Shown: positions 1-64,000 of the stretch, piece by piece
Numbering within the stretch: the stretch's first letter is position 1
Layout of the letters: each line of letters begins with the position of its first letter
Assembly: GCA_017134395.1 (NCBI GenBank)
Contig: CP070993.1
Span: 608,945-672,944, forward strand
Length of the DNA stretch: 64,000 bases
Reading direction: 5' to 3'
From: Candidatus Kaiserbacteria bacterium
GTDB taxonomy: Bacteria > Patescibacteriota > Minisyncoccia > Phycocordibacterales > UBA2100
Position numbers and translations under genes: made by a program
Notes under the pieces: model-generated
The model's input: only the letters and a program-made list of their open reading frames with translations
What the model was told of the DNA's origin: nothing
Databases searched by the model: none

Positions 1-8766: not shown

Positions 8767-10722
8767 ATGAAAACGCGTTTTATCTTTGCGGCTATTTTTC
8801 TTGGTGCAGTGCTTATAACTACGCCCCACACCGTTGAAGCACAAACGGCTGACCAATTACGTCAGCAAATTGCGAATCTCCTTGCGCAAATTAGCGCACT
8901 CCAAGCACAGTTAACACCAGCTAACCCTTTAGGGCCCACAGCTCCTGTTGTTAACGTACCAGTGATTGCCAACACGAATGCGACGTTCCAGTACAGCGGG
9001 TGCCCAAATTTACAATTTAATCTTGAACGAGGCGATAGAGATGCACAGAGTGCAGTAGAAGTTACGATGCTCCAACGCTTTCTTTCACAAGATAGACAAA
9101 TATATCCAGAAGGGGAGATAACTGGCTACTTTGGACCTGCGACCGAACGAGCTGTCCAACGTTTTCAGGTTCGACACGGTATTGTTACTCAGGGTGATTA
9201 TGCCTCAACTGGATATGGAAGGGTGGGTCCTCGAACACGATGGGCGGTTAAAAATTCGTGTGGTGCTGTTGGCCCGGTAACAGATACTCATGCGTTCACC
9301 GTCACTCCTATACAAGGACCGATTGATTTAGAGGTATCAGCCACTTTTGAGTTTACTGGTTTAGCGTGTACGTCATACGAGCTCGATTGGGGAGATGGAA
9401 GTGTGAAAGAAACCCAGCAAGGACAGGGCTTAGCTGGTTGTTCAACTGATGTAGTACGTGTTGAAAAAGAACACACGTACGCAACTCCTGGGACATATAT
9501 TGTAACGTTGCGCTTGGGTAGTGGCTCACTACAGACGCTACCTGTTATCGGCAGACTCACGGTAACTGCGCAAGAAAAAAACACGGGTAATTTCCCAATA
9601 GATCCCAACGCAAAAGCGTACATTACATTTTCGGATACACAGGGGTCTGCACCGTTTGCTGCAGGTTTGATTTTACGCTCAGACGCACCCCTTTCGTGTA
9701 CGTCATACGAGATTGACTGGGGTGATGGCTCAGCCAGAGCAAAAAAAGAAGCGGGTAATTCGGAGTGTTTGAATAGCAGTGGCTTCTCTAGAGAGTTTCG
9801 ACATACATACGAGAATGCTGGTGTCTACACGGTGCGAGTGCAAGCTGGGCGCGGCAGCCTTTCAAGCTTGCCGGTCATTGAGCAGCGGGTAAATGTGCAC
9901 AGTACGCGAACGGGTACTGATAGCTCATGTTTCATTGAGCCAAACACCGGGGTAGCACCACACACAGTGCGAGCACGCATACTACTTGGTGGAGGTCTTT
10001 GTGATGGAAACCTTACGTATGTTGTAGATTGGGGAGATTTTTCTAAAAGCAGTCCACGAACCTGTGTAGATCAAAATTATCATTACGAAGAACTCGTGCA
10101 TACATACATAAGTCCTGCAGTGTACACAGCTCGACTCGAGCAGTCACACCCGAATGCTTTCTTTGATGAAGAAGTGTGTACGGTGAACGTATCTGCTTCA
10201 AACAACAACACCTCAAATAACGCGGTTACTAACTCATGCCAAAGTTGGACTGATGGATGTAACACATGTGCCCGAAATTATATTGGAGGGGCAGCCGCAT
10301 GTACAGAACGATATTGTTTACAAAAAGGGTCACCACAGTGTTATCAGTATTTTGACACCAGTGTTTCGGACGCAAGCAACGACACATTGCAATTTAGAAT
10401 TCTCAGCAGAACATCGCGCACCGTTGAGTTTACTGCGCTGATAAACACAGCACGGAGTTGTGACGGTGGTTTATATACACTGTACTTCGGGGATACACAG
10501 AAATCACCGCAGCCATTTCCTGCTGATGCGTGTTCGTCATTCGAGCGAGAAATAACGTACAAGTACCCTCAAGATGGGACCTACACCGCAGTCCTCGAGA
10601 GAGATGGTGTTGTCATTGAGCAGGTAACAGTAACGATAGGGAATACGAGTAGCGCAGCAAAAGAGAATATGGCATCTGTCCTTATCGCGATTGAGAATTT
10701 TATTCGTGGTTTATTTAAATAG
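8767..10722 (+). CDS. secreted multidomain protein, paralog 2: signal peptide, coiled coil, PG-binding-like domain, four or more PKD-like DWGDG repeats, Cys-rich CxSWTDGCNTC module
   Basis: QIANLLAQISALQAQL; LQRFLSQDR...GYFGPATERAVQRFQ; repeats CTSYELDWGDGS...HTYATPGTYIVTLRL, CTSYEIDWGDGS, VVDWGDFS. Confidence 0.7.
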   Translation: MKTRFIFAAIFLGAVLITTPHTVEAQTADQLRQQIANLLAQISALQAQLTPANPLGPTAPVVNVPVIANTNATFQYSGCPNLQFNLERGDRDAQSAVEVTMLQRFLSQDRQIYPEGEITGYFGPATERAVQRFQVRHGIVTQGDYASTGYGRVGPRTRWAVKNSCGAVGPVTDTHAFTVTPIQGPIDLEVSATFEFTGLACTSYELDWGDGSVKETQQGQGLAGCSTDVVRVEKEHTYATPGTYIVTLRLGSGSLQTLPVIGRLTVTAQEKNTGNFPIDPNAKAYITFSDTQGSAPFAAGLILRSDAPLSCTSYEIDWGDGSARAKKEAGNSECLNSSGFSREFRHTYENAGVYTVRVQAGRGSLSSLPVIEQRVNVHSTRTGTDSSCFIEPNTGVAPHTVRARILLGGGLCDGNLTYVVDWGDFSKSSPRTCVDQNYHYEELVHTYISPAVYTARLEQSHPNAFFDEEVCTVNVSASNNNTSNNAVTNSCQSWTDGCNTCARNYIGGAAACTERYCLQKGSPQCYQYFDTSVSDASNDTLQFRILSRTSRTVEFTALINTARSCDGGLYTLYFGDTQKSPQPFPADACSSFEREITYKYPQDGTYTAVLERDGVVIEQVTVTIGNTSSAAKENMASVLIAIENFIRGLFK

Positions 10723-10723
10723 T

Positions 10724-12286
10724 ATGTCACGACGTCTTATCATCCCCGCATTATTAATAGCAGCAGCAATAGTAGCTCCTGGTATTTCAAATGCGGTCAC
10801 TAATGATGACTTAAAAAACCAGATTGCAAATCTACTTAAACAGGTGCAAGTACTGCAACAGCAACTGCAAGTAGTTGAGAATTCAGGTTCTACGAGTTCT
10901 GTTGTACCTATTACATATACCAGCAGCACACCAACAGCAACTGGTTCATGTGCGAGCATCGCGTACAATTTAAACAAAGGCGATGAGAATGATGAGGTAC
11001 GAAAGTTACAACTATTTTTAGCACAAGACCCGAGCGTCTATCCAGACGCAATTGTGAGTGGATACTTTGGCTCGCTTACACAAAGGGCAGTACAAGCATG
11101 GCAAGCAAAGCACGGCATTGTGTCTGGTGGAACTCCTGCAACAACGGGGTATGGGTCGGTTGGGCCAAAAACACGAAGTGCAATGGCGAGTCTCTGTAAC
11201 GGAGGTTCTGTCACATCAAGTTCTGCGATCGCACGGAGTCTTGTGGTAACACCAGAAGTTGGACCAGTACCACTACAGGTGACAGCAACATTTTCATTAA
11301 ACGGCTCATCCTGCTCATCATACTATTTAGACTGGGGTGATGGCACACAACCGCTTTTGTTTGATGCAGGCAATACTGCGTGCACAAACGATATTGCGCA
11401 TAAACGAGCGACACATACCTATGTCCGTTCTGGTGTTCACCAGATCACATTACGTGCCGGACAAGGGCCGCTTTCAAGAGCGGGAGTTGCAGGACAAACA
11501 TTTGTATCAGTTGGTAGTACCATTACAACCGGCTTGGCACTGAGTCCATCTACAGGTTCTGTGCCGTTTACGACCAGCATTACATTTCCAGTGAAGGGCT
11601 CTACCTGTACTTCATACGAAGCAGATTGGGGAGATGGTACAGTGGATAGATTCGAACCATCAAGTTTTACTAATTGTGTACAAGATACGGGCACACAATC
11701 ACTAACACATACATACAACAACGCAGGAACATACAAAGTTGAGTTTAAAACTGGTAACGCGCGCCTTTCTCAACTTCCCGTAACAGGAAGGTGGGACGTG
11801 CTCGTCGATAATACTATTAGCGCAGATGCTTCTTTGAAGATAGAACCAACATCAGGAATAGCACCACTTGCTGTAAAGGTGACCTTAGCCGGATACAGTG
11901 AGGCATGTACTTCATATTTGATTGATTGGGGAGATGGAACACAGCCAGAATTCTATGACGGAGATTTTGAAAACTGTGAAGGGTTTAGATTCCAAAAACT
12001 GTTTACTCACGCATATACAACACCAGGTACATACACTATACGAACTAAAGTGGGTACGCGCACCGCATTGGCCAACATACCGTTCAATAGTCAATCAATT
12101 ATCGTGGGTTCACTTGGTACTGTGGAAGCAACATGTGTATATCCTAATACTCCAGTATGTGGAGAGATAGTGTTTTCGTGCCCGATAGGGTATACGTGCG
12201 ACCAGTCATACCAAACGTTTTCAAACCGCTGTGAAATGGAGTCCGCAAATGCGACTTTCGTAAAACAGGGGCGCTGTGACTTCTAA
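10724..12286 (+). CDS. secreted multidomain protein, paralog 3: signal peptide, coiled coil, PG-binding-like domain, three PKD-like repeats, C-terminal Kazal-like module
   Basis: ORF track starts at 10691 overlapping paralog 2; ATG 10724 gives signal peptide MSRRLIIPALLIAAAIVAPGISNA; QIANLLKQVQVLQQQL; CSSYYLDWGDGT, CTSYEADWGDGT, CTSYLIDWGDGT; C-term CVYPNTPVCG...TFSNRC...GRC. Confidence 0.7.
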   Translation: MSRRLIIPALLIAAAIVAPGISNAVTNDDLKNQIANLLKQVQVLQQQLQVVENSGSTSSVVPITYTSSTPTATGSCASIAYNLNKGDENDEVRKLQLFLAQDPSVYPDAIVSGYFGSLTQRAVQAWQAKHGIVSGGTPATTGYGSVGPKTRSAMASLCNGGSVTSSSAIARSLVVTPEVGPVPLQVTATFSLNGSSCSSYYLDWGDGTQPLLFDAGNTACTNDIAHKRATHTYVRSGVHQITLRAGQGPLSRAGVAGQTFVSVGSTITTGLALSPSTGSVPFTTSITFPVKGSTCTSYEADWGDGTVDRFEPSSFTNCVQDTGTQSLTHTYNNAGTYKVEFKTGNARLSQLPVTGRWDVLVDNTISADASLKIEPTSGIAPLAVKVTLAGYSEACTSYLIDWGDGTQPEFYDGDFENCEGFRFQKLFTHAYTTPGTYTIRTKVGTRTALANIPFNSQSIIVGSLGTVEATCVYPNTPVCGEIVFSCPIGYTCDQSYQTFSNRCEMESANATFVKQGRCDF

Positions 12287-12287
12287 A

Positions 12288-14426
12288 TTATTCCATGTGG
12301 AGGTCTTTCAGGTGTAGTACTATACGTTCTGCAATGCCTTCATGATTTGCGAGAGTCGGGTCACTTTCTACAAGAACAGCTGCCTCGTTTCGTGCAGCTT
12401 CAACCATTTTGATATTTTGTAGTGCTTCCATGCCTAAGTCGGAAACACCCCATTGTTGTGTGCCAGCAAGTTGCCCTGCGCCACGCAGTTTAAGATCTTC
12501 TTCTGCCAACAAAAATCCGTCTGATGCCTTTTCAAGTGCTCGTAGACGGGTAATAGATGTTTGCGTCTTACTATCAGTAAAGAGGTAACAGTAGGGCTGA
12601 TAACTAGAGCGCTGCACGCGGCCTCGTAATTGATGTAGTTGCGATAGACCAAACCGCTCAGCGCCTTCGATGATAATCATCGTTGCGTTTGGTACATTCA
12701 CTCCAACTTCTACTACAGATGTGGCTACTAGTACATCAATATCGCCAGCTTCAAACGCTTGCATTACCTCGTCCTTTTCTTTCGGTGTCATTTTTCCATG
12801 CAGAATGTCTACCTTGTACTCTTTGAGAGGTCCGTCTTGTAAACGTTTTGCCTCAGCTCGTACCGACTTCACTCGCAGTGCGAGTGCTTTGTCGGGATCT
12901 GGCTCCTCAATACGAGGGCAAATCACGTACATTTGTCTTCCGCTCATTAGTTCGCTCCGAACACCTGTGTATACATCTTCTCGTTTACTTGGGGGAACCA
13001 CTTTTGTTTGTATTGTTTTCCTGCCTTTAGGACGCTCATCAAGAACAGACAGATCGAGATCTCCGTAGATTGTAAGGGAGAGTGTACGTGGGATAGGTGT
13101 CGCAGTCATCGAAAGTAAGTGCGGGGCGGAGCCATCTTTTTGTGCGAGTTTCTTGCGTTGCTGTGTGCCAAAGCGGTGCTGCTCATCAATAACAACGTAG
13201 GCAAGGTTCTCAAATTGTACCGTTTTTTGGATGAGTGCATGAGTCCCAACAACAATTGGAATTTCACCGTTCGCTACCCATTTTGAAAGCTGCGCCCGAG
13301 ATATTTTTGTTGCTTCTTTTGGATTAACTTTTGAAGGAAACTTCTGACACCCACTCCCAGTAATGAGACCTATAGGGATAGAAGAGTGTTCAAAGGCTTC
13401 AATGAGACCTGCGAATTGTTGTTTAGCAAGAATTTCGGTTGGAACCATATAGGCAACTTGTGGTTTGGCATACTTCTTTTCTTCAATTGCGCCGCGAGCT
13501 ATCGCATACATAGTTGCGGCTGCAACAGTTGTTTTGCCAGACCCAACATCTCCTTCAAGAAGGCGTGACATCGGATACGATTTCTTAAAGTCCTTCATGA
13601 TGTCTTTTATAGATTTCTTCTGTGCGTTGGTTGGTGTGTACGGAAGTGCATCGAGATAGCTTTCGAGAGCATCTTCGTTTGCTGTGACGTGCGGAGCTTT
13701 TAACTCCTGTGTATCGTGGCGATTTTTTTGGTGGGCCACTTGAATAAGAAATACTTCTTCAAACGAAAACCGTTTACGCGCTGCACTGGCATCGCGAGTA
13801 TTTTGAGGAGTATGCACCCACACAAGAGCAGATGCGATAGTTGGGAGCTTATATTTTTTCAGTATTTCTTCAGGTATTAAATCAGAAATATGTTCGTGTA
13901 CGCCGCTTTCGAGTATCTTGTGCACTGCATGGTATATCCATCGACTACTAACTCCACGACTCTCTGGGTACACAGGAAATAGCTCATTACTGAGCGTTTC
14001 GTTATCAAATACAGCAGGAAGGTTAGGCATTGCTTCAACTGTTGGATTTGCAAAGTATAGTTTTCCGGTGCCTGTAGGTTTGCCAGTTACTTTTACAAAC
14101 TTAGCGTGTTCAAACATTTTGGCAGCGTATGGTTGGTTGAACCATTTTAAACCAATGCTACCTGTTGCGTCAGTTAGCGTCCCTTCCACCATATAGCGTT
14201 TCGTTTTCCAGGCGAGTTTCTTTTCGAGGTTCATCAGCTCGCCGTACACAGTAACTGTTTCGTTGGGAACTACATCAATAATGCGTCGGGCAGCTCCTAC
14301 GTCTTCGTAGCGACTAGGAAAGTGAAAGAGTAGGTCTTGCACAGTGTGAATTCCGAGTTTCTCAAGTGCTGCTTTCTGTGTCTTTATAAGACGGAAGTGC
14401 TGTGTAAGTTCGTCCTGTGGTTGCAT
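12288..14426 (-). CDS. recG: ATP-dependent DNA helicase RecG
   Basis: N-terminal wedge motif DLLFHFPSRYED, Walker A GDVGSGKT, DEQHRFG, SF2 helicase C-terminal motifs (QLHQLRGRV). Confidence 0.92.
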   Translation of the reverse strand: MQPQDELTQHFRLIKTQKAALEKLGIHTVQDLLFHFPSRYEDVGAARRIIDVVPNETVTVYGELMNLEKKLAWKTKRYMVEGTLTDATGSIGLKWFNQPYAAKMFEHAKFVKVTGKPTGTGKLYFANPTVEAMPNLPAVFDNETLSNELFPVYPESRGVSSRWIYHAVHKILESGVHEHISDLIPEEILKKYKLPTIASALVWVHTPQNTRDASAARKRFSFEEVFLIQVAHQKNRHDTQELKAPHVTANEDALESYLDALPYTPTNAQKKSIKDIMKDFKKSYPMSRLLEGDVGSGKTTVAAATMYAIARGAIEEKKYAKPQVAYMVPTEILAKQQFAGLIEAFEHSSIPIGLITGSGCQKFPSKVNPKEATKISRAQLSKWVANGEIPIVVGTHALIQKTVQFENLAYVVIDEQHRFGTQQRKKLAQKDGSAPHLLSMTATPIPRTLSLTIYGDLDLSVLDERPKGRKTIQTKVVPPSKREDVYTGVRSELMSGRQMYVICPRIEEPDPDKALALRVKSVRAEAKRLQDGPLKEYKVDILHGKMTPKEKDEVMQAFEAGDIDVLVATSVVEVGVNVPNATMIIIEGAERFGLSQLHQLRGRVQRSSYQPYCYLFTDSKTQTSITRLRALEKASDGFLLAEEDLKLRGAGQLAGTQQWGVSDLGMEALQNIKMVEAARNEAAVLVESDPTLANHEGIAERIVLHLKDLHME

Positions 14427-14521
14427 CAGATAAGTATACTATGTTGCCAGTGTCTTTTTATATTAGAAACACTTATCAACAGGTACCTTGTAATACAAAG
14501 TACCTCATGTATACTGCTCAC

Positions 14522-14878
14522 ATGGAGATAGTAGATTTTAATGTAGAAAATGCTCGCATACAGATGCGCAAGGGACTCTTAGAGTTTCCCATTCTGTTGA
14601 TTGTTGCAGACGGCGAGGTGTACGCCTCCGATATCTTGCAGCAGCTTAAAAAAGCAGACCTTATCGTGGTGGAGGGAACTTTGTACCCACTATTGAGTCG
14701 CTTGAAGAAGAATGGCCTCCTCGAGTATGTATGGCGAGAGTCCAAAAGCGGTCCGCCGCGAAAATATTATAAGCTCACGCAAGAAGGAGAGAAGGTACTA
14801 AACGAATTATTAGAAACATGGAACGTATTAAGCAGCTCGATTAATAAACTTAAAAAGACATATGAAAAAAGTAGTTAA
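14522..14878 (+). CDS. PadR family transcriptional regulator
   Basis: GTLYPLLSRLKKNGLLE...RKYYKLT winged-helix signature; ORF track opens at 14417, in-frame ATGs at 14507 and 14522. Confidence 0.7.
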   Translation: MEIVDFNVENARIQMRKGLLEFPILLIVADGEVYASDILQQLKKADLIVVEGTLYPLLSRLKKNGLLEYVWRESKSGPPRKYYKLTQEGEKVLNELLETWNVLSSSINKLKKTYEKSS

Positions 14879-16529
14879 TATCGCAATAGGGGGAATAGTG
14901 TTTTCAATAGAAGAGGATGCTTACGCAACACTTTCAACATATCTTGAGACAATCCGTGGGCACTTTCAAGCTGCTGACGCACAGGGCGAGATAGTAGATG
15001 ACATAGAACTCGGTATTGCAGAAAAGTTTAGCAAAAAGAGCAAGGGGTCTGTTATTCGCAGTACTGATGTAGAAGCGATTATTTCAGAAATGGGCACCAT
15101 TGCAGATTTTAAAGAAATGGATGAGGGGGCAGTAGATGCTACTGCAGCAGAAAGCGACGAAAAACCTCGCAAGAAATTATATCGAAATGTTGATGATCAA
15201 ATAATTGCTGGTGTTGCCTCAGGAATTGCGTCCTATTTTGGCATTGACCCAGTATTTGTTCGGTTAACATTCGTGATAGCGATATTCCTCAATGGAGTCG
15301 GTATACTCGCGTACCTTGTATTGTGGCTTGTCATGCCAGCGGCTGAGACACTCTCGCAGAAATTAGAGATGAAAGGGGAGCCGGTTACGCTGCATGAATT
15401 TGAAAAGATGGTGAAGGATAAGATTCCCGACGATGCTGCAGAGCGTACGTCTGCAGTAACACGGTTCCTTAAGATTCCGTTTGAGATTTTAGGCGGCATA
15501 CTTAGGTTCATTGGCAGGGTGTTACGAAACATTGGGCCTATTGCACGCATGATCATTGGTGCCGTTGTTATATTAGTGAGTGCGTCAGCTGTCGTTGGTT
15601 TTTCTATCGCACTGACGGGCCTACACTTCAGTATCAACTCGGGTATTTTTGAGCTTCCTGTCCGCGAATTTCTTGACGGCTCAACATACTTTGGGGCACT
15701 CGCATCACTCTATGCACTTGCGCTTATTCCAGCTGCAGTTGGTGTGTTGCTTGGCGCGGCTCTGTTGAAGATGGTGAGCAAGTATACTGGCGTAATTATC
15801 GGAGCACTTGCCGTAGTATGGTTAGTTGCTCTGTTTAGCGTTGGCCATACTGTTTCTAGTAGTGTGCCAGAATACAAAGCGTACTTCGATAACATGGCGA
15901 CAGTAGAGCACATACACGAGCTCGAGGCGTTTACCGATGTATCCGTATTCTCAGGAGACAATGTCACCATACAAGAAGGGGATACATACGAAATTGTTGT
16001 TTCAGGAAAAGAAGCGAGTGTTGCGCGAAGAACATTTGAGGTACATGGCGGTGAACTCGTTATAAACGACGAACAGCACAGCGTATGCATTGGCTGTTTT
16101 AACCGTCCAGTCGATATAGTAGTAACAACACCTACACTCGAGGCCATCAATGCTTCTCACGGTGCGAAAGTTACTGCGGCGCAGTTCGAAGCTGAAACAT
16201 TCTCTGTGATACTGAGGCATTCTGCTGATCTCGAACTCGATATTGTTGCTGACAAATTGGTAGCGGATATAGCCCACTCATCTGAGCTGGTTCTTGAAGG
16301 TTTGGTAGACGAGCTAACAGTAGAAGCCGTGTATTCATCACACATTGATACCTCTAATCTTGAAAACGAGAAAACTTCTATGGAGCTACGACACTCGAGT
16401 AGTGCTGACATAGGGATTACCGAGGTACTTAATGTAACTACTCGTTACAGTAGCAGCGCACGATACGATGGCGACCCACAGCTCACACAGGACACATCGA
16501 ATTCTTCAAGTTTTAAGAAAAAGTTCTAA
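14862..16529 (+). CDS. PspC-domain membrane protein with C-terminal DUF4097-like beta-rich domain
   Basis: KKLYRNVDDQIIAGVASGIASYFGIDPVFVRLTFVIAIF...AYLVLWLVMP matches the PspC domain; multiple TM segments; overlaps PadR gene by 17 nt (operon). Confidence 0.75.
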   Translation: MKKVVNIAIGGIVFSIEEDAYATLSTYLETIRGHFQAADAQGEIVDDIELGIAEKFSKKSKGSVIRSTDVEAIISEMGTIADFKEMDEGAVDATAAESDEKPRKKLYRNVDDQIIAGVASGIASYFGIDPVFVRLTFVIAIFLNGVGILAYLVLWLVMPAAETLSQKLEMKGEPVTLHEFEKMVKDKIPDDAAERTSAVTRFLKIPFEILGGILRFIGRVLRNIGPIARMIIGAVVILVSASAVVGFSIALTGLHFSINSGIFELPVREFLDGSTYFGALASLYALALIPAAVGVLLGAALLKMVSKYTGVIIGALAVVWLVALFSVGHTVSSSVPEYKAYFDNMATVEHIHELEAFTDVSVFSGDNVTIQEGDTYEIVVSGKEASVARRTFEVHGGELVINDEQHSVCIGCFNRPVDIVVTTPTLEAINASHGAKVTAAQFEAETFSVILRHSADLELDIVADKLVADIAHSSELVLEGLVDELTVEAVYSSHIDTSNLENEKTSMELRHSSSADIGITEVLNVTTRYSSSARYDGDPQLTQDTSNSSSFKKKF

Positions 16530-16550
16530 CAGCCACTCGTGGCATCGTAC

Positions 16551-16586
16551 AAAACGAACGCCTCAATTTATTGAGGCGTTCGTTTT
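16551..16586. terminator. bidirectional terminator hairpin aaaacgaacgcctcaatttattgaggcgttcgtttt
   Basis: 15-bp stem between convergent genes. Confidence 0.6.
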
Positions 16587-16608
16587 GGCTTAGCTAAGCA
16601 CTTTTTGG

Positions 16609-17250
16609 CTACATTCGTTTTGTTTTCCCGTGTACTGCGAGCAAAACAATGCTACTCAATATGGTGAAGATTCCGGCGAAGAAGAGTGTCCATTCAAATC
16701 CAAATATTTCTCCAACAAATCCGGCAACGATAATAGCGAGCCCATACACTACCTGCATGACTGTTTCGTATATCCCCATAACTTCACCCTCATTCTTTTC
16801 AGGAATATTACCGTAAAATAAAATTCGCCATGCTGAAATATCGAGCGCGTGCCCAATTCCTATGGCAATCATTCCTGCGTATATATGCCAGAGGTCCGTT
16901 GCAAAAAAGAGAGCAAGATAGGTAAATCCAACCAGTAATCCAGAAGAGAGGAGAGTGTAGTACTCATCAATGTGTCCTTTTCGGTCATCGAGATATTGGC
17001 CAATAGGTATAGCAGAAAGTGCGCGAATAGCTCTGTATAAACCAAAAACTAATCCAACATGAATAGCGGTACCACCTTCGATATTTTGAGTAATGTACAA
17101 TGCAAAAATAACGCCGACAAACACATCGGAGCCCCAAAAGGCTGCGTCGTTAAGCGTCAGTGCTGAAAGAACCTGAGATTTCCTGCCTTTGTATAAACGA
17201 GGAAGCATTGAGGTAAGTATACCGTATGTATAAGGGATATATATGCGCAT
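16609..17250 (-). CDS. MFS-type transporter-like membrane protein (about 6 TM; half-size or truncated)
   Basis: hydrophobic segments with MFS-like loop YLDDRKG; ORF track start TTG 17265, first ATG 17250. Confidence 0.5.
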   Translation of the reverse strand: MRIYIPYTYGILTSMLPRLYKGRKSQVLSALTLNDAAFWGSDVFVGVIFALYITQNIEGGTAIHVGLVFGLYRAIRALSAIPIGQYLDDRKGHIDEYYTLLSSGLLVGFTYLALFFATDLWHIYAGMIAIGIGHALDISAWRILFYGNIPEKNEGEVMGIYETVMQVVYGLAIIVAGFVGEIFGFEWTLFFAGIFTILSSIVLLAVHGKTKRM

Positions 17251-17369
17251 AATGTTGATTGACAAACAGGAGGTTGATTACCACAATACAGAACATGTAT
17301 AACCCACAAAATTTGCACGAATGTGAGATGGAGAAAAAGCGTAAGCGGCGCAAAGTGGTAGACGGTTTT

Positions 17370-17603
17370 ATGACGATAATTGGTATTGTTGCTTCGGTAT
17401 CGAGTATTCCTCAAGTGCTTAAAATTTGGGAGACAGGGGATGTAGCTGGCATCTCACTTGCAACGCAAGTTATTGCACTTGGTGCCGTTATTTCTTGGTT
17501 CCTGTATGGTCTTTACATAAAGAACAAACCACTTGCTATCACAAGTGGACTTTCAACGCTTGTACTAGGTATCGTCGTCATTCAGATTTTCATGCATCGG
17601 TAG
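17370..17603 (+). CDS. SemiSWEET / PQ-loop family transporter
   Basis: TM1 ending in PQ motif (VSSIPQVLKIWETGDVAGISL), 3 TM, about 78 aa; ORF opens at TTG 17259, alternative ATGs at 17295 and 17328. Confidence 0.6.
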   Translation: MTIIGIVASVSSIPQVLKIWETGDVAGISLATQVIALGAVISWFLYGLYIKNKPLAITSGLSTLVLGIVVIQIFMHR

Positions 17604-17698
17604 ATGTTGCTCTTGCTTATTGAGCCGAAAACGGATCGCCTAGTTTTTTATACCCTAGATGATTATAATGAGGCTATTAATCATAATTAACTAACTAT

Positions 17699-18022
17699 AT
17701 GAATATGAAAAGTACCATCTCTATCATCCTAGCCCTTATTGTTTTAGCAGGTGCTTACTATTTCTTTATGAGCACAGAAAAGGGTGTGTCGCCAGTAACA
17801 GAAAGCCAAGCGGGAGAAATCGATAATTCAACCTTATATGATGAGGCACGCTTTATAGGCATGACAGAAGCAGAAGCATCAGCATACGCTGAAGCAAACA
17901 ATGTTCGGTTTAGGGTTGGCAAAATAGACGGTGAAGGATTAGCGGTAACTGCAGATTTTGTTATTGGACGAATCACAGCTGAAATTGAAGACGGGATTGT
18001 TGTTGGATATACAGTTGAGTAG
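17699..18022 (+). CDS. small membrane-anchored protein with C-terminal potato-inhibitor-I/I78-like segment
   Basis: N-terminal signal anchor; C-terminal GLAVTADFVIGRITAEIEDGIVVGYT resembles the protease inhibitor I13/I78 fold. Confidence 0.45.
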   Translation: MNMKSTISIILALIVLAGAYYFFMSTEKGVSPVTESQAGEIDNSTLYDEARFIGMTEAEASAYAEANNVRFRVGKIDGEGLAVTADFVIGRITAEIEDGIVVGYTVE

Positions 18023-18077
18023 GGGTGGATGACATTTTGTTTCTTGAGTTAACATTTATTACCGTCAAAACCTGACG

Positions 18078-18446
18078 CTAGTTATGTGCGCAGTGCAACA
18101 TCAAGTCATTGCCATCGGGATCAGTAAATAAGGCCATATAGCAACCACCAGTGTCCATGATTTCTCCAGCAAATTCTATTCCCTTGGCTTCAAGCTCTTT
18201 ACGAGCTTCAGCTACGTTTTCAACATGAAGTGCTAGATGAGCATTCTTTTGAGGTTCGAATTTCATGCCAATCTTTTCTGGTTCCCAGATACCGAAACAG
18301 GTGTCGCCAATCCAAAATTCATATGTAGCCTTAGGGTCGGGACGCAAACCAAGTGTGTCGACGTAAAAAGCTCTCGAACGCTCAGCGTCGGTAGAGGGTA
18401 TACCGACAAAATCAAGTTTAGTTATTGAATTTTTTAGTGTCTTCAT
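18078..18446 (-). CDS. VOC-family (glyoxalase/bleomycin-resistance fold) protein
   Basis: 122 aa; FYVDTLG...HLALHVENV...ALFTDPDGN pattern. Confidence 0.8.
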   Translation of the reverse strand: MKTLKNSITKLDFVGIPSTDAERSRAFYVDTLGLRPDPKATYEFWIGDTCFGIWEPEKIGMKFEPQKNAHLALHVENVAEARKELEAKGIEFAGEIMDTGGCYMALFTDPDGNDLMLHCAHN

Positions 18447-18516
18447 ATATTTACTTTGTGAGAGTTATTTATTAATTTTATCATAGTAGAGAAAAAACAA
18501 GCTGTATTTTAATCTA

Positions 18517-18548
18517 AATCACCAGAACGCTAGGCGTTCTGGTGATTT
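18517..18548. terminator. perfect 13-bp-stem hairpin atcaccagaacgc-tag-gcgttctggtgat
   Basis: lies at the distal edge of the tRNA-Ser-associated element. Confidence 0.4.
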
Positions 18549-18551
18549 AGG

Positions 18552-18767
18552 GGAGAGAGGGATTCGGTCAGGAGTCCGTGAAAAGAATATTCGCTCGGCT
18601 CATTACTTTTCTACGGCTCACGACCCTGACTCGGCGACAAGCACTCGCTCCGCTCGTCTTGTATACCGCCTCCGTCTTTCGAATTCCTTTCTCGTCCGTA
18701 AAACGTAAAAAACCCAACGCTATTCGCGTTAGGGTTTTACGTTTTAATGCGGAGAGAGAGGGATTCG
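18552..18767. repeat. tRNA-Ser-associated mini-element / att-relic: imperfect about 15-bp direct repeat ggagagagggattcg (18552-18566; copy in tRNA 3' end 18753-18767)
   Basis: contains terminator 18700-18745 and a motif (minus strand ggaattcgaaagacggaggcggtatacaagacga...gagtgcttgtc) about 80% identical to the element after tRNA-Met. Confidence 0.4.
18700..18745. terminator. tRNA-Ser terminator hairpin, about 18-bp stem
   Basis: aaaacgtaaaaaacccaacgc/gcgttagggttttacgtttt followed by U-run on the minus strand. Confidence 0.6.
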
Positions 18768-18836
18768 AACCCTCGAGGGAGTTTCCCCCCTATATCCTTA
18801 GCAGGGATACGCTTTCGACCACTCAGCCATCTCTCC
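18750..18836 (-). tRNA. tRNA-Ser (anticodon GCU), type II with long variable arm
   Basis: minus-strand GGAGAGAUGGCUGAGUGGUCGAAAGCGUAUCCCUGCUAAGGAUAUAGGGGGGAAACUCCCUCGAGGGUUCGAAUCCCUCUCUCUCCG; anticodon loop CUGCUAA. Confidence 0.85.
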
Positions 18837-18882
18837 GTGTTTGGCTAAGATAGCACATTCGCCCTCTTTTTTCATTCCTTTT

Positions 18883-19503
18883 TTATGCTCGAGCGAGTGC
18901 GACTGCGGTAACTGATACGCCGATTTCTTCAAATGTTTTGATAGCCTCGTCCATCGTTGCTCCTGTTGTGATGACGTCGTCTATGAGTATGACATGCGCC
19001 CCGCGCACTTTTTCTGGACGGGAAATACTAAAGATACCTGCGACATTCTTAAGACGTTGTTCTCGCGCGAGCGTTTTCTGCATAGGCACATGCTTTGTTT
19101 GAAGAAGGACATCGGTAACGACACATGAGCGGAGCTCCGCCGGAAGTTGTGCACAGACTTTTGTAATTTGGTTAAATCCGCGCTCACGTTTTCTTTTTGG
19201 AGAGAGCGGCATAGGTATAAGAATGATGTGTTTCGGATTCCATATTTCTATGTCAGACAGCTCTTCAAGAAGCGTGTCGTACAGTAACTGGGCAAGAAGT
19301 TTCGCTGCTTGTACCGAACCATGCTTTTTTAGTAGTTTGATAGCTGCATTAGCGGATGTATCATCGTAATGTGTACAGGTAAGTACAATAGAGCCGCGTA
19401 GAGTCCGTACGTTTGCTGGATGCGGCGATAGATACTCCGTATTCGACACGAGTATTTCTATGCGAGTAGGTGGAAACAGTAAGGAAAGAATTCTAGATAA
19501 CAT
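18883..19503 (-). CDS. comF: ComF-family protein (phosphoribosyltransferase domain, competence-associated)
   Basis: ERGFNQ...HVILIDDVITTGATMDEA PRTase motif typical of ComFC; divergent from pilM. Confidence 0.75.
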   Translation of the reverse strand: MLSRILSLLFPPTRIEILVSNTEYLSPHPANVRTLRGSIVLTCTHYDDTSANAAIKLLKKHGSVQAAKLLAQLLYDTLLEELSDIEIWNPKHIILIPMPLSPKRKRERGFNQITKVCAQLPAELRSCVVTDVLLQTKHVPMQKTLAREQRLKNVAGIFSISRPEKVRGAHVILIDDVITTGATMDEAIKTFEEIGVSVTAVALARA

Positions 19504-19550
19504 CTGTACATTGTAACGTAGGGGAGCGTGCTACAATATGCTTACTAGAT

Positions 19551-20702
19551 ATGGGAATACTAGACAAAATACGTAGTTCTTTAACGAGCTCCCAAAAGGG
19601 GCGTTCGGGCAGTGTTATTGGGGTCGACATCGGTTCGTCTTCAATAAAAGTAGTACAGCTGCGACAAGAGAAAGGACGTGCCGTTCTTGAAACGTATGGA
19701 GAGATAGCACTTGGTCCGTATGCAGGCACTGAAGTAGGGCGTGCGACACATCTACAGCCAAGTGAACTTGCTAAAGCGCTTACTGATCTTATGACAGAGG
19801 CAAATGTAACTGCAACGGACTCAGGTGTTTCGGTGCCATTTTCTGCAAGTCTTACGTCTGTGATTGAGATGCCTAAAATGGATCAAGCACAACTAGAGCA
19901 TATGATTCCATTGGAGGCGCGTAAGTATATTCCAGCAAACATCAATGAAGTAATGCTTGACTGGTTTATTATTCCCGATGATCCAGCACAAGAAGAATGG
20001 TCACGCTCGCGCAGTGGCGATACACAAAAAGCTCCAGAAGACTCAGGAAAAACAGAAGTGCTTCTTGTTGCGATTCATAACGAAATACTCAATAATTTTC
20101 AAACAATTACTAAAGAAGCTGGACTAAACGTTGGGTTCTATGAACTTGAGATTTTTGGTGCAGTTCGCTCCTCACTCTCTCATGGAATTGCTCCGGTTAT
20201 GGTTGTGGACATTGGGGCAGCAACAACAAAAGTGTACATTGTCGAACGCGGTATTATTCGTTTTTCTCACTTGATAAATCAGGGTTCTCAAGATCTGACA
20301 CTTGGTATTTCTCGTGCGCTAGGATGGAACTTTGAACGTTCAGAACGCGCAAAAAGAGAGCAGGGTCTTGTAGTTCGAGAAGGTGTTGAACAAGCACAAG
20401 ATAAGCAGGTAAAAGAGGCTTTGTTATCAACACTGGGACGTATTTTTTCCGATGTTAATCGCGTACTATTAAGCTACGAGAAGAAGTATGGACGCAACAT
20501 TTCGCGTGTCGTACTGGCAGGAGGAGGAGCGAGCCTGTATGGACTTCCAGAATATGCAGGTGAGCTCGTAAGTGTTGATGTTGAACGAAGTAATCCATTC
20601 GGAAGGGTTCAAACACCAGCATTTCTAGAAGACGTACTCGTAGAAGTAGGGCCCGAATTTGCTGTTGCGGTTGGTATGGCACTACGAAAGATGCAGGGAT
20701 AG
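19551..20702 (+). CDS. pilM: type IV pilus assembly protein PilM (actin-like ATPase)
   Basis: N-terminal GVDIGSSSIKVVQL; actin-fold architecture; first gene of pilMNO. Confidence 0.85.
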   Translation: MGILDKIRSSLTSSQKGRSGSVIGVDIGSSSIKVVQLRQEKGRAVLETYGEIALGPYAGTEVGRATHLQPSELAKALTDLMTEANVTATDSGVSVPFSASLTSVIEMPKMDQAQLEHMIPLEARKYIPANINEVMLDWFIIPDDPAQEEWSRSRSGDTQKAPEDSGKTEVLLVAIHNEILNNFQTITKEAGLNVGFYELEIFGAVRSSLSHGIAPVMVVDIGAATTKVYIVERGIIRFSHLINQGSQDLTLGISRALGWNFERSERAKREQGLVVREGVEQAQDKQVKEALLSTLGRIFSDVNRVLLSYEKKYGRNISRVVLAGGGASLYGLPEYAGELVSVDVERSNPFGRVQTPAFLEDVLVEVGPEFAVAVGMALRKMQG

Positions 20703-20741
20703 CTCGAAACGTTCTTTACAAACGATTCATCACGAACAATT

Positions 20742-21458
20742 ATGGAATCAAATATCAAAGCCTCGTTTATACCAGACAAGATGCCAAGTGCACAACGCGG
20801 TGGCTCAGCACCCAAAGCTCCGTCAGGAAGTGCTGCTGATATTTTGATGCTTGTCGCTGTGGTTATTCTGGCAGTCGCTCTCGCATTGTCAGCAGGAGTA
20901 TTTTTATACGATAGTTTCTTAGACGCGAACGTCCAGAAGAAGGGAGAGCAATTACAACGTGCACAGCAAGCTTTTGAACCTGCCTTGGTAGAAGAACTTG
21001 TGCGGCTTGATTTGCGATTACAAGCAGCAGGCGATGTGCTCGCACGCCACCTTGCACCGTCAGAAATATTTAACCTTCTTGAAGAACTGACGTTACAATC
21101 TGTTTCGTATAGTTCACTTGATTACTCAATCAATGAGGACGAAACAATTGCTATTCGGATGAAAGGAAAAGCAGATAGTGTAAACGCTGTAGCGCTTCAG
21201 GCGAGTGTGTTCGGACAACATAACGCAATTGTGAGTCCTATCTTTTCAGATATTGATTTAGTAAGTGACGGTGTAGCGTTTAGTGTATCTGCCATTGTGA
21301 ACCCTGCATCACTTCGTTATACAACTGTCTTTTCACAGTATTCGACTGGTTTTGAAGCAGAACAAGTTCTTGAAGGTGAAACGAGCACAAGTGTCCAAGA
21401 AACTGAGAGTTTTGGTGATTTTGGAAGCTTACCAGACGAACAAGAGGCAACCCAATAA
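20742..21458 (+). CDS. pilN: PilN-like pilus assembly protein (single TM plus coiled coil)
   Basis: position after pilM, bitopic topology. Confidence 0.6.
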   Translation: MESNIKASFIPDKMPSAQRGGSAPKAPSGSAADILMLVAVVILAVALALSAGVFLYDSFLDANVQKKGEQLQRAQQAFEPALVEELVRLDLRLQAAGDVLARHLAPSEIFNLLEELTLQSVSYSSLDYSINEDETIAIRMKGKADSVNAVALQASVFGQHNAIVSPIFSDIDLVSDGVAFSVSAIVNPASLRYTTVFSQYSTGFEAEQVLEGETSTSVQETESFGDFGSLPDEQEATQ

Positions 21459-21463
21459 CGCAT

Positions 21464-22048
21464 ATGACAAAAGCAATTCTTTCAATTATATTCATCGGCG
21501 CTGCAATTATGCTCTTTATGTTGTATGTGCGACCAACGTACGATGCAGTCAATGCAAACCGCACACAAGTTGCAACGTATGACGAAGCACTTGCAAAGAC
21601 TCGAGAAATTCAGGAATTAAAGAGCTCACTGTTATCTCGATACAATCTTTTTGCTGGTACAAACCTTGATCGCCTACAGAAGATGCTCCCTGATCATGTC
21701 GATAACGTTCGACTCGTACTTGATATGGATGGTATTGCATCAAAATATAATATCCGTATCCAAAACGTTACCGTACAAGAATCGAGCATAACAGCAGATG
21801 AAAACGAAGGGACTGTTCTGAACGGAGGTGCGACTCAAAATAGACCATACCGTTCGCTTCCATTGCAGTTCGAAGTACTTTCTACCTACGATGAATTTGT
21901 TTTGCTCATGCGTGACCTAGAATCAAGTCTTCGTATTGTCGATCTTGTTTCTTTGAGTGTGCGACCACGCGGCGATTTTTCTTCAGCAAGTGGTGCTGAA
22001 CCAATCTATACCTTTGGTGTCACGTTACGAACTTATTGGCTTCCCTAA
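21464..22048 (+). CDS. pilO: PilO-like pilus assembly protein
   Basis: N-terminal TM, coiled coil, position in operon. Confidence 0.55.
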   Translation: MTKAILSIIFIGAAIMLFMLYVRPTYDAVNANRTQVATYDEALAKTREIQELKSSLLSRYNLFAGTNLDRLQKMLPDHVDNVRLVLDMDGIASKYNIRIQNVTVQESSITADENEGTVLNGGATQNRPYRSLPLQFEVLSTYDEFVLLMRDLESSLRIVDLVSLSVRPRGDFSSASGAEPIYTFGVTLRTYWLP

Positions 22049-22053
22049 TACGT

Positions 22054-22401
22054 ATGTTAGATCTTATACAGAAAAATAAAATAATAATCGGTATACTCGT
22101 TGTTATCATTGCAGCGTTTGCATGGTTTGGACTTTCTGACCAACAACCAAGTACGAGTTTATTGAGCAGTGAATCACGAAGCAGTAATTCGGTGGCAGAC
22201 CAGGAGATTTTGCGAGTACTACTTGATATGCGTTCTATTCGACTTGATAGTTCTATTTTTGAAAACCCTGCCTTTGCCTCATTACGTGACTTTGGGCGTG
22301 ATATTATTCCTGAACCAGTTGGACGTACAAATCCATTTGCTCCTGTAGACAGGCAATCCCCATCAGTAAACGGCGCAACTGGCGCTGTGCAATCTCAATA
22401 A
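22054..22401 (+). CDS. small membrane protein, possible PilP-like component
   Basis: TM helix then Ser-rich linker and NPFAP motif; ORF opens at TTG 22036, first ATG 22054. Confidence 0.35.
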   Translation: MLDLIQKNKIIIGILVVIIAAFAWFGLSDQQPSTSLLSSESRSSNSVADQEILRVLLDMRSIRLDSSIFENPAFASLRDFGRDIIPEPVGRTNPFAPVDRQSPSVNGATGAVQSQ

Positions 22402-22406
22402 CGCGT

Positions 22407-24233
22407 ATGGGGAACACCCTCATGCAAGGATTAGTGGCACAAAAAGTCCTCTCTCAAGAGGATGCTGAAATTGTATTAGAAAATGCAAAAGCACGTGGTG
22501 TTCCCCTAGAAGACGCATTGCGAGAAGTAGGAGTGTCACAGGAAAGTATTTTAGCTGCGAAAGCCGGTACGTCAGGAATACCAACGCGTGTGTTAGAGAC
22601 TGACTCTATCCCGTTTGAAATTTTAGAGCATATACCTGAGGAGTCAGCACGGCATTACTCAATGGTTCCTCTTGGTATCGTAGAGGGAATTCTTGAAGTT
22701 GGAATGATAGAGCCAGATGATATGGAGGCAATTGATGCCTTAAATTTTTTAGCTCGTAAGAAAGGCCTCCCGTACAAAGTATTTCTTATTTCCGAAGCTG
22801 ACTTACAAGATGTACTTAAAATGTACAATTCCCTAGGCGGTGAGGTTGGGAGGGCACTGACTGAACTCGAATCGGAATTGACTGAAGACCAGCGAAATAT
22901 CCAGGAGGCTATTGATGAACAAGAAGAGGGGAATGATACTTTTATAAAAGAGGACGCACCGGTTATTAAAATTGTTGCGACTATTTTGCGGTATGCCGTT
23001 GATGGGCGAGCGTCTGACGTTCATATCGAGCGGACAGATAAAATGGTGAAAGTGCGTTTTCGTGTAGATGGTATTTTACACACCTCTTTAACACTTCCCG
23101 TTAATGTCCACCAAGCGATTGTTGCGCGTATTAAGGTACTTTCTTCAATGAGATTGGACGAGAGGCGTAAACCCCAAGATGGGCGTTTTTCTGCAAAGAT
23201 AGGAGGGCACAGAATCGATTTTCGTGTCTCTACGTTCCCAGCGTCAAATGGAGAGAAGATCGTAATGCGTATTCTTGACCGTGAGAAAGGATTTATTCCG
23301 CTTGATGAGTTGGGTCTGACACCGGACAATCTCGATCAAATTCGCAAAGCGATTGCTCGTCCTCACGGTTTGATTCTCGTATCTGGTCCGACGGGTTCAG
23401 GTAAGTCAACCACACTGTATTCTATGCTTTCAGAGCTCGATAGAGAAACAAAGAATGTCCTCTCACTTGAAGACCCAGTTGAATATTTTATGGAAGGAGT
23501 TAGTCAGTCGCAGGTGCGTCCTGAAATTGGGTACACGTTTGCCACAGGGCTGCGCACAACACTTCGACAAGACCCCGATGTAATTATGGTAGGAGAGATT
23601 CGCGATGCTGAAACCGCGAAGCTTGCAGTGCAGGCTGCACTGACCGGACATCTCGTGCTTTCAACTATTCACACAAACTCAGCGATTGGTGTTATTCCAC
23701 GACTGGTAGACATGGGAGTTGATCCGTTCCTTATCGCACCAACGCTAGTTCTTGCTGTCGCACAACGTTTGGTACGTAAGGTGTGCCCTGGTGCAGGCGA
23801 TGAGAAGCCAATGAATGAAAGCGTCAAAGCTATGATTGAGAAGCAGTTTGCCGATTTAGATGACACATACAAACCAGAGATTCCTGCTACGTACTACGAG
23901 GCAAAACCAACTGAAGAATGCCCAAACGGGTTACGTGGACGTCTTGCGGTGTTTGAATTGTTGCCTATGACCGCAGAACTTGAACACCAGGTGCTCACTG
24001 ATCCATCAGAAGATAAGGTACAGCACATTGCCAGAAAGGGAGGAATGCTTTCAATGAAAGAAGATGCAATCTTGAAGTCGTTTAGCGGACAGATTCCATT
24101 TACAGAAGCCAACAAGCTCGGTGGTGCATTGTTGGCAGAGAAGGTGATGATAGACGATGATTTTGAAGATGAGACAGTTGCACACAATAAGATACGACCA
24201 ACTGAAGAAGAGAAAATGCTGAACGAAAGTTAG
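22407..24233 (+). CDS. pilB: type IV pilus assembly ATPase PilB (GspE family)
   Basis: Walker A GPTGSGKST, N-terminal GSPII_E_N-like domain, tetracysteine region. Confidence 0.9.
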   Translation: MGNTLMQGLVAQKVLSQEDAEIVLENAKARGVPLEDALREVGVSQESILAAKAGTSGIPTRVLETDSIPFEILEHIPEESARHYSMVPLGIVEGILEVGMIEPDDMEAIDALNFLARKKGLPYKVFLISEADLQDVLKMYNSLGGEVGRALTELESELTEDQRNIQEAIDEQEEGNDTFIKEDAPVIKIVATILRYAVDGRASDVHIERTDKMVKVRFRVDGILHTSLTLPVNVHQAIVARIKVLSSMRLDERRKPQDGRFSAKIGGHRIDFRVSTFPASNGEKIVMRILDREKGFIPLDELGLTPDNLDQIRKAIARPHGLILVSGPTGSGKSTTLYSMLSELDRETKNVLSLEDPVEYFMEGVSQSQVRPEIGYTFATGLRTTLRQDPDVIMVGEIRDAETAKLAVQAALTGHLVLSTIHTNSAIGVIPRLVDMGVDPFLIAPTLVLAVAQRLVRKVCPGAGDEKPMNESVKAMIEKQFADLDDTYKPEIPATYYEAKPTEECPNGLRGRLAVFELLPMTAELEHQVLTDPSEDKVQHIARKGGMLSMKEDAILKSFSGQIPFTEANKLGGALLAEKVMIDDDFEDETVAHNKIRPTEEEKMLNES

Positions 24234-24251
24234 TATGGTACTGTAATTAGC

Positions 24252-24650
24252 ATGTCAGGAAAAACAACATATAGCATATTATTTGTAGATGACGATGACT
24301 TTCTTATAGATATGTACAGCTTGAAATTTTCTCAAGCTGGTCACAAAATCCAAACGGCACAAAGCACTGATGCTGCATTAGAGAAGTTACATGAAGAGGG
24401 GTATACACCTGATGCGGTGCTCTTCGACCTCGTTATGCCCAAAAAGGATGGATTCGAATTACTAAAAGAAATAAGGAGTCAAAATCTTGTACCTGATGCT
24501 GCACTTATCGTCCTTTCAAACCAAAGTGAGCGAGAAAATATTGATAAGGCCAAAGCACTGGGGGCAACAGGACATATTATTAAAGCAAATGCCATCCCCT
24601 CGGAGGTACTACAGATTGTTGAAGAGGCTGTTGCACAGAGAAAAGAGTAA
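24252..24650 (+). CDS. single-domain response regulator (CheY-like receiver)
   Basis: ILFVDDD...D(54)LVMPKKDG...receiver signature; embedded between pilB and pilT. Confidence 0.8.
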   Translation: MSGKTTYSILFVDDDDFLIDMYSLKFSQAGHKIQTAQSTDAALEKLHEEGYTPDAVLFDLVMPKKDGFELLKEIRSQNLVPDAALIVLSNQSERENIDKAKALGATGHIIKANAIPSEVLQIVEEAVAQRKE

Positions 24651-24736
24651 AACCAATGCGTATTGAAAATGTACGCACGCGTTCTACACACGAGTAAGTA
24701 GCTCACTTTGTTTTATGCGATACAATTGGTATACGT

Positions 24737-25798
24737 ATGGAGTCCAACAGTTCATTAAAGAAGTTTATAAATGTCCTTATAAATGAGGGTGGTTCTGATT
24801 TACACTTATCTGCAGGATCGCACCCTACTATTAGAGTTGCTGGTTCACTAATATCTCTCGTAAAAGAACCCATTCTTACTGGAAAGGAGACGCTTGCACT
24901 GCTGGAGGTTATGGTATCTGCAAAAGATAGAGACCGATTTCTCGAAGAGAAAGAATTGGACTTTTCGTATCAGCTGGAAGACGGCAATCGATTCCGTTGC
25001 AATGCTTTTTCCCAACGAGGAGATACAGGAATTGCGATGCGTCTCATTCCTCGAGAAATCCGTACCGTTGCCGAATTAAACTTACCACCAATTCTTGAAA
25101 GCTTTGCTCGGCGAACGCAAGGTTTCTTCCTTGTAGTTGGACCAGTAGGGCAAGGTAAAACAACGACACTTGCTTCTTTAATTGAGCTTATAAATCAAGA
25201 GCGAGCCGAACACATTGTCACGATAGAAGATCCAATTGAATATGTATTTGAAGCGAAACGATCTCTTATTGACCAACGTGAAGTAAAGATTGATACCAAA
25301 GATTTTGCAACTGCACTACGGGGTGCGTTTAGACAGGATATTGATGTTTTGTTTATTGGTGAAATGCGTGGTCCCGAAACTATGGCGGCAGCAGTGACAG
25401 CAGCGGAAACAGGGCATTTAGTATTTTCAACACTACACACAAACAACGCATCACAAACAGTGAATCGGATTATAGACTCATTTCCTGGTGATCAGCAAAA
25501 TCAAATTCGATTGCAGCTCGCCTCATCTCTTGCTGGCATTTTCTCACAACGACTTATTCCGCGTATTGGGGGTGGTTTAGTACCTGCATACGAATTGCTG
25601 GTAGCAAACAAAGCAGTCTCAAATCTTATTCGGGAAAGTCGAACACACGAACTCGACACAGTTATAGAAACAGGAGCTAAGGATGGAATGATTGATATGA
25701 ACCGCTCATTAGCTGAACTGGTTGCACGAGGTGAAATTAGTGCTGATAGTGCATATCAATTCTCAATCAATCCAAAAGTACTTGATAGACTTCTGTAA
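24737..25798 (+). CDS. pilT: twitching-motility / pilus retraction ATPase PilT
   Basis: GPVGQGKTTT Walker A, IEDPIEY, AETGHLVFSTLHTN. Confidence 0.9.
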   Translation: MESNSSLKKFINVLINEGGSDLHLSAGSHPTIRVAGSLISLVKEPILTGKETLALLEVMVSAKDRDRFLEEKELDFSYQLEDGNRFRCNAFSQRGDTGIAMRLIPREIRTVAELNLPPILESFARRTQGFFLVVGPVGQGKTTTLASLIELINQERAEHIVTIEDPIEYVFEAKRSLIDQREVKIDTKDFATALRGAFRQDIDVLFIGEMRGPETMAAAVTAAETGHLVFSTLHTNNASQTVNRIIDSFPGDQQNQIRLQLASSLAGIFSQRLIPRIGGGLVPAYELLVANKAVSNLIRESRTHELDTVIETGAKDGMIDMNRSLAELVARGEISADSAYQFSINPKVLDRLL

Positions 25799-25809
25799 CA
25801 TTCATTACA

Positions 25810-27018
25810 ATGGCACTTTTTTACTACACAGCAGTTGATAGGGAGAATAAGGAAAGAAAAGGTAGCATAGATGCTATTAATAAGGATGTTGCAATCACCG
25901 CACTGCAACGTCGTGGGCTGACTTTGTCGTCAATTAATCCTGCAGAATCAAGTTCGATATTTGATATGCGGCTCACGTTTTTTGAACGTGTTAAGAACAA
26001 AGACATCGTTATTTTATCTCGGCAAATAACTACATTATTTGAGGCTCAAGTCTCAGCTCTTCGAGCGTTCCGATTACTTTCTGCAGAATCCACCAGTCCT
26101 TTACTGCAAGATAAGCTGGGGGAGGTAGCAAACGATATACAAAGTGGTTCTACAATTGCCGATGCATTAGGCAAGCATCCAAAAATATTTAGTTCGTTTT
26201 ATGTAGAGATGGTGCGCGCTGGGGAGGAAACAGGAAGGCTCGGTGAAGCGTTTGAATTTCTTGCTGATTATCTCGATAGGACGTATGCAGTGACCTCTAA
26301 AGCTCGTAATGCACTCATTTACCCTGCTTTTGTCATAATGACTTTCGTTGCGGTAATGGTGCTTATGCTCACCACCGTGATTCCACGGCTTTCAGATATT
26401 TTGCTGGAAAGCGGACAGGATATTCCCGTATACACAAAAGTTGTGATTGGTTTTTCACAATTTCTTACTAATTATTTTTGGTTGTTTGGCATAGGAATAC
26501 TGTTTGGCGTGGGGTTAATTTATCGATTCTTACAAACCGAGTCTGGAAAACAGAGAATGGCACGTGCACGCCTACAGATTCCATATCTCGGTGATTTGTA
26601 TAGAAAGTTATATATGTCGCGTATTGCAGACAGTTTGAGCACGACACTTTCAAGTGGTATTCAACTCGTGCGTGGTATGGAGATAAGTGCTGCTGTCGTC
26701 GGGGATCCAGCGTATGACGAAATTCTTAAAAGTGTTGCACAAGAAATACAAAGTGGGCGTCCTGCGTCAGAGGTAATGGCAGAGTACAGTGAATTCCCCG
26801 GAATCGTTATAGCTATGATCAAAGTGGGTGAGGAGACAGGCGATTTAAGTAACATCCTTAAGACTATGGCTAAGTTTTATCAGCGAGAGGTTTCAAACGC
26901 TGTTGACACCTTAGTATCACTCATTGAACCTATGATGATAGTACTTATGGGGCTTGGAGTAGGTCTTTTACTTGCGTCAGTGCTTGTTCCTATCTACAAT
27001 ATCTCCGCTGGACTCTAG
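25810..27018 (+). CDS. pilC: type IV pilus platform protein PilC (GspF family)
   Basis: two GspF repeats, 3 TM; MVRAGEETGRL / IKVGEETGDL motifs. Confidence 0.9.
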   Translation: MALFYYTAVDRENKERKGSIDAINKDVAITALQRRGLTLSSINPAESSSIFDMRLTFFERVKNKDIVILSRQITTLFEAQVSALRAFRLLSAESTSPLLQDKLGEVANDIQSGSTIADALGKHPKIFSSFYVEMVRAGEETGRLGEAFEFLADYLDRTYAVTSKARNALIYPAFVIMTFVAVMVLMLTTVIPRLSDILLESGQDIPVYTKVVIGFSQFLTNYFWLFGIGILFGVGLIYRFLQTESGKQRMARARLQIPYLGDLYRKLYMSRIADSLSTTLSSGIQLVRGMEISAAVVGDPAYDEILKSVAQEIQSGRPASEVMAEYSEFPGIVIAMIKVGEETGDLSNILKTMAKFYQREVSNAVDTLVSLIEPMMIVLMGLGVGLLLASVLVPIYNISAGL

Positions 27019-27205
27019 GAGTACGAACTATATTTTAAATGTTATCCACACGTCTAGACGAATACAATCTGTTTGTATCGCTATAATGTATATAACCAAG
27101 ACAGATAACTGGTCGTTTAAGTCTTGCAAGCTGCGTAAGCAGGTCGCACTTATACGATTAGTGCACAAAGGTTATTTATTCTTATATATTAATTAATTAA
27201 AAAAC

Positions 27206-27634
27206 ATGAATTTCTTTACTAAAAAAGACCGTGGTTTCACTCTCATCGAACTTTTGGTGGTGATTGCAATCATTGGTATCCTCTCTTCTGTGGTACTTGC
27301 CTCTCTAAACAGTGCACGTGAGAAATCTCGTGATGCTCGACGTATTGGAGACATTAAGCAGTTACAACTAGCACTTGAAATGTACTATGACTCAAACAAC
27401 GGTTATCCATCAACAACCGCTGCTTTGGTTCCTTCCTACATTCCAGTTGAGCCAAGTGATCCACAAACAAGCGCAGCGTATACGTATGAAGTAAGTGGTA
27501 CTTCAAACTATGTACTTCGTACAACATTAGAATCAAGCCATAGCGCTTTGGGGTCTGATATCGACGGAACTCCTCTCTCAACCACTTTGTGTGATGACGC
27601 TGTAGCTCCTTTCTACTACTGTGTACAACCGTAG
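27206..27634 (+). CDS. pilA: major type IV pilin (prepilin N-terminus)
   Basis: KKDRGFTLIELLVVIAIIGIL class III signal peptide with G-1, F+1, E+5; followed by strong terminator. Confidence 0.8.
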   Translation: MNFFTKKDRGFTLIELLVVIAIIGILSSVVLASLNSAREKSRDARRIGDIKQLQLALEMYYDSNNGYPSTTAALVPSYIPVEPSDPQTSAAYTYEVSGTSNYVLRTTLESSHSALGSDIDGTPLSTTLCDDAVAPFYYCVQP

Positions 27635-27658
27635 ATCGTACACCTTCTTAAAGTAGTT

Positions 27659-27692
27659 CAAAACACGCACTCATGAGTGCGTGTTTTGTTGT
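27659..27692. terminator. rho-independent terminator after the pilin gene
   Basis: aaacacgcactcatgagtgcgtgttt plus T-run. Confidence 0.7.
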
Positions 27693-27706
27693 TATACTTA
27701 TAAGAC

Positions 27707-28531
27707 ATGACATTTGAACTACTCATTTTAGCGGTACTTGGGGTCATTGTTGGAAGTTTCTTGAATGTATTTATTCTACGATTGAATACCGGACGTTCAA
27801 ATTCAGGCCGAAGTGGCTGCATGAGTTGTGGAGCCCAACTTACATGGAAAGAATTAATTCCACTTTTCTCTTACGCAGCACAAAGTGGACGTTGTCGATC
27901 GTGCGGCAGCAGTATCTCTCATCAATACTGGATGGTAGAACTCTCCACTGCAGTATTATTCGTATTAGTTGGAATACAACATGTTGGTTTATTTGAGGGA
28001 GCTACATTATTATTCGTAGTTAGTTTGCTTGTAATCATCGCGGCATACGATTTTCGCCACACCATAATTCCTAATAAAATCGTCTATATTTTTCTTGCAG
28101 TAACTTTCGCAACGAACATCCCGCTGTGGGGAACATTTGGATTCTCTGAACTTGCGACTCATTTCTTTTTTGTTCTTGTAAGTGGCGCAATTGTAGCTTT
28201 CCCGTTATTTATTTTGTGGGCTGTCTCAAGTGGAAGGTGGATGGGATTTGGTGACGTTAAATTAGTCATTGGATTTGGATTTGCATTGGGAGCGTATCAG
28301 GGATTAATGGCGGTACTTCTGGGATTTATAGTAGGAGCAGTGATTGGGCTGTTACTTCTCTCTATACCAAAAGTTATGAAATACACACCGTTGAGACCGT
28401 TGGCTACTCGTTTTACAATGAGTAGCGAGGTCCCATTTGCACCATTTTTAATAGCTGGATTCTTTCTCGTGCTATTTTTCAATATTGATGTATTTATGTT
28501 AACTGAGCTCTTTTATGGTTTCATTGTATAA
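27707..28531 (+). CDS. pilD: prepilin peptidase PilD (A24 family)
   Basis: N-terminal CxxC...CxxC zinc motif, 8 TM, catalytic Asp regions. Confidence 0.88.
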   Translation: MTFELLILAVLGVIVGSFLNVFILRLNTGRSNSGRSGCMSCGAQLTWKELIPLFSYAAQSGRCRSCGSSISHQYWMVELSTAVLFVLVGIQHVGLFEGATLLFVVSLLVIIAAYDFRHTIIPNKIVYIFLAVTFATNIPLWGTFGFSELATHFFFVLVSGAIVAFPLFILWAVSSGRWMGFGDVKLVIGFGFALGAYQGLMAVLLGFIVGAVIGLLLLSIPKVMKYTPLRPLATRFTMSSEVPFAPFLIAGFFLVLFFNIDVFMLTELFYGFIV

Positions 28532-37110: not shown

Positions 37111-37140
37111 TATTATAGCATTACATGTAATGCTATAATA
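37111..37140. promoter_or_regulatory. 30-bp perfect palindrome tattatagcattaca|tgtaatgctataata with TATAAT-like -10 boxes on both strands (divergent promoter/operator)
   Basis: exact dyad symmetry; TGcTATAAT extended -10 on plus strand 112 nt upstream of the H1-like gene. Confidence 0.5.
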
Positions 37141-37250
37141 AAAGATATGCACACTTGTGCACACATTTGTGTTGCCTACGCGTGCAAATATTTTTTACAC
37201 GGTATACTTTAAGCAGGTCGAGTACATTACAACTCCACAACCATTATTTT

Positions 37251-37499
37251 ATGGCAACAAAAAAAACTGCAAAAAGAAAAACAGCTGCAAAGCGAAAGCC
37301 AGCAGCAAAGAAGAAGGTAGTTCGTAAGGCTGTTAAAAAGAAGCCAGCAGCAAAACGAAAGCCAGCAGCAAAGAAGAAAGTGGTGAAGCGAAAGCCAGCC
37401 GCAAAGAAAAAGGTTGCAAAGCGAAAGCCTGCAGCAAAAAAGAAAGTAGTGAAGCGAAAGCCAGCTGCTAAGAAAAAAACTGCAAAGCGAAAGCGATAA
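37251..37499 (+). CDS. lysine/alanine-rich histone H1-like DNA-binding protein (KRKPAAKKKVV repeats)
   Basis: 82 aa, mostly K/A/P tandem repeats encoded by 33-39-nt DNA tandem repeats; strong terminator follows. Confidence 0.7.
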   Translation: MATKKTAKRKTAAKRKPAAKKKVVRKAVKKKPAAKRKPAAKKKVVKRKPAAKKKVAKRKPAAKKKVVKRKPAAKKKTAKRKR

Positions 37500-37514
37500 G
37501 CAGTGTACTCAAAA

Positions 37515-37543
37515 CAAAAAGCGCCCCAACGGGGCGTTTTTTG
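37515..37543. terminator. aaaaagcgcccc-aac-ggggcgtttttt
   Basis: GC stem plus T-run. Confidence 0.7.
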
Positions 37544-37632
37544 TGTATTGTTAGCGCGACGTTATAGAGAGCACTTGAATTATGTTTGAGGAATTAGGTA
37601 ATGTAGCTTTGCGTAATCTCACTATAGAAAAG

Positions 37633-37662
37633 AAAAGCCGCCTACCCGAAAGGTAGGCGGCT
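37633..37662. terminator. hairpin aaaagccgcctacc-cgaaa-ggtaggcggct (serves the minus-strand gene 37700-38083)
   Basis: 11-bp stem, U-run on minus strand. Confidence 0.6.
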
Positions 37663-37699
37663 GTGTCCAGAAAGGTCAAACTTTAGATCTTCAAACTTT

Positions 37700-38083
37700 C
37701 TAGTCTTCAACGGTTTCGATGAGATCGGCATTCTCGAGTATGATACTCATATCGTCTGGCGATACTTCGACGCCGTTGCACAAGTCAGGTGCGTTATCTG
37801 GGAAGATCCAGTTAATGTCTGATCGCATTTTTTGCATCGCATCGCGAGAGCGCTGATGTAGTGAGCCACAGCAGTTACCGACTACTACGACCACGTGGCC
37901 CGCAGGCCAACGTTTGTCAATGAATTGAGTATGACTTATCTCACTTTTGTGACGATTCGTTGCGCAGTCAGAGAAGAGGATGATGTCGGGACGCTTCTTC
38001 CAGCGAATCACGACACCCTTCTCGAAGGTTTTTTGTGCATGCTCCAGAACTGAGTCCGGAAGCCATATGCGCGGAATACTCAT
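37700..38083 (-). CDS. hypothetical protein (127 aa)
   Basis: clean ORF with ATG start and downstream terminator; no family recognised. Confidence 0.5.
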   Translation of the reverse strand: MSIPRIWLPDSVLEHAQKTFEKGVVIRWKKRPDIILFSDCATNRHKSEISHTQFIDKRWPAGHVVVVVGNCCGSLHQRSRDAMQKMRSDINWIFPDNAPDLCNGVEVSPDDMSIILENADLIETVED

Positions 38084-38175
38084 TTGCTGCTCCTTCGGTT
38101 GAGATTAATAAGAGGTTCAATTCTAAGTGGATAATGAAATATTTTTCTTCACAAGTCAAGTTTTGGTTCACTCTA

Positions 38176-38219
38176 AAACAAAAGAGTCTGATACTAAACG
38201 AATCAGACTCTGTTGTTTT
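38176..38219. terminator. tRNA-Asp terminator hairpin
   Basis: aaaacaaaagagtctgat...atcagactctgttgtttt. Confidence 0.6.
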
Positions 38220-38223
38220 ATTG

Positions 38224-38297
38224 CGCGAACGAAGGGACTTGAACCCTCAACCTCCCGCGTGACAGGCGGGTGCTCTAACCAATTGAGCTACGTCCGC
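38224..38297 (-). tRNA. tRNA-Asp (anticodon GUC)
   Basis: minus-strand GCGGACG-UA-GCUC-AAUUGGUUA-GAGC-A-CCCGC-CUGUCAC-GCGGG-AGGUU-GAGGG-UUCAAGU-CCCUU-CGUUCGC-G. Confidence 0.85.
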
Positions 38298-38335
38298 AAT
38301 AGAGGCTATTCTAGCAGGATATTTGAATATTTCCA

Positions 38336-39595
38336 CTAAACCAGCCGTTTTAGTATGTCTTGGGCAGCTACCCATGCTGTCGTCCAGCAAAGCTGCAGTG
38401 AAAACCCTCCAGATGGCCGGTTTATGTGTAGTATGTCACCAAGAAGGTAGAGGTTAGGAAACTTTCGTGAAGTCATGTTAGAGAAGTCTACCTCTTCAAG
38501 TGCTACGCCACCGTCTGCAATAACTGCCCTGTCGAGTCCCATAGTTCCGGCAATCATAAATCCAAGTGACTGCATTGTTTTCACAAGCTTTTTCCGATCT
38601 TCTTTCGATATCGAGTGTACACTCACTTCGCCGAGCGCTGGATTAGCTAAAAAGATAACCGCATGAGCTAAACTTTTTTGAAGTAATTCAGGAAGCACGT
38701 TACGGAGTTTCTTATTTTTATTTTTATCAAAGAGTTTCACTACACGTTTATCAAGGTCACCCTCGTTTGTGTCAGGGAAGAGATTAATTTCTGCGTGCAC
38801 AGGTCCTTTTTCTAAGAGCTTACTTACTTCGTGAGATGTGTTAAGTACGAGGGGGCCAGAGATGCCAAAGTGGGTGAACAGTATTTTTCCTTTCTTTTTT
38901 ATTTTAGTCTTGCCGTTTTGGCTGAATCGGATTTCCATAAACGAACACGATGTACCTGAGAGTTTGTGCACCCATTTCTCGTTTACCTTGAGAGGTACGA
39001 TATTAGGGTTTGAATCTGCAACGGTATGTTCTATTTCACGCAGCATACGGAAGCCATCACCGTTTGAACCAGTTTCGGGCGCCGCCGCACCACCAACTGC
39101 CAACACAACGTAGGGTGCTTTGTACGCTTTGCCATCCTTTGTAATAACACCAGTTACGATACCGTCTTCGTGCGTAATTGAGCGAATAGGTGTACCGGTA
39201 AATATCCGCGTGTTTGGATTATCGATTCCTTTTTTGAATACGTCTACTACGTCAGATGCTTTTTGAGATTTTGGAAATACTCGTTTACGTGCTTCCACTA
39301 CAAGCGGAAGTCCTCGTTTTTCAAAAAAGGTAAATGTTTCTTTAACTGAGAACTGTGAGAAAGGGGAGAAGAGGAATTTACTAGACTCTGGAAAGTTTTT
39401 TAGAAACTCGCGTACGTCAAGCTCGGCATTCGTTATGTTACAGCGTCCACCACCACTTATAGAAAGCTTTTTCCCGAGTTCTTTATTTTTCTCGAGAATT
39501 AATACTTGCTTACCTTTGGCAGCAATAATACCAGCACACATCATTCCTGATGCGCCTCCTCCTACGACTATTACGTCTGCGTCTTTCTCTGTCAT
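38336..39595 (-). CDS. HI0933-like FAD-dependent flavoprotein (aminoacetone oxidase family)
   Basis: N-terminal DVIVVGGGASGMM dinucleotide-binding motif, GGGRCNITN, C-terminal PNLYLLGDIL; ORF opens at GTG 39610, ATG 39595. Confidence 0.8.
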   Translation of the reverse strand: MTEKDADVIVVGGGASGMMCAGIIAAKGKQVLILEKNKELGKKLSISGGGRCNITNAELDVREFLKNFPESSKFLFSPFSQFSVKETFTFFEKRGLPLVVEARKRVFPKSQKASDVVDVFKKGIDNPNTRIFTGTPIRSITHEDGIVTGVITKDGKAYKAPYVVLAVGGAAAPETGSNGDGFRMLREIEHTVADSNPNIVPLKVNEKWVHKLSGTSCSFMEIRFSQNGKTKIKKKGKILFTHFGISGPLVLNTSHEVSKLLEKGPVHAEINLFPDTNEGDLDKRVVKLFDKNKNKKLRNVLPELLQKSLAHAVIFLANPALGEVSVHSISKEDRKKLVKTMQSLGFMIAGTMGLDRAVIADGGVALEEVDFSNMTSRKFPNLYLLGDILHINRPSGGFSLQLCWTTAWVAAQDILKRLV

Positions 39596-39680
39596 TTGAC
39601 AAGTATCCACATATATTGCGTTTGGTCAAACTGTTTAGTAAACGAATTCCCAGCAAAGTCATGCGTGGTACTATAGAAAT

Positions 39681-39815
39681 ATGAACCTCACATCATTTTT
39701 GAACGATATTATTGCATTGATAATGAATACGTTTGCTTTGTTTTTGCAGTTTCTTATTTCACTATTTACACTTTTTATAACGTTCATTAGCGGACTTTTG
39801 GGTCTTATAACATAG
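39681..39815 (+). CDS. possible small hydrophobic membrane peptide (44 aa)
   Basis: ATG...TAG ORF below the ORF-track size cut-off, strongly hydrophobic, directly upstream of a membrane protein gene. Confidence 0.25.
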   Translation: MNLTSFLNDIIALIMNTFALFLQFLISLFTLFITFISGLLGLIT

Positions 39816-39818
39816 GAT

Positions 39819-40424
39819 ATGAAGTTTTTTAATTTTACACGTCATCAATGGATTATATTTCTTTTCTCACTTTTGTATGTCGCAGGGTTTACAACCTATT
39901 ACATCGCGAGCGCTAACTACGAATTTCTCTGGTATGTGGGCGTGATGCTTATCTTTTTTGTGCTGCTAGTAGCTACATTACCTGCTTCTCGATTTTCACC
40001 ACTTATTTTATGGGGGCTTTCGCTTTGGGGTCTAGCACATATGGCAGGGGGGAGTATTCCTGTGGGCGACACGGTGCTCTACGGCGTCCAGCTCATTAGT
40101 GTGTTTACCGATGGAGAACTAACGCTTGTTAAATATGACCAAGTAGTACATGCTTTTGGGTTTGCGGTTGCGACACTTGTTGCGCATCACTTACTTGCAC
40201 CACGATGGAAAGAAGATGCTTCAAAAGCACTAGGCTATGCGCTTGCAGCAGGTGTCGGTATGGGGCTCGGTGCGTTAAATGAGATTGTAGAATTTATTGC
40301 TGTTCTTTCATTTCCGGAAACGGGTGTGGGAGGTTACTTTAATACAGGCCTTGATCTGCTGGCAAACATGATAGGAGTTCTTCTTGCTGTTGGATTCCTT
40401 GCGTACAGAGATAGAAACAAATAA
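39819..40424 (+). CDS. integral membrane protein (about 6 TM), function unknown
   Basis: multiple hydrophobic helices; no motif recognised. Confidence 0.6.
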   Translation: MKFFNFTRHQWIIFLFSLLYVAGFTTYYIASANYEFLWYVGVMLIFFVLLVATLPASRFSPLILWGLSLWGLAHMAGGSIPVGDTVLYGVQLISVFTDGELTLVKYDQVVHAFGFAVATLVAHHLLAPRWKEDASKALGYALAAGVGMGLGALNEIVEFIAVLSFPETGVGGYFNTGLDLLANMIGVLLAVGFLAYRDRNK

Positions 40425-40497
40425 TTTGCGCTCATAGTCAAACATTGTAAGATACAGCAGCGTATGTATGGACGTACGTACGTGCATACGTATGTAT

Positions 40498-40570
40498 GCC
40501 GGGATAGCTCAGTTGGTAGAGCGCACCCATGGTAAGGGTGAGGTCACGGGTTCGAATCCCGTTCCTGGCT
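40498..40570 (+). tRNA. tRNA-Thr (anticodon GGU)
   Basis: GCCGGGA-UA-GCUC-AGUUGGUA-GAGC-G-CACCC-AUGGUAA-GGGUG-AGGUC-ACGGG-UUCGAAU-CCCGU-UCCUGGC-U. Confidence 0.85.
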
Positions 40571-40594
40571 CCCGTAGACAATAGCCGTTAATAA

Positions 40595-40667
40595 GCCACC
40601 TTAGCTCAGTTGGTAGAGCGACGCACTCGTAACGCGTAGGTCCGCAGTTCGATTCTGCGAGGTGGCT
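40595..40667 (+). tRNA. tRNA-Thr (anticodon CGU)
   Basis: GCCACCU-UA-GCUC-AGUUGGUA-GAGC-G-ACGCA-CUCGUAA-CGCGU-AGGUC-CGCAG-UUCGAUU-CUGCG-AGGUGGC-U. Confidence 0.85.
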
Positions 40668-40668
40668 C

Positions 40669-41004
40669 ATGTTAATACATATAAAAGATATTGTTGCATT
40701 AGGTATTCATGGTTGTTTAAGTCGTGAAAAAAAGAAGGGTCAGCGTTTTCGTGTGTCTATTTCTTTCGCGTTGGTAACACCGTCAGTGAATGACGAATTA
40801 GATGAAACAGTGGATTGGAAAGAAGTACGTGATGTCATCATTCATAGCATTGAAAATGAAAGTTTTTCTCTTGTTGAAACATTAGCGACTCATATAGCGC
40901 AAACTGTTCAGTTGCTAGATACAAACATCAAAGATATAACCGTACATGTAGAAAAACTAGATGCGTGGGACAATGGAGTACCAAGTGTTACAGTTAAAGG
41001 GTGA
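40669..41004 (+). CDS. folB: dihydroneopterin aldolase (FolB)-family protein
   Basis: 111 aa; GIHGCLSREKKKGQRFRVSISF...VDWKEV...LVETLATHIAQTV resembles FolB; starts 2 nt after tRNA-Thr. Confidence 0.6.
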   Translation: MLIHIKDIVALGIHGCLSREKKKGQRFRVSISFALVTPSVNDELDETVDWKEVRDVIIHSIENESFSLVETLATHIAQTVQLLDTNIKDITVHVEKLDAWDNGVPSVTVKG

Positions 41005-41081
41005 TACTCTTTGTATCTTGACGCTTGTCGTCAGCCCATATAGTCTAGACAATAGAGTTCATTTAGAATGAGGAGCTGCAA

Positions 41082-41357
41082 ATGATTCTTATTCATCTCT
41101 ATGTATACTCATTCAGCGAAAAAGGTGTCGACAGTTTTGAAGGCATGGCTAATCTTTATAAGGTCGTTGATCAGTTTTCAGTTCAATGCGACGAAAAAAA
41201 GGAAAATATTCGTATAGATTGGACGCTCAAGATTACACATCCTGTGAGTAAGGAAAGCATGCTACTCGACATTTTTGATGTAGAAAGAACAGACGACGGG
41301 TGGAATTGTGCTGTGATACCTACACATGAGGCGTGTCAGGAGTACTCATTACACTGA
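41082..41357 (+). CDS. hypothetical protein (91 aa)
   Basis: strong SD (GAGGAG) 7 nt upstream; terminator downstream. Confidence 0.45.
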   Translation: MILIHLYVYSFSEKGVDSFEGMANLYKVVDQFSVQCDEKKENIRIDWTLKITHPVSKESMLLDIFDVERTDDGWNCAVIPTHEACQEYSLH

Positions 41358-41375
41358 TGTGTCGTCTAAGTAAGT

Positions 41376-41406
41376 AGAGGGACGCGCAAGCGTCCCTCTC
41401 TTTATA
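41376..41406. terminator. gagggacgcgcaagcgtccctc plus T-run
   Basis: 9-bp GC stem. Confidence 0.6.
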
Positions 41407-41425
41407 TTTGTATACTAATAGGTAA

Positions 41426-42286
41426 ATGACAGAAAATAAAAACAGTAGTCGTATAGCAGAAATAGAAAGCCTTATGAATGAGGCAACTTTTTGGAACGAT
41501 TCTGTAAAAGCGCAAGACCTCATTAAAGAATTGCAAGAATTGAAAGATGAAACAGAAGGTGTAGGCAAGTACGATAGAGGTGCTGCGATTGTCAGCATCC
41601 TCTCGGGTGCCGGCGGCGACGATGCCGAAGATTTTTCTGCCATGCTCTTTACGATGTACAGAAAGTTTATTGAGAACAAGGGGTGGAGTGCGACTATACT
41701 AGATGAAAACGTAAGTGACGCAGGGTACCGTAGTGTGTCGTTTGAAGTGACTGGTAAGAATGTGTATGGAACATTAAAGAATGAATCAGGAGTACACCGG
41801 CTCGTTCGTATTAGTCCATTTAATGCACAAGGTAAAAGACAAACAAGCTTCTCACTTGTTGAAGTTGTTCCGAAGCTTCCTGAAATAGAAGCTATCGCAC
41901 TACCGCCGAGCGATCTTGATATACGTTTTGCGCGCGCCGGTGGTGCAGGAGGTCAAAATGTAAACAAGGTAGAAACAGCAGTTCGTATTACGCATATCCC
42001 CACAGGTATTGCCGTGAAGTGTACTGCCGAGCGAAGCCAGGAGCGTAACCGCGAAAAAGCACTCGAGATACTACGAGGCAAGCTCTATAAAAAACAAGAA
42101 GAGGACAGGGAGAAAGAAGAAAAAGGGTTGGCAGTCTCACCTCATGTGAAGATAGAGTGGGGAAGCCAGATACGTTCATATGTATTGCACCCGTATAAAA
42201 AAGTTAAAGACCACCGTACTGACGTAGAGACATCAAATGTTGACGCTGTGCTCAATGGAGACCTTTCAGTTTTTATTGGTGGTTAG
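41426..42286 (+). CDS. prfB: peptide chain release factor 2 (SPF motif), short form without programmed frameshift
   Basis: GGQ motif ([24 protein letters not shown]), SPF tripeptide ([15 protein letters not shown]); 286 aa, contiguous single ORF. Confidence 0.85.
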
Positions 42287-42357
42287 TAACCCAAAAAAGT
42301 TGGTCGCAACAACAGGTGCCTGTATAATAGTATCTGTATAATTCCAGATAAGAATAT

Positions 42358-43038
42358 ATGATTTATTTCGACAAAGTTACTAAATTTTACAATGGAGGTA
42401 TAGCAGCACTAGACGATGTAACAATGACCATAGAACCGGGAGAGTTCGTTTCTATTGTTGGGCATTCAGGTGCGGGTAAATCAACCCTTCTTAAGATGAT
42501 TTTCGCCGAAGAGATTCCTTCTGAGGGAACTGTGTATTTTGAATCAAACAACATTGCGTACTTTGGTAAGAGCGACCTTAACAAACTACGAAGAAAAATA
42601 GGGACGGTGTTTCAAGATTTTCGTTTGCTCCCTACAAAAACAGTATACGAAAACATAGCCTTTGCTATGGAAGCAGCAGGGCAGCGAAACGAAGATATTG
42701 CAGCCGATGTTCCACACGTACTTGATCTCGTAGATCTTTCAGAAAAGATGGATAGTTTTCCACGAGAGCTTTCAGGTGGTGAACAGCAGCGAGTGGCGAT
42801 TGCACGAGCTATTGTAAACCAGCCAGATGTGGTTGTTGCCGATGAACCCACAGGAAACTTAGACCCCATAAGTACGTACGAAATCGTCCAGATTCTTAAG
42901 AAAATTAACGATCTCGGTACAACTATCATTCTTACCACACACAACAAGGGTGTGATTGATTCATTAGGAAAGCGCGTTATTACCATGGATGAGGGCCGTG
43001 TTGTTCGGGACGATAAAAGCGGGCACTACGAGTTATAG
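42358..43038 (+). CDS. ftsE: cell-division ABC ATPase FtsE
   Basis: Walker [10 protein letters not shown], signature LSGGEQQR, Walker [12 protein letters not shown]. Confidence 0.9.
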
Positions 43039-43051
43039 TATAATTGTTAAA

Positions 43052-43984
43052 ATGGCTTTTTGGATAAACATAAAAAGAGTATCGCGAGCAGGCTTCATTG
43101 GCTTTTTGCGTAATGGATTTGTTTCACTGACTACAGTGTTGATTATGGCGATTGTTCTTTTTGTTATGGGTGCACTGATGATGGGTAGTGCCGCGCTCGA
43201 CTCGACGCTCGTGCAATTACAAGAAAAGGTAGACATAAACGTATACTTCCTTACCAATGCACCTGAGAGTGACATTCTTGCGCTTCGTGATCTGGTGAGC
43301 GAATTGCCAGAAGTAGCAAACGTCGAATACGTAAGTCGGGACGAAGCACTTGCTCAGTTCCGCGAACGACATAAAGACGACCAGTTAACACTGCAAGCAC
43401 TCGATGAGCTCGACGAGAATCCGCTCGGGGCTTCACTTGCAATTAGGGCAAAGGAAACAAGCCAATACGAAGGCATTGCGGGGTTCTTAGAAAACGAAAC
43501 TGCAGTTGGCGGGGGCGCTCAGATAATAGAGAAAATTAACTATTTCCAGAACAAAGCAGCTATTAATAAATTAACAAATATTATTGATGCTTCGGAGCGT
43601 TTCGGGCTCATCGTGACTATTTTCCTTATTGCCGTTTCGGCTTTGATTGTTTTTAACACTATTCGTCTCGCTATCTTCACAACGAAAGAAGAAATAGGTG
43701 TTATGCAGCTCGTGGGTGCTTCCGACTGGTACGTACAGGGTCCATTTATCATTGAAGGGTCCTTGTATGGGTTTGCTGGGGCACTGTTGGCTCTGTTAGC
43801 CCTCTATCCTGTTTCATTGTCGCTTGGTCCGGCGTCACAAGCATTTCTAGGGTCTTTCAATGTACTTTCGTATTATGCAAACAACATTGGCTGGCTTTTC
43901 TTCGTCCTTGTTGCAACAGGGGTAGGACTCGGTGCTCTGTCGAGCTTTATAGCGGTCCGAAGGTATTTACGTTTAACAAATTAA
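43052..43984 (+). CDS. ftsX: cell-division permease FtsX
   Basis: 4 TM with large periplasmic loop; follows ftsE; ORF track opens at 42989 inside ftsE, ATG 43052. Confidence 0.85.
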   Translation: MAFWINIKRVSRAGFIGFLRNGFVSLTTVLIMAIVLFVMGALMMGSAALDSTLVQLQEKVDINVYFLTNAPESDILALRDLVSELPEVANVEYVSRDEALAQFRERHKDDQLTLQALDELDENPLGASLAIRAKETSQYEGIAGFLENETAVGGGAQIIEKINYFQNKAAINKLTNIIDASERFGLIVTIFLIAVSALIVFNTIRLAIFTTKEEIGVMQLVGASDWYVQGPFIIEGSLYGFAGALLALLALYPVSLSLGPASQAFLGSFNVLSYYANNIGWLFFVLVATGVGLGALSSFIAVRRYLRLTN

Positions 43985-44039
43985 CAATTAACTTGCAAAG
44001 TTAGGCACATTAGCTAGACTTCACAACAATTTAGTGCGC

Positions 44040-45686
44040 ATGGCAAAAAAAGGACACAAATACATATTTGTTATCGGTGGAGTAATGTCAGGAGTTGGCA
44101 AAGGTATCGCAACCGCTTCAATCGGAAACATCCTCCAAGCAAATGGATATAAGGTCAACCTCGTAAAAGTTGACCCTTATTTAAATGTAGACGCGGGAAC
44201 CATGAATCCAACCGAGCATGGTGAAGCATTTGTGCTTCGTTCAGGTCTTGAGACAGACCAAGACATGGGAAACTATGAACGATTCTTAAATCGGGATCTT
44301 CCTGAAGCAAACTATGTAACAAGCGGTATGGTGTATCGCAATGTTATCGAGCGAGAACGTAATCTCGAATACGATGGAAATTGTGTAGAAGCTATTCCGC
44401 ATATTCGTAACGAAATTGTTGAGCGGTTTGAAAAAGCAGCGAGCATCAATGGTTCAGAAATTAGTGTTATTGAAATTGGCGGAACAGTAGGAGACTACCA
44501 AAACATTATGTTTATTGAAGCCGCTCGTGTTATGAAATCGCGTAATCCAGACGATGTCCTTTCCATAATGGTTTCGTACTTACCAATTCCATCGAAAGTA
44601 GGTGAAATGAAAACAAAACCAACACAAAATGCTATTCGACAGCTCAATTCTTATGGAGTACAACCTGACTTTGTTATTGGGCGTTCCGAAGAAGTTATTG
44701 ATGAGCGACGAAAAGGAAAAATTGCCGAACAATGTAATGTTCGTCCAGAGCATGTTATTTCAGCACCAGACATTGAAAGTATTTACGATGTACCACTTAA
44801 TTTTGAGAGAGACAACCTTTCAGGACTGATTCTCTCTGCACTGAAACTGAAGAAGAAAAATAAGGTAGCAGATTTGAAAGATTGGAAAGCATTCGTAAAA
44901 AAAGTGCACAATCCAAAAAAGGAGGTGAACATTGCAGTCGTGGGAAAGTATTTCGATACCGGTGACTTCGTGCTCTCTGATGCGTATATTTCGGTTATTG
45001 AAGCGATTAAGTTCTCTGCCTTCTCACTTGGAGCAAAACCTACGCTGACATGGATTTCTTCACATGACTTTGAAAATGGTAAACGAAAAGTAAGTGAACT
45101 AAAAAACTATGACGGTGTTATCGTTCCGGGTGGTTTTGGTAAAACAGGTATCGCTGGAAAATTAAAGGCAATCAAGTACATTCGTGAAAACAAAATTCCA
45201 TACTTTGGATTGTGTTACGGGATGCAGCTTGCTGTCGTTGAATACGCCATAAATGTCCTTGGGTTGAAAGATGCGGCTACTCGCGAAATGAACAAAGACG
45301 CAACACATCTTGTTATCGATATTATGGAAGAGCAAAAAGCGAAGCTTAAAAACAAAGACTACGGTGGAACTATGCGACTTGGTGTGTACCCAGCACAGCT
45401 TAAAAAAGGAACTATAGCGCGTGCTGCGTACGGTAAAGAGGTAGTAGAAGAACGTCACCGTCACCGATACGAAGTCAATCCAGAATATGTCGAGCAACTA
45501 GAAGACGCAGGGCTCGTGTTCTCAGGTACGTCACCCGACAAGAAGCTTATGGAGATTATTGAGCTTCCGAAGGCAGAACATCCGTTTTTTCTTGGAACAC
45601 AGTTTCACCCTGAACTTCAAGCACGACCGTTGGTACCAAGTCCATTGTTTACAGAGTTTGTACGGGCTTGTTTGAAAAAACAGTAA
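44040..45686 (+). CDS. pyrG: CTP synthase
   Basis: N-terminal KYIFVIGGVMSGVGKGI, C-terminal glutamine amidotransferase domain with GLCYGMQ catalytic Cys; ORF opens at GTG 44034. Confidence 0.92.
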   Translation: MAKKGHKYIFVIGGVMSGVGKGIATASIGNILQANGYKVNLVKVDPYLNVDAGTMNPTEHGEAFVLRSGLETDQDMGNYERFLNRDLPEANYVTSGMVYRNVIERERNLEYDGNCVEAIPHIRNEIVERFEKAASINGSEISVIEIGGTVGDYQNIMFIEAARVMKSRNPDDVLSIMVSYLPIPSKVGEMKTKPTQNAIRQLNSYGVQPDFVIGRSEEVIDERRKGKIAEQCNVRPEHVISAPDIESIYDVPLNFERDNLSGLILSALKLKKKNKVADLKDWKAFVKKVHNPKKEVNIAVVGKYFDTGDFVLSDAYISVIEAIKFSAFSLGAKPTLTWISSHDFENGKRKVSELKNYDGVIVPGGFGKTGIAGKLKAIKYIRENKIPYFGLCYGMQLAVVEYAINVLGLKDAATREMNKDATHLVIDIMEEQKAKLKNKDYGGTMRLGVYPAQLKKGTIARAAYGKEVVEERHRHRYEVNPEYVEQLEDAGLVFSGTSPDKKLMEIIELPKAEHPFFLGTQFHPELQARPLVPSPLFTEFVRACLKKQ

Positions 45687-45713
45687 TTATTTAGAAACGT
45701 ATACACATACACT

Positions 45714-46247
45714 ATGTTTGAAATTTTCTTACGAACAAAGAAGCGGCAATCATACTTACCAGAATTTGTGTACGGTAGTATGGATGGTCTTGTGACCACC
45801 TTTGCTATTGTTACGGGGTCTGTTGGTGCGTCGCTTCCAGCCGGTATCATTCTCATTATGGGATTTGCGAATGTATTTGCTGATGCATTTTCAATGGGGG
45901 CGTCTAGCTATTTGGCTGCGGTTTCAGAAGATCCAGAGCATCGAAAGATGCACGAAAAGCATCCGGTGCGTAAAGCGGTGGTGACGTTTCTCTCTTTCGT
46001 CATCATTGGTCTTATTCCACTATTGCCATTCGTAGTTGCTTATATCATTCCGGAGTTCGCTGGCAAGGCTATACAAGTATCTGTGATAACAACAATGATA
46101 GCATTTGGTGTTATCGGATATATTTCTGGTGCAGTACTTAATGAAAACAAGTTTGTAACAACGATCCGTAACTTTACCATTGGTGGTGCAGCCGCAGCTA
46201 TTTCGTTTGGAGTAGGGTATGCACTGGTGAACCTCTTCGGTATCTAG
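45714..46247 (+). CDS. VIT1/CCC1-family membrane protein (short form)
   Basis: YGSMDGLVTTFAIVTG motif. Confidence 0.55.
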   Translation: MFEIFLRTKKRQSYLPEFVYGSMDGLVTTFAIVTGSVGASLPAGIILIMGFANVFADAFSMGASSYLAAVSEDPEHRKMHEKHPVRKAVVTFLSFVIIGLIPLLPFVVAYIIPEFAGKAIQVSVITTMIAFGVIGYISGAVLNENKFVTTIRNFTIGGAAAAISFGVGYALVNLFGI

Positions 46248-47131
46248 CAAGATAACACAATCTCAACCGGGTTGTGGTCTGAGTGTTTGAATTTTAAATC
46301 GAGAGTATTTACACACTCAACTGTAATGTCTGGCGAACAAATAAACCCATCCACTGTTGCTGTCGTAGATTTTCCTTCCACGTAAGGGCGGTTTGCAGCA
46401 CGAAGTGTTGGTATATCGGTAGGAAAATGTGCAGTCCAGCCATTTTTTAGGAGGTGATACGGAAAGTCGTGGTTGTATTTCTCGTATTGTATTTCGTCTT
46501 TCTCGAAGAAGTTTATTTTCCCAGCGTGTAGGTTCCAGTCGGCACCAGCAATGACCGAATGACCGTCTTTAGCCAGTTTTTTTATATACGTCATCAGGTC
46601 TAGGAATTGCGACATGCGAAGTACACCGTGTTCATCAAACGATGAAAGGTGCGTGTTCACAAACGCAATAGTTTTTCCGTCTTGTGTTTCTACGAATGTA
46701 GTCAGTGCGAAATCGAGGCGTGGAATTATCTTGTAGTAATATTCACTTACTTTAAACGGACGAATTTGTTTCTTGAATACATTAAAAGAGTCTTTCACAA
46801 ACGTACCCATCCCGTGTTCATTTTTTAGGAAATCAAAGAAGAGTGGAAGTTGAAAGTTAGAAACACGAGACGAAGTATGATTTGGCAGTGTTTCGTATAC
46901 TGCTTTACGAATGTTGTTCCATCGGTTTAAAAGGCTGCCTGCTGAAAGTTCTTGAAGGAGGTATACATCTGCCTGTGTTTTGGTGAGTATTCTTTTAATA
47001 CCAGCGATATTTTCTTTCACAGCTTCATCAGAAGAGGGAATAAACTTACGCCCACCTTCAAACGAAATGTCGGCTTCGGCTCCCATCGCACCGTAGCCAA
47101 GATTCCACGTTAGTACTTTTAGTTTTTTCAC
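46244..47131 (-). CDS. endonuclease/exonuclease/phosphatase (EEP) family protein
   Basis: LKVLTWNLGYG N-terminal motif, conserved His/Asp positions near the C-terminus (HSDHNP); GTG start. Confidence 0.7.
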   Translation of the reverse strand: MKKLKVLTWNLGYGAMGAEADISFEGGRKFIPSSDEAVKENIAGIKRILTKTQADVYLLQELSAGSLLNRWNNIRKAVYETLPNHTSSRVSNFQLPLFFDFLKNEHGMGTFVKDSFNVFKKQIRPFKVSEYYYKIIPRLDFALTTFVETQDGKTIAFVNTHLSSFDEHGVLRMSQFLDLMTYIKKLAKDGHSVIAGADWNLHAGKINFFEKDEIQYEKYNHDFPYHLLKNGWTAHFPTDIPTLRAANRPYVEGKSTTATVDGFICSPDITVECVNTLDLKFKHSDHNPVEIVLSC

Positions 47132-47237
47132 CTTGGAATCATAGCAGGTGTCTCATTGAGAGACTAGTAAATTTATGTATGATAGGGGTATTGTCGGATT
47201 GCTCGCCTGTGCGAATGGTCTTATGGCAGTAAACATT

Positions 47238-47308
47238 TGTCGGATCGTCTAATGGTAGGACGACTGGTTCTGGTCCAGTTAATCTAGGTTCGAGTCCTAG
47301 TCCGACAG
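47238..47308 (+). tRNA. tRNA-Gln (anticodon CUG)
   Basis: UGUCGGA-UC-GUC-UAAUGGUAG-GAC-G-ACUGG-UUCUGGU-CCAGU-UAAU-CUAGG-UUCGAGU-CCUAG-UCCGACA-G; U1:A72 as in bacterial tRNA-Gln; its 3' end overlaps the recombinase gene stop. Confidence 0.85.
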
Positions 47309-48985
47309 CAGACTTGAATTAGTAGCATCTAATTCACCAGAATACCCTTGTTTTAACTGGGGTATTTTAGGTTCGAGCGTAGCATTTAGCGACACAGACA
47401 AATCATACGTACTTCGTATACCAGAAAGCGGAGAAGGTACGGAAACATTGAGTTTTTTGTCTTTTAGTGTGAGGTTCGAGCCGAGAATGGAAAGTACCTC
47501 GCGTTTGGTGTTATTGTCACCATTCTTAAACTTTTCACGTGCGTTTTGGGCAAAGTTGAGATAGTTATTAGCAACGCCAACCCAGTCAATTGCACGTTCA
47601 TGTAGTCCTTCCACATTCTTACGCACAACTCGCAACTCTTTCTCCACTTGTGCTCGTGTCTTGAGCAACTGTTCAGAAGTGATTTCATCACTTGCTCGCA
47701 TCATCACAAGGTTGTCCAACTTGTTTAGCAACTCAGTCTCTCTTTTTCTATTTTGTTGAGTTATGTGGTCCTGCTCGTGTATTTCATTACGGTGTATATA
47801 TTTCAGAGCTTCGACTGCCCATGCATAAAATTCAGTAGGTATTGATACTTTCTTTATGGACTCAGATATTTGATTTTCCAACACAGATTCCTCGATGTAT
47901 CTTTGCGAACATACTCCCTTCTTCTTGGTACAGCGGTAATAGGTCTTGTCGATGATGCTAGGTCTCTCCATTTCAGATACGTCTATGTGGCAGGCAGGGC
48001 ATTCGGTTTGAGTACGAATTGAGAACTTCTTTTTGCATTGAGTACATATAGCTTGCAACTTACGTTCTGCGGTCACTGCACAACCACACTCACCACAGGA
48101 TAAAGAAGATCGGAAGGGGAAGTCATACTTATTAACCTTTGTCGGGCGCCCATGCTTGCCCAGAAGCGTCTGTACGCGGTTGAACTCATCTTCTGTAATC
48201 AGTGCTTCGTGCTTGCCAAAGAAACGTTCCTTGTAACCTTCTTCACCATTCCAATCAAATACGCCAAAGTAAAATGGGTGAGTGAAAGTATTGTAAAAGG
48301 TATTTACTGAATAGGGCTTTCCACTTCTATTCCTTAGCCCCAACGAATCAGCCTCTCTTTTGATATCAGGTATAGAGTATGAACCTGTAAGCATCTTCTT
48401 CCAGAGAGATTTTACTATTTTGAAACGTTCTGCGTCCTTCTCTATCTCTTGGTCGCCCATGTTGTAGTCTTTTTTGTGTTTGTACCCCATGGGCAGGACT
48501 GACGCAGGATACCAACCACGCTTCGCCTTGTTCCGTTGACTTCGCTTCACGTCCACACTCAAGTCGTTCACGTATTGGGTAGACATACCAAGCTCAACCG
48601 CCATCATCAATACGTTGTCCCAAGGATTGTATTCCCGTGAGTAAGTTTGTAGGTGTTGTATAGTTCCTTCTTGGAGCATCCAACTGATTTGTCCGCCATC
48701 TACAGGGTTACGTGCAAGTCGGTTAATCTTCCAACACAAGATACCGTTTGCCTCTCCTTTTTGGATACGTCCAAGCATTTTGTTGAACTCAGGTCGTCCG
48801 CTAGGTGTTTTTGCGGATTTGGATTCGGTGATGGTTTCTATTACATTCAAATCCAAGTTCTCAGCTAGACGCATCATTTCAGAAGTTTGGTCTTCAATTG
48901 AAGCCATTTGCTTGTCCTCACTGTCGGTAGACTTTCGAACGTACAGTATGTATTTGAGATCTTTCTGTTTTGGGGAGGTCATCAT
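47297..48985 (-). CDS. large serine recombinase (resolvase/invertase catalytic domain, recombinase domain, zinc ribbon)
   Basis: N-terminal YILYVRKSTDSEDKQMASIEDQ with nucleophile Ser; central recombinase domain; CGECGC...C...CPAC zinc-ribbon; 562 aa. Confidence 0.85.
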   Translation of the reverse strand: MMTSPKQKDLKYILYVRKSTDSEDKQMASIEDQTSEMMRLAENLDLNVIETITESKSAKTPSGRPEFNKMLGRIQKGEANGILCWKINRLARNPVDGGQISWMLQEGTIQHLQTYSREYNPWDNVLMMAVELGMSTQYVNDLSVDVKRSQRNKAKRGWYPASVLPMGYKHKKDYNMGDQEIEKDAERFKIVKSLWKKMLTGSYSIPDIKREADSLGLRNRSGKPYSVNTFYNTFTHPFYFGVFDWNGEEGYKERFFGKHEALITEDEFNRVQTLLGKHGRPTKVNKYDFPFRSSLSCGECGCAVTAERKLQAICTQCKKKFSIRTQTECPACHIDVSEMERPSIIDKTYYRCTKKKGVCSQRYIEESVLENQISESIKKVSIPTEFYAWAVEALKYIHRNEIHEQDHITQQNRKRETELLNKLDNLVMMRASDEITSEQLLKTRAQVEKELRVVRKNVEGLHERAIDWVGVANNYLNFAQNAREKFKNGDNNTKREVLSILGSNLTLKDKKLNVSVPSPLSGIRSTYDLSVSLNATLEPKIPQLKQGYSGELDATNSSLLSD

Positions 48986-49012
48986 TTAAGTATAACTAAT
49001 TAAGACGGCAGT

Positions 49013-49249
49013 TTATTTAAAATTTAAGGGGATGTTGTTGATTAGAGCAACGACTCGTATCAACTTCAAGCCCTCTTCAAGTGCCTGTTCGTATGTAATG
49101 TTTTGGTCAAAGTGCTGTTTGTGTAGTTCTTGAAATTCAAGTATCTGTTCTTCTTCTAACATTGTTTTTGCTTTATAAAAAATTCGAAACCTTACTGCGT
49201 ATTCTTGTATAAAATTTCGTCTGTGAGAGTCGATTGTGCTTCCTTGCAT
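49013..49249 (-). CDS. hypothetical protein (78 aa), element cargo
   Basis: tight spacing with flanking genes. Confidence 0.45.
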   Translation of the reverse strand: MQGSTIDSHRRNFIQEYAVRFRIFYKAKTMLEEEQILEFQELHKQHFDQNITYEQALEEGLKLIRVVALINNIPLNFK

Positions 49250-49536
49250 TATGTCTCGACTTTCTCTTTTAAATCCTTCTGAGAGGATAAATGACTCTCG
49301 GATGTGTTGTCTTCACGCCTATTAGAAAGTTCATGGAGAAAGCGAACTATCTGGTTTGCTTCTTCCTTTGGATAATCCTCTATATCAACCAGTTTGTAAA
49401 ACCAATCCCGTATTGCTCTACGCGAGAATCCTTGGTATTTAGTTGCTTTGGCAAAGCAAGTATAGCTACTCCACCCAAGATTGTTTCTGTCGTTCTGCTC
49501 TTCGATTATTAGAAATTTCCTCTTTATTGATCGCAT
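49249..49536 (-). CDS. hypothetical protein (95 aa), element cargo
   Basis: start overlaps stop of upstream RHH ORF (translational coupling). Confidence 0.5.
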   Translation of the reverse strand: MRSIKRKFLIIEEQNDRNNLGWSSYTCFAKATKYQGFSRRAIRDWFYKLVDIEDYPKEEANQIVRFLHELSNRREDNTSESHLSSQKDLKEKVET

Positions 49537-49667
49537 GTTTTGAATTCCTTGCTAATTAAATTGGCTAATAGCTGAGACATAGTGGTACCAGATTGTGCTG
49601 CCTCGACTTTTAAAAGTTGGTGACACTCCACTGGTATACGCACTTGTTTGGTTAGTCGTTCTTTCAT
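49524..49667 (-). CDS. ribbon-helix-helix (CopG/Arc/MetJ-like) DNA-binding protein, 47 aa (not in ORF track)
   Basis: MKERLTKQVRIPVECHQLLKVEAAQSGTTMSQLLANLISKEFKTCDQ: beta-strand then two helices; SD AAGGAA 8 nt upstream; stop overlaps next gene start. Confidence 0.55.
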   Translation of the reverse strand: MKERLTKQVRIPVECHQLLKVEAAQSGTTMSQLLANLISKEFKTCDQ

Positions 49668-49950
49668 GTATAGATTCCTTATTTGGTAAATTTGTCGACC
49701 TTTATATCCCGCTCCCTTGTATATATTCCTCTCTTCCCTTCACTCCTACCTCCTGAATGGTCATCCCCCCGTAAGAATCTCGTCTTACTCATAGGTTGGT
49801 CGTAGGTTTCCACATGTGTGTCACTACTCTATTACTTCTTTCGAAGCATTCAGTATGGTTATCGCTCGGTTGAGCCGCTGTCTTTATATGCTCTTTTTGA
49901 GTCCGCATATAACACCAACGATGTGCTTCCAAGACTTAATGCATAAGCAT

Positions 49951-49975
49951 CAAAAAACGCCCCTGTGAGGGCGTT
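49951..49975. terminator. hairpin aacgcccc-tgtga-gggcgtt with U-run on minus strand (ends gene 50029-50703)
   Basis: 8-bp GC stem. Confidence 0.55.
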
Positions 49976-50028
49976 GCCCGTATTATACTCCCCAGTGTTC
50001 AGAGAAAGTTCAGGAAATGTCCCGAACC

Positions 50029-50703
50029 TTACTCTAAGAATAATCCCCAACCGTGTTCGCGCTGATTTCTTATTAATCGTTCACCCGTGGTACGTCGTAG
50101 TTGTGTTTGCAGCTCAGAAATGTCCTGTCCAGTCCTTCTGCGCCAATTATCCGTGCCCTCTAGCCCAAGAGCATCTGCTAACTCTTCAGCTACTACGTAG
50201 TTTCCCACACTTTCAAATAGACGAAGAAAGAGGCTCTTGTACTTCCTTGTGAAATTTATTTGCCTTTGCTTGTAAGTAATTCGATTGTCTGCATATAAAG
50301 AAAAGTCTCCCGCTGATCTGACAGCAACTGTACTGTACGCTTCATCTGTTTGAGCAAGCTCAGGATTTGCTTCTACTTCTTCCTGCACGCGTTGGTACTC
50401 CTGTCGTAATGTGTCCGCATTAGTGACAGTATAGCTTAACCAGTATTCATCACTAAGAACTGCAGAACCGTCATCTTCATATAGAACTTGTCGCCCGTTA
50501 ATCTCCATCGGTATTTGATCCAACATCTCGGTGTGTATGGCGCCCATTTCTTCTAGTAGTTGAATGGCGCGATTTAAATGGTGCCAGTCTAGTCCGAGTT
50601 GGGAATTAACCATTGAATATAAACCATGCGCAGGGTTGGGATTTCGGACATGTTCATCTAAGATGCTACGTAAAACCAAATGATAATTTCCAGTTTGACT
50701 CAT
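50029..50703 (-). CDS. putative DNA-binding protein with C-terminal OmpR/PhoB-type winged helix
   Basis: C-terminal ...YVVAEELADALGLEGTDNWRRRTGQDISELQTQLRRTTGERLIRNQREHGWGLF resembles the trans_reg_C domain. Confidence 0.45.
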   Translation of the reverse strand: MSQTGNYHLVLRSILDEHVRNPNPAHGLYSMVNSQLGLDWHHLNRAIQLLEEMGAIHTEMLDQIPMEINGRQVLYEDDGSAVLSDEYWLSYTVTNADTLRQEYQRVQEEVEANPELAQTDEAYSTVAVRSAGDFSLYADNRITYKQRQINFTRKYKSLFLRLFESVGNYVVAEELADALGLEGTDNWRRRTGQDISELQTQLRRTTGERLIRNQREHGWGLFLE

Positions 50704-51140
50704 TCATCTAGGATACATCCATAAGCACTTTTTTGAAATATGTAAATTTTTTTACACGGGTATATTCTCTTACGTATATACTTTGTACCCCATACGTACC
50801 CCCATTAGTGTCTAAAAGAGTCGGTAAGTGGCTTTGTTGAAGGATACGTACCGTTGATATTGCTCAGTATCTACGCTGTTTCTTCACGGTACCGCCGTGT
50901 ACCGTGCGGTATGGAATAAAGAGTTGTATAATGGCTTTACAACTGAATATTTGCCTTTAATTAGGCGCGCCTAAACTTTGTGGATTATCCATAAAGCATG
51001 GTGCAAAAAACACAACGAAGATAGAAAACCCATCATCAGGGCGCTTCGTTGTGTTATGCGGGGAAACTCGCATAGGAGTCTTCGGACTCTACTGGTGGTG
51101 GGCTTTGTGTTGCTCACCTCTTATTAGCTAACTATCAATT

Positions 51141-51578
51141 ATGAAGTTAACTTTGCAACACGTAATTATCGGGATAGTAAGTCTGCTCGTGATCGGGGCA
51201 CTCTACATACGTTTTAATCAAAGCGATGTGGGTAAAAATCCTGAGGTGTCATTTGAGAAAAAGCAAACTTGCGCTGATGTTCTCGTTGATGAACAAGAAT
51301 CAGATGCAAGGTACAACGATAAAATTCGCAATAGCGGATATCACACAGAGGTGCATTACAGCCCTGCTTTACAAACTTGTTTGATTGCAAAAGTACATAT
51401 ATATCTTTCAGTCGAGGAGGACGATATTGATGCAGCGGGCTTGGCGACATATACGATTACTGATGCTTTCACAGGCAAAACGTTTTTCACGCACAAGGCT
51501 TTGTTGGGTGATGAATCAGCTACAGCAACAGAAATGTTTAACAACAAAATGGAAAAGCTTATTGAAGAAGGAGTATGA
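51141..51578 (+). CDS. hypothetical membrane-anchored protein (145 aa), element cargo
   Basis: N-terminal TM/signal anchor. Confidence 0.5.
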   Translation: MKLTLQHVIIGIVSLLVIGALYIRFNQSDVGKNPEVSFEKKQTCADVLVDEQESDARYNDKIRNSGYHTEVHYSPALQTCLIAKVHIYLSVEEDDIDAAGLATYTITDAFTGKTFFTHKALLGDESATATEMFNNKMEKLIEEGV

Positions 51579-51772
51579 ACAAGTATCTAACAATAAGTCT
51601 AATCAGTGCGCTTGTATTTATTTTCTTCTCATTAACGTCATTGTATCCATATTTGTACGACTTTGTTTTCGGCGATTATATCGGAGGATTCGACTTGCTG
51701 TTTTGGGGTGCAATAGTGAGCGGTTTGATTTCAGTCACTTCCGGAGTAATAGCATTTATCAAACGAGCCTAA
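51575..51772 (+). CDS. small 2-TM membrane protein (65 aa), element cargo
   Basis: ATGA overlap with upstream gene; two hydrophobic helices. Confidence 0.5.
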   Translation: MNKYLTISLISALVFIFFSLTSLYPYLYDFVFGDYIGGFDLLFWGAIVSGLISVTSGVIAFIKRA

Positions 51773-51830
51773 ATTACGTCTTTTTGTACTGACAATACTG
51801 TAGGGTGAGTGTAGAATCATCTGTAAGCTT

Positions 51831-53414
51831 ATGATTCAAGAAATTAAAAAACACTTTTTTCGCCTTACATATGCTTTGAAGTATAGTAGGGTTTTGCAGA
51901 TAGCTAGAAAAATATTCCCATCAAAGCGTACTAAGATGGAAGAGTATACTGCAGAGTATGCAAGATACTTTGATAATCTGTTCGCAAAGGCCGCTAATGC
52001 GGGAGGCTTTCAGTATCTATGCACCATTCTCAGGGTAGAAGGTCTGACTTCAGGGCATTGGGACGCTTTTGTAGAAGCCGAGGAGGCGTCTAGAGATATA
52101 AGCAATATTTTGAGAAAGACCAAGGGTAACAGAAAAGAGAAACGTGCAATCAGATTAGGATTATTTTTGTACTGTCACCTAACAGAAATGTCAGCACCTT
52201 ATGAAATATTGGCAAATTTGTTGAGAGGTTGTCAAAATGCACCATATAGCGTGTACCCGTTCCATCATCTGGTGCGAATTGTTGGTGGAAAGAATACTCA
52301 ACCTTGGGAGAAAAAACGTCTACCACCTTCGCCAGCAGCAAAAATAGCGCATCTCGAAGAGTTGGGTAAAGAGTGTGGAGAAGAGGAATTAAACCAGATC
52401 ATAAATGAGTTTTTCCGTAACAATGTTAGAAACGCTTTCTACCATTCAGACTACGCACTTTCGGATGATGAGTTTCGAATAGTCGAGGGTTCACAAATGT
52501 TGGGTAAGGAAGTTATAAAAATTGAAGAACTTTCAGAGTATCTAACCAAATGTTTCGCCTTCTATTCCGCCTTTTTTATCGTTTACAATAATATAAGACG
52601 CGGTCTCGCGTATGGGAAAAAATTTCACAGATGGCCAAATTATGAGGTGTTGGAATTTTTAACGGACGAAAAAGAATTAAATGGTTTTAAAGTGCATTTC
52701 CCGAACGGTTCTCATGCGATGTTCCAAAGGAAGAAATACGGCGGTACAGATGGTTACAATTTTATGTTCGAAAAAGAAGGGATTGGCTTACAGGTTGGGG
52801 ATTTAAAGAAGTATCACGAGGCAACAGATTGGTTTGTCGGAGATGAACCTTTTGATGAGTTTGGAACGCGTTACAATCCTTACGGCAAGTGGCAGCCAAT
52901 AGTTTTTTCTAGAGATAGCGATCGCATCCAAAAGATGGCAAGAGATGCCACCGAAGATAGAGATGCCGAGGGTTGCCTTTTTTACATATACGCCACAGGG
53001 CATAAGGCAATTGAATTTGTTTTAAAAACAAATAAACCAATTACTTGGTTTTCTTCTATGCGCGGACCTTTTTGGTCAGTAAAAAAGAACTTTATTGTTA
53101 AGAAATGCGATCCAGTTGGCGGTGCTTATATATACGATGGCACAGTTTTTCTAGACGGCAAATCAGAAAAAGATGTTCTTGCTGGGTTAGCACGAATCAG
53201 TGAATTTGTTACAGCTCTGGAGTCAAAAGGGATTGAGGTTAAATCAAGATTGAAATATCAGATGTATTCCGATTTGTCTGATAGGGCAAAAGACGGAGGT
53301 GATGGAACATTCTCTGTTACCATAAGTATGGATGATCCACGCAGTACTCTTGTCGCAAACAACCTGGGCATGTTCCCTAAGAGCGATTGGAAAATAAGGC
53401 CAGAATGGATATGA
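51831..53414 (+). CDS. large hypothetical protein (527 aa) with HEPN-like RxxxxH motif; candidate Abi/defence-type cargo
   Basis: FFRNNVRNAFYHSDYAL (R-x4-H) in a helical N-terminal region; C-terminal about 270 aa unassigned. Confidence 0.5.
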   Translation: MIQEIKKHFFRLTYALKYSRVLQIARKIFPSKRTKMEEYTAEYARYFDNLFAKAANAGGFQYLCTILRVEGLTSGHWDAFVEAEEASRDISNILRKTKGNRKEKRAIRLGLFLYCHLTEMSAPYEILANLLRGCQNAPYSVYPFHHLVRIVGGKNTQPWEKKRLPPSPAAKIAHLEELGKECGEEELNQIINEFFRNNVRNAFYHSDYALSDDEFRIVEGSQMLGKEVIKIEELSEYLTKCFAFYSAFFIVYNNIRRGLAYGKKFHRWPNYEVLEFLTDEKELNGFKVHFPNGSHAMFQRKKYGGTDGYNFMFEKEGIGLQVGDLKKYHEATDWFVGDEPFDEFGTRYNPYGKWQPIVFSRDSDRIQKMARDATEDRDAEGCLFYIYATGHKAIEFVLKTNKPITWFSSMRGPFWSVKKNFIVKKCDPVGGAYIYDGTVFLDGKSEKDVLAGLARISEFVTALESKGIEVKSRLKYQMYSDLSDRAKDGGDGTFSVTISMDDPRSTLVANNLGMFPKSDWKIRPEWI

Positions 53415-53430
53415 GGTACTGTTTTGATAT

Positions 53431-53610
53431 ATGCTTTCGATAGAAAAATGCAGAGAACTGATAGAAGATGATGAGAAGTATTCTGATGAGCAAATTATTG
53501 AAATTAGAGACGCATTAGATCAGCTCGCAAGTATTTTTGTTGACAAATATTTTAGCGAAAAGTTTCCTGAAGAAAATGTGGCTCTTGGATCAGGTGGCGA
53601 GCGAGCGTAA
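53431..53610 (+). CDS. possible small acidic protein (59 aa)
   Basis: ATG..TAA ORF just under the ORF-track cut-off; helical/acidic composition; weak SD. Confidence 0.3.
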   Translation: MLSIEKCRELIEDDEKYSDEQIIEIRDALDQLASIFVDKYFSEKFPEENVALGSGGERA

Positions 53611-53648
53611 TTCTTGCAGGAATATAAAATCGGGAGTAATGTGATTTT

Positions 53649-54053
53649 ATGACAATTGCATCAAAAATCGTTGTCGGCCTGCTGTCAGTTGGAGCTATTA
53701 CGGCAGTTGCTTCGGTTGGCTCAGACAGTGCAACAATCCAGCCAGTTGAACACGTAAGAGTTGAAACTAGAGCGGTAGACATACCTGATCCAGTACACAA
53801 GGTTAAAAAGGAGGTGATACAGGATGCGGAACCTAAAGAGGTGGTTGAAACTAAACCGACCTCTATTCCTGCATATACACCTCCTGTGTCTAATTGCCAT
53901 CCGAGCTATTCAGGTTGCCTTAAGGCAAACGCGAGCGACTACGACTGTGCAGGAGGGTCGGGCAACGGTCCGTACTACACAGGTACAGTTCAGGTATTAG
54001 GTCCAGATGTATTCGGTTTGGATAGAGACAAAGATGGTTGGGGTTGCGAATAA
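53649..54053 (+). CDS. secreted protein with C-terminal Excalibur-type calcium-binding motif
   Basis: signal peptide; ...GLDRDKDGWGCE (DxDxDGxxCE). Confidence 0.6.
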   Translation: MTIASKIVVGLLSVGAITAVASVGSDSATIQPVEHVRVETRAVDIPDPVHKVKKEVIQDAEPKEVVETKPTSIPAYTPPVSNCHPSYSGCLKANASDYDCAGGSGNGPYYTGTVQVLGPDVFGLDRDKDGWGCE

Positions 54054-54079
54054 TAGATTTACGGGAGTATACTGCCATC

Positions 54080-54229
54080 ATGAACACGGATACTGAGTAT
54101 TCTGACGAAGTTAAGGAAATAGCGGAAGACTACGGCGTTGACCTCGAAGAAGCAGAAGAGATAGAGGATCTATCTAACGAACTTGGAATTGACTGGGATG
54201 ACGCTCATATGGTGTGGGAAGAAAGTTAA
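54080..54229 (+). CDS. small acidic hypothetical protein (49 aa from ATG 54080)
   Basis: GGGAG SD upstream of the internal ATG; ORF track opens earlier at 54038. Confidence 0.35.
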   Translation: MNTDTEYSDEVKEIAEDYGVDLEEAEEIEDLSNELGIDWDDAHMVWEES

Positions 54230-54231
54230 GT

Positions 54232-54969
54232 ATGAAAAAAACAACAATCTATATCTTAATTGGTACTGTGGTATTGGCTGGAGGGCTTTTCTATTTCTAC
54301 TCAGGAGGCAGTAATGAATTTGAAATTTCTCCCACGGTATCTAATGAAAACTCGTCACCATCAGCACGTTTACAGGTAACAGAAGAAGGGCGGTACGCAG
54401 ACGACTACTTCTCTCACTTGGCGGTAGTTCATGAAAAACTTAGTAATTTTGGTGAGCTGGAGATAAAGAATGAAGACGAGACAATGGAGGCGTTTTCGAC
54501 ACTTCTATATGATCTTGGAGAGATAATTAGCGCTGTAGATAACGCAGCCATTGAATTGGGAGGATATAGGGATTCTACGAGTGAGAACGTGGCGCTTCAT
54601 TCAGATGCTGTAGTTGTAGGGTACAAATCTCTAGGACTTTTGTATGAAGAATACAGAGTTGCACATGAGGAGTTGCTACGTTCAACAACAGAACAGGGTG
54701 TTGCCACTTACACAATCTCCACGAGTCGCATTCTGTCAGGAATAAACAATACACTTAAGACTTTCCCGCAGCTGAGCATGTTTCTAGTCCCAGCACTCTT
54801 GAAAGAGGAGAACGGCGAAGAACTAAATGCCCAATTAAGTAACGCCTTAGTTCAAAGGTTAGAGGCACTCTTCGGAGACGAAATAATAGAAGGCATGGCG
54901 GCAGGACAGCATGCTTTTGTTGCCTCTGGTGCGATAGTAAGACAACTGTTGCTTGGTGAAGAAATATAA
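54232..54969 (+). CDS. hypothetical membrane-anchored/secreted protein
   Basis: N-terminal MKKTTIYILIGTVVLAGGLFYF signal anchor; ORF track opens at 54214. Confidence 0.5.
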   Translation: MKKTTIYILIGTVVLAGGLFYFYSGGSNEFEISPTVSNENSSPSARLQVTEEGRYADDYFSHLAVVHEKLSNFGELEIKNEDETMEAFSTLLYDLGEIISAVDNAAIELGGYRDSTSENVALHSDAVVVGYKSLGLLYEEYRVAHEELLRSTTEQGVATYTISTSRILSGINNTLKTFPQLSMFLVPALLKEENGEELNAQLSNALVQRLEALFGDEIIEGMAAGQHAFVASGAIVRQLLLGEEI

Positions 54970-54980
54970 AAGATAGCAAA

Positions 54981-55412
54981 ATGAAGCACCACATGAAAAT
55001 ATCAACGGCAGTTTCACTTGTTCTTGCAGCTTTTGTTGGAGGGCTTTTGCTAGACTCGTCCATCTTTGGTCTAGGCGAAGCGGGATTCTCGAAGAAAGTG
55101 TCTTGTTCAAGTTTTAAGGAACAGGCAGAAAGTCGTATAAAGGACTACTACGCACCATCAGAAGTAGTAAGCTATACACCTGATGAGATTTTCTTCAGTA
55201 CAAGTAAAGAAACCTGTATAGCAGCATGGAGTGGTGACTGGTTAAACGAGAACGGTATGTTTAAGCAGGTTGCCATATTTGATGCGGTTAGTAATCGGGA
55301 TATATACTCAGATATGGTGTATCGTCCCTTTGTTAAGGAAAGTGAAGACATTGATAATTTCTATCGCCGAACTGTGAATAGGTACGATGAGCTGCTAGTA
55401 GAGTTAAGATAA
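54981..55412 (+). CDS. hypothetical secreted protein (143 aa)
   Basis: N-terminal signal-like hydrophobic segment. Confidence 0.5.
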   Translation: MKHHMKISTAVSLVLAAFVGGLLLDSSIFGLGEAGFSKKVSCSSFKEQAESRIKDYYAPSEVVSYTPDEIFFSTSKETCIAAWSGDWLNENGMFKQVAIFDAVSNRDIYSDMVYRPFVKESEDIDNFYRRTVNRYDELLVELR

Positions 55413-55464
55413 AATAGTAGTTCGAGCAATTTGCAGAAAAGTATTACAGGTGTAGATTTAGAGT

Positions 55465-64000: not shown

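What the first reader, a model, noticed from the sequence alone, without database searches (positions are those of the whole stretch)
18552..18767. tRNA-Ser(GCU) is followed by a similar 185-bp mini-element sharing the ~60-nt motif with the tRNA-Met one
On the minus strand the order is tRNA-Ser, a terminator hairpin (18700-18745), the sequence ggaattcgaaagacggaggcggtatacaagacgagcggagcgagtgcttgtc, and then an imperfect repeat of the tRNA 3' end (ggagagagggattcg at 18552-18566, compared with 18753-18767 inside the tRNA). The motif is roughly 80% identical to the tRNA-Met-associated one, and the order and orientation relative to the tRNA are the same. A second, unrelated tRNA carrying the same appendage argues for a common mobile origin rather than a tRNA-specific trailer.
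Basis: seen in the sequence. Interest (0 to 1): 0.65.

Follow-up and report, generated by a model that had tools for sequence, protein, structure and literature searches.

The report
Miniature elements inserted behind tRNA genes
The appendage behind tRNA-Ser is one copy of a previously undescribed, widespread family of about 200-bp inserts in Patescibacteria that sit behind tRNA and tmRNA genes, carry a conserved folded core, and are flanked by a direct and an inverted copy of the host tRNA's 3' end.

Summary
The window (a Candidatus Kaiserbacteria genome) holds four units: behind tRNA-Ser, tRNA-Met and tmRNA, and a diverged one behind tRNA-Gln that a serine-recombinase island has separated from its tRNA.

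Each unit has the same order: intact tRNA, hairpin or terminator T1, an "arm" complementary to tRNA positions 54 to about 70, a conserved core, then a copy of tRNA positions 56-73 (DR2), then the native trailer.

- **Distribution:** a 20-base pattern hit at least 120 loci in species-representative genomes. All real hits are Patescibacteria, behind 33 anticodon classes. A covariance model found 135 units in 710 kb, often stacked or in tandem.
- **Insertion:** related genomes lack the unit at the matching tRNA-Ser locus.
- **Structure:** the core shows strong covariation, and the tRNA-sense strand folds better in 58 of 58 units.
- **Known families:** no protein is encoded, and nothing matched in Rfam, phage, plasmid, IMG/VR or the literature searched.

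The most likely reading is a non-autonomous mobile element that inserts at the T-loop (T55/C56) and depends on an enzyme supplied in trans. Its tRNA-specific parts are copied from the target. The mechanism is inferred, not shown.

The parts
18749..18836 (-). tRNA-Ser(GCU), intact. Its last 19 nt (18749-18767, C56 to the 3' end) form the upstream direct repeat DR1.
   Evidence: ARAGORN; Rfam tRNA 62.9 bits; sequence
18699..18748 (-). T1: a long hairpin with a T run (ttaaaacgtaaaaccctaacgcgaatagcgttgggttttttacgtttta) that acts as a terminator for the tRNA. Its flanks extend the DR1/arm palindrome.
   Evidence: terminator scan (stem 18713-18733); sequence
18678..18698 (-). Arm: cggacgagaaaggaattcgaa, an imperfect reverse complement of tRNA-Ser positions 54-73.
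   Evidence: 15/22 ungapped; perfect over the T-loop; one search shows that arms follow the live tRNA
18628..18677 (-). Core helices P2 and P3: agacGGAGgcgg-uau-ACAAGAC-GA-GC-GGA-GC-GA-GUGCUUGU-cgcc-GA-guc.
   Evidence: covarying P2 pairs; P3 tip pair covaries
18567..18627 (-). Core helix P4, a hairpin with a variable tip that ends ...cacggactcctgac.
   Evidence: 6 of 7 modelled pairs of the main P4 helix (helix 7) with compensatory changes
18550..18566 (-). DR2: cgaatccctctctcccc, the displaced copy of tRNA-Ser C56 to the 3' end (16/20 identical to the tRNA).
18514..18549 (-). T2: the second hairpin (taaatcaccagaacgcctagcgttctggtgatttag), probably the original tRNA terminator.
   Evidence: by analogy with L027/L121, where the native trailer follows DR2
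36461..36829 (+). Sister unit behind tRNA-Met(CAT). Its parts are the tRNA (36461-36535), DR1 (36517-36539), T1 (36540-36583), arm gtcgagggcagaattgaa (36585-36602), core (36603-36764, with about 55 nt inserted between P3 and P2's 3' strand), DR2 (36765-36787) and T2 (36788-36829).
   Evidence: R1 64.4 bits, E=3e-17
965..1158 (-). Third unit, of a diverged subfamily, directly behind the tmRNA gene (1159-1548). It has a T1 hairpin, the arm gtgggaatcgaa, a core with a different P3, and a partial copy (cgattcccgcc) of the tmRNA 3' end.
   Evidence: R1 39.9 bits, E=7e-10
55871..56058 (+). Fourth, diverged unit (hairpin, arm tctttcgggttggactcgaa, core). It ends with an exact 19-nt copy (56040-56058) of the 3' end of tRNA-Gln(CTG) (47291-47309). 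An 8.7-kb island carrying a large serine recombinase now separates it from that tRNA.
   Evidence: 18.5 bits, E=0.002; repeat D3

Best explanation
The segment is one copy of a family of 180-230-bp elements with no protein-coding capacity. They insert into the 3' part of tRNA and tmRNA genes in Patescibacteria.

**Unit layout.** Every unit reads: tRNA 1-55, then TS, hairpin T1, TS', core, TS, then the native trailer. TS is tRNA position 56 to the 3' end plus 2-20 nt of trailer. TS' (the 'arm') is its reverse complement, extended to T54. The tRNA stays intact, and its old 3' end is pushed downstream as DR2.

**Core.** About 110-150 nt of the tRNA-sense strand fold into two conserved hairpin arms (P2-P3 and P4). 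These meet the TS'/TS helix in a three-way junction.

**Most likely mechanism (inferred).**
- Insertion is anchored at the conserved T-loop sequence (T55/C56).
- The tRNA-specific parts are not carried from site to site. They are copied from the target at insertion by a polymerase that switches templates, either a reverse transcriptase acting on the sense RNA or a DNA polymerase. The target segment is copied once in direct and once in inverted (fold-back) orientation.
- The conserved core is the part that moves. It serves as the recognition module for an enzyme supplied in trans.

**Shown:** the anatomy, the family, the taxonomic range, the structure with covariation, the strand asymmetry, the insertion relative to an empty orthologous site, and the fact that the arm follows the live tRNA.

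**Inferred:** mobility itself, the cut at 55/56, the copy-choice origin of the arm, and the trans-acting enzyme.
For: **Family and range**
- At least 120 pattern hits were found, and all genuine ones are Patescibacteria. The two hits outside Patescibacteria, L010 and L025, have no covariance-model hit.
- In 79 of 126 pattern copies (62 loci) a same-strand tRNA ends 70-84 nt before the anchor. Counting copies with a tRNA further upstream, 95 have one, covering 33 anticodon classes.
- A unit also follows tmRNA in the window.

**Repeats**
- A copy of the tRNA 3' end lies about 165-200 nt downstream and starts at C56.
- The arm is complementary to tRNA 54-70 and is perfect for 17-20 nt in several units.
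- Where the tRNA and DR2 differ, outside positions 54-55, the arm agrees with the tRNA 50 times and with DR2 7 times.

**Repeated insertion**
- Stacks of different subfamilies sit behind one tRNA (L052 three, L067 three in 8 kb, L004, L101, L024).
- Identical tandem arrays occur in L017, L062 and L075.
- In total, 135 units were found in 710 kb.

**Gain or loss**
- L121 and L123 have no unit at the comF-tRNA-Ser locus.
- The trailer tctaacagcta.cacgag follows the tRNA in L121 but follows DR2 in L027.

**Structure**
- 95.1% of cells are paired, against 76.1% in shuffles.
- The covariation score is 0.525, against 0.16 in shuffles and at most 0.107 when partners are slid. 22 of 33 pairs show compensatory changes.
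- The sense strand folds better than the antisense strand in 58 of 58 cores, -38.6 against -30.4 kcal/mol.

**Modularity consistent with template switching**
- Similarity of T1 does not track similarity of the core.
- The flanks of T1 are complementary to each other and continue the DR1/arm palindrome.

**Nothing encoded or carried alongside**
- No ORF lies within units, and no protein family recurs nearby.
Against: - No excised form, empty-versus-filled polymorphism among close strains, or transcript was observed. Two metagenome contigs carrying the L077 locus are both filled.
- No candidate enzyme was identified.
- The origin of T1 is unresolved. It is not the native terminator in L027, it does not travel with the core, and it resembles the sequence after DR2 in only about 10 of 50 units.
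- The arm carries more mismatches to the tRNA (about 5 of 20) than DR2 does (about 1 of 18). Simple neutral decay of two segments born together does not predict this.
- Very high conservation of the core across a whole class of bacteria could mean a host function rather than a selfish element.
- The units were collected with an exact P3 pattern, so conservation of P3 is partly a selection effect.
Confidence: 0.4

Rival explanations
1. **Preformed small circle integrated by strand exchange (Campbell-type).** The mobile form is a circle, probably single-stranded and dumbbell-folded, of the form TS - T1 - TS' - core. The TS/TS' stem mimics the duplex target or acts as a long DNA guide. A host or helper recombinase or HUH nuclease exchanges strands at T55/C56. 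This resembles CTX phage and other IMEX elements with XerCD, integron attC sites, or IS608 and its miniature derivatives.
For: - One strand exchange between such a circle and the tRNA gene gives exactly the observed order tRNA-TS-T1-TS'-core-TS-trailer (anatomy).
- The arm matches DR1 rather than DR2, as expected if DR1 and the arm form the element's own stem.
- Hairpin tips are mostly C(GNA)G triloops flanked by tandem GA (69 of about 100). From my own knowledge of the d(GCGNAGC) work of Hirao and Yoshizawa, this is the signature of unusually stable DNA mini-hairpins.
- Tandem arrays and stacks fit repeated integration into a regenerated site.
Against: - Each of at least 33 tRNA targets would need its own lineage carrying a matching TS and TS'. 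Yet near-identical cores sit behind different tRNAs in one genome (L055 Thr and L067 Asp, 95% core identity).
- T1 does not travel with the core.
- In several units TS includes locus-specific trailer (L055, L053, L117, L090). This points to copying from the local target.
- No recombinase or HUH gene is linked to units.
- Two of the four window units lie on each strand, so no lagging-strand-template bias is visible.
Confidence: 0.2
2. **Host non-coding RNA gene family tied to tRNA genes.** Each unit encodes a structured sense RNA with a conserved protein-binding core. Its 5' arm is antisense to the T-arm and acceptor 3' strand of its own tRNA, acting as a guide, a decoy or a processing module. 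The arm/DR2 helix mimics an acceptor-T minihelix, so RNase P and RNase Z could trim the RNA. Copies arise by local duplication and are kept similar by selection and gene conversion.
For: - The core shows strong covariation with conserved unpaired nucleotides (GGAG/GAG loop, UAU bulge, tandem GA).
- The sense strand folds better in 58 of 58 units.
- Complementarity of the arm to the T-loop and T-stem is kept best (mismatch 4-10 of 48), better than in the acceptor part.
- Some subfamilies carry an extra hairpin exactly at the acceptor/T-stem boundary of the arm, which gives a cloverleaf-like shape (L001, L004, L101, L024).
- A strong terminator often follows DR2.
Against: - Stacks of two or three units of different subfamilies, some decayed, behind one tRNA are hard to reconcile with a host gene, as are identical tandem arrays.
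- Only 3 of the 8 tRNA genes in the window, plus the tmRNA gene, have a unit.
- Orthologous loci lack it.
- The arm does not co-vary with DR2 (7 against 50), so the minihelix is not maintained by compensation.
- No sigma-70-type promoter lies between T1 and the arm in the window units.
Confidence: 0.15
3. **Remnants of larger integrated islands.** Units are what is left (attL - scar - attR) after internal deletion of islands that integrated into tRNA genes by a tyrosine or serine integrase.
For: - The direct repeat running from the T-loop to the 3' end is the classical identity block of tRNA-integrating islands.
- The fourth window unit lies at the far end of an 8.7-kb island with a large serine recombinase next to tRNA-Gln. 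L046 and L111 show a similar tRNA - recombinase - unit order.
Against: - More than 130 units share the same size and the same conserved folded core behind 33 tRNA types.
- Recombinases are present in only 4 of 121 loci and are 25-29% identical to each other.
- Close homologues of the window recombinase sit at tRNA-Gln in L128-L130 with no unit within 10 kb, and homologues occur in Flavobacteriia.
- In the window, a P-half-like sequence (55843-55870) precedes the unit. The island therefore looks inserted between the tRNA and a unit that was already there.
Confidence: 0.05

Closest known systems
Genomic islands and prophages integrated in tRNA/tmRNA genes at the T-loop sublocation (tyrosine-integrase att sites; Williams 2002, cited from memory)
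   Same: Both lie at the 3' side of tRNA and tmRNA genes. Both have a direct repeat that starts in the T-loop and runs past the 3' end. In both the tRNA is regenerated, the old 3' end is displaced with the native trailer, and tandem or stacked occupancy of one tRNA occurs.
   Different: These units have no integrase and only about 200 bp. One core family sits behind at least 33 tRNA types. An additional inverted copy of the target is present, and the conserved core folds into a structure.
IS200/IS605 elements and their miniature derivatives (IS608-type single-strand 'peel and paste' with internal DNA guides; TnpB omega RNA)
   Same: Both are small, strand-specific and rich in hairpins. Both have an internal segment complementary to the sequence at the insertion site. 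A scaffold followed by a 3' stretch identical to the right flank resembles an omega RNA with its guide.
   Different: IS608 guides are 4 nt long, whereas the arm here is 15-20 nt. Here the target copy lies downstream of the cut and is present twice. No TnpA or TnpB gene is linked. There was no hit to any Rfam family, including the IS605-associated ones.
Folded single-strand attachment sites: integron attC and CTX-phage attP(+) (IMEX elements that use host XerCD)
   Same: In both, a stem built from two inverted copies mimics the duplex target. The element depends on an enzyme it does not encode. Integration of one strand would give the observed order.
   Different: The target here is the tRNA T-arm, not attI or dif. 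There is no GTTRRRY/RYYYAAC box. The stem sequence differs for every tRNA. No evidence links the units to IntI or Xer.
Neurospora Mauriceville/Varkud retroplasmids (hybrid cDNAs with tRNA sequences, integration at tRNA genes; cited from memory)
   Same: In both, an antisense copy of a tRNA 3' region is joined to element sequence, which template switching of a reverse transcriptase explains. Both have a tRNA-like end on the element RNA, and integration goes through homology with the tRNA gene.
   Different: Those are mitochondrial plasmids that encode their own reverse transcriptase. Here there is no RT in cis, the copy stops at T54, and the copied sequence includes trailer rather than CCA.
REPIN/REP elements mobilised by RAYT transposases, and MITEs in general
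   Same: All are short, non-coding, multi-copy intergenic elements that form hairpins, often lie next to terminators, and depend on a trans-acting enzyme.
   Different: These units have no terminal inverted repeats of their own. They show strict tRNA/tmRNA 3'-end specificity, a long target-derived direct plus inverted repeat, and a three-way-junction core with covariation.

Membership tests
tRNA-integrating islands (integrase att sites) | Direct repeat equal to the tRNA segment from the T-loop (or anticodon loop) to the 3' end, flanking the element | tested here: met
   Repeats start at C56: 23 nt exact (Met), 19 nt exact (Gln), 16/20 (Ser). At least 16/20 in most of 79 units.
tRNA-integrating islands (integrase att sites) | Integrase gene inside the element | tested here: not met
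   Units of 180-230 bp carry no ORF. No recurrent recombinase was found in 120 loci. Serine recombinases occur in 4 of 121 loci and behave as separate islands.
MITE | Terminal inverted repeats of the element itself plus a short (2-10 bp) target-site duplication | tested here: not met
   The ends (A-rich start of T1 and ...GTGAC) are not inverted repeats. The only inverted repeat is target-derived (DR1/arm). The duplication is 17-23 nt or longer.
IS200/IS605 miniature derivatives / omega RNA | Subterminal hairpins; insertion 3' of a fixed 4-5-nt motif without duplication; TnpA/TnpB partner; match to the IS605-associated RNA families | tested here: inconclusive
   Hairpins are present near both ends, and the left flank is always ...GGTT. 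However, a duplication is present, there is no Rfam hit, and partner genes could not be searched genome-wide.
Integron attC / CTX-type folded att site | Imperfect palindrome with conserved R boxes (RYYYAAC...GTTRRRY) or dif-like arms, recombined by IntI or XerCD | tested here: not met
   The stem is the tRNA 3' end and differs for each tRNA. Only GTT of the T-loop resembles the R box, and the repeat starts after TT, not after G. The enzymes are not testable here.
tRNA-like RNAs (tmRNA TLD, YrlA, viral TLS) | Acceptor stem stacked on a T-arm with a genuine T-loop; recognised by the tRNA, tmRNA or YrlA covariance models | tested here: not met
   The arm/DR2 helix mimics the acceptor and T stems. 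The T-loop is replaced by the junction, and Rfam at E up to 10 gives no such hit on the unit.
Retron or other RT-associated ncRNA | ncRNA closed by inverted repeats and encoded next to a reverse transcriptase gene | tested here: not met
   A closing helix is present, but there is no RT gene next to any of the 120 loci and no Rfam retron hit.
Box C/D-type guide RNA | C (RUGAUGA) and D (CUGA) boxes forming a K-turn next to a 10-21-nt antisense element | tested here: not met
   An antisense arm and tandem G-A motifs exist, but there are no C/D box sequences and no 3-nt bulge K-turn geometry in P2 or P3 (sequence inspection of alignment A2).
Any Rfam 15 family | Score at or near the gathering threshold | tested here: not met
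   A gathering-threshold scan of the window found only tRNA, tmRNA and LOOT. Scans of both units at E up to 10 gave only noise.

The most novel reading that the evidence does not exclude
The units are a self-retargeting insertion system directed by nucleic-acid pairing. The conserved core recruits a trans-acting enzyme. The arm pairs with the T-arm and acceptor strand of a tRNA gene. The arm and both repeats are rewritten from each new target, so one small element can colonise every tRNA and tmRNA gene without damaging it. That would be a natural programmable site-specific insertion mechanism of a kind not yet described.
Probability: 0.25. Interest if true: 0.9.

Novelty: new variant of a known kind. 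Interest (0 to 1): 0.74.

Why it matters
Patescibacteria have tiny genomes, yet they carry many copies of this element, roughly one for every two to three tRNA genes in this window. If it is mobile, it has a way to insert into essential tRNA genes while keeping them intact. It also has a way to match itself to dozens of different targets with no gene of its own.

Identifying the enzyme would add a new mechanism of site-specific insertion, possibly one guided by nucleic-acid pairing. If instead the RNA has a host function, it would be a new class of tRNA-linked RNA in a poorly understood phylum.

There are practical consequences too. The units create repeats and long palindromes next to tRNA genes, which affect genome assembly, tRNA annotation and the calling of island boundaries. 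The covariance model built here can annotate them.

Tried and rejected
- **Known RNA families.** Rfam at the gathering threshold and at E up to 10 gave nothing for the units. Inspection for a hammerhead, a hairpin ribozyme, group II domain V, RNase P P4-like or SRP-like strings, and C/D boxes found only partial, subfamily-specific resemblances, which I rejected.
- **Large serine recombinase as mobiliser.** It is present next to units in the window, L046, L111 and L052. I rejected it because the recombinases are only 25-29% identical. Close homologues sit at tRNA-Gln without a unit within 10 kb, and the family is common in Flavobacteriia.
- **Linked proteins.** All-against-all clustering of ORFs in 120 loci found only syntenic housekeeping genes (MiaA, RluD-like, LepA, CCA-adding enzyme). 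A YraN-like nuclease occurred in 10 loci and small GIY-YIG proteins in about 6. This is too weak and is explained by synteny.
- **Phage or plasmid carriage.** There was no blastn match in phage or plasmid collections. IMG/VR scans with three patterns gave 0, 0 and 17 hits. The 17 have no covariance-model match and no tRNA, so I read them as chance or unrelated.
- **Strain-level empty sites.** One metagenome scan (Met locus) found nothing. The second (L077 locus) found two contigs, both filled.
- **T1 carried with the core or equal to the native terminator.** Neither holds in general.
- **Compensatory evolution between arm and DR2.** It was not seen.
- **Promoter between T1 and the arm.** There is no sigma-70-type match in the window units.
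- **Literature.** Five full-text searches, including the motif sequence itself, found no description.

Full report
**Checking the observation**

- tRNA-Ser(GCU) at 18749-18836.
- A terminator-type hairpin (T1) with its stem at 18713-18733.
- The quoted motif.
- An imperfect copy of the tRNA 3' end at 18550-18566.

A second hairpin (T2) follows at 18514-18549. The tRNA-Met(CAT) gene at 36461-36535 carries the same arrangement in the same orientation. It has an exact 23-nt repeat at 36517-36539 and 36765-36787. The core pattern occurs exactly twice in the window, against 0 expected in shuffles. Rfam has no family for it, either at the gathering threshold or at E up to 10.

**Anatomy**

The stretch just after T1 is the reverse complement of the tRNA 3' end. 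In the Ser unit it is GAGAAAGGAATTCG against CGAATCCCTCTCTC. In the Met unit it is GTCGAGGGCAGAATTG against CAAATCTGCCTCCCGAC.

The unit therefore reads: tRNA(1-55) | TS | T1 | TS' (the arm) | core | TS | native trailer. TS is tRNA position 56 to the 3' end plus a few nucleotides.

The core is about 110-150 nt. It has four parts:
- Helix P2: GAC/GUC and GCGG/CGCC around a GGAG/GA loop.
- A UAU bulge.
- Hairpin P3: ACAAGAC-GA-GC-GNA-GC-GA-GUGCUUGU.
- Hairpin P4, with a variable tip that often repeats the GAGCGNAGCGA motif.

The Met unit has about 55 nt inserted between P3 and the 3' strand of P2.

**A large family**

One exact-pattern scan of species-representative genomes stopped at its 120-locus limit. 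All real hits are Patescibacteria, mostly Paceibacteria: Kaiser-, Yonath-, Nomura-, Taylor- and Campbellbacteria. The two hits outside Patescibacteria (L010 and L025) have no covariance-model match.

- In 79 of 126 copies a same-strand tRNA ends 70-84 nt before the anchor. Counting copies with a tRNA further upstream, 95 have one, covering 33 anticodon classes.
- A copy of the tRNA 3' end that starts at C56 lies about 165-200 nt downstream.
- A covariance model (R1) built from 41 units found 135 units in 710 kb of these loci.
- Units often form stacks of two or three different subfamilies behind one tRNA, or identical tandem arrays, as in L017, L062 and L075.

In the window, R1 found four units:
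- Behind tRNA-Ser, 128 bits.
- Behind tRNA-Met, 64 bits.
- Directly behind the tmRNA gene (965-1116), 40 bits, E=7e-10.
- A diverged unit at 55914-56060.

The fourth unit ends with an exact 19-nt copy of the 3' end of tRNA-Gln, which lies 8,749 bp away.

**Is it an insertion?**

The source genome is a Candidatus Kaiserbacteria MAG. Two related genomes (ComF 67-68% identical) have the same pilM-comF-tRNA-Ser neighbourhood but no unit. There the tRNA is followed directly by tctaacagctagcacgagg, and R1 finds nothing in those loci. In L027 (UBA2163) the same trailer follows DR2, not the tRNA. The unit therefore lies between the body of the tRNA and its original 3' end plus trailer.

No strain-level polymorphism could be found. 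One metagenome scan was empty, and the other returned two filled contigs.

**Structure and strand**

- On alignment A2, 95.1% of cells are paired, against 76.1% in shuffles.
- The covariation score is 0.525, against 0.16 in shuffles and at most 0.107 with slid partners.
- 22 of 33 pairs show compensatory changes. P3 never varies, but it was the search pattern.
- With RNA energy parameters, the tRNA-sense strand of the core folds better than the antisense strand in 58 of 58 units, -38.6 against -30.4 kcal/mol.
- G-U pairs outnumber A-C mismatches 19 to 9 in P2-P4.

The folded molecule is therefore the sense strand, either as RNA or as single-stranded DNA. About 70% of P3 tips are C(GNA)G triloops flanked by tandem G-A. 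From my own knowledge, these are the hallmark of very stable DNA mini-hairpins, so a DNA-level fold cannot be dismissed.

**What the repeats say**

- The arm is complementary to tRNA 54 to about 70. It matches best over the T-loop and T-stem and fades in the acceptor part.
- Where the tRNA and DR2 differ, outside positions 54-55, the arm agrees with the tRNA 50 times and with DR2 7 times. The arm was therefore templated on, or kept matched to, the live tRNA. The arm/DR2 helix is not maintained by compensation.
- The flanks of T1 are complementary to each other and extend the DR1/arm palindrome.
- Similarity of T1 does not track similarity of the core. Pairs with core identity of at least 0.9 behind different tRNAs have mean T1 identity of 0.62, which is the background level.
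- T1 resembles the sequence after DR2 in only about 10 of 50 units.
- In some units TS includes 11-20 nt of locus-specific trailer (L055, L053, L117, L090).
- Near-identical cores sit behind different tRNAs in one genome (L055 Thr and L067 Asp, 95%). The core has therefore moved or been exchanged between tRNA loci, while the arm and repeats are local.
- Some subfamilies split the arm with a hairpin exactly at the acceptor/T-stem boundary, which gives a cloverleaf-like shape (L001, L004, L101, L024).
- L084 looks like a deletion of the interior of the palindrome that destroyed a tRNA-Cys gene.

**The serine-recombinase island**

A gene at 47297-48985 encodes a large serine recombinase (Resolvase, Recombinase and Zn-ribbon domains). 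It lies between tRNA-Gln (47238-47309) and the fourth unit and abuts the tRNA. LOOT RNA and ORFs without Pfam hits follow it.

L046 and L111 show a similar order. I tested whether units are the far-end module of such islands:
- The recombinases are only 25-29% identical to each other.
- Close homologues (67-76%) sit at tRNA-Gln in L128-L130 with no unit within 10 kb.
- The family is common in Flavobacteriia.
- In the window, a sequence resembling the tRNA-Gln 3' end (55843-55870) precedes the unit's hairpin.

The island looks like a separate element that inserted between the tRNA and a unit already in place.

**Mechanism**

No ORF lies inside units, and no protein family recurs near them. The units are absent from phage, plasmid and IMG/VR collections.

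Stacks, tandem arrays, patchy presence and the same core behind many tRNAs point to a non-autonomous mobile element rather than a host gene or an island scar. The constant repeat start at C56, and the arm reaching T54, point to the conserved T-loop as the anchor.

The arm, the flanks of T1 and the repeats are local to each site, while the core is shared. I therefore favour a copy-choice process. A polymerase copies the core, either a reverse transcriptase on the sense RNA or a DNA polymerase. It switches templates at the palindromic T-loop sequence (TTCGAA) and copies the target's 3' segment once inverted and once direct. This would retarget the element automatically.

The main rival is a preformed circle of the form TS-T1-TS'-core, folded as a dumbbell and integrated by one strand exchange. 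This would resemble CTX phage, integron cassettes or IS608. It reproduces the order exactly but does not explain how both TS and TS' change for each new tRNA.

A host RNA with an antisense arm and a tRNA-like closing helix remains possible. It explains the conservation of the core but fits the stacks and decay poorly. All of these mechanistic steps are inference.

**Comparison with known systems and novelty**

The unit shares features with several known systems:
- The T-loop-to-3'-end repeat of tRNA-integrating islands.
- The hairpins and internal complementarity of IS608-type elements.
- The target-mimicking stem of folded att sites.
- The tRNA cDNA junction of the Neurospora retroplasmids.

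It fails a defining feature of each that could be tested (see the membership table). Five full-text searches, including the motif sequence, found no description.

I file it as a new variant of tRNA-targeting integrative or miniature elements. There is a real chance, about 25%, that the mechanism is of a new kind.

Noticed in passing
window 965-1158 (-), behind tmRNA 1159-1548: A diverged unit of the same family follows the tmRNA gene. It has a hairpin, the arm gtgggaatcgaa, a core with a different P3, and an 11-nt copy of the tmRNA 3' end. The tRNA-like domain of tmRNA is therefore also a target.
   Followed up: yes
window 47297-56058: An island of about 8.7 kb lies at tRNA-Gln(CTG). It carries a large serine recombinase (47297-48985, minus strand) abutting the tRNA, a LOOT RNA (50968-51090) and several ORFs without Pfam hits. 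A diverged unit and an exact 19-nt copy of the tRNA 3' end (56040-56058) bound it on the right. Homologous recombinases sit at tRNA-Gln in other genomes (L128-L130).
   Followed up: yes
L046 456-575 and 2020-2145: The serine recombinase gene next to tRNA-Gly(CCC) is flanked by perfect inverted repeats of about 120 bp. Their outer ends abut GCACAA and TTGTGC. A second nested inverted repeat (ttgtgctgtattgctatg / catagcaatacagcacaa) follows. This may be an invertible or transposon-like segment, or an assembly artefact.
   Followed up: partly
window 35945-36283 (+); also L096, L095, L024, L120: A small stand-alone GIY-YIG nuclease gene (Pfam E=7e-19) lies between the two tRNA-Met genes, just upstream of the tRNA that carries the unit. 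Similar genes lie near units in a few other loci, in L096 directly after DR2. A YraN-like nuclease gene is near units in 10 loci. The association is weak and may reflect synteny.
   Followed up: partly
L125 4655-4770: In a relative (ComF 54% identical), the first 24 nt of tRNA-Ser (ggagaggtgccagagtggtcgaat) are repeated about 100 nt upstream of the intact tRNA. This looks like a different kind of insertion or duplication in the 5' half of the gene.
   Followed up: no
L084 about 930-1130 (-): A tRNA-Cys-like gene runs into a unit directly at its T-loop (ggttcgag-ttagga-ctcgaaag), with no DR1 or T1 and with a foreign downstream repeat. This looks like a deletion of the interior of the DR1-T1-arm palindrome that destroyed the tRNA.
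   Followed up: partly
window 37155-37499 (+): This ORF consists almost entirely of lysine/alanine-rich repeats (KKPAAKRKPAAKKKVV...). It resembles histone H1-like or nucleoid proteins.
   Followed up: no
window T1/T2 hairpins: 18713-18733, 18525-18540, 55890-55912: Hairpins next to different units and tRNAs in this genome share the apex AACGC-(3-5 nt)-GCGTT (Ser T1, Ser T2, Gln-unit hairpin). The Met and tmRNA T1 hairpins share AAAAACCG...CGGTTTTT. Terminator hairpins seem to form genome-specific families that are independent of the unit's core subfamily.
   Followed up: partly
L133-L149 (IMG/VR contigs): Seventeen viral contigs contain the 17-specified-base pattern GTGCTTGTCGNCGAGNCNGGG. None has a covariance-model match or a tRNA. 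This is probably chance or an unrelated conserved sequence.
   Followed up: partly

What the first reader, a model, noticed from the sequence alone, without database searches (positions are those of the whole stretch)
51141..53610. Cargo module of the element: two small membrane proteins followed by a 527-aa protein with a HEPN-like RxxxxH motif
Genes 51141-51578 (membrane-anchored), 51575-51772 (65 aa, 2 TM, ATGA-overlapped) and 51831-53414 form a tight unit. The 527-aa protein carries FFRNNVRNAFYHSDY (R-x4-H) in a helical N-terminal half, the spacing and residue pattern of HEPN RNase active sites in AbiD/F, AbiU2 and RnlA-type proteins. Its C-terminal roughly 270 aa match nothing I can assign. 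A possible 59-aa acidic ORF follows (53431-53610). The arrangement of small membrane partner(s) plus a large HEPN effector on a mobile element fits a phage-defence or abortive-infection module, but the proteins look novel.
Basis: inference. Interest (0 to 1): 0.6.

Follow-up and report, generated by a model that had tools for sequence, protein, structure and literature searches.

The report
New HEPN-like defence gene on mobile element
The 527-aa gene belongs to a widespread but unnamed protein family with a HEPN-type (RNA-cutting toxin) fold and an invariant R-x4-H site; it sits alone among restriction and anti-phage genes in other genomes, so it is probably a single-gene phage-defence nuclease, and the two small membrane ORFs beside it are not its partners.

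The parts
51831..53414 (+). Gene for the 527-aa HEPN-like protein (NCBI JXR01_03585, Candidatus Kaiserbacteria, annotated hypothetical)
   Evidence: ORF. Exact match to P0001. 89 homologues by word-index search and 567 cluster representatives by exhaustive HMMER. AlphaFold model with pLDDT 92 and pTM 0.87.
51933..52616 (+). N-terminal helical domain, residues 35-262. The inferred HEPN core is about residues 79-261: helix 1 = 79-100, helix 2 = 103-134, variable insert = 135-167, helix 3 = 168-204, helix 4 = 231-261.
52428..52454 (+). Putative catalytic motif R200-N-A-F-Y-H205-S-D-Y208
   Evidence: R200, N201, H205 and Y208 are 100% conserved, and A202, F203, S206 and D207 96-98%, in 88 sequences. 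The motif is kept as LRNGYAHADY in a 27%-identical phage homologue. H205 is the first residue after helix 197-204.
52617..52865 (+). Beta-rich middle domain, residues 263-345. It is the most widely conserved part of the family (E272, E275, G285, H289, R300, N310, G323, W334).
   Evidence: Present in the short, long and ~650-aa forms. R300 is invariant across the ~650-aa variants aligned with the query.
52866..53411 (+). C-terminal alpha/beta domain, residues 346-527, probably ferredoxin-like. Present only in the long CPR forms and the ~650-aa variants.
51789..51817 (+). Best sigma-70-like promoter match of the region (CTGACA-17-TAGAAT, 10 of 12), 14 nt before the ATG of the 527-aa gene
   Evidence: Consensus match only. 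Promoter-like sites are not enriched overall (9 found, 13.3 expected).
51141..51578 (+). 145-aa N-terminally anchored protein (JXR01_03580). It has no detectable relatives and is not a conserved partner.
   Evidence: One TM segment. Only a self-hit among 5.8 billion proteins. No relative in homologue loci. Weak paralogy to the 143-aa ORF at 54981 (E 0.006, two Cys aligned).
51575..51772 (+). 65-aa ORF with two TM segments, not called in the public annotation. Its status as a gene is uncertain.
53431..53610 (+). 59-aa acidic protein (JXR01_03590), 16 nt after the 527-aa gene. It is a singleton cluster and is not found next to homologues.
50968..51090 (+). LOOT RNA (Rfam RF03000), full length, at the head of the + strand operon
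   Evidence: 82.7 bits against a gathering score of 46.4, E 7e-15. The same RNA-then-ORF layout is seen in L109, L161 and L208.
51097..51118 (+). Terminator-like hairpin directly after the LOOT RNA
   Evidence: pattern match only.
53649..55842 (+). Rest of the co-directional run: ORFs of 134 aa (TM anchor, Excalibur-like C-terminus), 63 aa (acidic), 251 aa (TM anchor), 143 aa (TM anchor) and 125 aa
55883..55909 (+). Strongest intrinsic-terminator-like site, at the end of the + strand operon
   Evidence: 11-bp stem with 7 GC pairs, then a T-run.
47291..47309 (+). attL: the 19-nt repeat, which is the 3' end of tRNA-Gln (47238-47309)
56040..56058 (+). attR: second exact copy of the 19-nt repeat. 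The element is about 8.75 kb.
47297..48985 (-). Large serine recombinase (562 aa) of the element
   Evidence: Resolvase, Recombinase and Zn_ribbon_recom domains. NCBI calls it a 'recombinase family protein'.
50029..50703 (-). 224-aa protein transcribed divergently from LOOT. It has a weak C-terminal match to an OmpR/CreB-type DNA-binding region and is possibly the element's regulator.
   Evidence: NCBIfam E 0.001, far below the cutoff. Tentative.

Best explanation
The 527-aa protein is a member of a previously unnamed family of the HEPN superfamily. I think it most likely acts as a single-gene, abortive-infection-type RNase.

Proposed mechanism (inferred):
- R200 and H205, helped by N201 and probably by the invariant upstream E119, form a metal-independent RNase site at the end of helix 3 of a four-helix HEPN bundle.
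- The conserved beta domain and the CPR-specific ferredoxin-like C-domain keep the nuclease latent.
- They release it, probably through a change in oligomeric state, when infection is sensed. RNA is then cleaved and phage growth is stopped.

In some relatives the gene sits between hsdS and hsdR, the same position as PrrC, so the R-M complex may be the guard there.

In this window the gene is cargo, possibly with its own promoter, on an 8.75-kb serine-recombinase element integrated in tRNA-Gln. The neighbouring small membrane ORFs belong to the element's LOOT-RNA-led operon and are not partners of the nuclease.

Shown: the fold similarity, the motif conservation, the domain architecture, the genomic associations and the element boundaries.
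Inferred: the RNase activity, the defence role and the latency/activation mechanism.
For: Motif:
- R200, N201, H205 and Y208 are 100% conserved in 88 homologues.
- The motif is retained at 27% identity in a phage homologue.
- The polar N after the R and the position at the end of helix 3, before the loop to helix 4, match the HEPN census criteria.

Fold:
- 7ae2, 5yep, 1jog, 1wwp, 1ylm, Csm6, Roquin and GlnE are nearly the only hits aligning more than 110 residues.

Domain displacement:
- In the ~650-aa relatives the N-terminal motif is lost or deleted.
- In its place, an inserted domain carries an invariant R-x4-H plus a conserved E.
- That insert hits MauJ, HEPN_RiboL-PSP and HEPN_Apea below threshold in 21, 4 and 1 of the 46 ~650-aa variants.
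- HHalign puts RNAFYH on IRxxLAHG and E119 on the insert's E.

Context:
- Homologues lie next to AIPR/AbiU, Shedu SduA_C, Eco57I, DpnII, MunI, AbiEii, SLFN_AlbA_2 and a TIR-like gene.
- Two CPR phyla have the arrangement HsdM-HsdS-gene-HsdR.
- About 11 of 34 loci are R-M-linked, and tRNAs abut the gene in 4 of 11.

Standalone gene: no neighbour family recurs across the family.

Element.
Against: - No HEPN Pfam, NCBIfam or PADLOC model hits any of the 89 members.
- HHalign support is weak: P = 0.022, probability 2%.
- The residue-level superposition of R200 and H205 on known catalytic residues could not be inspected, because neither coordinates nor alignments were available.
- The upstream acidic residue is not in the usual Ex3[KR] form.
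- R68, D78, N129, R300 and N310 stay conserved where the N-terminal motif is lost, so the scaffold has a second, unknown functional site.
- R-M and defence linkage is frequent but not universal, and I did not compute it against a background rate.
- There is no experimental evidence for any member.
Confidence: 0.55

Rival explanations
1. One reading: a three-gene system in which one or two small membrane proteins act together with the HEPN effector, for example as a sensor, anchor or pore, analogous to HEPN-plus-TM candidate systems.
For: The ORFs are adjacent and co-directional, and two of them overlap by ATGA. The closest homologue's contig (L048) also has unrelated small TM ORFs a few genes upstream.
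Against: - The 145-aa protein matches nothing but itself.
- The 65-aa ORF is uncalled.
- There are no relatives in 50 homologue loci.
- No small TM gene recurs upstream.
- A promoter-like site separates these ORFs from the 527-aa gene.
- Similar arrays of small TM ORFs follow LOOT RNAs on contigs whose arrays contain no HEPN gene.
- The 145-aa protein has an N-terminal anchor and a conserved Cys pair, which suggests an extracytoplasmic domain.
Confidence: 0.06
2. An addiction (toxin-antitoxin) module that stabilises the integrative element. The HEPN-like protein is the toxin and the downstream 59-aa acidic protein is its antitoxin.
For: There is a 16-nt gap to a small, very acidic ORF that is annotated as a gene. 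HEPN toxins commonly form TA pairs, and the top structural hits are HepT toxins. The gene is on a mobile element.
Against: The 59-aa protein is a singleton and is absent beside all homologues examined. No MNT-type nucleotidyltransferase or other recurring small neighbour is present. Most homologues are single genes next to R-M or Abi genes.
Confidence: 0.12
3. A non-nuclease role. The HEPN-like domain binds a nucleotide or nucleic acid, as in the KNTase_C and GlnE-type substrate-binding HEPN domains. The conserved beta-domain site (E272, E275, H289, R300, N310, together with R68, D78 and N129) carries the real activity, for example as an accessory or regulatory factor of R-M systems.
Against: An intact R-[N]-x3-H that is 100% conserved is what the HEPN census treats as diagnostic of RNase-active members, and non-catalytic HEPN domains usually lose it. 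When the motif is lost, a canonical HEPN domain with R-x4-H is gained, which argues that the RNase site is what selection keeps.
Confidence: 0.15
4. Not a HEPN domain at all: a different helical bundle with a family-specific RN...H..Y motif of unrelated function.
Confidence: 0.1

Closest known systems
HepT / DUF86 minimal HEPN toxins of MNT-HEPN toxin-antitoxin systems (PDB 8xdj, 7ae2, 5yep)
   Different: - They are 130-140 aa, against a 228-aa helical domain plus two further domains here.
- No MNT antitoxin gene is nearby.
- The Tyr is at H+3 (H-S-D-Y), not H+2 as in Rx4HxY (the HepT motif is recalled from memory).
- There is no DUF86 or HEPN Pfam hit.
PrrC / RloC-type HEPN anticodon nucleases linked to Type I R-M
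   Same: Relatives in Doudnabacteria and Uhrbacteria sit as HsdM-HsdS-gene-HsdR, the position prrC occupies in the EcoprrI locus (recalled). The census reports at least 16 HEPN clades linked to R-M systems.
   Different: There is no N-terminal ABC/P-loop ATPase domain. The window copy has no R-M genes nearby. There is no sequence similarity.
   Same: They share the general logic: a standalone HEPN protein in a defence island or on a mobile element, with R-x4-H and a polar residue after the R.
   Different: No Pfam or PADLOC model of these families matches any of the 89 members. The architecture of beta domain plus ferredoxin-like domain is different.
RiboL-PSP-HEPN / Apea-HEPN / MauJ (PF18735, PF18739, PF17419)
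   Same: The domain inserted in the ~650-aa relatives hits these models (best E 3.5e-4, 8.5e-4 and 6.7e-6) and carries IRxxLAHG.
   Different: All hits are below the gathering cutoffs and lie on the insert, which the window protein lacks. The window protein itself hits none of them.
LOOT RNA (Rfam RF03000)
   Same: The RNA at 50968-51090 is a full-length member, well above the gathering score.
   Different: Rfam types it as an sRNA. Here and in three other loci it sits 9-70 nt in front of a same-strand ORF array on serine-recombinase or viral DNA. I could not find that context described.

Membership tests
HEPN superfamily | Conserved Rx4-6H motif | tested here: met
   R200 and H205 are 100% conserved in 88 sequences. 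Criterion taken from PMC3710099.
HEPN superfamily | Polar residue (N, D or H) immediately after the conserved R | tested here: met
   N201 is 100% conserved.
HEPN superfamily | Four-helix bundle fold resembling solved HEPN domains | tested here: met
HEPN superfamily | [quoted passage not shown] | tested here: met
   DSSP shows helix 197-204, with H205 as the first non-helical residue, then hairpins and the long helix 231-261. The P0074 model is the same: helix 164-171, then H172.
HEPN superfamily | Second conserved acidic residue in helix 2, near the motif (typically Ex3[KR]) | tested here: inconclusive
   E119 and E82 are 100% conserved. HHalign pairs E119 with the insert's conserved E. The residue is not in Ex3[KR] form, and its spatial proximity to the motif could not be checked.
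HEPN superfamily | Detectable by sequence profile as a member of a described HEPN family | tested here: not met
   No Pfam, NCBIfam or PADLOC HEPN hit for any of the 89 members. A PDB profile search was negative.
HEPN superfamily | Metal-independent RNase activity that depends on the R and H | not testable with these tools
   Needs biochemistry.
HepT-MntA (HEPN-MNT) toxin-antitoxin | Adjacent MNT nucleotidyltransferase antitoxin gene | tested here: not met
   None is present in the window or in the homologue loci.
PrrC-like R-M-guarded anticodon nuclease | Gene embedded in a Type I R-M operon | tested here: not met
   Not met for the window copy: no R-M genes lie on the element. It is met for the relatives in L004/L017 and L018.
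PrrC-like R-M-guarded anticodon nuclease | N-terminal ABC/P-loop NTPase domain | tested here: not met
   No such domain by Pfam or in the model.
   No hit at E up to 1 and none among the 89 members.
MauJ (PF17419) | Match at or above the gathering score (28 bits) | tested here: not met
   The query has no hit. The ~650-aa relatives reach at most 27.4 bits, and only on their inserted domain.
LOOT RNA (RF03000) | Covariance-model score above the gathering threshold over the full model | tested here: met
   82.7 bits against 46.4, model positions 1-121 of 121.
Integrative element with a large serine recombinase | Recombinase with Resolvase, Recombinase and Zn-ribbon domains, plus flanking direct repeats at a tRNA | tested here: met

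The most novel reading that the evidence does not exclude
The family's beta domain, together with the ferredoxin-like domain where it is present, forms a new sensor or regulatory platform that needs a HEPN RNase but does not care where it is attached. It works either with the divergent N-terminal HEPN-like domain carrying RNxxxHxDY, or, when that site decays, with a canonical HEPN domain inserted near the C-terminus. That would make this an uncharacterised, phylum-spanning single-protein immune sensor-effector with a CPR-specific elaboration. Separately, the LOOT RNA, typed as an sRNA in Rfam, would be the leader of the cargo operon of a class of small serine-recombinase elements and viruses of CPR bacteria.
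Probability: 0.35. Interest if true: 0.6.

Novelty: new variant of a known kind. Interest (0 to 1): 0.45.

Why it matters
HEPN RNases are a recurring effector of prokaryotic immunity (Cas13, Csm6, PrrC, AbiD/F, HepT). This family has 567 clusters at 50% identity across many phyla and has no model in Pfam, NCBIfam, PADLOC or PHROGs. Defence-system annotators therefore miss it completely.

It also adds to the sparse catalogue of immunity genes in CPR/Patescibacteria, whose small genomes are thought to be poor in defence systems.

The complementary pattern, in which the N-terminal HEPN site is present or a canonical HEPN domain is inserted, is a clean natural experiment. It suggests which residues to mutate.

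The short form in the cultured Paenibacillus vulneris JCM 18268 gives an experimentally tractable entry point.

The LOOT RNA context gives a first genomic setting for an orphan RNA motif.

Tried and rejected
- Direct family searches of the 527-aa protein and eight neighbours against Pfam, PADLOC, PHROGs and NCBIfam gave nothing usable.
- PDB sequence and profile searches gave nothing.
- Foldseek against the PDB with the full model had a best E of 0.07.
- The AFDB fold libraries were unavailable.
- HHalign of the N-domain against the inserted HEPN domain gave the right register but was not significant.
- PADLOC 'mad1' hits in four members, and 'mad2'/'mad5' hits in neighbours, are the HTH domain and R-M subunits, not a link to MADS.
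- A single DzbB hit (1 of 46 variants, E 3e-5) was not pursued after the literature gave nothing.
- A conserved ~278-aa gene downstream of the ~650-aa variants is synteny within one close clade.
- Family members on IMG/VR viral contigs: none were found with the conserved peptide patterns. Only two distant phage hits turned up in GenBank phages.
- LOOT as a general companion of the family is rejected: it occurs in only the window and L109 among 131 loci.
- The first LOOT DNA pattern gave mostly chance matches.
- The two 679-aa ORFs in the window are unrelated.
- The N-terminal extensions of P0104 and P0117 could not be identified by PDB sequence search.
- Literature searches for MauJ plus HEPN, MauJ plus methylamine dehydrogenase, and LOOT gave nothing useful.
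Full report
**Observation**

- 51141-51578: 145 aa, one N-terminal TM segment.
- 51575-51772: 65 aa, two TM segments, ATGA overlap with the previous ORF.
- 51831-53414: 527 aa.
- 53431-53610: 59 aa, 16 acidic residues (TM and charge counts).

The protein contains FFRNNVRNAFYHSDY. Its only R-x4-H is R200-H205. On its own that motif is weak evidence: 54% of shuffles of this protein contain an R-x4-H, and 9% contain R[NDH]x3H.

The window comes from a 687,746-bp contig of a Candidatus Kaiserbacteria bacterium. The 527-aa protein is JXR01_03585 and the 145-aa protein is JXR01_03580, both annotated as hypothetical. The tags are consecutive, and the 65-aa sequence is absent from the public protein collection. 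So the 65-aa ORF was never called as a gene.

**The element**

- tRNA-Gln lies at 47238-47309.
- Its last 19 nt (47291-47309) are repeated exactly at 56040-56058.
- A 562-aa large serine recombinase (Resolvase, Recombinase and Zn-ribbon domains) lies at 47297-48985 on the minus strand.
- Housekeeping genes flank the region: CTP synthase and VIT1 on the left, SpoU methylase and MsrAB on the right.

This is therefore an ~8.75-kb integrated element, and the finding lies inside it.

The + strand genes from 51141 to 55842 form one run of nine ORFs with small gaps, ended by the strongest terminator-like hairpin at 55883-55909. The best promoter-like site in the region (51789-51817, 10 of 12 matches) lies in the 58-nt gap in front of the 527-aa gene.

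**The protein family**

No Pfam, PADLOC, PHROG or NCBIfam model matches the 527-aa protein. None matches any of 89 homologues apart from HTH domains on four short forms. PDB sequence and profile searches are empty.

Even so, the family is large. The word-index search found 89 homologues. An exhaustive HMMER scan of 1.84 billion representatives found 567 with E ≤ 0.001, and 322 with E ≤ 1e-10.

There are three architectures:
- **Short form (~310 aa).** It covers query residues ~35-345, sometimes behind an HTH. It occurs in many phyla, including Myxococcaceae, Nitrospirae, Planctomycetia, Acidobacteriota, Gemmatimonadaceae, WWE3, Woesebacteria and the cultured Paenibacillus vulneris JCM 18268.
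- **Long form (~480-530 aa).** It adds residues 346-527. It was found only in Patescibacteria lineages: Kaiser-, Nomura-, Zambryski-, Doudna-, Uhr- and Saccharibacteria and Paceibacterota. The window gene is of this type.
- **~650-aa form.** It has an extra ~150-220-aa domain inserted between the equivalents of Y476 and P503.

The conserved core runs to residue ~345, and only ~180 aa are the add-on.

**Is it HEPN?**

Motif conservation:
- In the 89-sequence alignment, R200, N201, H205 and Y208 are 100% conserved among the 88 sequences covering the region.
- A202, F203, S206 and D207 are 96-98% conserved.
- A 27%-identical homologue in Microcystis phage Mwe-Yong1 still has LRNGYAHADY.

Structure:
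- The AlphaFold model of the window protein is confident (pLDDT 92.0, pTM 0.87).
- Further HEPN hits are HepT 7ae2 (7.0), HepT 5yep (6.7), HI0074 (6.6), YutE (6.5), TTHA0636 (6.5), Csm6 (6.5), Roquin and LAS1L.
- As a replicate I modelled a short form from Gemmatimonadaceae (P0074; pLDDT 93.7, pTM 0.91).

Fit to the census criteria: the HEPN census (PMC3710099) defines the superfamily by these features:
- an Rx4-6H motif;
- a polar N, D or H after the R;
- a second acidic residue in helix 2;
- the motif at the end of helix 3, entering the loop to helix 4.

Here N follows R. Helix 197-204 ends just before H205, and hairpins then lead to the long helix 231-261. E119, at the end of helix 103-119, is invariant.

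Weaknesses:
- Foldseek against the PDB is negative.
- I could not inspect residue-level superpositions.

**Domain displacement**

In the ~650-aa relatives the N-terminal motif region is degenerate or deleted, while R68, D78 and N129 persist. Their inserted domain has an invariant R, an H conserved at ≥90% four residues later (IRxxLAHG), and an upstream E conserved at ≥90%.

That insert hits Pfam MauJ in 21 of the 46 ~650-aa variants, HEPN_RiboL-PSP in 4 and HEPN_Apea in 1. All hits are just below the gathering thresholds and lie on overlapping stretches.

HHalign of the query family's N-domain against the insert aligns IRNAFYHSDY with IRxxLAHG, and E119 with the insert's E. The statistics are poor (P 0.022, probability 2%).

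The pattern of one HEPN site or the other is the strongest indirect argument that the N-terminal R-x4-H is a functional HEPN site. It also shows that the beta and C-terminal scaffold is the constant part of the family.

**Context**

Pfam-annotated neighbourhoods of homologues:

| Locus or loci | Neighbouring genes |
|---|---|
| L001 | N6_N4 MTase, AIPR, PDDEXK_3 |
| L003 | Shedu SduA_C, Eco57I-type enzyme, Peptidase_S24, SLFN_AlbA_2 |
| L004 | HEPN_RiboL-PSP, RadC, AbiEii, then HsdM-HsdS-gene-HsdR, and a serine recombinase |
| L005/L006 | RNase H, MTase, DpnII, AIPR, HD |
| L007 | MBL/Apyc1-like, HTH, MunI, MT-A70 |
| L009/L010 | bpMoxR, VWA, DEAD-MZB helicase |
| L048/L049 | an overlapping TIR-like gene |

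- A batch scan of 107 neighbours from 34 non-redundant loci puts Type I R-M subunits on top.
- The HsdM-HsdS-gene-HsdR cassette occurs in Doudnabacteria and Uhrbacteria with the same R-M lineage: HsdM 75% and HsdR 73% identical, HsdS 33%.
- Counting other MTases and REases, about 11 of 34 loci are R-M-linked.
- At least 7 of 27 long loci of the ~650-aa variants are R-M-linked too.
- tRNA genes abut the gene in 4 of 11 CPR loci.
- No neighbour family recurs across the family.

So this is a standalone gene of variable defence regions.

**The membrane "partners"**

- The 145-aa protein finds only itself among 5.8 billion sequences.
- All the small proteins of the element that are present in the collection are singleton clusters.
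- None of the 12 small element proteins has a relative in 50 homologue loci.
- The 145-aa protein is weakly paralogous to the 143-aa ORF at 54981, with two Cys aligned.

A better explanation for these ORFs came from an Rfam scan. A full-length LOOT RNA (RF03000; 82.7 bits against a gathering score of 46.4) lies at 50968-51090. That is 50 nt upstream of the 145-aa ORF, and the RNA is divergent from the 224-aa gene and the recombinase.

Three more LOOT RNAs were confirmed, in L109, L161 and L208 (77-88 bits):
- In each, a same-strand ORF starts 9-70 nt after the RNA.
- In L109 and L208 the following ORFs are small N-terminally anchored membrane proteins.
- In L161, a viral contig, a serine recombinase 28% identical to the window's is transcribed divergently from the RNA.

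LOOT is not a general companion of the protein family. It occurs only in the window and in L109 among 131 loci covering 1.09 Mb.

The small membrane ORFs therefore look like part of the element's LOOT-led operon. The HEPN-like gene looks like cargo dropped into it.

**Mechanism (inferred)**

I propose a latent, single-protein HEPN RNase.
- R200 and H205, with N201 and probably E119, cleave RNA without metal.
- Activation probably works by changing oligomerisation.
- In R-M-embedded relatives the R-M complex may act as the guard, as for PrrC.

**Novelty and score**

HEPN effectors in defence islands and R-M operons are a well-known theme. What is new is the family itself:
- It is large and has no model in current family or defence databases.
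- It has an unusual three-domain architecture with a CPR-restricted long form.
- The position of the HEPN module has been swapped within the family.

I rate it a new variant of a known kind, with interest 0.45. The three-gene module is not.

Noticed in passing
window 50968-51090 (+); also L109:2113-2231, L161:5001-5120, L208:681-802: Full-length LOOT RNA (Rfam RF03000, 77-88 bits). In all four loci a same-strand ORF starts 9-70 nt downstream. In the window, L109 and L208 it is followed by small membrane-anchored ORFs. In the window and L161 it is divergent from a large serine recombinase. This suggests LOOT is the leader or first gene of a cargo operon on small integrative or viral elements. 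The 48- and 49-aa ORFs overlapping it in the window are spurious.
   Followed up: partly
proteins P0099-P0229 (alignments A3, A5); loci L052-L131: The ~650-aa relatives have lost the N-terminal R-x4-H and carry an inserted MauJ/RiboL-PSP-like HEPN domain with an invariant R-x4-H. One of the 46 variants weakly hits Dazbog DzbB (E 3e-5).
   Followed up: partly
L051:2749-3699 (Microcystis phage Mwe-Yong1, QXN67999.1) and MT839340.1: Distant phage-encoded homologues of the N-domain (27-28% identity). The Microcystis phage copy keeps LRNGYAHADY and lies next to a DNA adenine methylase gene.
   Followed up: partly
protein P0117 (555 aa), residues 1-255: A short-form core fused to an N-terminal extension with YVAYFDMLGF...VIFSDTIMFF, which resembles the two Asp motifs of class III cyclase or GGDEF-like domains. 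A PDB sequence search did not identify it.
   Followed up: partly
L048:4326-5759: In the closest homologue's contig, a 477-aa gene with a TIR-like N-terminus (FYSWQSD; faint CAP12-PCTIR_TIR hit) overlaps the end of the HEPN-like gene by 14 nt.
   Followed up: no
window 51141-51578 and 54981-55412: Two weakly paralogous proteins (E 0.006) with an N-terminal anchor and an aligned Cys pair, on the same element. They are probably exported.
   Followed up: partly
window 53649-54053: A 134-aa membrane-anchored protein ending in DRDKDGWGCE, a weak match to the Excalibur calcium-binding motif (E 0.003, below the cutoff).
   Followed up: no
window 56059-57500: Directly after attR lies a low-GC stretch (0.337 for 56-57 kb) holding a 283-aa ORF with a faint GIY-YIG match and a 135-aa ORF, before the housekeeping genes resume. 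It may be the remnant of a second insertion at the same site.
   Followed up: no
window 5161-5235: tRNA-Ile with anticodon UAU, which is uncommon in bacteria.
   Followed up: no
window 1159-1548 (-): tmRNA with predicted tag peptide ANKTARGILSPFQMKDFGFAYA, which is longer than usual and ends in FAYA.
   Followed up: no
L013:5220-5486: A group I intron (Rfam, 81.5 bits) about 500 nt upstream of the Zambryskibacteria homologue.
   Followed up: no
L005:7535-7621, L007:5762-5910, L015:4754-4824, L018:1827-1898 and 12099-12247: tRNA genes directly abut the homologue or its R-M cassette in 4 of 11 CPR loci, as expected for integration hot spots.
   Followed up: no
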